Shown: positions 1 through 64,000 of the stretch, in pieces
Layout of the letters: each line of letters begins with the position of its first letter
How positions within the stretch are numbered: position 1 is the stretch's first letter
Assembly: GCA_025594325.1 (NCBI GenBank)
Contig: JANHCV010000002.1
Span: 1,798,001 to 1,862,000 of the forward strand
Length of the DNA: 64,000 nucleotides
Source: Blastocladiella emersonii ATCC 22665
Lineage: Eukaryota; Fungi; Blastocladiomycota
Direction: 5' to 3'
Program-made: the position numbers and the translations under genes
The notes under the pieces: model-generated
Seen by the model: only the letters and a program-made list of their open reading frames with translations
What the model was told of the DNA's origin: nothing
Databases searched by the model: none

Positions 1-161
1 CCGCCGCCCAGCCGCCCGCGCCCGCGCCCGCGCTTGTCCTGTCGACGGCGCCCAGCTCGCTCAACAGCATCGCCTCGGACCCGGCCTCGGCCACGCCTCC
101 GCGCGCCGACGAGCCCGCGCCATCACAGGCTGCGGCTGTTCCCGCTTCCCAGGGCAAGGGC

Positions 162-1670
162 ATGGGCAAGGACCAGGTCGACCCGTCGCCCATCCGCAGC
201 GCTACCCGCCCGCGCGGCACTCGCAGCAACGTCCTCAACACGATCCCCACCCCGACTCGCCTGCGCAACCCCGCGCCATCCGCGGCCCCGCCTGCGAAAC
301 GTCCACGGCTCGGCGAGCCCGCGTCCGCCGCCACGACCGTCGTGGTCCCGTCGTCGTCGCGGCCGTCTTCGTCGTCCTCCACCCTGTCCCCCGTGCCCAC
401 GTCCCCTACCCTCGCGAACGGCGCGCTCGCTGATTCACCCTCACGCCCTGCCTCTACGACTGCTGCTGCTGCGCCCGCTGCCCCTTCCCCCACCCCCGCC
501 CCCGACATCGCCGCCCTCGCTCCCGCGGCGACCACGCCACCCGCCCTGCAGCTGCACCTGCACCAGCGCAGCCGCGAGCTCAACCCGCCGTACGCGGCGC
601 TGCTCGCGTCGCAGATCGCGGCGCCCGCGCTCGACCCCGCCCTCGCCCCGCTCGGCGCCTACCTCTCGGCGCGCTTCGCCGAGTTTGCCCACCACGTCGC
701 CGACCACCTCGACCTCATGACCTTCATGTTCGAGCACAAGGTCGCCGAGGCCGTGGCCAAGCGCGACGACGCCCTCGACCAGCTCACGCGCCTGCTCGTC
801 GCGCGTGGGCTTCTCGCCGAGGGCGAGTTTGTCCCGCCCGCGCCCGCGCCCGTCCTCGACGTCCTGCCCGAGGCCGACTCGTTTGCCGCGATCCGCGGCG
901 AGGGGCTCGACACGCTCGCCCGCATGTTCGCCCAGTTCAAGTTCGACGTGTTCCGCAACCTGACGGACCGCGCCGCCGGGCGGTTCGGCGAGCCGGCTGC
1001 GGCTCCGGCGCCCGCGGTCACGACGGCGGGGCAGCCCGAGGCGGCAGCCACGGGTACTACGACCCCGCCGGTCGTCGCGGCGGCGACGACGTTCAACCTC
1101 GCGACCCCGATGGCATCCAACCCGTCCGCTGCCGTTGCCGATGCTGCCGCCGACGCGTGCGAGTCTGCGGCCGCGTCCTGCGCCGTGACGCCCGTCCCCA
1201 CCTCGGCGGCGGCGCCCGCTGCAGCGAAGCTGACCGCGCCGCGCTCGCCCGCCCTCGTCTTCACGGTCCCCGACTCGAGCTCCCCCGCCACCGCGCCCGC
1301 CTCGACTGCCTCGTCGCCGATGCGCACCCCGGCCCGGCCAGCCAGCGCCGACCCGTCGACGTCCGCGAACTGTACCTCGTCCGCGATCCTCGCCGCGCCC
1401 ACCATCTCTACGGCGGCGGCCGCCGCCACGGAGCCCGCGTCGTCCGCGCCCGTGGCCCTCGGCGCAAGCCTCGGCAGCCCGGCCCGCCCGGCGCCGTCGG
1501 CCCTCTTCGGGTCCGGGTCCTCGCTGTCGGACGCGCTCGCGGCGTCGCCCAGCTTGGCCGCTGCGGCCTCGTTCGGGTTCGGGTTCGGGTTCGGCGCCAC
1601 GATCGTGCGCACGCCGCCTACGCGCGAGGAGGACGAGGAAAAGAAGGAGGAGGCGGGCAAGGATGAGTGA
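162..1670 (+). CDS. Hypothetical low-complexity Ala/Pro/Ser-rich protein (502 aa)
   Basis: Long ATG-started ORF with GC3-rich codon usage, an NLS-like PPAKRPRL, a short ordered helical core (FAEFAHHVADHLDLMTFMFEHKVAEAV) and an acidic/basic C-terminus. No family recognised. Confidence 0.5.
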   Translation: MGKDQVDPSPIRSATRPRGTRSNVLNTIPTPTRLRNPAPSAAPPAKRPRLGEPASAATTVVVPSSSRPSSSSSTLSPVPTSPTLANGALADSPSRPASTTAAAAPAAPSPTPAPDIAALAPAATTPPALQLHLHQRSRELNPPYAALLASQIAAPALDPALAPLGAYLSARFAEFAHHVADHLDLMTFMFEHKVAEAVAKRDDALDQLTRLLVARGLLAEGEFVPPAPAPVLDVLPEADSFAAIRGEGLDTLARMFAQFKFDVFRNLTDRAAGRFGEPAAAPAPAVTTAGQPEAAATGTTTPPVVAAATTFNLATPMASNPSAAVADAAADACESAAASCAVTPVPTSAAAPAAAKLTAPRSPALVFTVPDSSSPATAPASTASSPMRTPARPASADPSTSANCTSSAILAAPTISTAAAAATEPASSAPVALGASLGSPARPAPSALFGSGSSLSDALAASPSLAAAASFGFGFGFGATIVRTPPTREEDEEKKEEAGKDE

Positions 1671-1804
1671 TGTGTGTGTGATTGGATTACAAGAACGCTT
1701 TTTGTATGAATCAAAAGATCAGCCAGCGATCGCGTCTGTGCCGTTGCGACTGGTGGAGAGTAATTCAGTGAGCGCAACGGCAGCCGCGACTGGTGGAGAG
1801 GAAG

Positions 1805-4101
1805 TTACGAAGGGCGGGAAGGAATACGAGTAGGATAGGGTTTGTTGGTCGCAAACATGCTCTCGCGATCAAGACTCGCGTCCTCGAGCGCGACGAGAAA
1901 CTCGGGGACCAGGACAGAGCGAGGTGCCACGCGCGCCACAAGCTCGGCCACGGCCGTGTCGCGGTCCAGGTTGCTGTACTGAGCGAGGCGGCGCGCTTTC
2001 CGAGCCAGCCCGACCGGATCCGCGTGTGCGTCGAGCGCGCCATCGGGGATCAGCGACCAAAATTCGGGCTTCGCGCAGACAAGGCGAGCGTTGGCCAGAA
2101 ACGACGCAGCGGCCGCGGGCGGGTCCGCCACGAACAGGACGTGGACGACCTGCTTCACCGATGCAACGCGGTCGCACGCACACTCGAGTTCAGTTGTCGG
2201 AACAGCAGAAGCACGAGGAGGAGCAATGTGCTCGGCGAGAATGTCCCACAGCGGCGGTTTCACGACCGCGGCCAGCTCGGCTGGGCACGCGGCGGCGAAC
2301 GCGGCCAGGGCGTCGCGCCAGGGCTGCTGGTGCTCGAGCGGGCACGCGAGGCAGACACCGAGTCCCGGAATCGGGGTTGGAGCTTCTGGAGGAACGCCTG
2401 CTCTGCGAACCGTTTTGTAGCCCTTCGGTGTGAACTCCGAAAGGAGAGCGCGAGTGAGGTGACGTGCCACGCCCAAGTCTCGAATCGCGGCCACAGCAGC
2501 GTGGCGCGTTGCTGAGGGTGCGAGCGCCGCGACAAGCAGGCGGTTGAGCTGCTGGAGATGAGACTTGAGCGCAATCTGCATAATCTTGTCAAGGCACGGG
2601 GCGAGGATGGCTAAGAGATCAAGCGGTTCCGCGACAAGCTCGCCGTCAAGGAGCGTCCATTTCAAGTCGAAGGCTGAGATTCGATCAAGGGCTACTGCAA
2701 GCTCCTCAATCGACAAGACCCCGGACGCGAGCGCGTACCGCGCAACATGCTGGGCTCGATGAAGGGCATGTCGCGATCGCAAGCGGTATTCTTGTGTCAA
2801 GGCGGCACAGAACGCTACACGCGGAACGAATGGTTAGCGATCGCTCTGTTGGTACGTGCGAGGGTGAGAACGGTACCATGCTGTATAAAAGTGGCCCAGT
2901 CGCCGTCCGAATACTTTGCTTTGCGGCCCTCGACCAAGCCAAGCTTGCCGCACGCCAGGGCAATTCCAACGATTGCATGCCATAGGTATTCGGAAATCGG
3001 GCAGTGGACTTCAATTCGACGCAATCCGTCAGCATCCAAACCGTCCTCGGCAATCCATTCCAAGATGAGCTTGCCGTACTTGCCATCGATACAGCTGTCG
3101 TTGCTGTCCTGCGCGAGAACGGGCGCAACCAAGTCGGGAAACTTTTCGAGGACTGGGATGAGAACGGTATAATGATGTTGGAGCACGTTGTTGAGGAGCG
3201 CTTGCTTGAAATCGCTCTCGAGCGACGGGCAGGACTCGAGAATCCACGTGGCGACAGTGAACACTTCCTCGGCAAGCTTGTTCGGCGGAATCGCCATCTC
3301 GAACAGAAGGACGCGCATGGGGATTGTCTCGTTGCAAAGCTGGACAACGGACTCGGCGCATCGCGCACCGTGCAAGAGTGCATGAAACAACGGGTAATGC
3401 CAGCAAGCCAGAGCCGTGAAGCAAAGATAGTCGACGAGGCGGACAGGCGCCGCGGGCATTGCAAAATCTCCAAAGAGCCAAGCGCCGTAGTGAGGGCGGC
3501 AGGCCTCGATAAAGAATATCCACTCTTCAAACTTGAGCTCGACGTCGAGAAGCTGGGGCGAGTTCGTAACGACGTGGCCAAGCATGTGGTGAAGGCATTC
3601 CGCGGAGCCGAGCGCAGCAGAGCTGCACAGCAGTCGCAAGAAGCCAATGAGCGGGTGCTCGAGGGGAAACAAGGTCTTGGTTTGGAACGAGTTTGACAGG
3701 CACTCCCGCAGCGCAGTTTCGTTCAGCTCGCTGGGACGGAGCTGGCGGGCGCGCAGGTCCGAAAATTTTGCGAGGAGATAAAAAGGTACTGGCGTCACTT
3801 GGGCCTTGACGGGAGAAAACGGAGACGGGGGCGCATGGGTGGAAATAAGATATTTCGAAGCATCGAGCGGAGTAGGGCTCCCCTCCTGGCAAGAGGTCGC
3901 GCGGAGAAGCTGCCACACGACCGAAAGAGTCCAATGGCGCTGAACGGAGCTTTCGCGCGCAGAGACAGCAAGATGACCGGACGACGCGGCGAGGGCAGCT
4001 CGCGGTTCGGCAAGCTGGAGCACATTTTCCATCAGTTCGCTGGGCAAATCCGCAAGAAGGTAGGCCATAGGGCCGGGTTCAGGTTGCATGGGGTTATTCA
4101 T
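1805..4101 (-). CDS. F-box-like protein, tandem paralog 1 (about 744 aa); exons 4101-2877 and 2814-1805
   Basis: N-terminal F-box-like LLADLPSELMENVLQLA. ORFs 2815-4101 and 1805-2800 join in frame through a 62-nt intron (GTACCG...GCTAAC...GTGTAG, 2876-2815). Colinear with the adjacent paralog. Confidence 0.72.
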
Positions 4102-4290
4102 TGCAGTCTAAAGAGGTGTTCATTTACAGTGGGATGAGCGGGAGAGCTTGGGCTTCGAGCCGAGCGTGCTTGTGCTCGCTCAACGCCACACTTTGACCAA
4201 GGCGCGCGTGAGCTCACGCTGATTTGACCGACGCGTGCAATGTGATTAGTAGAGTCAGCAGGTAGATGTATTCAACTTTATTCCCACATT

Positions 4291-6519
4291 TCAGTATGTT
4301 TCCGAGTCGTTGATGGTCATGATTTCACCGAACACGGGCATCTGGACCGTCCGCGGGGCAACTCGCAAGAAGATCCCGGCCACAACTATCTCAATCTCCT
4401 CGTTTTGGAAGGCTGAGACGTCCCGCGCAAGCCAAGCCAGCTCAACCGGATCGACATGACCGTCGAGCTTGCCAGCAGGAACCAGGTTCCAGGAGGCGGG
4501 TCCAAAAGCCGGCTTTCGCGCAGCGGCGAGGAGCAACTTTGCAGCCATGCTTGGGTTTGCTGCGAAGAGAGCATGAAATAATTGCTTGGCCGACATGGTG
4601 CGGTCGCACGAGAACGTGCGGCCGATTTGAGAAAATCGACCGACTTGAGAAAATGCAGCGCAAGGTGGAGTGGAGCGATCGGCAAGTTTCTGCCATGTGA
4701 AGGCGAACAGTTGCTGAAACAGTACGCTAACCGCTCCAGGGAAAGCGACAACGACTGCAGCTAGCGCGTCACGCCACAGTTGCTGATGTGCGAGGGGACA
4801 TTTGGGGCAAGTCGCATAGCCAAGAAGCGAAGTGTGGCTCGTCGGCCGCCGCTCCGAATGAGGCGGGTCGAACGCCGTGATAAAGGCAAAAACGAGGTCG
4901 CTCGCCTTACCCGAGCTCCGGATCACATCAATCGCCTTCCTCCGAGTTGAACGACGCGCGAGAGCTGCAGCCAGTAGTTGGGGAAGCCCGACAAGTCGAT
5001 CAATGCGCTCGATATGGGCAAAGTGCGGAGCGAGAAGGTGCAGCAGGTCGAGCGGATCCACGACGATATCGCCACGCTGGAGATGGTCCCACGCGTCATA
5101 AAGGCACGGGAGATCATGGAAAACGAGTGAAAGGTCCTTCACGGACAGGACTCTGGATTCAAGCGCGTACTTCATGACGTGCTGAGATGGATGGAGCGAG
5201 AGCTCGTGAATGAACTTTGCGCAAAAGGCTACAGGGTATCGAGATCAGTCACCAAAGTGCACTCGCGAGCCGTGGTTCAAAACGGTACCCTGCAGCAGGA
5301 GAGCTCGCCAGTCGGTTTCGGAATAACGTGCTCGAAGCTCGGCGAGAAAGGAATGATCATGGCGAGCGGCCGCGACTGCAATGATCGAGGCCCACGCCGG
5401 CTCGGAGATGTGACAGAACACTTCGACTCGCTTGAAGTCTCCGACATCAAACTCGCCCTTACTGTACGACTTCGCTAGTTGCTGGCCAAAAGCTTCCTTG
5501 AGGTATATGGCCTGGTCGCGGGAATCGTAGAGAACGGAGTGCGCCAAGGCTGGCGCGCGATCGAAGAGCGCGAAGATAAAATTGCGGTCATTCCCGATGG
5601 CGCGAGAGATAAACAGATCCCGAACGTCTCCAATAAAGTCGGGTTGGTGATCCACGAGCCATGCTATGATCGCAACCACCTCGTTTACAGTCGCATGCTG
5701 TGGTTTGAGCATCTGACCCGCGACGATTTGAATTAGGACCGGGTCGCCAAGGAGCTGGTTGAGTGAAACCTCGCTGACGCGGTACCGGACGCCGCTGATG
5801 AGCCCATGGAAGATCGAAGACCGCCAACAAGCTAGTGCCACGAAGCTGAGAAAGTCGATGGGTCGGACGGGAAACGTGGGCCGCTGGGGGAAAGCACTGA
5901 AGTTGAGATGTGGGGCCAAGCGGACATTCATGATAAGTGTCGTCCATTCGTCGCAATTGAGTTGTACATCAAGGATCTGAGACGACGAAGCAAGCAGATG
6001 GTCGAGCAAGTGGTGCACGGTCCCCTCCAACCCTCGTACAATCGATCCGAGGAGCAAACGCAGACAGCAGGTGAGCGGGTATTGGAGTGGAGTGTCGAGA
6101 CTGACCTTGTTTGAGGCCATCAGAGTCTGCTGTAGGTCCGCCGCATTCATGTTGCGCGGAAGTTTAGAGCGTGCGAGAAGATCGGAAAAGTTGATGAGAA
6201 GCGCAATCGACGCAGGTGCTAGGCAGAGCTTGGTCACGTCGACGTTCCATATATGCGCGCCCAAAAGTCGCGTCGCAACGTCCCAGGGCCGATTGAGCCA
6301 CGGAGCAGAGGGTGCTGACCGAATGAGCTGCCAGACAACCGATAGAGTCCAAGAAAGCCGAAAGGGTGTGTCGCGTGCAGCCACGGCCAGCCGGTCGGAC
6401 GACGCGGCCACGGTTGCGCGCGGACCGACGAGCCGGAGAACCATGCTGACCAACTCGGCGGGAAAACATGCAAGAGTGTAGACCTGCTGGTCCATTTCAT
6501 TTTGCATCAAGTCATTCAT
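4291..6519 (-). CDS. F-box-like protein, tandem paralog 2 (about 722 aa); exons 6519-5289 and 5228-4291
   Basis: TLACFPAELVSMVLRLV F-box-like motif and shared WTLSVVWQL, PLDLL.LLAP and LDGHVDPVELA blocks. A 60-nt phase-1 intron (5288-5229) sits at the same G|GTACCG position as in paralog 1. Confidence 0.72.
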
Positions 6520-6698
6520 TGCAATAAGAGTATTAGGAGCTCCTTCAGGTTGACAACGAGCGTGGGAGCGGGCTGCTTCCTTGGACTGACGCGTCACGCC
6601 ACGCGCCACGACGCGTGCGAGCGATCACGGCGAGCGATCAACCATTCCATCACCGAACCTTCCGAAGAAAAAAATGTATATCCGGACTCCTAGTCGTT

Positions 6699-7080
6699 TT
6701 ATGGCGACCTCCTGGCAATTTGTAACTCGTCGTTGAACTCGGGTAGCAGAACCGTCTGCGGAGCGACCCGCGCAAACACTTCAGCGATGACTAGGTCGAT
6801 CCGCTTGCCGCTCATCTTCGCAACGCGACGAGCGACCCATGCAAGGGATTTGGGATCGAGATTCCCGTCGAGTGCGGCTTCAGGGATCAAGCTCCAGAAA
6901 CTGTAAGGGAGGTTCGTGCTGCACGGGTCCGGGAGGAGCGATCGCTGCGCCCGGATTGGCCGCGAAAAGGACATGGACGACTTGCTCGGCGCGCCCCGAC
7001 TTGATTTCTTCTCGATCTTCACGACTGGCCTCAACGGGCCGACCTGCCTGACATCCGTAACCGTGGCCGAGCACCAACCG
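6699..7080 (-). pseudogene. C-terminal fragment of a third F-box-family paralog, frameshifted
   Basis: EQVVHVLFAANP lies in one frame and SFWSLIPEAALDGNLDPKSLAWVARR...EVFARVAPQTVLLPEF in another. Both match the C-termini of paralogs 1 and 2. No room for the N-terminal part before the neighbouring gene ends at 7126. Confidence 0.62.
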
Positions 7081-7125
7081 CTCAATTGCCTGCGGGTTCC
7101 GTCCAAGACGCGCATGTATTCCTCC

Positions 7126-10100
7126 TCACCCAAGCAGATCCGGTACATGCTTCGCGAGCAAGTCGCGCAGTACCGTCCGCTCGGGCCCGGCCGACTTGGG
7201 GGCAAAGTCAGCGAAGCAGCCCGTGGCCATGACCTCGTTGCGTCGCTCGTGGACCGAGTCGGCTGTGTACGCGACGATGGGCGGGACGGCGCGCTTCGCC
7301 GCCTCCGCGACGGCGTGGATCAGCAGCGCGGCCGTGACGCCGTCCATTTCGGGCATTTGGAGGTCCTACACGGCAGCGAACGGGACGGTTAGTCGTGAAC
7401 AGCGCGATGGACAAACTAGCAACGAGAGCGGGCGTACCATGAGCACGAGATCGACCGTCGGAGCGTCGCCCTGGAACACCTCGGAAAAGTACGCGACGGC
7501 CTCGGCGCCGCCGGGCATCTGGACCACGTCGCACCGCAGCAGGTCCAGCCGCTTCGACGTGACCGTGCGCACCACGCGGTTGTCCTCGACGACCATGACG
7601 CGCGGACGCGGGCGCGACTCGGCTTGCGGATCGAGCTGCGGCAGTTGCGCTGGTTGCGGCTGCGGCTGCGGCTGCGGCTGCGGGGTGGTGGTGATCAGGG
7701 CCATGGACGTAGAGGATGGCGGCTGCTCAGCGGCGGCAGCGGTAGCGGGCGTGGAGGTCGACGCAGGGACCGGTACAGGTTCGGCACCGACCACGGGCGG
7801 CGGTGCGTCGTTAAATGACGCGTCGAGAACAGTAACCCCGCCGTCCATCTCGAGCGCCGCGGGTGCCGGCGCCGGTGTAACAAGCGCGCGCGGCATCGGG
7901 ACGGGAGACGCCGCAGCAACGAGCAATCCGCACGCGGGAACCGCGAAACGGACCCGCCCGGGCCGGCGAGGTGCGACGCGGCCGGCGAGATCCGCGACGA
8001 GCCGGTCGACGACATCGAGCGCGAACGGCGACGTGAACTCGGCGCCGCGCGCGGCGTTGGTCGGGTCGAGGAGCGTGGCGACGTCGAGGTCGCGCGGGGT
8101 TGGGATGAGCGCGTCAGCTTCCTCGCCGTCATCGTCGAAGACGGGAAGCGCAGTGGGGAACACGGCGCGCACGTCGAGCCAGTCGTCGCGCTGCGCGAGG
8201 CTGATGCGGGCGGGCTCGCGGCCGCGCAGCGCGGACTCGTGGACCACGTCGACGATGCGCGCGAGGAGCCGCGCGAGGTCCGGCGTCGGTGCGAGCGCGG
8301 CGAGCTCGAGCCCGACGTCCACGTCGAGCCGCAGCCGTGCGCCGGCGGACCACCGAGCGCGCGCGCGGACCTCGGCGACGCGGCAGACCTGGTCGCGCAC
8401 CGGCTCCACCGCACCCTCGGGCGGCGGCGGCGCGACGCCGTGGAACAGGTACCGGACATCTGCCGCGAGCGTGGCGAGATGTTCCGCGGCGGCCCACGCG
8501 CCGCGCCACTCGGCGTCGTCGACGACGATGACGGCGGGCAGGTCGCACGGGCGGCGTGCCTCGATGTGGGCGAGAAGGCGCGCGGCGGGGTCGGCGAGGT
8601 GCGCACACCAGAGGCGCAGGAGGCTCTGCTGCTCGGCGAAGGCGCGTTTCGAGGCGCGGGCGAGCGCGGCGATCTGGGCCTCGGCGCGGCGCTTCTCGGT
8701 GGCGTCGGCGAACAGGAGGACCTGCGCGATGCCCGACGCCGCGGCGCCGTCGCGCGGGTCCGACGGGGTGCACACGAGCAGGTCGGCGGCAAACGAGGTT
8801 CCGTCGGGGCGCTTGATGGTCACGGCGCGCGCGGCGGCGGCGGCGGCGGGGCCGGCGGTGCCCTCGACGGGCGGCGACAGCGGCCCGCAGTCCTCGATCA
8901 CGGTGCGGACCCTATCACGAGCCTCGGGCCGGGTGAAGAGCGCCGTCGCGTTGGCGTTACACGCGAGGAGCTTCCCGTCGCGGTCTAGTGCGACGAGGTA
9001 GTCGGGTACGGCCTGGATACACGCGGAGGCGCGCTCGCGGAGTGCGGCGAGGCGGCGGTCGAACTCGAACCGCTGGCGCTTGACGTCGCCGGCCTCGTCG
9101 AGCTTGTGGACGGTGGCGAGGGCGAGGGCGGCGACGGGCGGGGCGAGCAGGGCGACGAGGGCGAGGACGACGTGCGACCAGTACTTGTAGACGGCGAGCG
9201 AGTATTTCGGGAGCGGCGCGCACACGACGGTCCAGGTGCGGTCGGCGGGGCGGACCGACGAGACGGCGGCGAGATCAGTCGCCTCGGCGCCCGACAGGTT
9301 GGTCCAGACGACGCGGCCGTCGGTGGCGTCGACAATGTGGTAGCCCATGGACGGCTCGAGCATGGACCGCTTGATGACCTCGGACGCGAAAAAGGACATG
9401 CCGACGAGCGCCGAGTTGGACAGGCCGTTCGGGAAGGCGACGGGCCCGCCGGCGCGCAGCCAGATGGAGATGCCGGCGCCGCCCGTAATGAAGTAGATGA
9501 CGGGCGACAGGTGCGGGATCCCGTCGGCGAGCGCGAGGGCGATGGTGGCGGCGCGTTCCGGGTTGCTCTGCGGGTCGAAGCCAAAGGGCGCCGAGGCGAC
9601 GAGGGTCGGGTTCTCGGGGTTGACGTTGCGCGCGACGTAGGTCAGGGTGCCCGGCCAGTACGTTTCGCGGCGGGCCGACGGGACCGACTGGCCGTTGACG
9701 AGGTCGAAGATGGTGGTGTTGGAGGCGGTCTCCCAGGCGGATCGCTACGCGGGGCGCGGGGTCGAGTAAGCGGACGGTGTGCGAATCAGCGCACAACGAG
9801 AGGGCCAGTCAGTACCTGCTGCTCGGGAATACCCTGGAAAATGACAATGGAGGTGAGCAGGGTCGAGTTGACGGTCGCCGTGTCGAGGTATTGGGCAAAG
9901 GTCGCGTTGGACATGGGCCGTGCCGAGGACGCAAAGGCGTCGAGGCCGTGCAGCTTGGACACGATCTCGCGGTTGATGACGAGGGCGACGCCCGAGGCGA
10001 GCGAGTTGCAGCTGAGGCGGACCTCGGCGGGCGACATGGCGGCGCGCAGCTCCTGGAAGATGAGCGTGGCGGCGCCGATGCACAGGGCAAAGGCGACGAG

Positions 10101-10772
10101 CGCCGCGAGCTGCGCGCGCAGCGACGCAGACCGGCACGGCGCGGTGAAGGCGGCGAGGCGCGAGCGCGGGCTGCCACCGCCCTTGCCCGACGACGAAGCC
10201 GAGTGTGCTGGTGGTGACGGCGGCGGCGGCGTCGGCAGGTTGTGCTCGAGCGAGAAGCGGTCAAACTTGTCGTCGTCATTGTTGGCATCGACATCGTCGC
10301 GCTCGCCGTGAGCCGCTGGCGGGACATGGTGGTGGCGGCGATGCAGCGAGGGTGACGGCGGGGTGGTGGGAGGCGGCGAGGGCAGGCACTGCTGCTGCTG
10401 CTGCTGCTGCTGCGCGGCGCCCGCCTCCTCGGCCACCTCGATATCGATGCTCACGGCGTCGCGGCGAGAGCGAGCCGCGCCAGGTGCGTGTGGCAGCAGC
10501 AGGAGGGCAGTCTCAGCGGCGGGCGCGCATGGTGGAGCGAGGTGCTCGGGGCGCGGCGACAGCGCGTCGCGCATGGCCTGCGCCAGCGTGAGCGGCGGCT
10601 GCTGCGTCTGCGACTCGGGCGGCGCGATACATGGCGACTGCGGTGGTGGCGGGGTCGTCGATGCATCGTGGCACGCGGCGTCGAGGAGGAGCGGGCACAG
10701 CGCGGGAGAGAGCGGCGAGACGGGCGATGGCGGGAGCGGCTCGCCCGGGCGCGCAGCGCGGCGGTGCGGCAT
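7126..10772 (-). CDS. Membrane sensor: TM-CHASE-like-TM-PAS-degenerate HisKA/HATPase-receiver (hybrid histidine-kinase-like, about 1167 aa); exons 10772-9816, 9744-7438, 7365-7126
   Basis: In-frame introns at 9815-9745 and 7437-7366. Two TM segments flank a CHASE-like region (GFDPQSNPERAATIALA). PAS: IQAVPDYLVALDRDGKLLACNANA...IKRPDGTSF. Receiver: VMVVEDN...VLMDLQMPEMDG...IVAYTAD...FAPK. Confidence 0.8.
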
Positions 10773-10847
10773 GGCGGCGAGACAGACCCACGCCGGGGCA
10801 CAGGCCGGAGAAGGCGAGCGATCGGGGTGGAAGCGGGCAGCGCAGCG

Positions 10848-11480
10848 CGTTGCGCCGAGTCGCGCTGGGCGATGCGCGCGGAACGGCGGAGAAGGTTCGG
10901 GGTCGGGGCCGCCGTGAGCGTGGCCGTTGGCAGGGGGCGGGTGGCTGGCTGGTCGCGCGCCGCCCGTGCGTGTGCGTGAGCGTGGGTCGGCGTGAGGGGT
11001 TGGGATGCGTGACAGCCGAGAGACAGGCGGGCAGGCGAGCAGGCAGGCGACGGACACGACCGAGCGTGAGGCGGGAGCCGCCAGCGGGAGGGAGGGGCGC
11101 GGGGAGAGGACGGGCCGCGCGAGCGTGCGCGGCAGGCGGTCCGATTTCGCGCTGGCGGTGCCGTGTGCGCCGCGCCGCGGAGCGCAATCGGCGAGGCGGG
11201 CGCCGCGTCGCCGGCCATCGCGCCCGCCGCGCCGAGTTGCGTGTTGCCGTGGGACGGGCGCGCGGTCGGCGAGAGCGTTGGCCGCGGCGGCGCGGTCGCG
11301 AGCGCGGGCGACCCAAAGGTCGGCGCCCTCGATTTGCGCCAGGCCTTGCCGCCTCGCCACTCGCGCCCGCAGCTGCTTGTCCCACGCCCGCCGCATCCGA
11401 TGATCCCCGCTCGTGGGCCTCGATCACCGCGTCCCCGTTGCGCCTCACGTTGCGCCGAGTCGCGCTGGGCGATGCGCGCG
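10848..11480. repeat. 33-bp perfect direct repeat (10848-10880 and 11448-11480), 600 bp apart
   Basis: CGTTGCGCCGAGTCGCGCTGGGCGATGCGCGCG is present twice in the divergent intergenic region. Confidence 0.88.
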
Positions 11481-11684
11481 CGAGTACACACATGGAGCCG
11501 TGCCGCTCGTTGCCAAGGTGGTTTGGAGTATACGATCCGAGCGTGGAGAGTGAAAGCTCTTCAGAGCGGTGCGCCACGTTCACGGGGAAAAGGGAAAAGG
11601 GCCAACAACGCTTGCATGTTTTACCTGTCCAACCAGCAGAGCCCCGCACTACCGTGCGCCCTCCCTCTCCAAAAACGTAGCAAC

Positions 11685-13751
11685 ATGACCAAAGGACGGC
11701 CTAAAGCCATGACGACGCAGGACCGTGAGCGGCTTCTTGTCGAGGTCGCCCGCCTCGCGCAGAACCGCGAGTCGCGGCGGTACCCGCCCGAAGCGGCACT
11801 GGCGTTTGGCAGAGACCGCAAACCAATCATCCCCGTGAACGTCGGCGCCATCTCTGTCCCTCTCGCCGCCATCCTTGGTAGCCTGACAAGGGCCGACCTC
11901 TACAGCTACGCCCAGTGCCTCCTCGCCCCTGGCGAGCAAGGCCTTGGCACGACACTCTCGCAGCCGCAGTACTCTGACCTCCCGACGGCCCTCGCCGAGG
12001 CGCTCGACTCGCTCGACCTGCAGCAGGTGGGCGACAGCGAGGAGCTGCTATCACACTTTGGCAGGGCATGCGCACTCTTCCACAACGGCCAGTATGATGC
12101 ACTATTCTACCATCTCCTGCGCATGTACCCGGCTAGTGTGCTCGGCGGGCTCCTCCCAGACAACGTCCGCGTCAACCCCGCCACAGCCACCGCCACCACG
12201 TTCCTGTCGTTGTTTGGGCTCAGCCTCCGCCAGATCCTGGAGGGTAGTGGCCCTGACGGCTTTGCCATCACTGTCGAGCGCCCGCTCACTGCACTCATGG
12301 AGTACATCAGCTTGGTTGACATTCACATCATCAACGGGACCGCGCGGCGGCCGGTTGCTACGCACACGCTCCGCAAGGACAGACGCGCCGTCCACGTCCT
12401 CGAGTACCTGCCGGGTCGCCTGCTGCACGAGGCGGTTGCTGACTTCCTTGAGCTGACCGTCACCAGTGACGCCCTCGCCGCTCATTGTGCAAATGATCTT
12501 GTCCCGCACCTCCTCGCCATCGACCTCAAGAAGCGTGCTGCAAACGAGGGCCTCGAGGTGTCGTTTGAACCAGTTCGAGTACCCACTGTTGACCTTGGTG
12601 AGGGTATCATCAAGGACGCCTACGCATTCTACGCCGAGACCGACGAGACCGCTCTTGACCTCGCTCTCAGCCAGGAATGTACTGTTGGGTACGCACGCAT
12701 GACCACGCGTCCCATGAGTGCACTGACCGTCCCCCCTCACCATCGCCTTAGGGCCAAGAAGCTTGACCCGCAGTGCTACCTCGTCCGCGCCCCGCTTGCC
12801 ACAAGCGACTCATTCCAGGCCTCCGCTGCAGCCAAACCACCATCCGCTACACTCGCTCGCGTGTGGCCCGCCCAGATCGCCTTGATTACCAATCCCGCCA
12901 TAGCGGCACTTGCTCGGCTGCCAGAGCAGCGCGCCACCGCTCCGTCATTGTCAGAGTTTCACGCGCACAAGGCCGCAGCTCTCAACGCGTGCCACGCTGT
13001 ACGGTCCGTCCTCGCGACGCGCCTGCTTGTGGCCCATCCGCGCGCACCACCCGCCGCGCCCGGCTACATGCGCGCCACGCTGCAGGCCCGCCTTTGCGCC
13101 AACAACAAGCGGGCCAAGCACGAGGCCCTTTTCATGGTTTGGGTCAGACACACCTTCGCCGCCAAGCAGGTGCACCTCGCTATCATCCAGGCCGACAAGC
13201 TCCGCGGTCACGCACTCAAGTCGCCGGACGGTACCGAGGCCAACGCGATCCTGCACAAGACCGGCCTCCTCCATGAAGAGCTCCAACGGCAGCAGGCACG
13301 CGTCGCCGACGCCATGGACGCGATCGCCCCGCATCACGGACTCGTCGCCGTCGCCTGCAAGTACACGCAGAAAATCAAGGACATGGGCATCGATCTCGAC
13401 GGCCTGCAGGCGGCAAGTTGGGCGACCCCGCGTCGCCGCCGGGTAGCCCCTCCCGCTGCGCCTGAGCACGTCCAGCCGCTGATCCGCCCTCGCACCCTCC
13501 TCCCGGCGTTCGCCGCGGCGGAGCGGTACCTGACGTTCGCGCTCATCCGCCGACTGGACGGCTGGCACGCCTACTCGCCCCGAGGTCCCCGCAACAAGGA
13601 CTGGGTCACGTTCCCCAACGGTGGCGTGCCACGTAGCGTGTCCCTCACGCAGATCAAGGGCGGGCTGACCATTGGGAACATCTGCAGGACTGCGCGCGTC
13701 TTGCACATCCAGTTCTTTGGCGCGATCTTTGCCATGCCCGCAGTCTTTTGA
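11685..13751 (+). CDS. Hypothetical protein (about 688 aa), apparently intronless
   Basis: Uninterrupted ORF with globular-looking composition from AAC ATG ACC (MTKGRPK). No motif recognised. Confidence 0.55.
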   Translation: MTKGRPKAMTTQDRERLLVEVARLAQNRESRRYPPEAALAFGRDRKPIIPVNVGAISVPLAAILGSLTRADLYSYAQCLLAPGEQGLGTTLSQPQYSDLPTALAEALDSLDLQQVGDSEELLSHFGRACALFHNGQYDALFYHLLRMYPASVLGGLLPDNVRVNPATATATTFLSLFGLSLRQILEGSGPDGFAITVERPLTALMEYISLVDIHIINGTARRPVATHTLRKDRRAVHVLEYLPGRLLHEAVADFLELTVTSDALAAHCANDLVPHLLAIDLKKRAANEGLEVSFEPVRVPTVDLGEGIIKDAYAFYAETDETALDLALSQECTVGYARMTTRPMSALTVPPHHRLRAKKLDPQCYLVRAPLATSDSFQASAAAKPPSATLARVWPAQIALITNPAIAALARLPEQRATAPSLSEFHAHKAAALNACHAVRSVLATRLLVAHPRAPPAAPGYMRATLQARLCANNKRAKHEALFMVWVRHTFAAKQVHLAIIQADKLRGHALKSPDGTEANAILHKTGLLHEELQRQQARVADAMDAIAPHHGLVAVACKYTQKIKDMGIDLDGLQAASWATPRRRRVAPPAAPEHVQPLIRPRTLLPAFAAAERYLTFALIRRLDGWHAYSPRGPRNKDWVTFPNGGVPRSVSLTQIKGGLTIGNICRTARVLHIQFFGAIFAMPAVF

Positions 13752-14271
13752 CCTTATCCCTGTGTTGCTGAGGTTTCCTCTTGTAAACTACCGTTCACCG
13801 CAAGGTGACACGTATGATACTATACACCTCACGTGCACGCGTGCCTCGCGTCTCGCGTTTGTTCGTCCGCTTGTTACTGACGCGCGACGCGTTGCAACAC
13901 GTCCACCCCACCCCGGTTTGCGGACAGCCGCATCCATCTCACTCCCGCCCTCTCTCCCGCTTTTGCAAAGAAACGACAGACAGTAGACCCTCGCTATGAC
14001 TGCACATGCAAACCATCCATCTTTAGTGCCGCCGTGCGCAGCACCACCACCGCTGCCAAGCGATGGACCGCCCGGGTCGCCGCCGATCCGGAGTCCCGCC
14101 ACCGTCCTCGACGTCCCGACCACGACGCCGCCCGCCGACCGCGCCGAGTGTACTTGAGTCTCTCTCTCAGCGCACCGATTCGTCCGTGGTCGTAACCGCT
14201 CGCCGCGCCGTCTAGCGTCCGTGACCCTTGAAGCGCTCGGCCACAGCGGCACCCACCTCGTAGCGACCGCG

Positions 14272-17161
14272 ATGCCGCCATGCCACGACGTTGACGGCGA
14301 CTCGGGCAGCGACGACGAGGACGAGGATGTCGGCCTCGACGCGTTCCCGTCAGCCATTGGTAGCGACCCCAAACTCGCGCCCTCCCCGTGGCGCCGCGAG
14401 TCGCGCGTTGTCACCTCAGGCGCCACGCTCAACGCGACCGCCGCTGATCCCTCGTCGCGCCCGGACCTCGCCGTCTCCGCTGCCAAGTCGGTCGCCGTCG
14501 CACCTCCACCACCGCAGCCGGCGGCCGTGGCGACCAAGGACGATGTGGTTGGCCCGATTGACCACCTGATCCGCTTCATCTCGACGCAATCAACAACGCC
14601 CATCTACCCGCGGTGGTTCGGCGACATTTCGCGCCTTCACTTTGGCTTTACGTGCGCGCTCGGGTGCCTGTGGGTCTTCAACCAGGTCCAGATCGCGCAG
14701 TGGGTTGCCGCCGACCTGGCCACGGCCCCGCTGCTGTCGCGCGCGTGGTTGACGCGGCGGCCAGGAACAAGCGATACGAGGTTCACGGACGCCATCACGC
14801 TCGTGTTCCTCGCCGCGTACGTCAAGGAGCTCGTGCGGCTCGCCATGTGGCTCCACCTCGTTCTCGTTCGACGCGTAACGGCGTTCTCCAAGTACCAATA
14901 CGGTGCGTTCCGCGCGCGTGAAGCGCGGTCGTGGCCACGCTGACCATCGCGCCGCGTGTGTAGCCTTTGTCACGTACTCGGGCCTCATGCTCCCGCTCCT
15001 CTTCACCTCGTCGCACCACGTCTCGGCCATCGTCAAGTCCAAGGCCTACGACGTGATCGTCTCGCCCGAGGGTACTCATCTTCCTCCCGCACACATCCTC
15101 GCCCCACCCACTAACCCCTCCCGCAAACCTAGTCGTGATCCTAGACCTCGTCACCGTGGACCTACCCCAAGCCGCCAAAGCCATCTACGCCTTCTACCGC
15201 GGCACCGCGACGGGCAGCGCGCAGCTGACCTCCCTGTGGACCACCGTGTCGGTCGGCTTCAAGATGTCCCGCTTCCTTTGGAAGGTCGTCCTCGCGATCC
15301 ACCAGCAACAACTCATTCAGCGCGCGCGCGCGCGCCGGTCGCTCGCGCTGCTCGAGTGGACGCACGCGCTGCAGCACGCCGTCGGCGTCGTCGGGTCGCC
15401 CGCCGCGGCCTCCGCCGTCGCCGCCCGCATGCCGCGCGCGGTTCTCGCGTCGGGCGGACGCGATCCAACGGCCCGCGCCGTCGACGAGTTCACGCCCGTC
15501 CTGACGTCCGTGCTTGAGTGCACCGCGATCGTCGGGCACCAGGCACTCTGGCGCGTGCTTCGCGGCGTGCCCGTCGGTAGCGGCGCGAGCCTCGCAAGCG
15601 GGGGAGGAGGGGCGGGCGGGCTCGGGTCCGCGAGAGAGCTGCGGCTCGCGGCGAAAGAAACTCGGCTCGCGCTCGCGCTCCGCGGACCCGCCGCCACGTC
15701 GCAGCCCGGGTCGGCCGCCGGGTCCGCGGGGAATCTGGGGACCAGCGAGACGCTGACGGGCGGCGGCGCGCGGTCGCCGTCGGGCAGCGTGACGGCCGTG
15801 GCCACGCGCGCCGCGGCTGCCGCGCAGGCGCCAAGGAAGGGCAGCATCGTGGCCCTGACGACCGGCGTGCTCAAGCGGTGGTCGCTGACCGGCGGCAGCG
15901 GCGCCAGTCCCGCGGCATCCACCGAGTCCGCTGACGCTCCTCCCGGGGCCCCGGTCCCTGCGGACCCCGTCGAGCAGGAACTCTGCGCGGTGGTCCTCGC
16001 GCACGCCGACGCGCTGGCGTACCTCGAGCGCACGCCGCCGCTCGATGTGGTGGTGACGGACGACGTGGTGGCCGCGGTGCGCGCGGTCTGGGGCACGCGC
16101 GCGATGCAGGCCGTCGTGAGCAGGGTGCGCGACGCGCCGGCGGCCGCGTGGCACGACCGCGTCATGGCGGCGTGGCCGCGCGATGTCACGGCTACGATGC
16201 GCGCGGGCGAGGTCGTTGGGATGCTTGCGTTTAGGCTCAAGCTCGTCGCCTTGTACGCTCACTCGCAACGATGACGACGGTGATGGATCCTGACCCCTCG
16301 CGCGTGTAGCTGCCTCGATCGGAGCGAAAAGTTCCTGCGGCGGTCGGCCCGGCTCAAGGTCAACGACGTGATGCAGTGCCCGCACTCGGCCGCCGAGATG
16401 GTCCTCGGCGACGCATTCGGGGTGCCCGCCGCACCGCGCGTCGTGTCCCGCGCCGACCTCACGTTCGCACTGTTCCCGCTCGCGCCCGCGGGCATGGCGA
16501 TGCAGAGCAAGCTGGTACGCTCACTCTTCCGTCCCGAGAAGTTGGTTGGGCAGGACTGATGCGTTCAAGTGTAGCTCGACCTGGCCAACCTGTTTGTCGT
16601 GACGCTGCACCTCGACGAGTTTGACGTGGTCGTGCCCGCGACCGCGGGGCCGACCGGCGAGCCAAGAAGGCCATCGACCAGCGATGGTCACGCCGCTGGA
16701 GGCGAGACGACGCAGCTCCTCGAGACGATCCGGCTCGTCGAGCAGCTCCTGCCCGTGCGTGAGCGCGGCCGGAGGGTGATTCTCGTGTGTCTCGGCGTAC
16801 CCGAGTTCAAGGTCCGTGGTCGGTGCCCTTCTCGTGATCCATCCACCAACTGACCCCGCTCTACGGCGTGTGTGTGTAGGAGAAGCTGGCCGCGGGCACC
16901 ATCTCGCCCGATTTCCTGCGCCGGCACTACCGTAAGCTCGTCCACCTCGCCGGCGGCGGCCGCGACCCGCGCGACCTGTGGGACAGCGGCGCCGTGGCCG
17001 AGTACCTGCGTCAGGCGCTAGCCAAGGTAAACCCAGTCGCGCGCGCGGCGCTGCTGACGGACGAGAACGGGCTCGACGCGTGCATGCTGGCGCTGCTGCT
17101 CGAGTTTGACGTGCGCACGCAGCAGGGGTTGTTGAATACCGCGGATATCGCCATGGAGTAA
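14272..17161 (+). CDS. Multi-pass membrane protein fused to a degenerate heterotrimeric G-protein alpha-like domain (about 860 aa); exons 14272-14902, 14964-15071, 15133-16252, 16310-16514, 16575-16811, 16880-17161
   Basis: Five canonical GT-AG introns join the exons in frame (2583 nt). About 4-5 hydrophobic helices are followed by segments colinear with G-alpha, e.g. FCLDRSEKFLRRSARLKVNDVMQ, DLTFALF, LHLDEFDVVV, VILVCLGVPEFKEKL and LLTDENGL. Confidence 0.7.
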
Positions 17162-17207
17162 AGTCGATCAGCTGTATCATGTTCATCTAAAATCTTCACC
17201 CTTTCAT

Positions 17208-18276
17208 CTACACGGCCACCACATCGATCGCGGCCTCGGCGCGCTCCTCGGGCGTCACGTCCAGCAGCCGCTCAATGTCGCGCTTGCTCTGGACCAGGCG
17301 CAGCTCGTGCTTGCGCAGCACGTCGGCGCGCGAGTCCTCGCCTTCGCGGAGCTGCGACTGCGCGTACGCGTGCGTCGTGTGCAGCACGCGCTGCATGACC
17401 CACACGGCGTTGGCCGCCGTCGTCGCCGCGTCGAGACCCGCGTCGCCGCCCTCGGCGACCTTGATCGCGCCCGCACGACCCTCGGGCCGCCACGCGCCGC
17501 GCGCCGCGAGCGTGCCGGCGATCAGGCCCGAGAACAGGTCGCCGGTGCCCGTGAAGTGCGCCGTCATGCGCGGGAACCGCACGGTCCACGCGGCGTCGGC
17601 GATCGCGTCGTAGACGAGGAGGGCGAGGGTCGACGCGATCGCGACGTCGGGCGTGTCGAGCGTCGTGATGAAGACGAGCGCGGCTCCGCCCATGGCGGCG
17701 AGCGCGCGCGCCGCGGTCACGGCGGACATCGCCGAGTCGATGGTCACGCCCGAAAGCAGCTCGGCCTCGAACTGGTTCGGCGTCATGACGTCGGCCATGG
17801 GAAGGAAGTGCGTCTTGTAGTGGTCGATCATCTCGGGCGGGAGGTACAGCTTGCCGTTGTCGCCGAGGACGGGGTCGAGGACTAGAGAGGCTCGGCGCGC
17901 GTGAGCGTTGGTAGGACGCAGCGGGTGCGCGCGATCACGTACGGTACAGGGCGTTGGCGCTGCGCGTCTTGACGTCCTTGATCCCAGCCGCGACAGTCGG
18001 CACGCCCTCGGGGAGGCCCATGTAGCCCGTCAGGATCACGCTGTAGTCGGTGTCGTGGCCGTTGGCCTTGAGGGCCTCGAAGACGCCGGCGAAATGGGCG
18101 GCGTCGAAGCGCGTGCCGCGGATCGTCGGGTACCCCGAGTGGTTCGACACCTGGACCGTGTTGAAGGCGTCCACCTCGTTGCCGAGCAGCTGCAGCGGGA
18201 ACACGGCCGACATGTTGCCGACGTGCCCGTGCACGACGTGCGACTGGATCGCGAGGACGCGGCGCGAAGTCGTCAT
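17208..18276 (-). CDS. BUD16: Pyridoxal kinase (PfkB/ribokinase family, 335 aa); intron 17942-17882
   Basis: RVLAIQSHVVHGHVGN, NTVQVSNHSGY, LTGY, LDPVLGDNGKLY, TPNQFEAELL and FTGTGDLF motifs. Confidence 0.92.
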
Positions 18277-18592
18277 GGCTTTAGTTGATACGTTGCAGGG
18301 GTACGGCGGCAAGGGGAGCGTGGATGGGTTGAGTGGCGAAGGCGGCGAGGGTGGGTGGCGCCGGCCGCGGACAATACTCGCACGTGAGACGGAGACATTT
18401 TTTTGTAATCGCGTCCATCGCGTTGGGAAAGCGGATGGACCCCTGACTCATGCTGCGTCATGCACGCACACGCGTCCGAGACGGGCGTCTCCCGCCCCAC
18501 GCTCCTCGCCGCGGCCGCAGCGATGGACAAGCCAGCGGCGATCCTCGCTCTCCCAATACAAGGACCCTACATTGCAACGTATTGCAATCACC

Positions 18593-19843
18593 ATGACGGC
18601 CGTCAGCGCACGCCAAAACCTCCCGCTCCTCGTGCCGTTCGCGCGCCAGTTTTACATGAGCGGCTACCAGTCCGCGCGCGTCGTGGCCGACCCGTTCGGC
18701 AGCGGCGCGACGTTCGGCGGGGACCTGCCGCCGCCCGGCCCGCTGTCGTCGAGCAGCGACGCGCCCGCGCTGACGACGCAGGTGCAGAAGGTTGCGCTGC
18801 ACCTCCGCGAGTCGGCCAAGCACGCGCTCGAGGTGACGGCGTCCCGCGTGCGCGACCCCGGCGGGGACACGGCCGAGCTGCACGTCTCGGTCGCGACGCA
18901 GATCGGGTGCCGGCACAACTGCTCGTACTGCGTCTCGTCGCGGCTCGGCGGCCTGCGCCGCAACCTCAACCTCGAGGAGATGCTCGCCCAGGTAATGTAT
19001 TTCCGCGCGCCCGGCGCGTTCGCCGAGGAGGAGGGGGCCGACGCTGAGCTCGCCGCCGCAAGAGGAGGCGGTGGTGGTGTCGCGTCGGTGCCACTGCTCG
19101 ACTTTGACCCGGCCACGGTCGGCGGCCACGGCCAGCTGCCCGCCGACTACCTCGCGCCGCTGACGAGCGTGTCGCTGCACGGCCACGGCGAACCGCTCGA
19201 CAACCCCGAGACGCTCGACTTTCTCGACTTTCTGCGGTCGCCGAGCTACAACGCGGCGTTCGGTGCGTCGCCGCGCACCAGCGTCTCGACCGTCGGCATC
19301 CTGGGCCCACTCGACGAGCTGCTCGCCGACTTCCCCGACACGGCCGTCGCGTGGACGCTGACGACGCCGTTCGCCGAGCATCGGCTGCAGCTCATGCGCA
19401 GCGTCGAGGAGCACAGCCCGCTGGACCGCGTGCTCGGCCTCATGCACTCGCACGCAAGGCGGCGCGCGGTGCCCAACCTCACGGTCAGCTACCTCCTGCT
19501 CGCCGGCATCAACGACTCGCGCGACCACCTCGACGCGCTCGTGCGGCTCGTTCGGCCGACCGGGCTCCCCGTCTCGCTCATCCAGTTCCACCCGGTGCTC
19601 ACCGACATGGCCGTCCCGCCCTCGCCACCACCATCGCCCGCTGTCGAAGCGCCACCACGGCCGTCGCCTCGGCTACAGCAGCGCATGCTACGGCGCAAGT
19701 CGCCGCTGCCGCAGCTCCCGCCGTTCGGCCGGTTCGAGCCCAGCTCGCCCGCGACCCTCGACCGCTGGCACCGCGACCTCACCCGGCTCGGCGTCGCGGC
19801 GAGCGTCCAGCAGTACTTTGAGTTCCCCTCGCTCTCGGTGTGA
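18593..19843 (+). CDS. RlmN/Cfr-family radical SAM protein, divergent
   Basis: TQIGCRHNCSYC (CxxxCxxC), RNLNLEEMLAQV, GHGEPLDN, SVSTVGI, TPFAEHRLQLM and YLLLAGINDS, in the order found in RlmN/Cfr. Confidence 0.8.
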   Translation: MTAVSARQNLPLLVPFARQFYMSGYQSARVVADPFGSGATFGGDLPPPGPLSSSSDAPALTTQVQKVALHLRESAKHALEVTASRVRDPGGDTAELHVSVATQIGCRHNCSYCVSSRLGGLRRNLNLEEMLAQVMYFRAPGAFAEEEGADAELAAARGGGGGVASVPLLDFDPATVGGHGQLPADYLAPLTSVSLHGHGEPLDNPETLDFLDFLRSPSYNAAFGASPRTSVSTVGILGPLDELLADFPDTAVAWTLTTPFAEHRLQLMRSVEEHSPLDRVLGLMHSHARRRAVPNLTVSYLLLAGINDSRDHLDALVRLVRPTGLPVSLIQFHPVLTDMAVPPSPPPSPAVEAPPRPSPRLQQRMLRRKSPLPQLPPFGRFEPSSPATLDRWHRDLTRLGVAASVQQYFEFPSLSV

Positions 19844-20269
19844 TCACGCTGCCTGTATATTTGGTTCTATTGCACTCGTTCACTATACAATACCCGTCGG
19901 AAGTGTGCCACTCAGACCGCGTCGCGATGAGCGGAGCGATAGAAGTCGCAAAGGGAGGAGCGAAAAATGTCTCGCACGGCTGTCTCCCGCGCCTCACGTG
20001 CCCCACGTCGCGTCCCGTTTCGCCTTCACCGCACTCTGTCAGTCGGCCTCGGGGCTTGGCGCGCGCGCGCATGCAAGGCAGTCGGCCAGTCGCTCATGAT
20101 CCATGCGGTTATCGTGTCTCCCGCCCTCTGCATGCACTCGCCCGGGTCGGGCCTACAAGACCCAGCGCTCCGCTCCGTTCTCCTCCCTCGCCCTCCAACA
20201 CAGCATCTCGCTTCGACTTCCCGTCCCCTCGACTTGCATCCCCTAAACTAGAAGCGAATCATCAACAAC

Positions 20270-21448
20270 ATGCCGTTCAACTCGATGCGCATCTTCACGG
20301 TCCTGTTCGTGGTCGTGGCCGTCTACTTTGCCAGCAACGACCCCGCCGTCGAGAAGGCCCGTGTCAAGGAGGCCATCCGCCGCGCGCCTGTCGCGTGTAC
20401 GTTTCCGTGGGTTCGCGTTGCGGGACCCGGTCGCTCACACTCGACTGCCGTGTAGACGTGCCGCCGGCGTCGCAGTGCACGGCCACGGGCAAGCTCGCCC
20501 TGACCTTCGTACGCGGCTCATTCGGCGAGTCGTATCCCGCGATCCAGCAAGGCTCACACCCATGTCTCCCACGTGTAGAACAACGGCGTGTCGCTGTCGA
20601 ACACGCCCGTGGTGCTCGACGTGCTCAAGAGCGCCAACGTGCCGGCGACCTTCTACGTGTCGTCCGAGTGGGTCGGCAACATCACGCTGGTCGACGCGCT
20701 GCTGCGCCGCATGCTGGCCGAGGGCCACACGGTCGGCATCTCGTGGTTCGGCGACGACCCGCGCAACCTGACCGAGACGCAGCTCAAGGAGTCGCTGATC
20801 GCGCAGTCGCTCAAGATCTACAACGCGGCGGGCGTCCACCCGCGCATGCTCCGGTTCCCCTACAACCAGCACAACCAGGCCGTGGCCGCGGTCGCCGACT
20901 CGCTCGGGTTCGTCACATCGCTGTGGAACATTGACCCCGCCGACTACATGATGTGCGACTCGTACGTCAAGCCGGCCGGCGTCACGTACACGGGGACCAA
21001 CATCACGGCCGCGTACCAGACGCAGTTCGACCTGTTCAAGACGGCCGGCGGCCTCAAGGGCGCGTTCATTGGCGTGAGCAGTGACCTCTGCCCGGTGGGC
21101 CCCGCCATCGGCAGCGTGATCCAGCTCGCCAAGGAGTACAACTACAAGCTGGTCGACATCAACGACTGCCTCGCTGCCGGCGGCTCGTACCGCGCCGCCT
21201 CGGACAAGCCCGGCGTCCTGGTCCCCGGCTCGTCGTCGACCACGTCGACGGCCGGCAGCGGCACCGCGTCGTCGTCCAAGACGTCGACCTCGTCGTCGAC
21301 GGCCACCTCGTCGTCGGCCAAGCCCACGTCCTCGTCGTCGGCCCAGCCCATCAACACGACCATCTCGGCCGGCGCCTCGTTCAACATCCCCTCGGCCACG
21401 GTTCTCCTCGTCGCGCTCGTTGCCGCGGTGTTCCAGGCCCTCCTCTAA
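20270..21448 (+). CDS. Polysaccharide (chitin) deacetylase-fold NodB protein with Ser/Thr stalk and GPI-like C-terminus (349 aa); exons 20270-20396, 20456-20508, 20579-21448
   Basis: N-terminal hydrophobic signal, then KLALTF-NNG, LDVLKSANVPATFYV, LAEGHTVG, LRFPY and WNIDPADY. S/T-rich linker and hydrophobic tail ATVLLVALVAAVFQALL. Confidence 0.85.
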
Positions 21449-21740
21449 TCACCGCCGCCGACGCGCACGCGCTTCCTCTATACCCTCCGGTGCCCGCCAC
21501 CGGAGCTCGTTGTTGTGGTGATGTCGAGTAGTGTTTGGCTTTTATAAAACTTGTTTCCTCGTTCCTCTCCGCGTGGATGTGGATTGGATGGTCGTCGTCG
21601 ACGCGAGATCGGTGGCCGTGGCGGCGACCGCGCGCTCGTTCGCGCCAAATCCTCACGTGAGTGGCTGCGAGGCAGATCTGTCTCCACTTCGGCCCTCGCC
21701 GCCGTCACCTCTCCCCTCTCCGCTGACCCAACACGTCACC

Positions 21741-22808
21741 ATGGATCCAGCGACGAAGCAACCCGATGCAAAGCCCGTGCGCGGCCCGACGCCGCCGGCG
21801 GACCCGTCGCTCGAGCCGCCGCTCGCGACGGACCTGCCGCACGAGGACCTGGAGCTGTCGTCCATGGAGTCGCTCAAGCACTGCGCGCGGGTCCAGTGCG
21901 AGACGTGCCGCGACCGCGTCCGCTACTACTGCCCGACGTGCCTGATCCCGCGCGGCACCCTGACGCCGCCCGTGATGCCCGTGCTGCCCTTCGTCTTCGA
22001 CGTGTGGAAGCACAACCTCGAGCTCAAGGGCAAGTCGACGGCGCTCCACGCCAAGGTCCTGTGCCCCGAGGACACCCGCGTGTTCGAGTACCCCTCGGAG
22101 GTCGCCGCGTACGAAAACCCGGCCGAGCGAACGCTTGTGCTGTACCCGAGCAGTGTACGCTCTTGTTTCGGCCGTGGGATCAGAGTGCTGCGGGGGACTG
22201 ATGAGCGAGCGGGATCTGTAGACCGCAACGCCCATCGGCGAGATCGACCCGACCTCGTTCACGCACGTCATCGTCATCGACGGGACGTGGTACCAGGCGC
22301 ACCAGATGGTCCGCGACGCCCCGTTCCTCAAGAACCGCAACGTGCGGCACGTCACCTTTGCCGCGCCGCCCAAGACCAAGGTACTCAATCCGCTCCGCTC
22401 CCCGCGACTCGACTGACCCTCTCTCCACTTCCCCTCCAGTTCTGGCGCTTCCAGCAAAAGTCGGAGCAGCACCTCGCGACCATCGAGGCCATGTGGTGGC
22501 TGGTTCGCGAGTACCTCGCCGCGCACCGGCCCACCGACAACCAGCACGCCTTTGACGACCTGCTGTGGTTCTACACGTTCCAGTACCAGCGCATCCTCGG
22601 CGAGTACCAGGAGAAGAAGGACCGCAAGTTCACGACCCGCATGAAGGGCCAGTTCGGCAAGGACCTCGAGCGCGTGCGCGGCGCCGACGACGGCGAGAGC
22701 GAGGAGCGGGCGGCTGAGCCCGTCGCGTCCAGCGCCGTGTCTGAAGCTGCCGCTGATGGCGAGAAGGAGCGCGATCGGCCGGTGCCCGTGGCGCGGGCGG
22801 ACAAGTAG
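21741..22808 (+). CDS. DTWD1: DTW-domain tRNA-uridine aminocarboxypropyltransferase (DTWD1-like), two introns
   Basis: CETCRDRVRYYCPTC zinc motif, KHNLELKGKSTALHAKVL, LVLYPS, IVIDGTW (spliced frame), FWRFQ, LATIEA and DDLLWFY. Confidence 0.85.
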   Translation: MDPATKQPDAKPVRGPTPPADPSLEPPLATDLPHEDLELSSMESLKHCARVQCETCRDRVRYYCPTCLIPRGTLTPPVMPVLPFVFDVWKHNLELKGKSTALHAKVLCPEDTRVFEYPSEVAAYENPAERTLVLYPSSVRSCFGRGIRVLRGTDERAGSVDRNAHRRDRPDLVHARHRHRRDVVPGAPDGPRRPVPQEPQRAARHLCRAAQDQGTQSAPLPATRLTLSPLPLQFWRFQQKSEQHLATIEAMWWLVREYLAAHRPTDNQHAFDDLLWFYTFQYQRILGEYQEKKDRKFTTRMKGQFGKDLERVRGADDGESEERAAEPVASSAVSEAAADGEKERDRPVPVARADK

Positions 22809-22996
22809 GGAAGGCGAAGCCGTAATATAGCACAACTCTGTAGGATGTATATCTGAGCAAAGCATGACGAGGTTGCGCCCGATGCCTGCTCGCAGTCGAC
22901 CACGACGTTGAGGACAAAGATCGATGTATGGGCTGCACTTCAGACCGCATCATCGTCACCATTACTAGCTGCGGCTGGAGCTGGCGGGAGCACCAA

Positions 22997-25064
22997 CTAG
23001 TCCAGATCCACGGGCTCGACGTACATCTGCATGGCGATCTCGTCAGCCCGCGCGGCCTCGGCGCGCGCAAATACTTCGTGATAGGCCGCCGTGAGCACCA
23101 GTCCGCCCGTGCCCATGCTGCTGACCACCAGCCCCACGGCCATGGTCGCCGGGCCCTCGATATCGGGGCGGACGCGGTACGTGACGCCCTCGAGGCGGAA
23201 CTGGCCTGTGCCAAGCAGGCCCGCGACGTGCGCCGAGTTGGTCAACAGCGCGCGGATGTTGGTGATCTCGCGCACGTCGATGCTGCGCGCCTGGCCCGCC
23301 GCCCACCTCCCAGCGAGCGTGGTGGCGTCGACCATGTCGAGCCCGTTCGAGTAGTACCACCGCGACCCGTTCTGGAACACGGTCGCGTACAGGACGCCGC
23401 GGGCCTGGCTCGCCAGCGTCGCGAACGTCGGCGACGGGTCGTACTTGGGCTGGTACCGCGCCGTGTCCGGGGTCAGGCCGAAGAACATGGGGGCCGCGTC
23501 GTTGAGACCCGTCACACCGCCTGCCGCCGCCGCGGCCGCTTGCGCTTCTGCGGCTCGTGCGCGCGCGGCCCGCGCCGCCTCGGCCATGGTGCGAGCGTCG
23601 ACCACGGCCGCATCGTAGCGCGCGCGCAGCGCCTGCTGCTCGGCCTCGGGCGAGTTCCGCTGGTTGGCCTCACGGATCGGCTTGACCAGGTGGTTGGCCT
23701 TGACCGCGGCGTCCTCAGCACGCTTGGTCGCGAGGGCGAGATCGCGCTGGGCTTCCAGGGCAGCCGACTCGAGGCGGATTTGGTCGTACAGCTCGCGAAT
23801 GGCGGGGTACTTGTTGAGAACGTTGGGCCGCGCAGCGAGCTTGGCGTCAAGCTTGAGGGTGTACTTGGCGGCCTTGTTAATGGCCAACTGGCGCGGCGGC
23901 ATGCCCGTTGCCGAGTAGGCGAAGATGAGGCCCGAGATGAACAGCCAGCTGGACGGTCGGGACAGTGTGTAGGTCAGTCGGTGCTCTCGCTCAGGTTCTG
24001 GCCGAGGGGAATGCGCAAATGATGCGGACGTACTCGTGCTCCTGGTCGAGGCGCATGTCCGAGTACCGCGAGCGGCGCTCGCACAGCCCAAACCCGTCGG
24101 GCCCGTCAGCTGGAGCGAGCGCTGGCATCATGGCCGACTCGAGGGCGTGGATCTGCACGTAGAGGAGGTACGGCAAACAGAGGTCGTGCGTGCCGCGCGC
24201 GAGGAGGCTGGCGGCCCCTGAGGCCGCGAGTTGCTGCCACACCTCGTCGATGACCGACTTGCCCGTGCCGCGCTGGAAGGCGAGCGCCGAGAACTGGTAG
24301 ATGCCGTCCAGCTGCTCGACGCGCGTCCCGTTCGGGTCGCTGCGCGGGTTCGGCGAAAATGGCGTGGTCCACGTCACCATGGGCCGCGGAAGCCGCTTGG
24401 CGAGTTCGGCGTGGTCCGCGACCCAATCCAGGTACGCCTTGTCGAGGGCGGCGAGGCGCGCGAAATGATCGGCGGCGGTCAGGTTGCGGCCGAGCAGGTC
24501 CATGTCGTCTACGCGGCGAGGGCGAACGGTGCGGACGTCAGCGCATAGGTACGGATGCTGTGGGCTGGGAAGGGCGCAGGGATCGTCGTACTGGGCGTGA
24601 CGAGCGGATCCGGACCATGGCCGAGGAGGAGGAGGGCGACGTGGTCGAGCTGGCGCCGCAGGAACATGGTCGCGGCGTACGCGAGGCGGTGCACCGCGGC
24701 CTCGGCGGCGTCGGCGGCCTCCGCGGGTGGCGCGGGCGGGCCGCCCGGCAGGCGCATCGCGTCGGACACGGCCACGGCAAAGTTGTCGGCCGCAGACGCG
24801 GAAGCGGGGTCCATGTCGTCGCCGACATACCGCTGCTTGCGCAAGTTGCGTGTACAGGGTGAGCGCGCCGGCCGACTCGAGCGGGTACATGACGACGTTC
24901 AGGATGGCGTCGAGCGGGGCCGTGTACCGCACGACCTTGTACTCGAACATGCGGCCGTCGGCGGAGACCAGGTACAGCGGCACGTCGGGCGCGGGGCAGC
25001 GCACGGGCCGGATCGGCTCGACCGGGTTGGGCAGCTTGGCCTTGGGGCCCTTTTTGCGTGGCAT
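22997..25064 (-). CDS. Multi-exon hypothetical protein with a coiled-coil and a possible C-terminal profilin-like domain
   Basis: Coding-type codon usage across three ORFs joined by plausible introns ending at about 24509 and about 23950. The first exon junction (about 24850) is unresolved. Confidence 0.55.
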
Positions 25065-25273
25065 TGCAGAGGTGCTGGTGGTGGTACCACTTGATGTGAT
25101 GTTGTTCTGATGCGTAGTGAGGGAGAGCGAGCGCGCGCAGCAGCGGCGGCGGGTCGCGTCGCGTTGCGCCGCCTCCGGGTCGAGCAACATCGAACGTGGG
25201 CTCGTTGCAGAACGGCTCAGTCTCCTCATCATGATGGCCAGCTGATGAAACCGACGTCGCAACTCCTTGCAAT

Positions 25274-26128
25274 ATGTCTCTCTCCATCAACTGGTCGTTG
25301 CTAGACACGCAGCTCGCCGAGGCGCTCGAGTCCTTTCTGAACGCCCGCCTCGGGGACCTCGACAGCCCGTACATCCGCAACGTGCAGGTCAGCGGGTTCA
25401 AGTGGGGCGACGCCGCGCCCGAGGTCACCCTGCTCGACCTGACGGACCCGTACGAGGACTTTTACTGGCAAGACGACGGGCCCGCCGCTGCTGCCGCGGG
25501 ATCGGTTGCGCCGACGCCCGCCGTGTCGGCCGCCACCTCGCCGACGCACCTCCACCACCCCGCCACCGGTACCGCGAGCGGAACTGCGACTCCGCGGTCC
25601 ACATCGCCCTACGCTTCGGACCCGAACGTTGGAAATGGCACTGGCGGTAACGGCCCGCTCCCGCGGTCGCCGACCGACGTGCAAATCCACGTGCACGTCG
25701 CGTACAAGGGCAGCATTGAGCTCGAGCTGCAGCTGGACCTCGGCGCGCCGCTCCCCGGTGGCGGCGGCGGGTCGCTGTGGCTGCCCATGAACGTGCGGCT
25801 GCGCGGAATCCATCTTGACGCGCTCTTCGCGTTCGCGTGGGTCAACGGCGACCGGCTTTCGTGGTGTCTCCTCGAGACCGAGGATGAGTCGGGGAGCACA
25901 AAGTGCGTCTTATTTCGTGCTGAAGGTCGGAGGAGCGTCAGGCTGACGTTGAGCGCACCGTGTAGCATCATCAAGGCGCTGCACATCGAGACTTCGGTTG
26001 GCGACGCAACACGGCAGCGGTTGCACAACGTGTCCAAGGTCGAGCGGTTTCTCGTGGACCAGATCCATCGGTTGCTCGACGCCGAGTGCGTGTGGCCCAA
26101 CTACCACACGGTTCTTTTGCAACGATGA
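25274..26128 (+). CDS. MDM12: ERMES complex subunit Mdm12 (SMP domain); probable 63-nt in-frame intron 25903-25965
   Basis: MSLSINWSLL, GDAAPEVTLLDLTDPYEDFY, DVQIHVHVAYKG, IETSVGD, LHNVSKVERFLVDQIHRLL and VWPNYHT. Confidence 0.88.
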   Translation: MSLSINWSLLDTQLAEALESFLNARLGDLDSPYIRNVQVSGFKWGDAAPEVTLLDLTDPYEDFYWQDDGPAAAAAGSVAPTPAVSAATSPTHLHHPATGTASGTATPRSTSPYASDPNVGNGTGGNGPLPRSPTDVQIHVHVAYKGSIELELQLDLGAPLPGGGGGSLWLPMNVRLRGIHLDALFAFAWVNGDRLSWCLLETEDESGSTKCVLFRAEGRRSVRLTLSAPCSIIKALHIETSVGDATRQRLHNVSKVERFLVDQIHRLLDAECVWPNYHTVLLQR

Positions 26129-26329
26129 GCGCCGAAATGTACACTTCCATGCTCATCGTCATCCTGTCGAGCGCAATGACGCGAACGCGACGCCGCGATT
26201 GATCGAGCCCACTTCGCGCGACGTGCCGCGTTGGCGAGCGATACCAGCGGTTTTACTTCTTGCCACAATTATGGATTCTTCATACGACCTGCTATATTGG
26301 GATCATTCATCGTGTGCCCGCATCCACTA

Positions 26330-27856
26330 CTAGCCTTTGACGCCATGGCCCTGCTTCTTGTACTTCTCGGCGACCCGATCGACCGCCTTCGTGAGCTCAA
26401 CGATCCCGGTCAAGTCAGCAACGCCGCGCATCATATGAGCCGTCAACGGCTCAGGATGAATCCCGAGGGCGACCATTTCGTCCCAGAACTTGATGGCGCG
26501 CGCGGCGCAGTGCTCCTGGAACGCCGGCACCTCCGAGCCCACCACGTCCTCGTCAACGGCGCAGACGAGCTCCGTGACAATGAGCGAGTTGTAGTACATG
26601 GAGCCAATCGCGTTCGGGTGCTTGAGCGCGCGGACATGCGCGTGCAGGACGTCGATCTGCTCCGACTCGCCAGCCGCCTCGTGCGCCTCAATCAGCGCCG
26701 CGAACACAAGTGGCGACGTGACGGGAAACTTCTCGCCCAGCCTGCCGAAGTGGTCGAATGCGAGGTGCGCGTACTCGGGGTTGCGCGCCTGCATGCTTGC
26801 GTACATGTATCTGGCGCGGGTCGTGAAGTCGAACCCGGCCGAGTGCGCGAGCTTGAGCACAGCGGCCGCGTCGGCGACCATGACTTCGTACTGATAGTTG
26901 TCGTAGAGTAAAAACGAAAAGTGCTCGTTGGTCAGCGCAGCAGCGTGGTCCTGTTGACCGGGCGGCGCGTTGAGCCGCGACTCGACCATCTTGGTGAGGA
27001 GCTGCAGGGCCTTCGAGTTAATCTCACTCGCATGTGCGATCCCCTCACGGACAAGCGCGAGGGTCAGCACCGGATCAGCCCATTCGTGCGCGACGAGCCC
27101 GTCAGCGACAGCGCGCGTGACGATTGATGCCACGCTCTCCTCCCCACAGCCGTCACACATCAGGATCGCCTCGATCCGGACCTTGTCGAGCGGCGTGAGG
27201 CCGACCGCAGTCTTGACCATGGCCTCGTAGCGCTCGAAGCTGCCGACACGAAGCGCATCGGACACGAGCGGAAGCAGCGCCGACGCGTGGTTGCCCGACT
27301 CGGCGACCAGGTCGAGCACCGACTCGATCTCGGACTCGTCGAGCTGCCGCTGCGCGACGATGGCCGTGAGCTTGGCCACGAGCTCGGGCCGAGACACGAC
27401 GAGCTTCTTGATGGCCGTGTTTTCAGTGATGCGCTGGATGACAACTGTCACGGCAGCGCACCACTCAATGTCGACGGCGTCGGCCCACGCGGGGAAGCGC
27501 GCGAGCTGGTCGAGGAGGGCGTCGAGTGCGGCGGGCGTGCAGCGAGCCGCGTCGCCGATCCAGTCCATGCCGTCCATGATCGTGTACACGCCGATCGGGT
27601 TGTACTCGGTGGTGGCCGCGCCGGTGCGGTCCAGGTCGCGGAGGATCTCGGACGGTACCGAGGCATGGGTCGCCGCCGCCGTGGTCAAGGGACGCGCGAA
27701 CGACGCGGTCGCAGTGGGAACGGGCCCAGGACGGAGCTGAAGCGAGCGCGACGAGAGGTGGAGCGCGGCACGAGGAAGAACCGGCAGCGCGCCGCGAACG
27801 AGACGGGCGGGCTCGATCAGGCGCGGGAAGCGAGCAAGTCGAGCGATGCGTTGCAT
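26330..27856 (-). CDS. Putative mitochondrial PPR-like helical-repeat protein, family copy A1 (508 aa, intact)
   Basis: Arg-rich presequence MQRIARLARFPRL, family block GLVAHEWADPVL, and a PPR-like YYNSLI...AIKFWDEMVALGIHP. Confidence 0.68.
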   Translation of the reverse strand: MQRIARLARFPRLIEPARLVRGALPVLPRAALHLSSRSLQLRPGPVPTATASFARPLTTAAATHASVPSEILRDLDRTGAATTEYNPIGVYTIMDGMDWIGDAARCTPAALDALLDQLARFPAWADAVDIEWCAAVTVVIQRITENTAIKKLVVSRPELVAKLTAIVAQRQLDESEIESVLDLVAESGNHASALLPLVSDALRVGSFERYEAMVKTAVGLTPLDKVRIEAILMCDGCGEESVASIVTRAVADGLVAHEWADPVLTLALVREGIAHASEINSKALQLLTKMVESRLNAPPGQQDHAAALTNEHFSFLLYDNYQYEVMVADAAAVLKLAHSAGFDFTTRARYMYASMQARNPEYAHLAFDHFGRLGEKFPVTSPLVFAALIEAHEAAGESEQIDVLHAHVRALKHPNAIGSMYYNSLIVTELVCAVDEDVVGSEVPAFQEHCAARAIKFWDEMVALGIHPEPLTAHMMRGVADLTGIVELTKAVDRVAEKYKKQGHGVKG

Positions 27857-28147
27857 TTTTGACGATTCAGGTCGATAGAGAGAGGAAATGAATGCCCGAC
27901 GTGCAGATTGTTTATTTATGACAAATCTGGATCAAAGAAACGACATCTCCTGAAGACCCTCCGTCGCTTCAGTGGTGGCGCAGCGGGGTAACCGGAGGAG
28001 TGTGGCGGTGGCGCGACGCGTCGGTGACGTGATCCATCGCTCTGTCGGATCACGACGAAGCGGCGCCTTGATACAGAAAAATAGATCAATTTCAATCACA
28101 GGAAATATCAGGCTCACGGAAACCCTCTTTTCAACGCCAACCTATAT

Positions 28148-28372
28148 CTAGCGAGTCTTGGAACGGCTCGCGCGGTAGTTTGCAACCGCCTCGATCAGCT
28201 CAGGGCGTTTGGCAGCCTCGCCCGTGCGCTCCATCTTGTCAAGAAGGCTGTCAAGCGGCTTGACGCCGAGCGATACCATCTCTTTGAAGAGGAGGATTGC
28301 GTGGTTGACCCAGTACCGCTGGCCGTCGCGGACCTCCTCTGACAGGTCGTCGTCCGCGACGCGTCTCATCAA
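28148..28372 (-). pseudogene. C-terminal fragment of the PPR-like family
   Basis: AILLFKEMVSLGVKP...TGEAAKRPELIEAVANYRA matches the C-termini of the other copies. Confidence 0.55.
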
Positions 28373-28494
28373 ATCTGATCACCGATTTTTGCTCCATTTC
28401 TTCTCCCCCTTCACTGCAAAACAAGCTAATCCAATTTGATTCAAATGATAAGAAAATACGAATCAAAACAAAAATTCACCATGCGATGCCATCA

Positions 28495-29969
28495 TCACAC
28501 CTGCTTGGCGCGGTGGAGAGCAACTGCCTCGACGAGTTTGTCATGGCCAGACGCCTTGCCCGTCAGTTCCATCTCTTCGAGCAGCTCCTTCTCGGGCATC
28601 ACACCGAGAGAAATCATCTCGTCAAAGAGTTTGATCGCCTGAGCGACCTCATACTCTTCGCCTTCGACCTCATCCTCGGTCAGCGAATCGTCGCCAGTCA
28701 CGAAGCGCAGCTCGTTTGTGATGAGCTTGTAGTAGTAGTCGGGCGTAAGTGCATTTGGATGGTTGAGCGAGCGCACATGCTCGTGAAGGTTCATGATCTC
28801 ATCCGGTTCGCCGAACGCGTTGTACACTTCGATGAGCGACGAAAAGATCTGCGAGGAGATCAATGGAAACTTCTCTCCGCGACGGCCAAAGTGCTCAAAT
28901 GCGTGGTCGCAGAAGTCGAGGCGCAAGGCGAACGTCGAGGCCATTTGAAACTTGGCACGCGTCGTGAAGTCAAGTCCAACGTCGTGGGCAAGGTCAAGAG
29001 CCGTTTCAGCTGAAAAAGGCGAGTACTTGGGGTCGAAGTCGCACTCGTAGCCAAAAAATGAAAAGTGCTCGTTCGTGAGAGTAACTTTGCTGCGGTTCCC
29101 GGGCACTTTGAGCTTGGCCTCAACCATCTTACGAACTAGCTTCAGAGCACGGTGCTCTGCGTAAGGGTGGTAGACTTCGCGAATGAGAGCCATGTTGAGC
29201 ATCGAGTCGGCCCACTTGTGCGGAATGAGCCCGGACGAAACGGCGCGTTTGATGAGGGCGTGAGCCGATTCATCGCGGCAAGTGGTTGCAATGCGAAGGC
29301 GATCCAGCGGCGACAGCTCAACGGTAGACTCTGTCACGGCCTTGACGCGGGCGCCGTGGCCGGTGCGAACCGCCTCAGTGGCGATCGTGAGGAGCGATTC
29401 AGCGCTGCAGCCATTCGCAGCGACCAAGTCAAGCACGATGCCAACAGACTCGGGCTCGAAGCGGTGCTGACTCGTCAACTGAACAAGTTTGCGCAGAAGC
29501 TCCGGGTGAGCGGCCAAAGTCTTGCCAAACGTTGGCTGCTTGGCGAGCTTTGTGATAGCGAACTCGACGCCCTGAGACCATTCATCATCGACCGAGTCGG
29601 CCTACGAGGGAGCTTTGGCAAGCTCTTCAATTAAAGCGGTGAGGTTGACGGGGTCGTAGAAAGTCTCGTCAGCAAGCCAGGTCAGCGACTTGATGGCGTC
29701 CTTGAAGGCCGCCGGATGGTACGTTGTGATGGAGGCGCTGATGCGACCGAGGTCACGGTTGACGTCGTGGCCAGCAAATTGGGTGGCCGTGGTCATGAGG
29801 CGAGTGGGCGAAGAGACCGAGAGGACCTGCGGAGCTGCAGCAAGGGGAACGCGCATCGCAAAGAGATGAGCGCGTGGGCGACCGCTGGCAGGCTCAGGCG
29901 CGTGAGTTGAGCGCGTGCGACCGGACGAGCGGCACGGGCAGCGCGGGCAGCGCGATTAATATGATACAT
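28495..29969 (-). pseudogene. PPR-like family copy A2, pseudogene
   Basis: Starts MYHINRAARAARAARP at 29969. Frameshift near 29875 and in-frame TAG at 29602-29604, where copy A1 has Trp (APS*ADSVDDEW vs FPAWADAVDIEW). The rest is colinear with A1. Confidence 0.72.
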
Positions 29970-30160
29970 TGTAGATCAATCTTTGATTGGTTACGTCCAA
30001 AGAGAGCTTCACTCGCGTAAAGGGCCCAAGGTTTATAGTCGCCCCGATGCCCCCTGGCTCAGTCTAGTTGGTTACCCCTGACCAACTGACCATACGACTG
30101 TTCAGCGAGAACCAAGTTTATTACATGCGACTATCATCTAGAAAAGCACCAGACCAATAA

Positions 30161-31620
30161 TTACTGCTCAGGAAGGCCGACAATCAAGCGGACCAAACGC
30201 ACTCCATCCTCATCGCCAACTCGTTCCGCGCAACCGAGCACGAACTTGACAGTCTCGTCTCTTGGCTTGAGGCCGCGCCCGACCATCTCTTTGAGCAAAG
30301 TAATAGTGAAATCGGCGCTCGGGTCCGCGCCACCGTGAAACTCGTAGCCGTCCTCGTCCTCCCACCCTGCAGCTGTTCCGCAAATCATGTTCTCGTAGTA
30401 CTTGGCCGTGAGCAACCGCGGATGATTCCTTGCGAGGACCTCGCGGTGAAACTCCTCGACCTCGCTCAATTGGTACCCCCACGAGTAGGTGCGCGCGATG
30501 TACTCATACGCGATCCACGGCTCAGGCCCCTTTGATGCGAGCCATTCAAAGTAATGGACGGCCCATTTGGGTTTACCAGTGAAGTAGACTCCGTTGACCA
30601 ACGTGAAAGTAACCCGCAGATTATCAACGCCAGGGGCGAGACCAGGTACTTCTTCGGCATCAATGCAATACCCATTGTTACAAAGCGCGCGGATCGTCTT
30701 GTGGAGGTGCTCCGGCTGCGGCTGCGTCGCTTTGGCCATCTCGCGCAACGCTTCGAGTATCATTGAAGAGCCGCTGACCGCGCGCGCTGCGTTAAGGCGG
30801 GCCATGGCCAGCGTCGGATCGGCCCAGTTGTGCTGAATCAGCCCAGCGCCGGCCGCTTCGACAACAAGCGCGTCGACGGTCCGCGCTCGCCACGCGCCGC
30901 TGCGACGAACGCGCGAAGTCGGAAGGCATCGAGCACCGAAGCATGAATCAACACGGCATCCACAATCGCCTGGGCGCGCGCGACATGAGACGGATTGGTC
31001 TCCTCGCCGCGAGGATCCTTGTAGCGGAACCGGCAAGCGGTCCTGACAACGGCGAGCGCGGCCTAAGCGGGGCGGCTGGCTGAGTCGTAGAGATCAAGCA
31101 GTGCAGTGGTCGAGCGCTCGTTGCTGATTCGGTGATGCTCAGCCGTACAACACAGCTCGACGACGACGGCCTTGGACAGCGGGCGGGGAAGTCGACTGAG
31201 AGCAGCGACCAGATCCTGGAAGCCCGTGCACCACGCGTCCTCGGTGGTTTCAAGGTAAGCAGGTGTCGAGGTGCGAATAGACGCGAGAAGGCTAACGAGG
31301 TCGTGCTCGGACATGCCATGGAAGTCACGACCAGAGAGCTTCGAAGCGGCATGCGCAAAGTCGCTCGGCCGGTTTGCAGCTACAGCGCTGGCAAGCTCGG
31401 CGAGAACAGGGTGATCGCGGACCTTCAAAGTTGCCTGCGTCGACAGCGCGCTAAGGAGGCGTCCATGATGAAGCAGCGCGACGGGGCGAGCGAGCGCAAT
31501 GGCGCCAGGTCCGGTAAGCGAGCGCAAAACGGCGATCCGTGGGAGCACCAGAGCCGAGCTCGAAACGGCGCGGATCATGCGCGATGGCAGCGAGTTCCGT
31601 GGAGCTATAACGCGATACAT
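30161..31620 (-). pseudogene. PPR-like family copy B1, pseudogene
   Basis: TAG at 31063-31065 where copy B2 has Glu (SASRPA*AAL vs SAGRPDEVAL), and a 1-nt frameshift near 30885. Otherwise highly colinear with 46652-48112. Confidence 0.75.
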
Positions 31621-33528
31621 GGTTGCCAGCTGGTTGAGAGCGCGCACGGTTAGCGAGCTCAGTAGTTCTCAGCTGTAGCTTTAGCGAAGCTGAGTTTCTG
31701 TTTGAGCAATTGAAACCTATCAGAGACATCAACCTGCACGTGAACCAAGCTTCGTCTGCAGTTCTGGCCCCCGACCCCAACTCTCTTGGTCTAGCTCTCA
31801 TTCCAAGTCCTCGACTCCCCGCATTGGCCTCAGCCCGGTGTAATAAAAATTCTGACACTGCTTATTTGATGCGGCGACCTACTTGAACGTCTTTGAGTGC
31901 GCGGCAAGTCGCAGCGACAGTGGAGCGGTCGGTCGCTGGTGTCTCCCACTGCTGCGCCACCCGCTGAGCCACCCGCTGAGCCACCGCTCTCCGACCCCGC
32001 CTGCAGCTCCGTTGCCAACCGTTACGACTGCTTTCGAAGAACAACAATCAGCGCAGCATCAAGGTCGCGCAAAAAATCATTATGAAGCATTCGGCGCAAA
32101 ATATAGGTCCTCTATTCCCGCTGTTTCCCCAAACTGACTTCAATCTGGCCGCCCGAACTGTCGCGCTTTGATCCGTCTTTTTCTTCCTCTTGAAGCGCAA
32201 AAAAAAATTGAAAGTTTGTGAATCGCTCGATTACCGAGGTAGTTCAAGGTCATGGATCTCGGTTGTTGTTCGCAAGGAAATGATTTCATTCTCGGCGATG
32301 GGTAGCGTCTACAAAGTGATTACTGAGGGGTAGCGATGACGTGACGTACACATTGACTGGAGAAAGCTCAACATGCACGCAGCAAGGCGAGAGTGGTGCG
32401 ACGCGACCCTGACACAGACGGTGAGTACAACACCGGGGTCCACGACCACGGCTGGATCGCGCCCGCTAACTGAGCCTAGCCTGGCGATAAGAAAGAAGGG
32501 TCAGCAGCGTCAGGCGTGTACGCGCCCGCTGTATCGTACTGAAAGTAGTCAGCCGCAAATCGTACTCGACACCGCGTACTACGTCGTGCGGGTCGACCTG
32601 CGTGACACAATTCTGTCTCGCTCCAACGCGTCGTTGATAAGGTTAAGGGCGAGGCGCACATGTACGTCGTTGACGCGATGGACATCAAGGACGGGCCCTG
32701 CGTCGAGATCATCTTGGGCTCGGTCCTGATCGCTGGTCAGACGTCGGCCGCGTGCGAAAGATACTCACGGCGACGCTCGTTGCGTTCCGCTCGATAGCCA
32801 TCGCCCAGAACGCGAGTCAGGGTGACGCCCAGCTCATCATCCTCACGGGCTTTGCTGCGCTCAACAAGGAGCTCAGCTGCGATGTGTACACGACCAATGT
32901 TGAGGTTGGCGGTGCCCAAATCATACACTGCGGCGCTTCACGGCGTTGTCCAAATTATCCAAGTTTTTATTAACCTTCCCGCCCACTGCAACACACCGCG
33001 CTTGATCCTTCACCCGCCGATCAGCAACCCAGCAACCATCGCTGCCGCGGACCTGGCCTTGGCCTTCTCGTCAGTGGCTTCTTTGTTTGCAAAGGGTGCC
33101 GCCAATGAAGCCTTGTACCAGTTCGGCGAGGTGGATCGCAAGCTTACGAACCGCAACACAGAAAGCACACGGCGGGAACAGGTGCGTGAGGTCGACTGGT
33201 TCTTAGACTGCTTCTCATGGACCGGGACCATGAGCAGGTGCTCGGGCGAACGTTCTCTCCAGCAAGGCTGCGGACGATCCGCGCTCAGGAACAAGGCGGC
33301 GTGGGCGGCCGCGACCTTGGTCACGAGGGCTTCTCCCGCTCCTCAACTTTGTTAACTCGGTTTACTTAACTGGCACGGACTATCAGGCAGCCAGCGCGAC
33401 TTGTTTGAGTCCAGCTTCAGTTCCGACCATGAGCCAAGGCTTCGAGTGCTTGCTCAACCGAATAACGTGATTTTCCGCGGCCACAATGCTCATGGCTGTG
33501 GGGGAGTTGGCCATGGACGCGTGCCTAC

Positions 33529-33744
33529 TGTTGATGCCAACAGAAGGAGGCAGGAGACAAGTAGTCAGGGATGTCTATTCCTGCTTTCGGCCCCGAACCC
33601 AAGACGGGGAGAGGGGAGAATGGATAACAAAGCAGGGCGCGCCGCAGCGGGGTGCGGCGGCGCGGGAGCGAGGGATTGCGGGCGGCTCACGCGAGATCAG
33701 ATGATTGATCACCGCGGTCGTGGCCACATGAACGACACGCAACA
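33529..33744 (-). repeat. 3' LTR
   Basis: TGTTG...CAACA; 9 substitutions versus the other LTR (manual count). Confidence 0.95.
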
Positions 33745-33757
33745 TCACCTCCCCCCA
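33745..33757 (-). other. Polypurine tract
   Basis: TGGGGGGAGGTGA on the minus strand, directly abutting the 3' LTR and overlapping the pol stop codon. Confidence 0.8.
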
Positions 33758-35386
33758 GACCGTGACCTGAGCGACTTGACGAACCCTTGGTACACCGCGT
33801 TCTTGAGCTGGCGACCGGACCGGCTGCGCGTGATGGACGACGGCGGGTCGGGCGAGGGTGAGCGCGCGCGCTTTGGGTTGGCGCGGGCGGGCGATGAGGC
33901 GGCTGAGGACTGCATGACCAAGAACTGCGACTTGTCGGCCGAGACTTGGCGAGGAGCAGGATCTTGGCGTGGAGCGGGCACAGGGGAAGACGCGGCGACC
34001 TTGGAGGCGAGACGCTGCAGCGAACGCTGGCGCTCAAGCCGGGTGTCGGCCGAGATCTTCTTGTGGTAGTTGTTGATGGCGCCGGCGGTGTTGAAGCTGC
34101 TGGCGGGGATCCACGAGTTCTTGGCGGAGCGATCGGACCAGCGGACCAGGTACTCGCGCTCGCCGTTCGCGCCATCGCAATGACAGAGGATGTCGCGCAC
34201 GGTGTCCGATTCGCCCAAAGGCGCCGACTTGGGCTGGATGAGGCGCAGGTGGTGCGCGGGGATCTTCTTGACAAGTGCGCCAGTGGCGTCGCGGAGCGCG
34301 TACGCGCCGCCACGGTTGCGGCGGACCACTGTGTATGGGCCCTCGTAGCGTGGGTCGAGGCGGGAGGCGCGGTTGGTGGTCATGCGCATGACGATGGCGC
34401 CCGCGGGGAAGTCGGTGGCAATGATCTTGCGGTGCTGATTGGCGCGCGCTTGCACAATGGCGTTGCGGTCAGCGGTGCGCAGCGCAATGGCGGGGTAGAT
34501 GGACTCGGTCATGAGCTTGAGGCGAGCGAGCTGCTCCTGCTTGGTCATGTCGCGGAGGGGCGGCTGCGCGCAGTAGTTGTGGAGCGCGTTGGTGGGACGC
34601 GCGAACATGAGCGAGAAGGGCGTCAAGCCGTGGCGCGCGTGCGCGCGCATGTTGTAGGCATACTGGATGGCTGGGACCATGGCGGGCCAGCGGTTGAGCT
34701 GCCCGTTGAGCAAGGGGAGCAGCATCTCCTTGACCAAGCGAACAAGACGCTCCGAGGCGCTGTTGGCCTGCGGGTGGTACGGCGACACGAGGTGGCAGTC
34801 GATGCCGGCCATGTCGGCAAGCGAAGCGATGATCTGGTTGGCGAACTCGGGGCCGTTGTCAGACTGGATGATGCGCGGGAAACCGAATTGGAAGCACGTG
34901 GCCAGGAAGCAGGTGGCGACCTCGCCGGCAGACGCGGAGCGGATCGGGTGGAGCCATGCGAACTGGGTGCAGATGTCAATGATCACGAGCACGTGCGTGT
35001 ATCCGTTGGGCGAGATGGGCAGCTGCATGCAGTCCATGGACAGGTGGTCAAGCGGCAGCAGCGCCTCAATCGAGCGCATCAGGTGGAAACCCTGCCGCGT
35101 GGCCGAGAACTGCGCGCACGGGATGCAACCGGCAATGACGCGCTGGTAGTTGGCAAGCATGCCAGGCCATACGTGGCCGAGGACGACGAGCTGCTGCTGT
35201 GTGGCCGCAGGACCCAAGTGGCCCCAGTCGTGCACGTCGCGGATGATCTGGTTGCGCTGGTCACGCAGAGCAGGCGCCATGTTGAGGCGCTGCACAGGCG
35301 GGACAGTGCCGATGGGCAAGAACTTGGGCCGCGGCGCGCTACCCTTGGGGGCGGGTGCGGCGGCGACGACGCGGGCGTGCACAGCG

Positions 35387-35766
35387 GGCGCGGGTGTTGA
35401 AGAAGAGCTGCCCCCATGGGTGGGTGCGGCAGCAAAAGCGCGGGCCTGCTCCACGGGCAGGAGCAAGGCCAGCGCGAGGAAGAAGTGTCGAGCACGATTC
35501 TCTGCAAGGGAGAGATCATGCGTCATGAGCTGCTCGAGCTCGCCATTGCCAAGGGCACACTCGGGGAGAGACGGCGCGGGTGTTGAAGAAGAGCTGCCCC
35601 CATGGGTGGGTGTGGCAGCAAAAGCGCAGGCCCGCTCCACGGGCAGGAGCGAGGCCAGCGCAAGGAAAAAGTGTTGAGCACCATTCTCCGCGAGGGAGAG
35701 ATTGTGCGTCATGAGCTGCTCGAGCTCGCTGTCGCCGAGGGCACACTCGGGGAGAGACGGCGCGGG
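35387..35766. repeat. 186-bp in-frame tandem duplication in the RNaseH-integrase linker
   Basis: PSLPECALG...ELEQLMTH...PTHGGSSSSTPAP occurs twice; nucleotide anchors recur 186 bp apart. Confidence 0.88.
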
Positions 35767-36784
35767 AGAGGATCCGGAGGGACCCCCCCCCACCAGTGGG
35801 CGCCCATGGGGGGAACGCGATACAGGACGACGGCTGGCGCGGTTGATGGCAACAAGATGGGCACGGGCGTCGGTATTATACAGGCGCGACAGGATGTTGG
35901 GCAGCACGTTCAGGACGGCGGGGAGGTGCGTGACCAAGGACGAGAGGGAGAGCAGCGTGTTGAGCCAGTTTTTGAGGATGGGCGACAGGCGCTTCTGCGT
36001 GAACATGTGGGTGAGCGCCGCGTGGTCCGTGAACAACGCGAAACGGCGGCCGTGGAGGTAGTAGAAGAAGCGAGTGAGCGCGAAGACAATGCCGAGGAGC
36101 TCGCGCTTGGTGGCCGAGTAGTTCTGCTCAGCGGGCTGCAGAGAGCGAGAGGCAAATGAGATGTAGCGCGGGGACTCGCAGCTACCCTGGAACAGGACGG
36201 CGCTGAGACCGACGTTCGAGGCGTCGGTAGTGACAAAGAACGGCTTGGAGAAATCAGGCAGCGCGAGACACGGGGCGGCGGCAACGGCGGCCTTTAAGGC
36301 GAGGAACGCCTGCTCGCACTCGTTGGTCCACACGTTGCGGACGTCAAGGTTGATGCGCTTGAGGTTTTGAGGTTGCGCAGCGCGTCAAGCGGGTGCATGA
36401 GGACTGCGGCGAGCGGGATGTAGGCGCGCAGGTAGTTGACGAGGCCAAGGAACTTCTGGACCTGGTTGCCGGACGTTGGACGCGGCCAGTTGCGGATCGA
36501 GACGACCTTGGCCTCGGCGGGCTGCACGCCCTTGGCCGAGACAACGTGGCCAAGCAGGTGCACGCGTGCGTAGTAGAAGAAGCACTTGGCGGGGTTGAGG
36601 CGGAGGTTCCACCGCGTGAGACGGTAGACAACGAGGACAAGGTGCTGCATGTGCTCCTCAATTGAGGCCAAGAAGATGACGAGATCGTCAATGAAGACGC
36701 GCACAAACGGCATGTCGTGGAAGATGTTGGACATGACGGCCTGGAACTGCGCCGAGAGAGTCTTGATGCCAAACGGGCCGCGCG

Positions 36785-37096
36785 AAGACGACATCGGGCT
36801 GGATAGAGCCGGAATGATGTTGTCGAGGAACAGGTCTGCACGCACAGTCAGGAACGCTGGGTAGCACCGAGAAGGCTCGCCGCGAACGGGCGTGCGGTTC
36901 GCTGCAGCCAAACGAGCGCGCAAAGACGACATCAGGCTGGATAGAGCCGGAATGATGTTGTCAAGGAACAGGTCTGCACGCACAGTCAGGAACGCTGGGT
37001 AGCACTGAGAAGGCTTGCCGCAAACGGGCGTGCGGTTCGCCACAGCCAAACAAGCGCGCAAAGACGAAATCGGGCTGGATAGAGCCGGAATGATGA
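36785..37096. repeat. 138-bp tandem repeat (about 2.3 copies) upstream of the truncated RT
   Basis: AAGACGA(C/A)ATC anchors at 36785, 36923 and 37061. Confidence 0.9.
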
Positions 37097-37514
37097 GGTC
37101 AGAGATATTATTATTGTGAGCGACAAGCGCCACGTACAGGTCGCGGATGGACGCGCGTGCCCAGGTCACAAAAATGCAGGCGTGCCCAGCCAGACGGGGT
37201 CGACTGCACCGGCGCCGTTGTGCTCACGGCGCGCACCAGAGCGGGCGGGGGTGGCGAAATGCGCGACGGGACCGAGGCGGCCGCAAAGGGGATTGTTGTG
37301 GGTGACGGTGGCAGCGCGGGCTGAGGTGGGGCCGAGGCGGGAGCCGACAATGATGTGGTAGAACTTGTTGAGCAGGTGCGCAAACAGGCTGGTGGCGGAC
37401 GCCGGCAGGAGGGCGAGGACACGGAGGTGGTGGGCGAGCAGGGGCTGGGAGCGGGGAATGCCATCGACTGCGCAGGCAGGCGAGGAGACAAACTTGGAGC
37501 GGGAGCGCTCGAGG

Positions 37515-37842
37515 TCATCTGCCAAACTTGGTCTCAAGACCCGCGGGCCAGACAGGCGCCACGGCCGCGTGGTAGTTGCGCGGGGCGCGCTTGTGCACAG
37601 CGGAGCGGGAGCGCAAGCGGGACCGGGGATGCAAGTGGGACTGGGAACGCGAGCGCTGACGCTTGTTGCTGCCGCCACAATCACGATCGTGGCGGTTGTT
37701 GGGCACAGCAAGAAGCGCACGCGGGGCGTTGCGGGACGCGCAGTCGTCACGGCTGGCCTTGCCCTTGTTGTACTGGCCGTTCTTGTCGTGGGCGCCGCCG
37801 CCGCAGTGGTTGTTGTTCTTGTTGTTGTAGTTGTTGTAGTAG

Positions 37843-37876
<34 letters not shown>

Positions 37877-38960
37877 AGTTGTTGTTGTTGTTGTTGTTGT
37901 TGTAGTTGTTGTTGTTCTTGTTCTTGTCCTTGTCCTTGTTGCCCGACTTGGTGCGCGCGGGCGGCACAGCGGACGAGGCGTCGCCAGCATTGCCGGCGGG
38001 CGCCTTGCTGCGCGAGGCGATCTGGATGTAGCCGTGGAGGCCAATGAGGTCGACGAGTGTGAGCGGGGTGCGCTTGGAGGTGGCGGTGCCAAGCGTGTGG
38101 CAGAGGACGTTGTAGACATTGTCCTTGATGCCCTTGACCAAGTTGGGGAACGAGGAGAGGAGCGCGGGAGGCAGGTGGCCGGTGGGATCCAGGCAACCCC
38201 CCTTGCAGAGACGCCAGACAAACACAACGCGGTGGCGCTCAAGGGTGAGGCCCAGAGTGGCGGGGAACGAGAGGTCGAGGTAGCGGACAATGGTGGCGCG
38301 CTCCATGTGGTCAAAGAAGTGGGCGATCAGCTGGTGCTCCTTGAGACTGGCACCCTTGCGGACCATCGACTTGTACACAACCTGGGCGTCGTGGCCAACG
38401 GTGGTGGTGGCGGCGTCAAGCAGCTTGTACAGGTTGTGCAGCGGGTAGAGGTTGCGGAGGTTGCGGAGGAAGGTGGCTGGGTCTCGGCAGTTGCCGCGGG
38501 TCTGGTGGCGGAAGTTGATGCGGGTGCTCTCGATGTCGGCGCGCAGCTGCTTGTCGACGCTGGTGGTTGATGCGGCGGGAGCGGCTGGCGAGGCGGCGGC
38601 CGGCGCGGCCGGGGGCACCCTGGCGGGCAGCATGTCGACGGCGAGGTTGATCATGTTGTTGTAGCGCGAGTGCGCGGCGATGAGCGCGTCCAGCGCCTTG
38701 GCGGCCTGGGCCTGCAGCTTGGGCGGGTGGGTGGCTGATGTGCCGTTGCCCTGGGACGGCGCGGGTTGCGCGGCAGCGTTGATGGCGGCTGATCAGGCAG
38801 CGAACTGCTCAGCGAGTAGCTGGCGCAGCTCAGCGGCGCGCGCGCGTGCGGCGGGCACGGCCTGGGGGTCCTTGGCTGCGGCGCTGCATGTGCCGGGGAG
38901 CGCGGAGATGTCGCTGCAGAGCGCCGGCGAGATGGTGAAGGTGGTGGGGTTTGAGGCCAT
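37515..38960 (-). pseudogene. gag: gag-like ORF with premature TGA at 38793-38795 and a poly-Asn tract
   Basis: ATG 23 nt inside the 5' LTR boundary (MASNPTTF). It is in frame with ORF 37515-38654 across one TGA. Confidence 0.72.
37808..37925. repeat. (AAC)n microsatellite with TAC interruptions encoding poly-Asn in gag
   Basis: GTT/GTA run on the + strand; NNNNYNNNNNNNNYNNN in the gag frame. Confidence 0.92.
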
Positions 38961-38982
38961 GCGGAAAACTACTTGAAGAAAA

Positions 38983-39198
38983 TGTTGACGCCGACAGAAA
39001 GAGGCGGGAGACAAGTAGTCAGGGATGTCTATTCCTGCCTTTGGCCCCAAACCCAAGACGGGGAGAGGGGAGAATGGATAACAAAGCAGGGCGCGCCGCA
39101 GCGGGGTGCGGCGGCGTGGGAGCGAGGGATTGCAGGCGGCTCACGCGAGATCAGATGATTGATCACCGCGGTCGTGGCCACATGAACGACACGCAACA
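38983..39198 (-). repeat. 5' LTR
   Basis: TGTTG...CAACA, followed by the TSD CCTAC. Confidence 0.95.
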
Positions 39199-40852
39199 CC
39201 TACCGCGCGCGTTGTACCTGCGCTGCTGTTCTCATCATTGACACGGCAGACTAAAGCTACAGCTGAGACCCAAGTGTGTGCGCAGCACACACACCTAGTT
39301 ATTAACTACGAGGGGAAGCATTATAGAACCTCCTGGACGCTCCCCTGAACCAGCCTCTTTAAATCGAGCGTGGGGACTCAAAGCAGATCACGTGTCAAAC
39401 AATCACGTGAGCGGTGCGAGACAGTTTTCTGCCTTGGAAACGACCCGGTTATCATGCCGTCGACTTGAGCGGAAAAGGATGCGACAGGATACGCAAGTTT
39501 ATGTGTATTGATGGACGAGCACCCAAGACGGCAAACCATGTCGCAGTGGACGGGACAACGTCTCGCGCCCGCACCACACCCAGATTCCATGAGACGATCT
39601 ATGACCACGCACATGCGTCCGATGACGCATCCAGCTGCGAGCACCAAGCGCAGTGTCTAATTCCTAGTCTGGTCTGGCGGCAGGGAACGCGAAACCCAGC
39701 CGTTGCTGACGCACGGAGCGCGAACGTGCTCATGCCGAACCGAACCAGGAGGCTAAGCGGCAAGGAGGTGCTCATTGTGAAGGAAGGCCGACGCACGCGC
39801 GTGATCACGGACCGGATTTGCAAACTGGTCATGGGGCAGGTGAACGAGATCGCGTACTGTGGTAGATTGCGTGGACTAGTCTATTGAGACAGTAGGCAGG
39901 GTGACAGGAGATGAGGTTTGCCAGTTGAGCGGGACCATTGTAAGCATAAGTTTGACAACGATAAGTGTTGCAGACATGTCACGAGCGCGGTACCGAGTCA
40001 GGAAGTACTTGAGTGCTGCCGAGATCGTTCTCCAACGGGTCATTCATTGTCGTAACCCATGGTGTTGATTCTTTCGGTAGAAGAGTTGATGTGCTCGAGC
40101 TTGCGGCGCTTAAGCGGTAATGGCGCGACGCGAGAAGATCGAATTGATTAGCGAGTAGCGGCTGAATCTAATAGATCAGAGGACTTGGTCAGCCCGTGTT
40201 CGAGGAGCGTGTAACGCGAATGTGTACCTGGAAGTAGCGTCCACATGATTGTGAGAAAGCCACTACCCAGCACCAGGCAACCCTTGCAACGACAACGTGA
40301 ACTGAAATATATTTCAGCAAGTGTCAATGATCGCAAGTTTGGAGAACGCGCGAAACCGCGTGCGCACCAAACGCCTTCGCCGGGCACGGTCCACGCCAAT
40401 GCAAGGCACCGACGGAATTGACAAAACTTCAGCGAGTCGGTCCCGATGCAAGAAGTCTTCATTTCCAAACATGAGTTGGTTCGTGGGGAGCGTGAGCGTT
40501 GCGGAGGAGGCGGGAGCGCAAAGCGAGCGGAACGGGCTCGCGTCTAGTCTCGGTGCACAGATTCGTTCCCACGTGTGGCGCGCCGTTGGACCTGCCAAAC
40601 GCGTCAAAGTGGCGCTCGGGCTGACCGTGGAAACGAGTCTGGAATCTAGTTTCACCCCCACCCCTCCCGCCACGTCGCGTCGCGTCGCAGGGGCACGTGC
40701 GCAAGTGTTGGGGGCGCCGATCGCTCCGCGCGCTCGGTGCCGCCCGCCCACGCAGAGCCTTGCCGCGAGCTTGTCCGCCGCCCCGCCTCTCCTTCCCCTC
40801 CCTCTCTCTCCTTCTTGCAACCCAACACACCCTGCAACGCATCAAACCCCCC

Positions 40853-43341
40853 ATGACGATCGCCTCGCACCTCGGCCGGCTGGCGCGCACGTCGCGCGCG
40901 TCGGCGGCCGCGACCGCGCGCCGCGCCTACGTGGCGACGACGTACAAGAAGCCGCTGCACCCCGAGTGGACCAAGCTGGCGACCAAAGAGCTCAAGGGCA
41001 AGGACCCGCAGGAGCGCCTGACGTGGCGCACGCGCGAGGGCATCGACGTCAAGCCCGTCTTCACCTCCGAGGACCTCGAGGGGCTGCCGTACGTCAAGGA
41101 CGAGGTGCCCGGCGTCTTCCCCTTCACGCGCGGGCCCTACGCCTCCATGTACACGCAGCGGCCCTGGACGATCCGCCAGTACGCTGGCTTCTCGACGGTG
41201 CAGGAGTCCAACAAGTTCTACCGCGCCAACCTCGCTGCGGGTGTGCAGGGCCTCTCGGTCGCCTTCGATCTCGCCACCCACCGCGGCTACGACTCGGACC
41301 ACCCGCGCGTCCCCGGCGATGTCGGTATGGCCGGCGTCGCCATCGACTCTGTCGAGGACATGAAGCTGCTGTTCGAGGGCATCCCGCTGAACAAGATGTC
41401 CGTCAGTATGACCATGGTGCGTTGTTTCCTGCGCGTTCGGGGGTGCGATCGGACACTAACCGGTTCCCCCACTTGAATGAACAGAACGGTGCCGTGCTCC
41501 CGATCGTCGCCTTCTACATCGTGGCCGGGCTCGAGCAGGGCGCCAAGCTCGAGGAGCTGTCGGGCACGGTGCAGAACGACATTCTCAAGGAGTTCATGGT
41601 CCGCAACACCTTCATCTACCCGCCCGAGCCGTCCATGAAGCTCATCGGCGACATCTTCGAGTACACGGCCAAGTACATGCCCAAGTACAACTCCATCTCC
41701 ATCTCGGGCTACCACATCCAGGAGGCCGGCGCCGATGCGGTGCTCGAGCTCGCCTTCACGCTCGCCGACGGCCTCGAGTACGCGCGCACGGGCATCAAGG
41801 CCGGCATGACCATTGACCAGTTCGCGCCGCGCCTGTCCTTCTTCTTCGGCATCGGCATGAACTTCTACATGGAGATCGCCAAGCTGCGCGCCGCGCGCCG
41901 CCTGTGGGCGCAGCTCATCAAGGAGAAGTTCGACCCCAAGGACAAGAAGTCGATGCTGCTGCGCACGCACTGCCAGACGTCCGGGTGGTCGCTGACCGAG
42001 CAGGACCCGTACAACAACGTGGTCCGCACCACGGTCGAGGCCATGGCCGCCACGCTCGGCGGCACGCAGTCGCTGCACACCAACGCTCTCGACGAGGCCG
42101 TGGGTCTCCCGACCGCCTTCTCGTCGCGCATCGCCCGCAACACCCAGCTCATCCTGCAGGAGGAGGCCATGATCCCCAAGGTGGCCGACCCGTGGGGCGG
42201 GTCGTACATGATGGAGTCCCTGACCAACGCGCTGTGCGAGTCGGCCATGGAGATCATCAACGAGATTGAGGGCATGGGCGGCATGGCCAAGGCCGTCGAC
42301 ACGGGCCTGCCCAAGCTGCGCATCGAGGAGGCCGCCGCCAAGCGCCAGGCCCAGATCGACTCGGGCGCCGAGACCATTGTCGGCGTCAACAAGTACCGCC
42401 TCGCCAACGAGGAGCCCATCGAGGTGCTGCAGATCGACAACACCAAGGTGCGCCAGTCGCAGATCGAGCGCATGGACGCCATGAAGAAGGCCCGCGACAG
42501 CAAGCGCGCCGAGGCGTGCCTCGCCGCGCTCACCGAGTGCGCCAAGTCGGGCAAGGGCAATCTGCTCGAGCTCTCGGTCGAGGCCGCCAAGGCCCGGTGC
42601 ACGCTCGGCGAGATCTCGTACGCCCTCGAGAAGGTGTGGGGCCGCCACTCGCCCGTGACCCGCGTCATCTCGGGCGCCTACAAGTCCGAGTACGGGTCGT
42701 CGGACGAGATCAAGACGGCGCTCGCCACCACCGACGCGTTCGCCGCCAAGGAGGGCCGCCGCCCGCGTATCCTCGTCGCCAAGATGGGCCAGGACGGCCA
42801 CGACCGCGGCGCCAAGGTCATCGCGTCCGGGTTCGCGGACCTCGGGTTCGACGTCGACGTCGGCCCGCTGTTCCAGACCCCCGCCGAGGTCGCCCGCCAG
42901 GCCGTCGACGCGGACGTGCACGTCATTGGCGTGTCGTCGCAGGCCGCCGGACACAAGACGCTCGTCCCCGCGCTCGTCGCCGAGCTCGCCAAGGTCGGCG
43001 CCTCCGACAAGCTCGTCGTGTGCGGCGGCGTGATCCCGCCCCAGGACTACGAATTCCTGTACAAGGCCGGCGCCGCGTCCATCTTCGGGCCCGGCACCCG
43101 CATCCCGCTCGCCGCCGTCGAGGTCGTCCAGAAGATCGAGGAGGCCCTCGCTAAGGCCGACTCGAGTGCGGCCAAGGCGGCGGCCAAGCCTGCTGCTGCT
43201 CCCGCTGCTGCTCCCGCTGCCCCCGCGGCCGCCGCCGCGCCCAAGGCTGCCCCGGCCGCTGCTCCGGCGGCCAAGGAGGAGCCCAAGAAGGCGGCGGCCG
43301 AGGCGCCCAAGAAGCCCGCCGAGGCTCCCAAGAAGGCGTGA
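40853..43341 (+). CDS. MUT: Mitochondrial methylmalonyl-CoA mutase (AdoCbl-dependent, 806 aa); intron 41417-41484
   Basis: [10 protein letters not shown]...[46 protein letters not shown] and the B12-binding [11 protein letters not shown]; Arg/Ala presequence. Confidence 0.97.
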
Positions 43342-43459
43342 GCCGGCTCCCGTCGATGATATGTTGTTGATTTTGTCCTTGCAGTACCCCCTAACGATAT
43401 GATGTGTGTTCCCCTCTCAAAACCCGATGCGAGCAAGCAACGACGAGGGAGGGTGTATT

Positions 43460-44044
43460 TCAAGACGGTGGCACCGCATCCTCCTCGACCCGTGGCGGCG
43501 CCTCGGGCCCGGCCAAGTGCCGCGCGAGCATCGCGAGCCGCGCCGCACCGCGCCGCGTGATGGCGTCCGCAACGTCGGGCGCGACGGGAAGCTGCGCCGC
43601 GAGTCCCGCGTCGGCGCGCCAGTCCCATGAGGATGCGGATGCGGCGGCGGTCCATGAGTCCGCGGCGGCGTACAGCTGGTCGTCGATGCGCGACCCAACC
43701 TCGCGCACGCGCGCCGACGCGTTGTCGGAGCGGGTGCTCGAAGCGGACAGGTTGGCTTGCCATGCGGCGTTCCACGCGGCGTCGGCGTCGAGGGTATCGG
43801 CTGATGTGGAAGATGCGGAAGCGGAAGCGCGAGGCGCGGCGAACGCGGTCCACGCGCGCTCGAGGTCCGGGTTGGGCGGTGGCGGCGGCGCGCGGTGCCA
43901 CGGCGGTTGCTGGCGTGCGGCCGACGATGACGAAGAGGAGGAGGACGCCTCGAAGGCGGACGCGGCCCACTCGTCGGCGCCGTCGGCCCACCCGAACAGG
44001 CCGCGCGGGAGGCCGCCTTGCTTGCTTGACGTGGATGCGGACAT
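43460..44044 (-). CDS. Hypothetical Ala/Ser/Trp-rich protein (about 194 aa)
   Basis: ATG in a good context (ACC ATG), coding-like composition, spaced Trp residues. No family recognised. Confidence 0.35.
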   Translation of the reverse strand: MSASTSSKQGGLPRGLFGWADGADEWAASAFEASSSSSSSSAARQQPPWHRAPPPPPNPDLERAWTAFAAPRASASASSTSADTLDADAAWNAAWQANLSASSTRSDNASARVREVGSRIDDQLYAAADSWTAAASASSWDWRADAGLAAQLPVAPDVADAITRRGAARLAMLARHLAGPEAPPRVEEDAVPPS

Positions 44045-45626
44045 GGTGGGTGTTGGGTGGGAGATAGAGTCGAATAGTGGGTGCTGCTTCAAGTATACAT
44101 TGCAGTGTGGGGGTTTCTTGAGCGATATTTAAGAGGGGAGGGAGAGGGAGAACGCGGCAGCCGTGCATCCCGTGGCGCAGCGCGTTGAAAGTGCGGAGCG
44201 CTCGCCGGTCGCATCGCGGCTCCCCCAACTTGCACACCACGATCAGCTCATGCATCGATTACCACATCCTTCTTGCATCTCACTGCCTGCAACATGGCCG
44301 GCGGCTGCAGATTGGCCAAGCTCCAACTCTCGCGAGGTCGATTCAGTGTGAGTTCCCTCATGAATTCCCCGCATCGACACTTGGCTCAATGGCTCGTAAG
44401 TTTGTCGCATGCCAAGGAAAGGGTACCTGAACCTCTCCTATGTGCGCTTCGGATGCGTCGTGTGGCATCCCTCACGACCTGTTCTTGCCAACCATCCCCG
44501 CTCGCTCCCACCGTCTGTTTAGGCGCCCAAGCACTAAAACCGGACAACTTGAACATGTTTCTGGATGAGTTTTCTTATCGTGCAGCAAAACGCTGGTGAG
44601 GCGGACTCGTCCGGTCCAAAGGCTCGTGCGATGCGTGTCTCGAAAACCGAGGACGCGATATCTCTATGGCAACGCCGCAACGAAGTCGGTCATTTGCTCT
44701 ATGGCGGGAAATGTCATTCAAAAGTGGATCAGGGTCGCAACGGTGCGCCCTCATCCCCAGTTCCTCAACGACGGGCCCTTTCTAACATACTCTCTTGGCT
44801 CTTCTTGCTCTTGCTCGATACTCCTTTTAGGTCCGCGGCATGCACACATTCCCGCACGAGTTTGGCCTGTTTCCCGCCTTGGGCATCAAACACCCTGAAG
44901 TTTGCTACTTGCATTCACTTGATGCACATTTCGCCCCCCACTACCTCGCAACCGCTCACCTGCCTTCAGTCAAGTCTCTGAGCCTGGTCCGTGATCACGC
45001 GCATGCGTCGGCCCCGTCACTCCTCGACACAACTCCTGGTCGCTCGACTTTGCGGTCCGGTCCAGCACGGTCACGTCCGCGCTTCGTACTTCACCAACGG
45101 CTGGGTATCGCGCTCCCTGCCGCTGGGCTAGGCCGTTCGGTCGGGTGACTCTGGGAAAGCTTGGAACTCGCACACGCGCAGTTTTTGCGGGCCAGCGGAC
45201 GCATGCGCGCGGTCACGGACCTGCTCGGGAACTCTTTGTGGAGGTTGGTTGGAATCGGGTTTGGAACGTGTTTCGAGAGTTTGATACATGGGATGCTCGT
45301 TCTTTGATGGAAGCTTGTCCTGAGCAATTAAGGAACGAACAAGATTGCCAGCCAACCTAGAAATCAGGGCGCTGGTACTGCTCAGCCTCGTGCCCAAGTG
45401 AACCGGAGATGGACGCGCTGCGCCACCGCGTGCACATGAAACTCGCGGGTCGCGTCGACATCACACTCGTGTTCATCGGCATGATGCGGTCTTCAGAAAG
45501 TAATCAGGAACGCTCGTAAAAATGTACTTCATCGCAAATCTCACAGCGATGATGTGGTTTAGGCTCGACCTATGCTACTGGCTCTGCGCAATCGCGTCCA
45601 GCGCGGACGCGTACTTGCGCTTGAAC

Positions 45627-46157
45627 TCAGGCCAGCCCGGCAGCCCGATCGGGGCCGCGTCCAACTCCGTTGGTCCATGCGATCTGCGAGTTTCCACCAA
45701 ACCGAAGCCCCGAGCAGTGGACCTTGGAGTCGAGCCGACATAAAAGCAGCACATACAGCGCCTGAACGGGCCCGGTGCAGGGGACAACCACGAAGTCATG
45801 AGTGCTCATTAGCCGTTCGCTGATCCATTGCCGACGAACAACAACAGTCTGGTCGCTGACACCAGCGCACGCGCTCGCTGAAGCGCTCGCGTCGGCCGTC
45901 CGCGTGCAGGTGTAACCATCGAAGGCCGAAGAGACAACATTGGTAGGCACGACAAGGAACCTCGCACGTTGAGAGGCGTTGAGGGGCAGCGGTGCGTCGG
46001 TCATGAGAATCTGAACCACGCCATCTGACGGACACTCACAAAGATCGGTGGACATCAGGTCTCGGAGGAGACTAACAAGCACACGCGGGTCGCAAGCAAT
46101 CGGGAGCTGGAAGTCACCGCCATCCGGCGCGCCGAGGTGGACAAGCAGCTGCTCCAC
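45627..46157 (-). CDS. Possible small hypothetical protein
   Basis: 176-aa ORF with globular-looking composition; no motif or splice support. Confidence 0.25.
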   Translation of the reverse strand: MEQLLVHLGAPDGGDFQLPIACDPRVLVSLLRDLMSTDLCECPSDGVVQILMTDAPLPLNASQRARFLVVPTNVVSSAFDGYTCTRTADASASASACAGVSDQTVVVRRQWISERLMSTHDFVVVPCTGPVQALYVLLLCRLDSKVHCSGLRFGGNSQIAWTNGVGRGPDRAAGLA

Positions 46158-46651
46158 AGCTCGGACCGGTCAGCACATTCAGGAGACCATCATTATAATA
46201 TTGCATGAAGTTTCATACTCGTATCACTCAGAGATTGCATGGTGGGGTGGTTCGCAAGGAGCGAGGAGGCGAACGTGCCATCAACATCACTTCGCGTGCG
46301 TGGCGCAACGCGTTTTTGGACGCACGGCTCGTTCGCAAGCTCGAGTCAAGTCCCATGTTGCCCGACGAGCACTTTCTTGTGAACGAAATTTTTCAGACCG
46401 ACCGCGAGACGATGTGAGCGAGAAGGAAACGAGGATCGACAGCCCAGTCAGTCAGCTCGGGTCTCATGTCTCGCAGCGTGCACGTGATTGTTTGACGCGT
46501 GAGCGACGAGTTGAAACCCCGAGCGAAATCAATGAGCTCGTTTCAGGGGCAAGTCAGGAGCAAAACGGGTATACACACATCCGATCGGATATATAATCCG
46601 CACCACCCCTTCCTCCCGTCCCGTCTCTTGCCGATTCAACAAAACATCAAC

Positions 46652-48112
46652 ATGTATCATATTCTACGCTCACGCGTCGTTATCCAGTCGCGCCTGACTC
46701 GTGCGGTGTCGGCTTCGACGACCATGATCCCGCGTCTCGTCGCTGCACGCGCCCGTCCTCTTCTTGGGCCTGCTCGCGCAAATGTTCAGCTTCGCAACGA
46801 CATCACACCTCGCTGGATCACCACCGCGGCCTCGTCTCCAAGCACGGGAATCCCCGACAAACTCGCTGCTCTCACCGAGGCCGTGATCTCAAACCGCCCG
46901 CGCGTTTTCAAACGCGATGCTGAGCAGCTGCTTGAGCGTGGTCTTGATGGCGTGGAGGAGCGTGACCTCTTCAGCCTGATCACCGCCATTCGCACTTTGG
47001 CCCCTTCGTACTTCGAGACTACCGAGGACGCCTGGTGTGCTGGCTTCCAGGATCTAATCGCCCTCGTTGCTCGGCTTCCTCGTCCGCCGTCCGCGGCTCT
47101 TGTCGAACTGTGCCGCGCCGCAGGTCATCGTCAGATTGTAACAGAAGACTCGGTCACGGCTCTACTTGATCTCTACGACTCGGCCGGCCGTCCTGACGAG
47201 GTCGCTCTCATCGTCGTCCAGGCTGCTTGCCAATTTCGCTACAAGGATCCGCGCAGCGAGGAAACCAACCCGGCGCATGTCGCGCGCGCCCAGGCAATCG
47301 CGGATGCCGTTTCGCCTCGTGTTTCGGTGCTGGATGCGCTCCGACTTCGTGCGACTATCGCGGCGGCGCGTGGCGAGCGCGAGGCCGTCGATGCTTTTGT
47401 CGCCGAGGCGGTCGGCGCTGGGCTGATCAAGCATGCGTGGGACGACCCGACGCTGGCCATGGCCCGCCTCAACGCGATTCGCGCGACCGGTGGCGGGTGG
47501 AAAATGTTCGAGTCGCTGCGCGAGATGGCCAAGACGACGCAGCCGCAGCCTGAGCACCTCAACGAGACCATCACCGTGCTGTGTCGCGAGGACTCTCACA
47601 TGAACGCCGAGGACGTACTGCAGCTCGCACCTGGCGTTGGCGAGCCACGCGTCACTTATACGCTGGCGTCCGGGACCATGTATTTCGGCAAGCCAAAGTG
47701 GTCGATTCCGTACTTTTCCTTGATGGCGGAAGCTTCCGACGCTGAGCCTTGGATCGCGTACGAGCACCTTGCGCGCGCCGCCACTTGGTATCCCGACACG
47801 GATCAGGTTGAGCGGCTGCACCAGGAGGTCCTCGAGAAGCGTGATCCGCGCCTGCTCACGGCCACTTACTACGAGAACCTGATTTGCGGTCTTGCCTCGT
47901 GGTGGGAGGACGCTGATGGCTACGATGTCGAAGCAGGGATCGAAAATCCTGCTGTGGTGACCGCTCTCGGGCTCCTCAAGGAAATGGTGGAGCGCGGTCT
48001 CGTCCCGAGCGAGCGCGCGGTCGAGTACATGCTTCAACGTGCGCGTGAAGCTGGTGACGAGGAGGGCGTGCGCTCGATTCATTCAATTCTGGAGAAGCTT
48101 CCGTCGCGCTAA
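46652..48112 (+). CDS. Putative mitochondrial PPR-like protein, family copy B2 (486 aa, intact)
   Basis: Presequence MYHILRSRVVIQSRLTR, block GLIKHAWDDPTL, and YYENLI...ALGLLKEMVERGLVP. Confidence 0.7.
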   Translation: MYHILRSRVVIQSRLTRAVSASTTMIPRLVAARARPLLGPARANVQLRNDITPRWITTAASSPSTGIPDKLAALTEAVISNRPRVFKRDAEQLLERGLDGVEERDLFSLITAIRTLAPSYFETTEDAWCAGFQDLIALVARLPRPPSAALVELCRAAGHRQIVTEDSVTALLDLYDSAGRPDEVALIVVQAACQFRYKDPRSEETNPAHVARAQAIADAVSPRVSVLDALRLRATIAAARGEREAVDAFVAEAVGAGLIKHAWDDPTLAMARLNAIRATGGGWKMFESLREMAKTTQPQPEHLNETITVLCREDSHMNAEDVLQLAPGVGEPRVTYTLASGTMYFGKPKWSIPYFSLMAEASDAEPWIAYEHLARAATWYPDTDQVERLHQEVLEKRDPRLLTATYYENLICGLASWWEDADGYDVEAGIENPAVVTALGLLKEMVERGLVPSERAVEYMLQRAREAGDEEGVRSIHSILEKLPSR

Positions 48113-48282
48113 GTATGTTGGTTAGGGCTTGACCATTACCCTTTGAATACAAAACTTTCTTGTTCCCAACGACCAGTCAGGTTGTCAGGGGTAGCCGACA
48201 TGCTTGAACACGATCCTACAAATGACTTGGCAGCTGCGGCTCTGGTTCTGGCTCCCTACTCTCAGTCTCAGCACACAGCAAC

Positions 48283-48696
48283 ATGTATCACATCGTTCGC
48301 AATGCCCGTTTCGCTCGCCCGGTCATTCGTGCCCAGCTCACGCGCTTGAGTCTGCCGGCCGTTGCCCGCGCTGCCCACCGGCTCACTTCGGGCCTGCCGT
48401 CTCTCCCAACTCCAGCACTCGGCTCAAACCTCTCCACTTTTCGGACCAATGAGACAACGGCGCTCGGTGGCGTAAAACTGGGTGACAACGTCTTCCAAAA
48501 CCCGGAACCGGACAACGGGGACGCGGAGTGGCAGCAGGGCATCGTGACGAAGGCAGTCGTTGCGTTCAAAGAGATGGTCGCTCTTGGCATCGAGCCCGAG
48601 GAGCATCTGCTCAAGCTTTTCGTGGAGACCGGCGCAGAGAACGGCTACCCTGAGTTGGTCGAGACGGTTGAGCTCTATCGCGCGAACCGCAAGTGA
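48283..48696 (+). CDS. Miniature PPR-like family member (137 aa): presequence plus terminal repeat only
   Basis: The N-terminus MYHIVRNARFARPVIRAQLTRLSLPAVA matches copy A2, and the C-terminus AVVAFKEMVALGIEP...ELVETVELYRA matches family C-termini. The frame is open throughout. Confidence 0.55.
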   Translation: MYHIVRNARFARPVIRAQLTRLSLPAVARAAHRLTSGLPSLPTPALGSNLSTFRTNETTALGGVKLGDNVFQNPEPDNGDAEWQQGIVTKAVVAFKEMVALGIEPEEHLLKLFVETGAENGYPELVETVELYRANRK

Positions 48697-49013
48697 TGCG
48701 ACCGTGTTGAATGATGGTCCCGAATCGTTGCAGCGTAGTCGTGGCTCGACAGTAAACGCAGCGTAGTCCCCCTTCTGCTGTAAAAGCAAAATTACATGGA
48801 GCTTTTTCAAAAAGCGCACACGATGTGGACGCGCCGGAGAAACGCGAGACGTTGACGCTACGTGAGACGTGAGGTGCGAGACGCGTCGTTGTCAGGTGTT
48901 CCGCCATCTCACGCGTTTCGCCGCCCCTGCTTTCGCTCGTCGACGTCGCCGCGCCACTTTTTCTCTCCTGCTCTCGACCTTTAGGAACGAGTGCGCTAGA
49001 CCTACTGAAACCG

Positions 49014-52000
49014 ATGGATTTCGCTGCAGCGGCCAAGGCTGCACGGTCCAAGCTCGTCGTCTGCAACACGGGCTGGGCCGTGTGGGACGACGAGGGATAC
49101 CCGGCCGCCTGCTTCGTCGACGTGTATGCCGCACCCGCCTATGGCACCTCGTGTAACACTGCCTCTAACATTTGTCCGGTTTTGTAGGTGGCTACCGCTT
49201 CTACTGCTCGCCGGCGTGTTCCTCGGGATCCCGATCCGCGTCGCGTGGCTGCACCTCGCACGGCCGAGCGGCGGCTACGCGGCGGTCCCAACCGAAGACG
49301 AAGATGTGTCTCCCCCGACTGCAGCTACGGGATCGCCGGGCAACTCGCCAACGGGGGCGACGGTCGGGTCCGTGGCTGATCTCGGGGCTCCCTCGCTCGA
49401 CTCGTTCTGGCCCGACATCCAGTCGACTATCGCGTTCTGCGGCGTCATCAACTTTGTCGTCCGCTTCATCGGTGCCGTCCGCGGCGACTCGCCGGCGCAG
49501 GATGCTGTGCTCTCGGCGCTCGTCTACCTCTTCGCATGGGTACGTCATCCACACTCTCTCGCGTGGTCGCAGCTAACTCGACCTCCCCGATGCGTAGACG
49601 CCGTACCTGACGGTCCGGGCGCTCGGCCACCGGCAGCAGACGGCGCTCTTCGTGTTCAGCTCGTTCAACGCGGTCGCCGCCATCTTCAAGTTCGAGTCGC
49701 TGCGCGACCTCGACAAGGGCGCGCTCGAGATCGACGACGCGACGGCGATCGGCCACCTCGTCATCTCGATCCTCCTGTTCGCGTCGTGGGCGCTCGGCTC
49801 GCTGCAGGACCTCAACGAGCGGCAGGAGCGCGAGAGCTACCGCGAGGCGGCCACCTCGACGTCGCGCCCTCTGCCGACCCTCGAGACGCGCGTCAGCTGG
49901 TTCGAGCAGTGGACCTTCTCGTGGGTCACGCCCATGGTCCTTCTCGGGATGCGCCGGCCGCTCGACTCGCGCGACGTGTGGGACCTGAACCCGCGCGACC
50001 GCGCGCTCGTCGCGTACCGCATGTTCCTCGCCCACGCTGGCCCGCAGGGGACGCGTGTCGCGCGCGCCATCTACCTGTCGGTGCGCCACCTGCTCGCGCT
50101 GCAGATGCTCATGGGCGTCGTGTCCGGGTTCCTCACGTTCACGGGCCCGTTCTTCCTCAACCGGATCGTGCGGTTCATCGAGTCGGGCGCGACGGACCGC
50201 GAGTCGCGCGGGGTGCTGTGGCTGTACCTGCTCGGCCTGTTCCTCGGCACGCTGTTCCGCGCCATGTCGGACGGGCGCGCCTACTTCTACGGCCGCCGCA
50301 TGGGCGTCCGGATCAAGTCGGCGCTCATCGCACACATCTACTCCAAGGTGTTGCGGCGACGCCTCGACGGCGCCTCGGCCACGGTCGGTGAGACCCAGAC
50401 GCTCTTCTCGGTCGACGTCAGCAAGCTGTCCGAGTACGTGGCCTATATGCAGGGCCTGATCGAGACCCCGGTAGCGCTCGTCATCTCGCTCGCCTCGCTG
50501 TACACGCTGCTCGGATGGAGCGCCCTCTGCGGCGTCGCCGCCATGATTGGTACGATCTCCGCGCTTACATCGAGGTTCCGAACTCACCACGTTCACGTCA
50601 CCTAGTGTTCCTCCCAATCCAGTCGTACACGGCGCGCAAGATCCGCGACCGCCAGCGCGAGCTCATGAAGACGACCGACGAGCGCATCTCGCTCATCAAC
50701 GAGCTGCTCCAAGGGATTCGGGTGTACGTGTTCGCCGCCTATCACCACAACCTCGCTAACTGACGCCGTTCGGACAACTGTAGCATCAAGCTGTGCCACT
50801 ACGAGCCCAAGCTCAAGGAGAAGCTGACGGGGGCGCGCGAGACCGAGCTCAGCGCGCTGCTGCGGTTCAACTACTTTCTCGCCTTCGTGCAGGTCATCTT
50901 CCGGTCGCTGCCCATCGTTGTCTCGTTCGTGACGTTCGCGAGCTACGCGCAGCTGCAGGGCGGCGTGCTCGACGCGACCAAGGTCTTCACCGCGCTCTCG
51001 CTGTTCACGACGCTCAAGGGCCCGCTGTACGACCTGCCGCACCAGATCGTCAAGTACCTCGAGGTCCGCGTCAGTCTCGACCGCGTAATGAAGCTGTTGC
51101 GCGAGGAGGACCTCGAGCCGCTCCCGCCACCCTCCGCGGCCGACCGCAGCGCGCCCGAGGTCGGGTTTACGGGCGACGCGACGTTCGGCTGGTCGAGCGG
51201 CGAGATCCCGGACGCCTCGGCCGAAGGCGTCGCTGGCGCGCCGTTCCACCTGCGCGACCTCAACATCCGGTTCAAGACGGGCGGGCTCAACGTCGTCGTA
51301 GGCCAAGTAGGCTCGGGAAAGAGCTCCCTACTCGTCGCGCTGCTGGGCGAGATGTACACGAAGCAGGGCCGCGCGCACCGGCCCGAGACGGTCGCGTACG
51401 TGGCGCAGACGGCGTGGCTGCAGTCCATGTCGATCCGCGAGAACATCACGTTCAGCTCGGGTCCGGGGACGGGCGCCAACTCGCGGACCGTGGTGGACGC
51501 GGACCGGTACCACCGGGTCGTGGCCGACTGTGCGCTCGAGCGCGACCTCGCCATCTTCGACCACGGCGACGCGACGCAGATCGGGTCGCGCGGCGTCATG
51601 CTGTCGGGCGGCACGCGCCAGCGCATCGCCCTCGCGCGCGCGTGCTACTACGCGCTCGGCGCCGACGACCACTGCCCGGTTTTGGCCGACTCCGTGCTCA
51701 GCGCCGTCGATAGCCCGACCGCCCTGCACATCTTCAACGCGTGTATCCTCGGGTCGCTCGCGGGCCGTACGCGCGTCCTGGTCACGCACGCCGCCGGACT
51801 CGTCCTCCCGCACGCCGACCATATCGTGGTCATGGACGCCGGCCGTGTCGCCGCCCAGGGCACGCTCGCCGAGTGCCGCGCTGCTCTCGCCGACCGCCCC
51901 GCGCTGCTCAAGCTCCTTGACACGAGCGATGCCGACGGGGAGTCGGGATCGGCCGCGGCGGGGGCCTCGCTGGTGCGTCCCGAGTCGCCCAGCGGCAAGT

Positions 52001-53964
52001 CGGCCAAGTCGGCGTCGCTCGGCGTCGCCACCACCACGTCGTCGGCCGCGCCCGGGATCGAGGAGGAGGAGAAGCGCACGGGCAGCGTGCCGTGGAGCGT
52101 GTACAAGATCTATCTCGTGGCGTCGGGCGGGCTCGCGTTCTGGGCGGGCGTGGTCGTGCTGCAGCTCGCGGTGCACTCGATGATGGTCGCGTCCGACAAC
52201 GTGCTGCGTCTGTGGGCGCGGACGCCCGTCGAGACGGGGTACCTGTTCGGCTACGCCATGTGCGGGATCGGCCAGCTGGTCATGGCCTTCTCGTTCACCA
52301 TGTTCGAGTTCTTCGGGTCGATGCGCGCCAGCCGCACCATGCACGACGCGCTCGTCAACGCGGTGCTGCGCGCGCCCATCACCACCTTCTTCGACAAGGT
52401 GCCGGCGGGCCGCGTCGTCAACCGGTTCAGCAAGGATATCCAGGAGATTGACCGCGAGGTGTGCGGCACCATCTCCTGGTTCCTGATCGTCGCCTTCGAC
52501 CTCGTCACGGCGATCGCCCTCATCGCGTACGTGGCGCCGGCGTTCCTGCTGTTCCTGCCGCCCGTCGCGTGGATGTACTGGGAGGTGGCGCGCCGGTACC
52601 TGCAGTCGTCGCGCGAGCTCAAGCGGCTCGAGGCGACGACCAAGTCGCCCATCTACTCGGCCTTCTCGGAGACGCTCAACGGCGTGCCCACGATCCGCGC
52701 CTTCGGCCGTGTGCCTCGGTTCCTGGCCGACATGTTCGCGCGGGTCGACGCGCACCACCGTCCGTGGTTCTACCTGTGGATGCTGAACCGGTGGCTCGGC
52801 GTGCGGACGCAGGCGCTCGACGCGACCGTGCTGCTGGCGTCGGCGGTCGCGCTCGTGGTCGCGCTGCAGCTCGGCGCCATCGACGCCGGGTGGGCCGGGA
52901 TTGCGCTCACGTACGCGCTCGGGTTCTGCGACTCGGTGCTGTGGATCACGCGCATCCACGCAGCTGTCGAGATGGGCATGAACGCCGTCGAGCGCGTCTT
53001 CGACATGTCCCGGATCCCGTCCGAGGCCGCCCTCGTCACGAGCACGCGGCCGCCGGCCAACTGGCCCGCGCGCGGCGAGATCGTCGCTGACAACGTGTGC
53101 CTCCAGTACCCCGGCAGCGAGCGACTCGTTCTCGACCACGTCTCGTTCACGGTGCCCGCCGGGTCGCGCGTGGGTATCGTCGGGCGGTATGATTACTTTT
53201 GTGCGACTGAGCCGCGGCCCGATCACTAACGTGAACAATCTGTCCAGTACTGGCGCGGGCAAAAGCTCCCTGACCCTCGCCCTGTTCCGCATCGTCGAGC
53301 TGCTTCGCGGTCGCATCACGATCGACGGCGTCGACACGTCTCGCCTCGGCCTAGCCGACCTGCGCTCGCGGCTGACCATCATCCCGCAGGACTCGTGGCT
53401 GCTGCAGGGCACGCTGCGCAGCAACCTCGACCTCTTCAGCGAGTACTCGGACGCGGAGCTGCACGCGGTGCTGCAGCGCGTGTACTTCCCCGGGTCCGTG
53501 TCGCTCGACACGCCCGTGGCCGAGGCCGCCGCGTCGCTGTCGGTCGGCCAGCGCCAGCTCGTGGCGCTCGCGCGCGCGCTGCTCCGCCGCGCGAAAATCG
53601 TCGTCCTCGATGAATCGACGGCGAATTTGGACGGCGGGACCGACGAGGCGATCCAGCGCGCGCTCCGCGGAGAGTTTAAGGGGTCCACGGTGCTTACGAT
53701 CGCGCACCGGCTCAAGACGATTGTCGATTTTGACAAGTACGCTGCCTCGTTCTACGCGTTTTTCGGGACCGCGACTGACTCCCTGCGTCCGTGTGCGTGT
53801 TTAGGATCCTCATCTTCGACCAGGGCCGCGTAGTCGAGAGCGGGACGCCGCGCGAGCTCATGGCCAAGGCCGAGTCGGACGCGACGGCCGTGTTCCGCAA
53901 GATGTGCGTCGAGTCGGGCGACTGGGAGTACCTGTGGGAGAACGCGGCGCCCAAGGAGTCGTGA
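49014..53964 (+). CDS. ABCC/MRP-type full ABC transporter, multi-exon
   Basis: TFSWVTPMV, NBD1 GQVGSGKSS/LSGGTRQRIALARA, FFDKVPAGRVVNRFSKD, TKSPIYSAFSETLNG, and NBD2 GR-TGAGKSS/LSVGQRQL/VLDESTA/IAHRL. Confidence 0.93.
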
Positions 53965-54019
53965 GCAAGGATGACAAGTGGACTAGATATATAACTTTGC
54001 ATATTTTTTCTATAATTGA

Positions 54020-55937
54020 TTACATGATGGTACACCACCCGTCGCTCTTCTTCTTACGCGGGACCGTGGGCGTGATCTTGTCAGACCAATAACTCTCGCC
54101 GCGCTCGAGCTTCTCGAGCTCCCTGCGCGCGAGGGCGCCGAACTCGCCCGACGCCTTGGCGCACTTCTCAAAGTGCTTCTTGGCGAGCTTGGTGTCGCCG
54201 CGCGCGCCCGCGAGCAGGCCGAGGTTGAAGGTGCTCGGCAGGTACCCGTGCGAGTCAGCGAGGTTGAACCAGGTGATGGCGAGGTCGCGGTTCGGCTTGA
54301 CGCCGCCCTTGTACCCGTTGAGGTACATGAAGGCAAGGTTGTGCTGGGCCTCGATGATCCCGGCCTCGGCCGCCTTGCGCGTGTGCGCGACCACGACATG
54401 GCCGGGTTCGTCCTGCGCCTTGGCCAGCATCGCCAGGTAGTAGTCGCCGCGGGGCTCGCCGCGCGACGATGCCTCGGTCAGGTGCTGCTTGGCGGCGGCG
54501 TAGTCGTTCTGCTTCATCAGCAGGCGGCCTATGAACGGAGCCGAGGGTGAGCGACGTCGTCGTGAGGGACAGGCAGAGGTGAGAAGGCGTACCAGCCTCG
54601 ACGAACCCGACGAGATTGCCGTTCTTCCCCGAGGTGACGAACAGCTCGACGGCCTTCTTGTACTCCTCGCGCTGGACGTAGATGGCGCCGAGGCGCATCT
54701 GGGCGTGCGGGTGGCCCTTGGCGGACAGCGCGACGAAGAGTTCCTCGGCCTCCTTGCGTTTCTTGGGCGACTTTTCTGTAAAGCGGAACGAGACAGTGCG
54801 GTCAGATCAGGTCGCAATTGGTGAGGTGAAACGCAAGTACCCTTGAGGTAAAGGCACGCGACGGCGAACTCGGCGTTATAGTCGCCCATGGCGCGGGCGA
54901 GCTCGTAGAGGAAGTAGGCCCGCTGGATGTTGAGCGGGTGCGCGGCGTGGAGGACCTGGGCGACGAGGGCCCACTGGCGGAAGTCGCGGCACGCTGTAGG
55001 GGCGATACGATTGCTGTGAGCTGAGGTTATCGGACCGTAGAGCGAGGAATGCGTACCACTACGGAGCTTGGTGGCCGTCATCAGCATGCCGCCGGGCCCG
55101 AGCTCCTCGACCGTCTCGGCCGTGTTGCGGCCGTCGAGCGCCGGGTCGACGACGTCGAGCATGCGCTGGATGGTGCGGGCGTCGACGTCGAGCTTGGGCG
55201 CGGGGCGCAGCTTCCACTGGCGGATGAGCTCCTTGGACGGGAAGAGCTCTACACACACGTACGCGCATGAGTTAGAACGTACTGTCGCACGAATCGGTCA
55301 CTCAAGGCGCACCGTCAGCTGACACGTTCACCATCCGCACGGGCGCGTCCAGCGGCGGCAGCTCGTCGTCCTCGAGCGAAAGGGGTTTCGTCGCCCGGAC
55401 GGGCGGCTTCGCCTTGCCCTTGGCGCCGGCCTTGGCCTTGCCGACGGGGGCCGACTTGTCGAGGAGGCTGGACGGATCAGGCCGCTCCGTGTAGATGATG
55501 GTGGGATTGACCATCAAGCCGTTCTGGTGGTGCTCGACGATCGTATGGGCAACGATAGAGACGACGGTCTCGCGATCAGCATCCGGATGGTCCTTCTGGA
55601 TCGATTCGTGGAGGCGATCGACGAACTCGTCCGAGAGATTGCGGACGATGAGGAAGTCGGGTACCTCCTCCTTTTCCTCCTCGGGCGCCAGCTCGGCCTC
55701 GCCCTCGGATGCAGGCTTCGACTCAGGATCCTGCACGGGCTCGGGCAGTTTGGTCCGATCCTGGTTCTCCTTCTTGAGGTGCGCGTTGGGCAGCGGCGAC
55801 GGGCCGGGCCGCGGGTTCGGGTTCGGGGTCGCCTTGGTCGCGAGCGGCCGGCTCAGCTGCTGCGCCACAGCGGGCCGCGCGGCAGCAGCAGTGGCCGCAG
55901 CGGCGGCGCGGTGGCCGGCGAGGGCGGAGCGATGCAT
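54020..55937 (-). CDS. Sel1-like repeat protein with a presequence-like N-terminus and C-terminal CAAX box, multi-exon
   Basis: Repeats GDYNAEFAVACLY, GHPHAQMRLGAIY, GIIEAQHNLAFMYLNG and GYLPSTFNLG; ends RKKKSDGWCTIM*. ORF 55302-55997 splices in frame into ELFPSKELIRQW. Confidence 0.78.
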
Positions 55938-56284
55938 GGTATGGTGTGTGCGTGTGCGTGCGTCAAAGGGGAGAGAGGGAGGGAGAACGGCAGGCAAGCT
56001 TCACGGGCCCAACAGCTCACGGGCACGTGCCTCAGGCGCCGAAGCAGGTCGACGCGGGGAGCACGTGGGCGCGGGTGACGCGCCAAACGCGCCGCCCATC
56101 GCCAGGGGGCCCATCGCCGCACCGCCGCATCGCCACATGGCTCGGCGTCGGCTCCTTCCAACCTCACAAACCAGTCGTCCCCACGTAGCCCATGCATCGG
56201 TAGCACTCGCACGCACGCCCGACCTCTCTCCCGCTCTCGCGCCCTGCCCGACCGCCCGCACGATCGCCCGCTGCGCCCACTGCC

Positions 56285-58069
56285 ATGGAGTCTTCCACTG
56301 CTCCTGCCGCCCCCGCCGACGCCGACGCGCAGCCGCCGCCCGCCCCGAGCACCTCTGCGGCCAAGCCGCCCGCCGCGCTGACCATCAAGGTCCCAACCAA
56401 CGCCGACCTGGCCCTCGCTGCCGCGTCCGCTGCCGCTCCTCTACCGAGCAGCAGCGGCGGCGGAGTCACGCCCGCCGAGGCCGCCGCTGCCGCCGCCATC
56501 GCGTCGCTGCACTCTCCGCGCGCGCGCGTCGTGGCCGGCACCACGTCCACCGCGTCTGCAGCGACGACGGCCGCGAGCCGCGCGGTCGGCACGGGGACGC
56601 GCCCGGGTGGCGCAGCCTACGAGCGCCGCCGCCACTTCTCGGCCCCGTACGCCGGCTACCACCCGTACCGCTACTACCCGACCCCAGGTGTCGCATCTGG
56701 CCCGCAGGCGCCCGCTTTCCCGCCCGCCTACTACGCGCCGGGAGTCGCGTTCCAACCGCATCAGCTGGCGCCCATGTCGCCGATTGGCGAGCACGCGCCA
56801 CCGCCGCCCACTGCGGCCACGGTGGGAGCGTATCCGTACCCGTACGGTCCTTTCTCGCCGACTACTGCGGCTCCGCCGTCGTCGTCGCGCCCGACCTTGC
56901 GCTCGTCGGATCTCGGCATCGCGCGCCCCCACCACACGGCCACCACGCCGTTCGTCGCGCTGCTCGCCGAGACCTCGGCCGAGGACATCCACGCCGCGCG
57001 TGTTCTGGCCGCCATGCAGCCCACGGCCGCTGCGCGCCGCGCTTCGGTCGCGGGGACCACGCCGTCGGCGTCGTCGCGGCACCATCACCACCACCACACG
57101 CGCAGCGCGTTGTCGGATCTCGCCGAGATTGCTTCCTCGGCGTCCGCCGCGCACTCGCCGGCTAGCTCGACGGTGACCGTTCCGGCTGCGGTTGCTGCGC
57201 CGGCTGCTGAGCCCGAGTCCGCCCCGACCACCTCGGCGCCGGCCGTGCCAGTCCCGCCGCGCCCGTACTCGCCCTACTACCCGCACCACCCCATGGTCCA
57301 CCACCCGGGCTACTACGGGTACCCGGCCCACCCGCCACCGCAGCACCACTACCCCGCTGCTGCCGCTGCCGCCGCGTACGGCTACCCATTGCCGCCGCAC
57401 GCGCACCCGCACGCGCACGCGTTGCCGTACGGGTACCCGGTGCAGTACCACGCGCACCCGCACCACCACCCGCCGTGCGGCGGCCCGTGCTGCCTCGCCG
57501 TCCTCACCACGCACCCGCACGCGCCACCGACGCCCGCGTCGCTCCTGTCGCCGACGTCCGCGACCTACGACCACCACGCCCCCGCTTCGGCCGCTGGCCC
57601 GGCCCCGCCGTCCCCGCCGCGCTCGCCCGCGGTCCACGGACCCGCCGCCATGCTCGACGAGCTGACCAACCTGGCCCGCAGCGTCGGGTACGCGCACGAC
57701 CCGACCGTCGCCAAGGGGCTCGCGCGCATGCGCCAGCACGTCGACGGGCCCAAGGGCGCGACGGCCACGCCCGCGTTCGCGGCCGACTACACGTGGCTCA
57801 AAAAGTGTCTCATGCTCAAGCTCCTGCACGGCGGCGGCGCGGAAGAGGAGGAGGGGGAGGCGCCCGAGGTCGCGTCGACGACGACGTCTGCGAGCTCAAC
57901 TGCGCTGGCCGAGACGGCGAGTGGCAAGTCCGCGGCGGCGGCGGGGCCCGCGGGTGTCAAGGATATTACGCCGCCGGCCGAGGAGGACACGGCCAAGACG
58001 GCTGCTGCCTCTGTGGCGACGGGCGAGGTTACGACGACGACGGCCGCGACGGCCGCGCCGCGCTCCTGA
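56285..58069 (+). CDS. Hypothetical disordered Pro/Ala/Tyr/His-rich protein (594 aa)
   Basis: Long ORF with coding codon bias and a small helical C-terminal segment (MLDELTNLARSVG...DYTWLKKCLMLKLL). No domain recognised. Confidence 0.55.
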   Translation: MESSTAPAAPADADAQPPPAPSTSAAKPPAALTIKVPTNADLALAAASAAAPLPSSSGGGVTPAEAAAAAAIASLHSPRARVVAGTTSTASAATTAASRAVGTGTRPGGAAYERRRHFSAPYAGYHPYRYYPTPGVASGPQAPAFPPAYYAPGVAFQPHQLAPMSPIGEHAPPPPTAATVGAYPYPYGPFSPTTAAPPSSSRPTLRSSDLGIARPHHTATTPFVALLAETSAEDIHAARVLAAMQPTAAARRASVAGTTPSASSRHHHHHHTRSALSDLAEIASSASAAHSPASSTVTVPAAVAAPAAEPESAPTTSAPAVPVPPRPYSPYYPHHPMVHHPGYYGYPAHPPPQHHYPAAAAAAAYGYPLPPHAHPHAHALPYGYPVQYHAHPHHHPPCGGPCCLAVLTTHPHAPPTPASLLSPTSATYDHHAPASAAGPAPPSPPRSPAVHGPAAMLDELTNLARSVGYAHDPTVAKGLARMRQHVDGPKGATATPAFAADYTWLKKCLMLKLLHGGGAEEEEGEAPEVASTTTSASSTALAETASGKSAAAAGPAGVKDITPPAEEDTAKTAAASVATGEVTTTTAATAAPRS

Positions 58070-58292
58070 GGGCGGCCACGCTTGGCCGCGGCCGCGACGG
58101 CGACAACACTCGCACTCTGTATACTTCTCCCCCCTCTATCCAACTCGCACGGTCATGTACCCCTCCCTCCTCGCAGCAGACACGCCCCTTTCCCATGTAT
58201 CGATCATACACTGCACTACGATTCCACACGACCCGTGCTCCGCGACACGCAACGGATCAACGCCACGGAACATCAGGACTTGCTGCAACGTT

Positions 58293-59063
58293 ATGAGCGT
58301 CACGGTGCACACGGATCTCGGGGATATCAAGGTGAGACTGCGCAGATGTGAGTGGGCGGTGGGATGGAAGCTGATGAACGACACGGTTGCGACGACCCGC
58401 GGTAGATTGAGGTGTTCTGCGAGGCGACGCCAAGGGCCGCCGAGAACTTTCTCGCTTTGTGCGCGTCGGGATACTACGACGGGTGTCTGTGGTACGTCCG
58501 CGTCGCCCCATCGTCGTAGAGCCAGCGCGAACTGACGCTCGCGAGCGCAGGCACCGCAACATCAAGGACTTCATGGTGCAGACGGGCGACCCGACGGGCA
58601 AGGGCAAGGGCGGCGCGAGCATCTACACGGACGGCAAGGACGGCAAGTTCTTTGACGACGAGATCCGGACAACGCTCAAGGTACGACGACGCGTTCGCGC
58701 GTCGATGCAGGCGCGGTTGCTGACCCGCTCGACGATGGTGTAGCACAACGCGCGCGGGATCGTGTCCATGGCCAACTCGGGGCCCAACACCAACGGGTCG
58801 CAGTGGTTCATCACGTACAGCAAGCAGCCGCACCTCGACGCCAAGTACACGGTGTTTGCCAAGTACGCTGCGCCCGTACCCCTGCCCCCTCGCTCCTTGC
58901 TGACTCTAACGTGTTGTCTAGGGTGATTGACGGGTGGGACACGCTCGACGAGCTCGAGAAGCTGCCGGTCGACGCCAAGCACCGGCCGACCAAGGAGGTG
59001 CGGATCCGCAGCGTCACGGTGCACGCCAACCCGATCGCCGAGGCGCAGCTGCTGGCCGCCTAG
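58293..59063 (+). CDS. PPIL3: Cyclophilin-type peptidyl-prolyl isomerase, PPIL3/Cyp10 subfamily, five exons
   Basis: [70 protein letters not shown] and VTVHANP. Confidence 0.92.
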
Positions 59064-59352
59064 AAGACATATATATATAGCGCTTCACTCATTACTCGGT
59101 GACCCGACGACGGCCGTCATCAGGTGGGAAATTCGGTCACACGAGCGCGACCGAAGCAGCGGTCAGCGATGGATGGCGCGACCGCGGTCAGCCGACGCGC
59201 AAGCCGACCGGGTTGGGGAACCCGGACTTCGTCCTGGACTTCGTCCCTGCCCTCCCTCTCCTCCCTCCCGTTCCCCTTGCAACGTATATAAGAGAGGACT
59301 GCAGCGCGGTTTCCTTCTCGCCGCAACGTATTGCACACACCCCCACCCCGCC

Positions 59353-61589
59353 ATGTCACGCACCTCGCCCGCCCCGGGCACCACCACGGGTCCCGCGCCG
59401 CTGGTCCGCCGCACCAGCAACAACAACGGCGGCGCCGTCGCCGTCAACATCGGCAGCAGTGGCGCGGACCTCGAGGACGGCGTCGGCCTGCTCAACAACT
59501 CGCCCGTGCTTGAGGAGCGCCGCTCCGCGTCGCGCATCCAGTTTGTGCGCCGCGTCGCCGTCGTGGCCGGAGCCGCCGTCGTCATCTCGCGTACGCACAC
59601 GGGATGTTGTTACTGCGGAAGGGATGTCTCGCTGACATGAGCGGTTTCCGCACTCGCGCGCGCGTAGTCTCGCTTGTCGCCCTGACCACCGTCTTCCTGC
59701 CGGCGGTCCGCGGCGCGCCCATCCCGGCGACCGGCGAGCCGCGCATCTACGAGCGCGCCGCGGTCGCGTCCGAGGTCCCCGTGTGCTCCTCGATCGGAAA
59801 GGACCTGCTCAAGGCCGGCGGGTCGGCTGTCGACGCGGCCATTGGCACCGCGCTGTGGTACGCTCTTGCGCTCTCGCGCTCCCGCGTTCGCGGCCCACTC
59901 ACCGCACCTCATCTCTAGCGTCGGCTCCATTCACAGCTTCGCGTCGGGCATCGGCGGCGGCGGGTTCATGCTCGTCCGCGCCTCGAACGGGTCGGCGCAG
60001 GTGATCGACTTCCGCGAGGTGGCTCCGCGGGGCATCTCCGAGTCGCTGTTCGCGGGCGACAACAAGCGCGCGCAGATCGGCGGCCTGGCCGTCGGCGTGC
60101 CCGGCGAGCTGCGCGGGTTCGAGGCCGCGCACCGCGCGTACGGCAAGCTCGCGTGGGCCGACGTGATTGCCCCCGTCGCGGCGCTCAACGAGGGCGGGTT
60201 CCGCGTCAACGAGGTCCTGGCCGGCCGGCTCGCGAGCAACCGCGACTGGATCCTCGCGTCGCCCGCGTGGCGCGACGTGTTTGCGCCGTCGGGGACCCTG
60301 GTGGTCGCCGGCGACGTGGTCAAGCGCACGGCGCTCGCCAAGACGCTGCGCGCGGTCGCCAAGGAGGGCGCGCGCGCCTTCTACGAGGGCCCGATCGCGA
60401 AAGCGCTCGTCGAGGCCGCGCAGGCCGAGCGCGGGGTCATTTCCGAGGCCGATTTCGCCGGGTACACGCCCGAGCTCCGCCAGCCCGCGACCGCGTGGTA
60501 CAAGGGCCGCAAGATCATGTCGGCCGGCGCCCCCGCCTCGGGCCACGTCCTCATCTACATGCTCAACATCCTCGAACGGTACTCGTTCCGCGAGGGGCCA
60601 AACGCGCTCGACTACCACCGTATCGTCGAGGCGATGCGGTTTGGGTTCGCGCGTCGGTCTGAGCTCGGCGATCCTGCTTTCGTACGTTGATTTTGGGGTT
60701 TCTGTGGTGCGAAATGGGCTAACGGACGGATGGCGTGTAGCTCGAGCTCCGCGAGCGCCTCGGCCAGATCATCTCCAAGGAGGAAGCCGCCGCTGCGCGC
60801 CGCAACATCTCGGACGTACGCCGCTCCCACATTCACGTCCTCCGCCCAACCCCAATCTCACGCGCGCGGTTCCGCACGTAGACCACGTCGTTCCCGCCGT
60901 CGCACTACGCGCCCAAGTACGAGAACGCGCCATCGCACGGGACCACGCACATTTCGGTGGTCGACGCGTCGGGCATGGCCGTGGCCGTGACCACGACCGT
61001 GAACCTCATCTTCGGGTCGCGCATCCTCGAGCCGTCGACGGGCGTCATCCTCAACAACCAGATGGACGATTTCTCGTACCGCAACTTTACCAACTTCTTC
61101 GGGCTCCCGCCGTCGCCGTCCAACTATGTCGGTGCGTTCGGGTCCGCGGTCTGCTGTGTGCGGGGACAAGTGCTGATCTCGTCCTCGCGTGTATTTGTAG
61201 CCCCGCTCAAGCGGCCCATGTCCTCGACCTCGCCGACGATCGTCGAGCAGGACGGCGCGCTCGCGCTCGTAGTCGGCGGGTCGGGCGGCTCGCGCATCAT
61301 CTCGTCCGTGTTCCAGACCATCGTCAACTTCATCGACTTCGAGTGGCCCGTGACGCGCGCCGTGGTCGCGCCGCGCCTGCACGACCAGCTGTTCCCGGAC
61401 CTGCTCGAGGTCGAGGAGGGCTTCCCCGAAGTCGTCGCGCGCGACCTCGAGCTCAACAAGCACCACAAGCTCAAGCGGCTTCCCACGGGCACCCACGAGT
61501 CGGTCGTTCAGGCCATTGCGCGGACCGCTGACGGAAAGCTCGAGGCGGTCGCGGATTACCGCAAGGGCGGCGAGCCCGACGGGTACTGA
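59353..61589 (+). CDS. ECM38: Gamma-glutamyltranspeptidase (type II membrane), multi-exon
   Basis: GGSAVDAAIGTALC, SGIGGGGFMLVR, IDFREVAP, VGVPGELRG, catalytic GTTHISVVD, ILNNQMDDF and GGSGGSRIISS. Confidence 0.92.
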
Positions 61590-61774
61590 GCTTGGGGGGC
61601 GGGCAAGTTTTGTTCACGTTGCCCGGACGGGCGCGTCGCGCCACCTCCTTCCTCTCTTTCCCTCTCTACCTTGCACGATCCACATGAATATGAAATGAAC
61701 CACTCGCCGCAATGTATTGGAATGCCACCCGTCTAAGTTGTCAGTCGGTCAGTTGAGAGTTGCTGGTCGCGCGC

Positions 61775-63300
61775 TCACCACGCGGTGCGGACGTGGCCCT
61801 GCGACGCCGTGCCGCGCGACGACACCGAGTCCATGCGCGATGGCGGCTGCCCCGGCGCCGCGCCTGTGTACGCGCTCGCGGTCGTGCCAGCGCTGCTGTA
61901 TACGTTGTACGCGGTGGGCGCCGGCCGTGGGTACTGCTGCTGCGCGGGCTCGTACCGCTGCGGCTGCTGGCTGTACTGCTGTGGCCAGTACTGCTGCTCC
62001 CTTGCGTCGCCAGCCTCGGCCATGGGCGGCGGGTACTGCCACACGAGCGGCGCGGGCGTAGGCTCTGGCAGCGCGGCCGGTTGTGGCGGCATCGGGACCA
62101 TGCCGTTGTACGTGGCGAGCGTCGACGTGGGCCCGTGGAACGTCTCGAGCTCCTTGTCCTCGGCGGCCGACCGCGGCTGCAGGTAGTAGTCGAGCGGGCT
62201 CACGGCGGACGCGGGCGACACGATGGTCGTGGTGTGGTGCGTCGAGTGCTTGCGCGAACCGGATGCCCCGCCGCCGGCGCCGCCGTGACCGCCCGTGTGG
62301 TTGGACGACGAGCGTTGCAGCAGCGCGCGGGTTTGCGGGATCGCGTGTCGGAAGAAGGTGTACGACTCGACTACGGCGACGGGAGGTGCGGATCAGTACT
62401 CGTACCTCGAGTGAGAGAGATGGTACACGTACGGCACGGCGCGAATCGGTTGAGCGTGATCGCGATGAACGGGATCGTCGGGTCCGTGGGCATGATCTGT
62501 GCCCAGACGAGGAACACGAGGTACGCGACGTCGCACACGATCGCGGGCAGGTACGGCGTGAGGGCCTCGACGTGGTCGCGCCACCCGACGCGGTCCTTGA
62601 TCCCGCGCACGATGATGGCGTGGAACAGCGCGTCGATGGTCAGGTTCGCCACAAACGCCGACGCAAACGCGATCCCGGACACGATTCGCTCCAGATCGCG
62701 CGCGTCCAGCAGGTCCGCCGGGTACTGCCGCTTGCGCCGCTGCTCGACGTACTTGACCTCGAGCAGCCGCACGCGTGTGATCGCGACTGCGCTGATGCCC
62801 AGCAGCACCCAGATCACCGCCGTGAGGATTGGGAACGCGAGCGACGGCCGGCGGCCTGGGAGCGCGTTCTGTGCGCCGGCCGCGCGGTGGCGGCGCGAGG
62901 AGGAGGACGGCTTGGCGGATGGCGACGCCGTCTCGGCCGTGTGCGAGTACACGATGCTGACGCGGTACGACCGGCACGCCGTGACGAGGGCGAACCCGAC
63001 GCGCAGGAACCAGTCACCCGCGAGCGAGACGTAGGACGAGTTGGCGAACAGCGTGTTCTTGGAGAAGTAGGCGAGGATGTACACGATCTCGACGAAGGGC
63101 GTCGGCAGCAGGACCACGCAGCCGATGGCGCTCGCGAGCCAGAACCGCGACCGCGCGCCGAGGAAGCCGCGCACGCACAGCATCACGCAGATGGCGAGCA
63201 GGACCACGCCCAGCGCGTGCATCAGCAGACCGACAAAGTAGGCCACGTCGCGGATCTCGGTCCACTTGATGGCGAACGTGACGCCGCCGCTGCTGCTCAT
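61775..63300 (-). CDS. Predicted 7-TM, GPCR-like membrane protein with a Pro/Gln/Tyr-rich tail (about 487 aa); intron 62432-62371
   Basis: Seven hydrophobic segments, CRSYRV after TM3, and an in-frame splice into LESYTFFRHAIP followed by a long hydrophilic tail. Confidence 0.65.
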
Positions 63301-64000
63301 GGTGGTGGCGATGGGGAGGGCAGGGGGCGAGGCGGGGGTTGTCGATGGGTGCGAGGCGTGAGGCGAGAGGAGAGCGGGGGATCAGGGACGGCGATCACAG
63401 TGCAGGGAGAGAGAGAGAACCCGCGCAGGACCTTGTCGCGCACACACATCGCCGTCGTTCGTCGCGTCGCGTCCCCAACACGTTTGTGCTGCGCGTCCGC
63501 GGCCAAGCGGCGGCGCCAGGTCCCCGCAGCGTGACGACAGCGGCGTCGGCGGGATGCGGAGCGGCTGCAGGTGCTGAAACCGGCGGCCGAGCCAGTGGTT
63601 TGGAGCCGGGTGAACCGCCGCCCGCCGGATGGGCCGACGCTCACTCGATGCTGTGGCGGATGCGGGGGCAAACGTTCGCGCCACGATAGCCTTATGGCGC
63701 CGATGGCGCAACGCGGTCCGCGTGGGGCACAGTGTTCGAGAAGCGTGTGGCGCCTTAGGGTTGTGATCGAAGCCGTGATGGGCGCAAGCGTGACCACTGA
63801 AGTGAAAATGCGCGCGCTGACCACCGCTTGTGACATCAATGAGGGGTCTACGTCGTGGAAATGGACGTCTATACAGCTGTATGAACCAAGAGTGCTGCGC
63901 AAGACGCGATCTAAGGCTTGGACTCATCGTCGCCCAGCTTCGGGTGAGCTGCCGCGGCCCCGGCCGCGCTTTCGATAGCAATGATCACGTCGGCCGCCGG

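What the first reader, a model, noticed from the sequence alone, without database searches (positions are those of the whole stretch)
7126..10772. CHASE-PAS hybrid histidine kinase with a dead transmitter but an intact receiver
Seen: the H-box region reads WCAHLADPAARLL versus the canonical SHELRTPL, so aligning on the Pro puts Ala at the phospho-His. The N-box reads DLARLLARIVDVVHES with no Asn, and the G2 box reads FTSPFALDVVDRLVADLAGRV without GxGLGL. The receiver keeps ED, the phospho-Asp (LMDLQMPEMDG), T and K. Established: CHASE-containing hybrid kinases resembling plant cytokinin receptors occur in early-diverging fungi. Inference: a pseudokinase sensor that signals conformationally or is phosphorylated in trans on its receiver, reminiscent of degenerate subfamily II ethylene receptors.
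Basis: partly seen in the sequence, partly recalled or inferred. Interest (0 to 1): 0.72.

Follow-up and report, generated by a model that had tools for sequence, protein, structure and literature searches.

The report
Kinase-dead CHASE receptor with working receiver
This gene of the water fungus Blastocladiella emersonii encodes a membrane receptor built like a plant cytokinin sensor; its kinase module keeps its shape but has lost every catalytic residue while the phosphate-accepting receiver stays intact, so it is a new fungal example of a known trick, the pseudo-histidine kinase.

Summary
Window 10772-7126 (minus strand) is a three-exon gene. Its exon translations equal the public 1167-aa protein H9P43_002532 of Blastocladiella emersonii ATCC 22665.

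**Architecture:** low-complexity N-terminus, TM, CHASE, TM, PAS, DHp-like, CA-like, P/Q linker, receiver.

**Sensor:** the CHASE domain is sound. AF2 gives pLDDT 88.6, and the best fold match is the Arabidopsis AHK4 sensor.

**Transmitter:** it is homologous to DHp+CA (hhalign 99.5%, E 1.6e-22; best structural match DivL, Z 14). It has Ala700 at the phospho-His column, and no N-box Asn, G1 or G2.

**Receiver:** it passes Pfam's threshold and keeps E1039, D1040, D1089, T1122 and K1145.

**Relatives:** orthologues in Allomyces, Catenaria and a metagenome form one clade (96/94 support). They carry A, R and S at the His column, so the His was lost once and long ago. They are nested among His-bearing Blastocladiomycota CHASE-PAS relatives that themselves lack the N-box Asn.

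**Most likely function (inferred):** a ligand-gated pseudokinase whose receiver exchanges phosphate with Ypd1, or serves as a docking module.

The scan has already noted the same family at several other loci of this genome, including a cluster beside Ypd1. I found no paper describing it. It is a new variant of a known kind, of moderate interest.

The parts
9816..10772 (-). Exon 1 (aa 1-319): low-complexity cytoplasmic N-terminus with polyQ, TM1, and the first part of CHASE
   Evidence: identical to P0001 aa 1-319
9745..9815 (-). Intron 1, 71 nt, GT..AG, inside the CHASE domain
   Evidence: removing it gives P0001 exactly
7438..9744 (-). Exon 2 (aa 320-1088): rest of CHASE, TM2, PAS, DHp-like, CA-like, P/Q linker, and the first half of the receiver, in one uninterrupted reading frame
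7366..7437 (-). Intron 2, 72 nt, GTACG..CTAAC..TAG, lying exactly between the codons of M1088 and the phospho-Asp D1089. If retained it runs into an in-frame stop.
7126..7365 (-). Exon 3 (aa 1089-1167) plus stop: second half of the receiver
10047..10121 (-). TM1 (aa 218-242)
   Evidence: hydrophobic stretch; its C-terminal end is helical in the AF2 model, which starts at aa 225
9184..10046 (-). CHASE ectodomain (aa 243-506, spans intron 1)
   Evidence: Pfam CHASE 21.9 bits, below the cut-off. Family profile hits the AHK4 sensor 3t4j at E 2.3e-16. AF2 pLDDT 88.6; Foldseek best hit AHK4 3t4s at E 5e-13, TM 0.69, then PcrK.
9109..9183 (-). TM2 (aa 507-531)
8686..9069 (-). PAS domain (aa 545-672), ending in the family-invariant Q-V..D-x-T-E-K junction to the signalling helix
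   Evidence: Pfam PAS_4/PAS below cut-off. NCBIfam AtoS PAS region E 2.2e-5. Relatives pass the PAS cut-offs. V and D of the junction are invariant in A1.
8437..8685 (-). DHp-like helical hairpin (aa 673-755)
   Evidence: AF2 helices 13-61 and 75-100 of the model; hhalign against His-bearing relatives
8602..8604 (-). Codon of Ala700, the residue at the phospho-acceptor His column. His701 follows at +1.
7927..8436 (-). CA-like alpha/beta domain (aa 756-925) without N-box Asn, G1 or G2. N-box equivalent is at 8233-8280 and G2 equivalent at 7975-8046.
   Evidence: In one search, isolated CA domains of VraS, PhoQ and ETR1 match at Z about 11 with rmsd 2.9-3.7.
7603..7926 (-). Pro/Ala/Gln-rich linker (aa 926-1033) with a PQ repeat
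   Evidence: the part of this linker inside the model (aa 926-965) is mostly low-pLDDT
7183..7599 (-). Receiver domain (aa 1035-1149, spans intron 2) with E1039, D1040, D1089, T1122 and K1145
   Evidence: Pfam Response_reg E 1.3e-11, 45.1 bits. Best PDB relatives are the CKI1, SLN1 and AHK4 receivers. Alignment; residue positions.

Best explanation
Shown (confidence about 0.9):
- The gene encodes a membrane receptor: TM, CHASE, TM, PAS, pseudo-transmitter, receiver.
- The transmitter descends from a DHp+CA histidine-kinase module and keeps that fold.
- It has lost the phospho-His (Ala700), the E/DxxN/T phosphatase motif, the N-box Asn, G1 and G2. By sequence it should therefore be unable to autophosphorylate, to pass phosphate through a His, or to act as a HisKA-type phosphatase.
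- It belongs to one old Blastocladiomycota clade that lost the His once.

Inferred (confidence about 0.45):
- A ligand bound by the well-preserved CHASE ectodomain is transmitted through TM2, PAS and the conserved D-x-T-E-K signalling helix.
- This changes the pose of the dimeric pseudo-DHp/CA scaffold, which controls how accessible the C-terminal receiver is.
- The receiver, still chemically competent, takes phosphate in trans from the single fungal Hpt protein (Ypd1~P) and loses it by hydrolysis.
- The protein would thus work as a ligand-gated phosphate sink, or reverse-relay receptor, that sets the phosphorylation level of Ypd1 and its downstream regulators.
For: **Gene model and identity:**

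**No HisKA or HATPase_c signal:** none by Pfam, NCBIfam or PDB phmmer.

**Homology of aa 655-965 to the DHp-CA of relatives:**
- phmmer E 7e-56 to 7e-7 against 1.8 billion proteins.
- hhalign 99.5%, E 1.6e-22, 267 columns.
- The family profile hits solved kinases at 1e-15.

**Fold:**
- AF2 gives a helical hairpin plus an alpha/beta domain.
- All top Foldseek hits are kinase DHp-CA modules.
- VIA-align: DivL at Z 14.1 with 208 residues aligned; isolated CA domains at Z about 11.

**Motif states:**

**Clade:** the His-less group is monophyletic (96/94) and carries A, A, R, S at the His column.

**Receiver:**
- It passes Pfam's threshold.
- It keeps all five catalytic residues in all three full-length orthologues.
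- It is as conserved as PAS (34-40% identity), while DHp (22-26%) and CA (15-20%) drift.

**Sensor:** CHASE is sound. The D of the PAS-helix junction is invariant across the family.

**Leads only:**
- An earlier scan report says this genome has a Ypd1 gene next to kinase-dead CHASE receptors.
- Reversible Hpt-receiver transfer and the phosphatase mode of AHK4 are established knowledge, recalled rather than tested.
Against: - No expression data: no RNA run was listed.
- No biochemical test of any kind.
- The transmitter model is only middling (pLDDT 62.5, lid region below 50).
- In the Streptomyces hybrid pseudokinase PsmA the conserved receiver Asp is dispensable (PMC12963549). An intact receiver therefore does not prove phospho-signalling.
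- The residue after the receiver Lys is Ser, not the usual Pro (Gly in Catenaria).
- The phosphate donor (an active kinase plus Ypd1 in this genome) was not verified here.
Confidence: 0.5

Rival explanations
1. Phosphorylation-independent scaffold. The pseudo-transmitter and the receiver act only as ligand-controlled docking surfaces for other proteins, as in Streptomyces PsmA, Caulobacter DivL or plant ETR2/EIN4. The receiver Asp is never used.
For: PsmA is a hybrid pseudokinase with a variable residue at the His column among orthologues and a conserved but dispensable receiver Asp. The same pattern of a variable His column is seen here. The best structural match is DivL. A clade-specific motif G-A-E/S-F-x-S in the former ATP lid is conserved, which hints at a new binding surface.
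Against: All five receiver catalytic residues survive in three genera over a divergence that erased the H-box. That is easier to explain if the phosphorylation chemistry is still used.
Confidence: 0.25
2. Heterodimer partner. The protein pairs through its DHp-like hairpin with a His-bearing paralogue. One candidate is the sister-clade protein H9P43_006452, which keeps the His but has no receiver. Together they would rebuild a His-to-Asp path, or this protein would block its partner as RetS blocks GacS.
For: The sister clade is His-bearing and receiver-less, which is a complementary loss. RetS and GacS are among the fold and profile matches.
Against: The His-bearing relatives also lack the N-box Asn and mostly G1/G2, so no partner in this family obviously supplies ATP-driven phosphorylation. 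DHp identity to the paralogues is low (15-18%). No interaction data exist.
Confidence: 0.1
3. Decaying or non-functional gene: a relic of a hybrid kinase on its way to loss.
For: The DHp and CA regions evolve fastest. There are long low-complexity stretches. No RNA evidence could be obtained.
Against: The 1167-codon frame is intact with two canonical introns. Orthologues in Allomyces, Catenaria and a metagenome share the same architecture. CHASE folds confidently. PAS and receiver are conserved and the receiver residues are intact. The His was lost before these genera split, yet the gene persists.
Confidence: 0.07
4. Still an enzyme. It would be a non-canonical kinase using His701 (+1), another residue, or Ser/Thr kinase activity as reported for subfamily II ethylene receptors and phytochromes.
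For: His701 sits next to the canonical column. A His in helix 2 (H741) is conserved in the clade.
Against: His701 is Ala in Allomyces and Glu in Catenaria and the metagenome protein. Placing it on the His column would need two compensating indels between the fixed anchors C699, L702 and P705. H741 is also present in His-bearing relatives and is Tyr or Phe in others, so it looks structural. No N-box Asn, G1 or G2 is left to hold Mg-ATP.
Confidence: 0.05

Closest known systems
Fungal group XIX CHASE hybrid histidine kinases of early-diverging fungi (Herivaux 2017, PMC5285503; Kabbara 2019, PMC6324907)
   Same: TM-CHASE-TM sensor followed by a transmitter and a receiver. Occurs in the same phylum (Catenaria, Allomyces). 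My tree places this gene among fungal CHASE-PAS proteins of Blastocladiomycota and Gonapodya.
   Different: Those are described as kinases with HisKA and HATPase_c. Here both are undetectable by Pfam and all catalytic residues are gone. The Allomyces orthologue AMAG_13448 is not among the CHASE kinases listed in the passages I read.
Arabidopsis AHK4/CRE1 cytokinin receptor
   Same: Best structural and profile match of the sensor domain. Same overall order of sensor, transmitter and receiver. Its receivers are among the nearest solved relatives of this receiver.
   Different: AHK4 is an active kinase/phosphatase with intact H, N, G1, F and G2 boxes. Sensor identity is only about 17%, and the ligand here is unknown.
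Subfamily II ethylene receptors ETR2 and EIN4 of Arabidopsis
   Same: Eukaryotic membrane receptors with a degenerate histidine-kinase domain followed by a receiver. They signal without His autophosphorylation (established knowledge, recalled).
   Different: Different sensor (ethylene-binding TM domain plus GAF), different lineage, independent degeneration.
Streptomyces PsmA, a hybrid histidine pseudokinase (PMC12963549)
   Same: Hybrid kinase-like protein with PAS domains. The His column varies among orthologues, the ATP motifs are lost, the phosphatase motif is lost, and the receiver Asp is conserved.
   Different: Bacterial, cytoplasmic and polarisome-associated, with no CHASE sensor. Its receiver Asp was shown to be dispensable.
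Caulobacter DivL pseudokinase
   Same: Top structural match (Z 14.1). PAS plus DHp-CA with a non-His residue at the acceptor position. Works by conformational coupling to partners.
   Different: DivL has Tyr at the site, keeps an N-box Asn (alignment), and has no receiver or CHASE sensor.

Membership tests
Histidine kinase transmitter (HisKA + HATPase_c) | Phospho-acceptor His in the H-box | tested here: not met
   Ala700 at the His column, with anchors C699, L702 and P705 in register
Histidine kinase transmitter (HisKA + HATPase_c) | N-box Asn, G1 DxGxG and G2 GxGxG for Mg-ATP binding | tested here: not met
   No Asn in the N-box helix, no G1 glycines, and G2 replaced by T-S-(deletion)-P-F. 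No Pfam HATPase_c hit.
Histidine kinase transmitter (HisKA + HATPase_c) | Common descent and DHp + CA fold | tested here: met
   hhalign 99.5%, E 1.6e-22. Foldseek E 2.5e-8 and below, all hits kinases. VIA-align Z 11-14.
Histidine kinase transmitter (HisKA + HATPase_c) | Autophosphorylation activity | not testable with these tools
   Needs a gamma-32P-ATP assay
CHASE domain (PF03924) | Pfam score above the gathering cut-off | tested here: not met
   21.9 bits against a cut-off of 25, covering profile positions 4-112 only
CHASE domain (PF03924) | Homology and fold of solved CHASE sensors, flanked by two TM helices | tested here: met
   Family profile including this protein hits AHK4 at E 2.3e-16 and PcrK at 7.5e-11. 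AF2 pLDDT 88.6; Foldseek AHK4 at 5e-13, TM 0.69. Relatives pass the Pfam cut-off.
Response regulator receiver (PF00072) | Pfam score above cut-off and the catalytic set acidic pair, phospho-Asp, Thr/Ser, Lys | tested here: met
   45.1 bits against 30.2; E1039, D1040, D1089, T1122, K1145
PAS fold | Pfam score above cut-off | tested here: inconclusive
   PAS_4 scores 16-19 bits against 23.1. The homologous region of relatives passes (P0015 PAS_9 at 28.9, P0003 PAS at 24.9).
Cytokinin receptor (functional class) | Binds cytokinin through the CHASE pocket | not testable with these tools
   Only fold similarity was shown; about 17% identity to AHK4
Pseudo-histidine kinases (DivL, PsmA, ETR2/EIN4 type) | Kinase fold kept, acceptor His absent, state conserved among orthologues | tested here: met

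The most novel reading that the evidence does not exclude
Blastocladiomycota may have converted a whole cytokinin-receptor-like kinase family into ATP-independent receptors that work the phosphorelay backwards. Members keeping His and Asp would drain or shuttle phosphate from Ypd1. This older His-less, receiver-bearing clade would be a pure ligand-gated phosphate sink. It would be a eukaryotic receptor class whose output is removal, not supply, of phosphoryl groups.
Probability: 0.25. Interest if true: 0.7.

Novelty: new variant of a known kind. Interest (0 to 1): 0.45.

Why it matters
Two-component receptors of early-diverging fungi have been catalogued by searching for kinase domains, so proteins like this one are invisible to those surveys. 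It shows that a CHASE sensor of the cytokinin-receptor type can be kept for a long time on a transmitter that should no longer be able to phosphorylate anything, with only the receiver chemistry preserved. The His-bearing but ATP-site-less relatives add to the picture. Together they give a natural series for asking what a hybrid kinase does when it cannot be a kinase: phosphate sink, reverse relay or scaffold. The protein also offers a tractable target for finding the ligand of fungal CHASE domains.

Tried and rejected
**Searches that gave nothing useful**
- The word-index search with exon 2 found only the protein itself.
- The same tool with the family alignment was swamped by bacterial kinases and gave no fungal census.
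- Pfam and NCBIfam on single exons gave only sub-threshold hits, because two domains are split by introns.
- Single-sequence PDB searches of aa 240-520 and 530-985 found nothing.
- The four-member His-less profile alone hit no solved kinase. Homology to kinases therefore rests on the bridge through His-bearing relatives.
- Literature searches for the locus tags, and for Blastocladiella together with CHASE domain, gave nothing.

**Readings considered and rejected**
- His701 as a shifted acceptor: it is not conserved and would need two indels.
- His741 in helix 2 as acceptor: it is shared with His-bearing relatives and is Tyr or Phe elsewhere.
- A gene-model artefact hiding a real H-box: the whole PAS-to-receiver stretch is one open exon.

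**Claims I could not verify**
- The Ypd1 gene and the active kinases of this genome lie outside the window.

**Tree caveat**
- The tree used all alignment columns, including the single His column. P0003 was split into two halves and P0010 was cut to its first 1100 residues.
Full report
**Gene and identity**

The window is GC-rich (56-75%). ORF listing and three-frame translation of the minus strand, with the DNA at the two junctions, give a three-exon gene.

| Part | Window coordinates | Notes |
|---|---|---|
| Exon 1 | 10772-9816 | |
| Intron 1 | 9815-9745 | 71 nt |
| Exon 2 | 9744-7438 | |
| Intron 2 | 7437-7366 | 72 nt, GTACG..CTAAC..TAG |
| Exon 3 | 7365-7129 | stop at 7128-7126 |

A protein search with exon 2 returned a 1167-aa public protein at 100% identity. 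It is 'hypothetical protein H9P43_002532' of Blastocladiella emersonii ATCC 22665. A codon-by-codon check of the three exons against it gave no mismatch.

I used that database protein (P0001) by reference.

**Observation**

The receiver motif LMDLQMPEMDG exists only after splicing, because intron 2 lies exactly between M1088 and D1089.

Pfam on the whole protein:
- Response_reg at 45.1 bits (cut-off 30.2).
- CHASE at 21.9 bits (cut-off 25).
- PAS_4 at 16.2 bits (cut-off 23.1).
- No HisKA or HATPase_c.

PDB sequence searches see only the receiver. The best hits are the CKI1, SLN1 and AHK4 receivers. Nothing is found in aa 240-520 or 530-985.

**Relatives**

An exhaustive HMMER search with aa 230-985 found 42 proteins. 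The nearest are all Blastocladiomycota:
- Allomyces macrogynus AMAG_13448 (E 7e-56).
- Allomyces arbusculus proteins.
- A Catenaria anguillulae protein.
- A metagenome protein.
- Two B. emersonii paralogues.
- Proteins of Sorochytrium and Paraphysoderma.
- One Gonapodya (chytrid) protein.

Pfam on these relatives shows a gradient:
- Two have CHASE, HisKA, a partial HATPase_c and a receiver.
- Several have CHASE, PAS, HisKA and a receiver but no HATPase_c hit.
- The nearest relatives of the query have neither kinase domain.

**The transmitter is a degenerate DHp-CA module**

In the family alignment the H-box consensus is L-C-H-E-L-R-N-P. The four nearest sequences read as follows:

| Protein | H-box | Residue at the His column |
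|---|---|---|
| B. emersonii (this gene) | W-C-A-H-L-A-D-P | Ala |
| Allomyces | C-A-A-L-T-A-P | Ala |
| Catenaria | C-R-E-L-C-R-L | Arg |
| Metagenome | C-S-E-L-L-Q-P | Ser |

- **Homology:** a profile-profile comparison of these four against ten His-bearing sequences gives 99.5% probability, E 1.6e-22, over 267 columns, from the PAS junction to the G2 region.
- **Bridge to solved kinases:** the 13-sequence family profile hits solved kinases (ShkA 1e-15, GacS, a plant cytokinin-type kinase, HK853, RetS, DivL). The four-member profile alone hits none.
- **Fold:** an AlphaFold2 model of aa 655-965 (pLDDT 62.5, pTM 0.59) shows a long helical hairpin and an alpha/beta domain with a disordered lid. 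Foldseek returns only kinase DHp-CA modules (best 2.5e-8, about 300 columns). VIA-align gives DivL at Z 14.1 with 208 residues aligned, and isolated CA domains of VraS, PhoQ and ETR1 at Z about 11 with rmsd 2.9-3.7.
- **Missing motifs:** the N-box helix has no Asn. G1 has no glycines. The G2 glycine loop is replaced by T-S, a one-residue deletion, and P-F. The HisKA phosphatase motif (acidic at +1, Asn/Thr at +4) is also gone.

It was looked for and not found.

**Sensor and receiver are sound**

*Sensor*
- The family CHASE profile hits the AHK4 sensor (E 2.3e-16) and Xanthomonas PcrK.
- The AF2 model of aa 225-535 is confident (pLDDT 88.6, pTM 0.80).
- Its best fold matches are AHK4 (E 5e-13, TM 0.69) and PcrK.

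*Receiver*
- The receiver keeps E1039, D1040, D1089, T1122 and K1145. So do the Allomyces and Catenaria orthologues.

*Identity by domain among the orthologues*

| Domain | Identity |
|---|---|
| PAS | 38-40% |
| Receiver | 34-40% |
| CHASE | 24-31% (vs Allomyces, Catenaria and the metagenome protein) |
| DHp | 22-26% |
| CA | 15-20% |

The Asp of the PAS-to-helix D-x-T-E-K junction is invariant across the family. This argues that conformational coupling into the pseudo-transmitter is still selected.

**Evolution**

A maximum-likelihood tree (21 rows, 890 columns, LG+C20) makes the four His-less proteins one clade, with support 96/94. Its sister is a His-bearing, receiver-less clade that includes B. 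emersonii H9P43_006452 (100/98). Both are nested with two Sorochytrium His-plus-receiver proteins (98/96).

The His was therefore lost once, before Blastocladiella, Catenaria and Allomyces diverged. The position then drifted, the same pattern as in Streptomyces PsmA.

A second B. emersonii paralogue (H9P43_008896, two receivers) has Arg at the His column, while its Catenaria sister keeps His. That is an independent loss.

None of the aligned fungal relatives has the N-box Asn. In the most canonical one the alignment to GacS puts His there, and G1 reads D-T-S-H-G. Weak or absent ATP binding may therefore be a family trait.

**Earlier scan notes**

These are unchecked AI notes and serve as leads only.
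- They list several more CHASE-PAS dead-kinase loci in this genome.
- A follow-up report describes a cluster of such genes beside a Ypd1-type gene. It says those genes keep His and Asp but lack the ATP motifs.

This agrees with what I saw in relatives from other species. The cluster and Ypd1 themselves lie outside my window and were not checked.

**Mechanism**

Shown: the receptor is kinase-dead by sequence and keeps a chemically complete receiver.

Inferred: I commit to a ligand-gated receiver that exchanges phosphate with Ypd1, a sink or reverse relay, at about 0.45.

| Rival reading | Probability |
|---|---|
| Phosphorylation-independent scaffold of the PsmA/DivL/ETR2 type | 0.25 |
| Heterodimer partner of a His-bearing paralogue | 0.10 |
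| Decaying gene | 0.07 |
| Non-canonical kinase | 0.05 |

No RNA run was listed, so expression and the introns are not confirmed by reads.

**Comparison and novelty**

- CHASE hybrid kinases of early-diverging fungi are known (PMC5285503; group XIX in PMC6324907).
- Pseudo-histidine kinases are known in bacteria and plants.
- I found no paper on a His-less CHASE receptor with a receiver domain in fungi, and none naming these loci.

It is a new variant of a known kind. It is real and conserved, but not very surprising to a specialist. The scan has met the family repeatedly in this genome.

Noticed in passing
window 7366-7437: Intron 2 lies exactly between the codons of M1088 and the phospho-Asp D1089. 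It is 72 nt long and contains an in-frame TAG. If retained, it would yield a protein ending before the phospho-Asp, that is, without a working receiver.
   Followed up: no
P0010 (B. emersonii H9P43_008896, not in this window): A 2428-aa paralogue with two receivers has Arg at the phospho-His column, while its Catenaria sister P0025 keeps His. This is a second, independent loss of the His in the family.
   Followed up: partly
P0012 (Sorochytrium RI367_005144): This is the reciprocal degeneration. The H-box His is intact, but the receiver reads L-M-V-R-I-M-Q where relatives have L-M-D-L-x-M-P, so the phospho-Asp is gone. By locus tag it lies next to P0011 (RI367_005143), which is intact.
   Followed up: no
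P0003 (Allomyces arbusculus GGF31_002201): One 1536-aa model holds two complete CHASE-PAS-H-box modules in tandem. It is either a true fusion or two tandem genes merged by the annotation.
   Followed up: no
relatives P0008-P0018 (other Blastocladiomycota, Gonapodya): All aligned His-bearing relatives lack the N-box Asn (His, Tyr, Val, Leu or Ile instead), and most lack G1. Only two give a partial Pfam HATPase_c hit. The family as a whole may not bind ATP in the usual way.
   Followed up: partly
window 10389-10412 and 7651-7683: A run of eight Gln codons lies in the N-terminal cytoplasmic region, and a PQ dipeptide repeat lies in the linker before the receiver. The first 217 residues have no detectable domain.
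   Followed up: no
window about 10860-10900 and 11460-11500: The same short peptide-coding stretch (R-A-S-P-S-A-T-R-R-N in one frame) appears twice upstream of the start codon. It fits the 33-bp repeat another reader noted in this promoter region.
   Followed up: no

Follow-up and report, generated by a model that had tools for sequence, protein, structure and literature searches.

A Blastocladiomycota protein family joins a probable membrane module to a predicted G-alpha fold that lacks the GTP-binding motifs

The window, that is, the whole stretch of 64,000 nucleotides of Blastocladiella emersonii (water mould) DNA that was analyzed, carries on its forward strand, where all features described below also lie, a gene at positions 14272-17161 that is represented by the public NCBI model H9P43_002534. 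Hand splicing of this interval yields an open frame of 860 aa, in which six exons (14272-14902, 14964-15071, 15133-16252, 16310-16514, 16575-16811, and 16880-17161) are separated by five GT..AG introns, each 57-68 nt long (14903-14963, 15072-15132, 16253-16309, 16515-16574, and 16812-16879), and GC3 is 0.81-0.92 across each 100-codon block of the frame. The public protein (P0001, 930 aa) has the identical five introns and is 100% identical to the spliced product; it differs by one extra 5' exon, an optional first coding exon for aa 1-51 that maps exactly to 13996-14149 and is followed by an intron at 14150-14215, so that the next exon opens at 14216. The hand-spliced version begins at an internal Met at 14272, a candidate start beside the upstream one in P0001, and the N-terminus reads MTAHANH or MPPCHDV depending on which start is used. 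The alignment with Allomyces macrogynus AMAG_07528 shows the five introns in the same columns and phases (1,1,2,0,0), which, together with P0001, bears out the splicing proposed in the original prediction; on the hand splicing, the NCBI model, and the Allomyces intron match, the gene is real. Its first part (14272-14538) is acidic, Pro/Ala-rich, and probably disordered, since the orthologues do not align there; this region is poorly conserved, with a dN/dS of 0.31 for the Allomyces pair. The two following parts, a hydrophobic module and a G-alpha-like domain, belong to one gene: the junction from the last hydrophobic helix (TM5) through alpha-N to beta-1 falls within the single 1120-nt exon 15133-16252, which contains no stop. 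Because the join lies inside one unbroken exon, the fusion is no modelling artefact.

The encoded protein belongs to a family of eight members, seen in Blastocladiomycota and two metagenome contigs only, all of which are labelled 'hypothetical' and none of which has a Pfam domain. Word-indexed protein searches with C-terminal region, full-length, and membrane-module alignments added Allomyces macrogynus or nothing. One candidate relative, P0006 (2147 aa, E 2.6e-10), was rejected, as its 77-residue tandem repeats matched one short segment repeatedly. The window, two Allomyces species, and metagenome contig L004 share a conserved, convergent downstream neighbour of the gene, Phos_pyr_kin. Orthologues under purifying selection, on which the original prediction had staked its case, were found: both domains are under strong purifying selection, with dN/dS of 0.05-0.09 in the folded parts (membrane module, 0.05; alpha-N to alpha-A, 0.05; helical plus Ras part, 0.086) at dS of 0.38-0.64 and an intron divergence of 0.41. 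The pair B. emersonii/B. britannica, with 48% amino-acid identity, saturated synonymous sites, and a truncated B. britannica model, was left out of this calculation.

The hydrophobic module (14626-15299) is about 210 residues long, is interrupted by the introns at 14903-14963 and 15072-15132, and comprises five helices predicted from hydropathy and AF2 (in P0001 numbering H1 189-216, H2 241-269, H3 280-306, H4 315-338, and H5 348-372). Helix H4 holds the motif DLVTVDLPQ (aa 321-329, 15144-15170), which is conserved more strongly than any other part of the family and confirms the VDLPQ motif first noticed in the raw sequence. None of the eight sequences departs from D321, L322, D326, and P328, so that a hydrophobic helix contains Asp at two invariant positions and Pro at a third. 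Helix H5 carries SR(F/V/I).W, in which Arg is replaced by Asp in one metagenome member. The module has no Pfam or PDB match, no stand-alone homologue, and no relatives detected outside the family; with four to five helices, not seven, and no 7tm match in Pfam or PDB, it does not resemble a GPCR, and its ESM language-model neighbours are unnamed clusters together with XK-related proteins at 0.80. The four to five TM helices originally proposed correspond to these predicted helices, and the module is a probable 4-5-pass membrane domain. Membrane integration itself is read from hydropathy only: the 19-residue Kyte-Doolittle means of the helices are 0.8-2.1, overlapping the 1.6-1.8 of buried soluble-domain segments in the same proteins, and for this reason we grade insertion as no more than likely.

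The equivalent of alpha-N (aa 373-398, 15300-15377, QRA.ARR..ALL.W), located from a helix of the P0008 model, continues H5 unbroken, the two forming one 50-residue helix at residues 179-228 of that model. P0008 is the compact orthologue from Sorochytrium, whose homology to the window protein is secure and which was modelled because AF2 performed poorly on the B. emersonii domain (pLDDT 50). AF2 confidence is low to moderate throughout (pLDDT 50 and 58; <50 in the membrane module), and TM-scores of the models to G-alpha are <0.5. The PDB matches that Foldseek returns for the B. emersonii domain are G-alpha chains only. The Sorochytrium model gives 232 PDB matches at E<=1e-3, of which the top 50 are all G-alpha, and its top 30 matches in AFDB/Swiss-Prot are G-alpha, XLG, and spalten; E-values of the Foldseek matches go down to 5e-8. 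The model matches G-alpha chains from chain residue 3 onward and, with its residues up to 628-629, as far as their last residues; Foldseek pairs its residues 189/200-629 with G-alpha residues ~5-360, and VIA-align superimposes 220 of the 223 Ras-domain residues of Gi (Z 17.9). The order of elements in the two AF2 models is Ras-like (beta1-alpha1...beta2-beta3-alpha2-beta4-alpha3-beta5-alphaG-alpha4-beta6-alpha5), and at the model level an all-helical insert (helices 262-440 of P0008) lies between alpha-1 and beta-2.

Language-model and profile comparisons point the same way. All 100 nearest ESM clusters for P0001:600-930 are PF00503, the top one scoring 0.90 with 185 of 256 features in common; a query with the last exon alone had PolyA-polymerase neighbours at low recognition and was dropped for the whole-domain query. 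Against a profile of 26 canonical G-alphas, hhalign gives a collinear alignment of 193 columns (score 31.4, E 0.0023), compared with 15.4 +/- 2.2 (maximum 18.9) for 30 column-shuffled controls and 22.6 over 59 columns for the reversed profile. Pfam, queried at E<=10 with five pieces of exon and with seven proteins of the family, full or partial, gave no match to PF00503 or any other G-alpha, and phmmer/hmmsearch of the PDB with an exon and with C-terminal, beta4-alpha5, and membrane-module alignments likewise found no G-alpha at E<=10, the matches being at chance level; family proteins thus fall under every sequence-profile threshold for G-alpha. The fold originally proposed is therefore upheld by Foldseek, ESM, VIA-align, and hhalign, whereas the PF00503 match that had been expected for it does not appear by sequence profile. 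On these models and alignments, it is supported that the C-terminal half has the complete G-alpha fold, alpha-N through alpha-5.

Within this predicted fold the nucleotide-binding motifs are reduced to remnants. GxxxxGK[S/T], DxxGQ, and NKxD are absent from all eight members, as are the R..T and TCA motifs; the survivors are single residues, namely the first P-loop Gly, the G3 Asp (two genera), the G4 Asn (four sequences), and the G5 Thr-Asp. At beta-1 and G1 lies the P-loop remnant AVGVVGSPAAASAV (15378-15419), which keeps the first Gly alone (6/8 members); no Walker A motif is found by regex in any member, nor is there a GK[S/T] at G1. A low-complexity Gly/Ala/Ser insert (aa 461-593, 15564-15962; dN/dS 0.17), delimited by the alignments and missing in the Sorochytrium orthologue, separates alpha-A from the remaining helical domain. 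The all-helical domain (aa 594-701, 15963-16343, spanning the intron 16253-16309), placed by hhalign and AF2 helices, carries VT..V.AA..AVW....MQ and the alpha-F motif FCLDR, which hhalign pairs with the canonical L..I..LW.D.GIQ and YYFD...RI. The linker 2/switch I (G2) remnant DVMQCPHSAAEMVLGDAF (16365-16418) has Pro for the catalytic Arg and Ala for the Mg-binding Thr, and its PHS.AE is kept in the family.

From G3 to G4 the assignments come from the family alignment and hhalign. At beta-3 and G3, DLTFALFPLAPA (16455-16490) replaces F.MFDVGGQ, with FLDV and FIDV persisting there in Sorochytrium and Catenaria. Beyond it switch II is unrecognisable: the G-beta-binding block R.ER.KWIHCF, invariant or near-invariant in the 26 canonical G-alphas, has no family counterpart, and members differ in this region in both length and sequence, Catenaria having an 8-residue insert. 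Beta-4, LFVVTLHLDEFDVVV, is followed by a 24-residue insert (aa 779-802; together 16590-16706) limited to Blastocladiella emersonii. The beta-5 and G4 remnant RVILVCLGVPEFKEKL (16773-16888, spanning the intron 16812-16879) replaces ILFLNK.DLF.EKI, and elsewhere in the family G4 reads NYAQF or NYERF, so that Asn is kept and Lys and Asp are lost. At beta-6 and G5, placed by the alignment and the P0008 model, AALLTDENG stands for TCATDT, and the C-terminal helix alpha-5 then extends to the stop codon (17045-17158). At the other end, the myristoylation/palmitoylation signal MG..C/S, whose G2 and C5 are near-invariant among the same 26 proteins, is absent at either candidate N-terminus. The six motif matches of the original prediction agree in position with predicted secondary structure and hhalign for G1-G5 and alpha-F/linker-2, and its residue-level register is the one recovered by the tools. 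Independent methods thus support its core, a hydrophobic N-terminal module fused to a motif-less G-alpha domain.

We favour, at a probability of roughly 0.6, a reading of the models in which a nucleotide-free G-alpha fold is linked to a membrane module through a continuous TM5/alpha-N helix. The gene encodes one polypeptide that runs from the five-hydrophobic-helix module through its unbroken last helix and alpha-N into a predicted complete heterotrimeric G-alpha fold. The module would cross the membrane most simply in four passes (H1, H2, H4, and H5), which would leave both the acidic N-terminus and the G-alpha fold cytosolic and would set the invariant D....D.P of H4 inside it; the module also has SR(F/V/I).W in H5. 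We infer that guanine-nucleotide binding has been lost from the G-alpha-like domain, which would make it a class-i-type pseudoGTPase, a class defined by a GTPase fold without nucleotide binding, of which the fold is supported here and the loss is deduced from the motifs. Conformational change in the membrane module may then pass along the rigid TM5/alpha-N helix into the nucleotide-free fold, which could offer lineage-specific partners a platform for docking or regulation. The switch II/G-beta-gamma interface of canonical G-alphas is lost, and such a platform probably uses another surface; better candidates are the helical domain, which is conserved, and the face formed by alpha-F and linker 2 (FCLDR, PHS.AE). 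Nucleotide-independent G-alpha function has a precedent in plant XLGs (PMC8584482).

Of the other readings, the one that survives best is that the helices are a soluble or peripheral bundle and the protein a cytosolic, XLG-like scaffold, a soluble 'extra-large' pseudo-G-alpha. We consider this possible but unlikely. The hydropathy peaks of the module do not rise above those of the buried strands of the soluble domain, Lys, Glu, Arg, and Asp occur in its helices, the confidence of AF2 there is below 50, and a signal peptide is absent; on the other hand, the helices are long (24-37 residues, with H5 and alpha-N continuous over 50), four hydrophobic segments are kept in all members, multi-pass XK-related proteins occur among the language-model neighbours, and the module stands where canonical G-alphas have MG..C, which fits a substituted membrane anchor. 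More doubtful still is an extension of the favoured reading, a natural one-chain 'receptor plus transducer' in which the module would take the place of a GPCR against alpha-N/alpha-5 and the fold, locked without nucleotide in a state like the receptor-engaged one, would signal through its conformation alone.

The original prediction also raised a G-beta-gamma sink or a decoy; in such a membrane-tethered protein, the dead G-alpha would permanently hold G-beta-gamma, RGS, or GoLoco partners at a membrane. XLGs do not need nucleotide to bind G-beta-gamma (PMC8584482), the family has a conserved alpha-N helix, which belongs to the G-beta interface, and canonical G-protein subunits exist in Allomyces (PMC3971589); however, the switch II block is wholly replaced by a stretch of variable sequence and length, and with this G-beta signature gone a G-beta-gamma sink is disfavoured and improbable. 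We think it very unlikely that a rebuilt pocket still binds GTP, GDP, or another ligand as a non-canonical switch: although the conserved PHS.AE and TDE.G would line the former nucleotide pocket, the first P-loop Gly persists in six of eight members, and very weak GTP-gamma-S binding persists in XLG2 (PMC8584482), the P-loop Lys and Ser/Thr, the G4 Asp, and the G3 Gly-Gln are missing throughout the family, and the motif remnants vary between genera, unlike a conserved ligand site. That the domain is no G-alpha at all, its likeness reflecting chance or a different fold, for example that of a degenerate class III nucleotidyl cyclase (beta-alpha-beta-beta-alpha-beta palm, metal Asp pair), is hardly credible, since the missing Pfam match and a best PDB profile match to the start of the NPR-A guanylyl cyclase domain (LPHSVAEQL/PHSLAEL; E 0.12, non-significant, and equalled in weakness by a CDPK match at E 0.02 with another sub-alignment) are set against a secondary-structure order of G-alpha and not cyclase, structural and language-model matches that are all G-alpha, and an hhalign score above controls.

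The favoured arrangement, a nucleotide-free G-alpha fold on a membrane module, has partial parallels in known systems. In plant XLG1-3, too, a G-alpha fold follows an N-terminal extension, its catalytic motifs deviate, and its function is independent of nucleotide (PMC8584482); the XLG entries Q9C516, C6KIE6, and O80462 are among the structural matches; in contrast, the XLG extension is soluble and Cys-rich with an NLS, where the family here has an acidic disordered N-terminus followed by hydrophobic helices, and XLGs match PF00503, bind G-beta-gamma, and have switch II largely intact. XLGs are plant-specific and the present family is fungal, which implies an independent origin. With the fungal Gpa1-Gpa4 (PF00503) the family shares alpha-N, beta-1 to beta-6, alpha-1 to alpha-5, the helical insert, and the collinear remnants LW..G.Q, YY.D..RI, QDV, F.DV, NK.D.F..KI, and TD, but it lacks their nucleotide motifs and MG..C and adds the ~210-residue module and a long disordered N-terminus. 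Dictyostelium spalten and the G-alpha-like alpha-10 (O15743 and Q55EP5, among the structural matches) are also lineage-specific proteins, in which a divergent G-alpha-like domain is fused to a further module or occurs alongside one; spalten, however, ends in a PP2C phosphatase and lacks a transmembrane module, and the relation is limited to the G-alpha fold. Engineered GPCR-G-alpha fusions such as beta2AR-Gs (PMC9721090) tie a membrane module covalently to G-alpha in a single chain, yet they are artificial and join a 7TM receptor by a flexible linker to an active G-alpha, whereas the family here has four to five helices without a GPCR signature, a continuous-helix link, and a dead G-alpha. The architecture had been put forward as undescribed, in agreement with our literature searches, which were non-exhaustive and found no description of it, so that an earlier mention is possible.

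G-alpha subunits are textbook lipid-anchored GTP switches, and Blastocladiomycota are known for unusual sensory fusions, for example rhodopsin-guanylyl cyclase. In the family characterized here, a Blastocladiomycota-specific trait, the predicted G-alpha fold appears to have been kept whole under strong constraint though every GTP-binding motif is gone. If this is true, it would be a second, independent case, beside the plant XLGs, of nucleotide-free G-alpha function, testable outside plants; pseudoGTPases would gain a G-alpha-derived and possibly integral-membrane member, and standard annotation would be seen to overlook such proteins entirely. Were the one-chain receptor and transducer also true, the family would be the first case of a pseudoGTPase that derives from G-alpha and is an integral membrane protein, and its type of signalling, for example in zoospore sensing, would be specific to Blastocladiomycota.

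The window is eukaryotic DNA of 65% GC. Three-frame reading of 14200–17200 and joining at GT..AG sites by hand yielded six plus-strand exons (14272–14902, 14964–15071, 15133–16252, 16310–16514, 16575–16811, and 16880–17161) separated by five introns of 57–68 nt each; the spliced open frame spans 860 codons, with GC3 of 0.81–0.92 in each 100-codon block vs. 0.55–0.72 in the introns. With the largest exon as query, exhaustive phmmer searching found a 100% identical 930-aa protein, NCBI H9P43_002534 from B. emersonii ATCC 22665, annotated as "hypothetical protein," whose numbering is used for all residues below. Mapped back onto the window, it reproduces the five introns of the original prediction and adds a 5′ exon (13996–14149, plus strand) and intron (14150–14215). 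The public model begins 276 nt 5′ of 14272; 13996–14271 is unconserved among orthologues, so 13996 and 14272/14281 are both candidate start codons. In exact exon structures rebuilt for the Allomyces macrogynus and A. arbusculus orthologues, five of the seven introns match all five B. emersonii introns in alignment column and phase (1,1,2,0,0); such comparative data, in place of transcripts, support the predicted gene model. The junction of the hydrophobic module with the G-alpha-like part (H5/alpha-N/beta-1) lies inside a single 1120-nt exon, 15133–16252, and therefore the fusion is not a splicing-model artefact.

Exhaustive searching at E ≤ 1e-3 gave eight family representatives, every one annotated as hypothetical or uncharacterised. 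The named relatives are all Blastocladiomycota: Blastocladiella britannica, A. arbusculus, A. macrogynus, Catenaria anguillulae, and Sorochytrium milnesiophthora. Two members are fragments from JGI metagenome 3300047125, on short eukaryotic contigs of 42–46% GC (L003, about 2000–5900; L004, about 930–3470), where a prokaryotic gene caller had cut the genes into exon-sized "genes" and additional exons of the gene lie in collinear order. L004 carries the full collinear C-terminal domain, ending ...LQAANLA, while recognisable family sequence on L003 covers the N-terminal two thirds only. One apparent match, the tandem-repeat protein P0006, was rejected as a member. BLASTP aligns B. emersonii with Allomyces over the full length (1e-119), and Allomyces with Sorochytrium from the membrane module to alpha-A (6e-29) and over the helical and Ras part (7e-11). 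Two public models look incomplete: that of B. britannica stops after beta-3 and continues in unrelated residues, and that of Catenaria begins within the hydrophobic module, without H1–H3. Downstream of the gene lies a convergent Phos_pyr_kin/PfkB (pyridoxal-kinase-type) gene with at least one intron (17208–18312, minus strand). An identically oriented copy of this neighbour also follows the gene in A. macrogynus, A. arbusculus, and L004, so the family genes in those genomes are orthologues in microsynteny, an arrangement that has outlasted deep divergence inside Blastocladiomycota. Directly upstream, on the same strand, is an intronless, Ala/Arg/Pro-rich ORF of 862 codons (11163–13751, plus strand).

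Sequence-to-profile methods are silent on G-alpha, whereas four other lines are concordant. Neither exon pieces nor whole proteins matched PF00503 in Pfam at E ≤ 10, and family profiles run against PDB sequences with hmmsearch gave chance-level matches only (NPR-A guanylyl cyclase, 0.12; CDPK, 0.02). The first of these reflects PHSLAEL (residues 709–726, window 16365–16418), a motif better conserved than any other in the soluble part of the family; its likeness to LPHSVAEQL, from the beginning of class III guanylyl cyclase domains, we judge coincidental. By language-model features, all 100 nearest Atlas clusters of residues 600–930 are PF00503, the best scoring 0.90 with 185 of 256 features shared. 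Template-free AlphaFold2 on an eight-sequence alignment modeled the B. emersonii domain poorly (pLDDT 50), yet its secondary-structure elements follow the G-alpha order, and G-alpha chains make up all of its best 50 Foldseek matches in the PDB. The compact Sorochytrium orthologue gave a better model (pLDDT 58 overall, block means 64–86 over the C-terminal Ras-like half), with 232 PDB matches at E ≤ 1e-3, the best 50 all G-alpha (top, 1.9e-7). In AFDB/Swiss-Prot, its best 30 matches consist entirely of G-alpha, plant XLG1-3, and Dictyostelium spalten, and model residues 189/200–629 align with about 5–360 of the matches, from alpha-N to the C-terminus. VIA-align to receptor-bound Gi chains gave Z 17.9, with 220 of 223 residues aligned (model 200–628, chain 3–353). 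TM-scores to G-alpha are all below 0.5, a caveat that we attribute to probable faulty domain packing in the low-depth models.

A P-loop pattern scan of metagenome and metatranscriptome contigs provided a handy canonical reference: 120 loci (L005–L124), 49 with full-length G-alpha ORFs of 338–434 aa, 26 of which were aligned as a profile. An MG(x)(x)C/S-type lipidation start is present in all 49 except L010, L068, and L090; in L029 and L124 it lies 3′ of the first in-frame Met. Comparison of the family with this profile by hhalign gave one collinear alignment of 193 columns (E 0.0023, score 31.4; E 0.018, score 26.7 with alpha-N included). Thirty column-shuffled G-alpha profiles scored 15.4 ± 2.2 (maximum 18.9), and a reversed profile scored 22.6 over 59 columns only. 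The alignment pairs VT..V.AA..AVW....MQ with L..I..LW.D.GIQ, FCLDR..RFL with YYFD...RI, DV...P with QDVLR.R, F.DV with FDVGGQ, TTQL...I with NRM.EAL, and V.V..NY..FKAKI with ILFLNK.DLF.EKI, which is exactly the register proposed in the original prediction. The G-alpha fold is thus recovered by structure, language model, and profile comparison, but not by Pfam.

G1–G5 were located from the predicted secondary structure together with hhalign. Of G1 (GxxxxGK[S/T]), only the first Gly is left, in six of eight members (GSPAAASA in B. emersonii, GTEPCRTR in Sorochytrium, GSGAARAA in Catenaria). At G2 (R..T), Pro takes the place of the catalytic Arg except in Sorochytrium, which has Arg, and the Mg-binding Thr position is Ala/Leu/Met. 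G3 (FDVGGQ) reads FLDV in Sorochytrium, FIDV in Catenaria, and FPLAPA in B. emersonii; G4 (NKxD) is NYAQF or NYERF in four members, where Asn stays and Lys and Asp are gone, and GVPEF in B. emersonii; and G5 (TCATD) is (L/I)(L/F/I)TD, with Thr-Asp retained. Regex scans found Walker A and DxxGQ in no member, and NKxD in the G-alpha-like part of none. The motif loss described in the original prediction extends across the family, and the domain would be nucleotide-free. Ancestral residues are commoner in Sorochytrium and Catenaria than in Blastocladiella, a graded loss of the kind expected if the family arose from a true G-alpha. The family has no counterpart of R.ER.KWIHCF, the switch II block that is invariant or almost invariant across the 26 canonical G-alphas, and between its genera this region differs in length.

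AlphaFold2 predicts five helices in the N-terminal module (H1, 189–216; H2, 241–269; H3, 280–306; H4, 315–338; H5, 348–372), with H5 and alpha-N predicted to form one unbroken helix of roughly 50 residues. Across members, 19-residue Kyte-Doolittle means reach 1.3–1.8 for H1 and H2 and 0.8–2.1 for H4 and H5; the 4–5 transmembrane helices originally proposed correspond to these predicted helices, but buried soluble-domain segments of the same Ala/Val/Leu-rich proteins reach overlapping values (1.6–1.8). The module is probably a four-pass membrane domain (H1, H2, H4, and H5), a topology in which the G-alpha fold and the long acidic N-terminus would both face the cytosol. It has no relatives in Pfam or PDB and none as a stand-alone protein; its language-model neighbours are unnamed eukaryotic clusters and XK-related multi-pass proteins, at 0.80. 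Within H4, P315, D321, L322, D326, and P328 are invariant, as are S362, W366, and L370 within H5 and Q376, R384, and R385 within alpha-N; two further H5 residues, S356 and R363, are invariant among full-length members and altered in one metagenome fragment.

The gene is not decaying. For the A. macrogynus–A. arbusculus pair (89% amino-acid identity, dS 0.47), Nei-Gojobori dN/dS is 0.13 for the whole protein, 0.05 for both the hydrophobic module and alpha-N to alpha-A, 0.086 for the helical and Ras part, 0.17 for the low-complexity insert, and 0.31 for the disordered N-terminus, while 41% of aligned intron sites differ. In this pair, the folded parts (0.05–0.086) are under purifying selection.

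No account of a pseudo-G-alpha that is fused to transmembrane helices or specific to Blastocladiomycota came up in full-text literature searches, and the architecture is absent from two surveys of G-protein evolution (PMC3971589, PMC13393502); we regard the family as atypical G-alphas with deviant motifs and a new membrane-fused architecture. For a G-alpha that acts without nucleotide, plant XLGs offer a precedent (PMC8584482); unlike the family, they are soluble, still Pfam-recognisable, and bind G-beta-gamma. The earlier suggestion of a G-beta-gamma sink is weakened because switch II is lost. Among soluble surfaces, conservation is highest on the helical domain and on alpha-F/linker 2 (FCLDR, PHS.AE) rather than on the faces that classically bind effectors or G-beta. 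We propose that the membrane module may substitute for the lipid anchor (MG..C) that is nearly invariant in canonical G-alphas, and that the H5/alpha-N helix would couple module and G-alpha part rigidly, so that both act as one unit in which the dead G-alpha may serve as a conformational output or docking platform.
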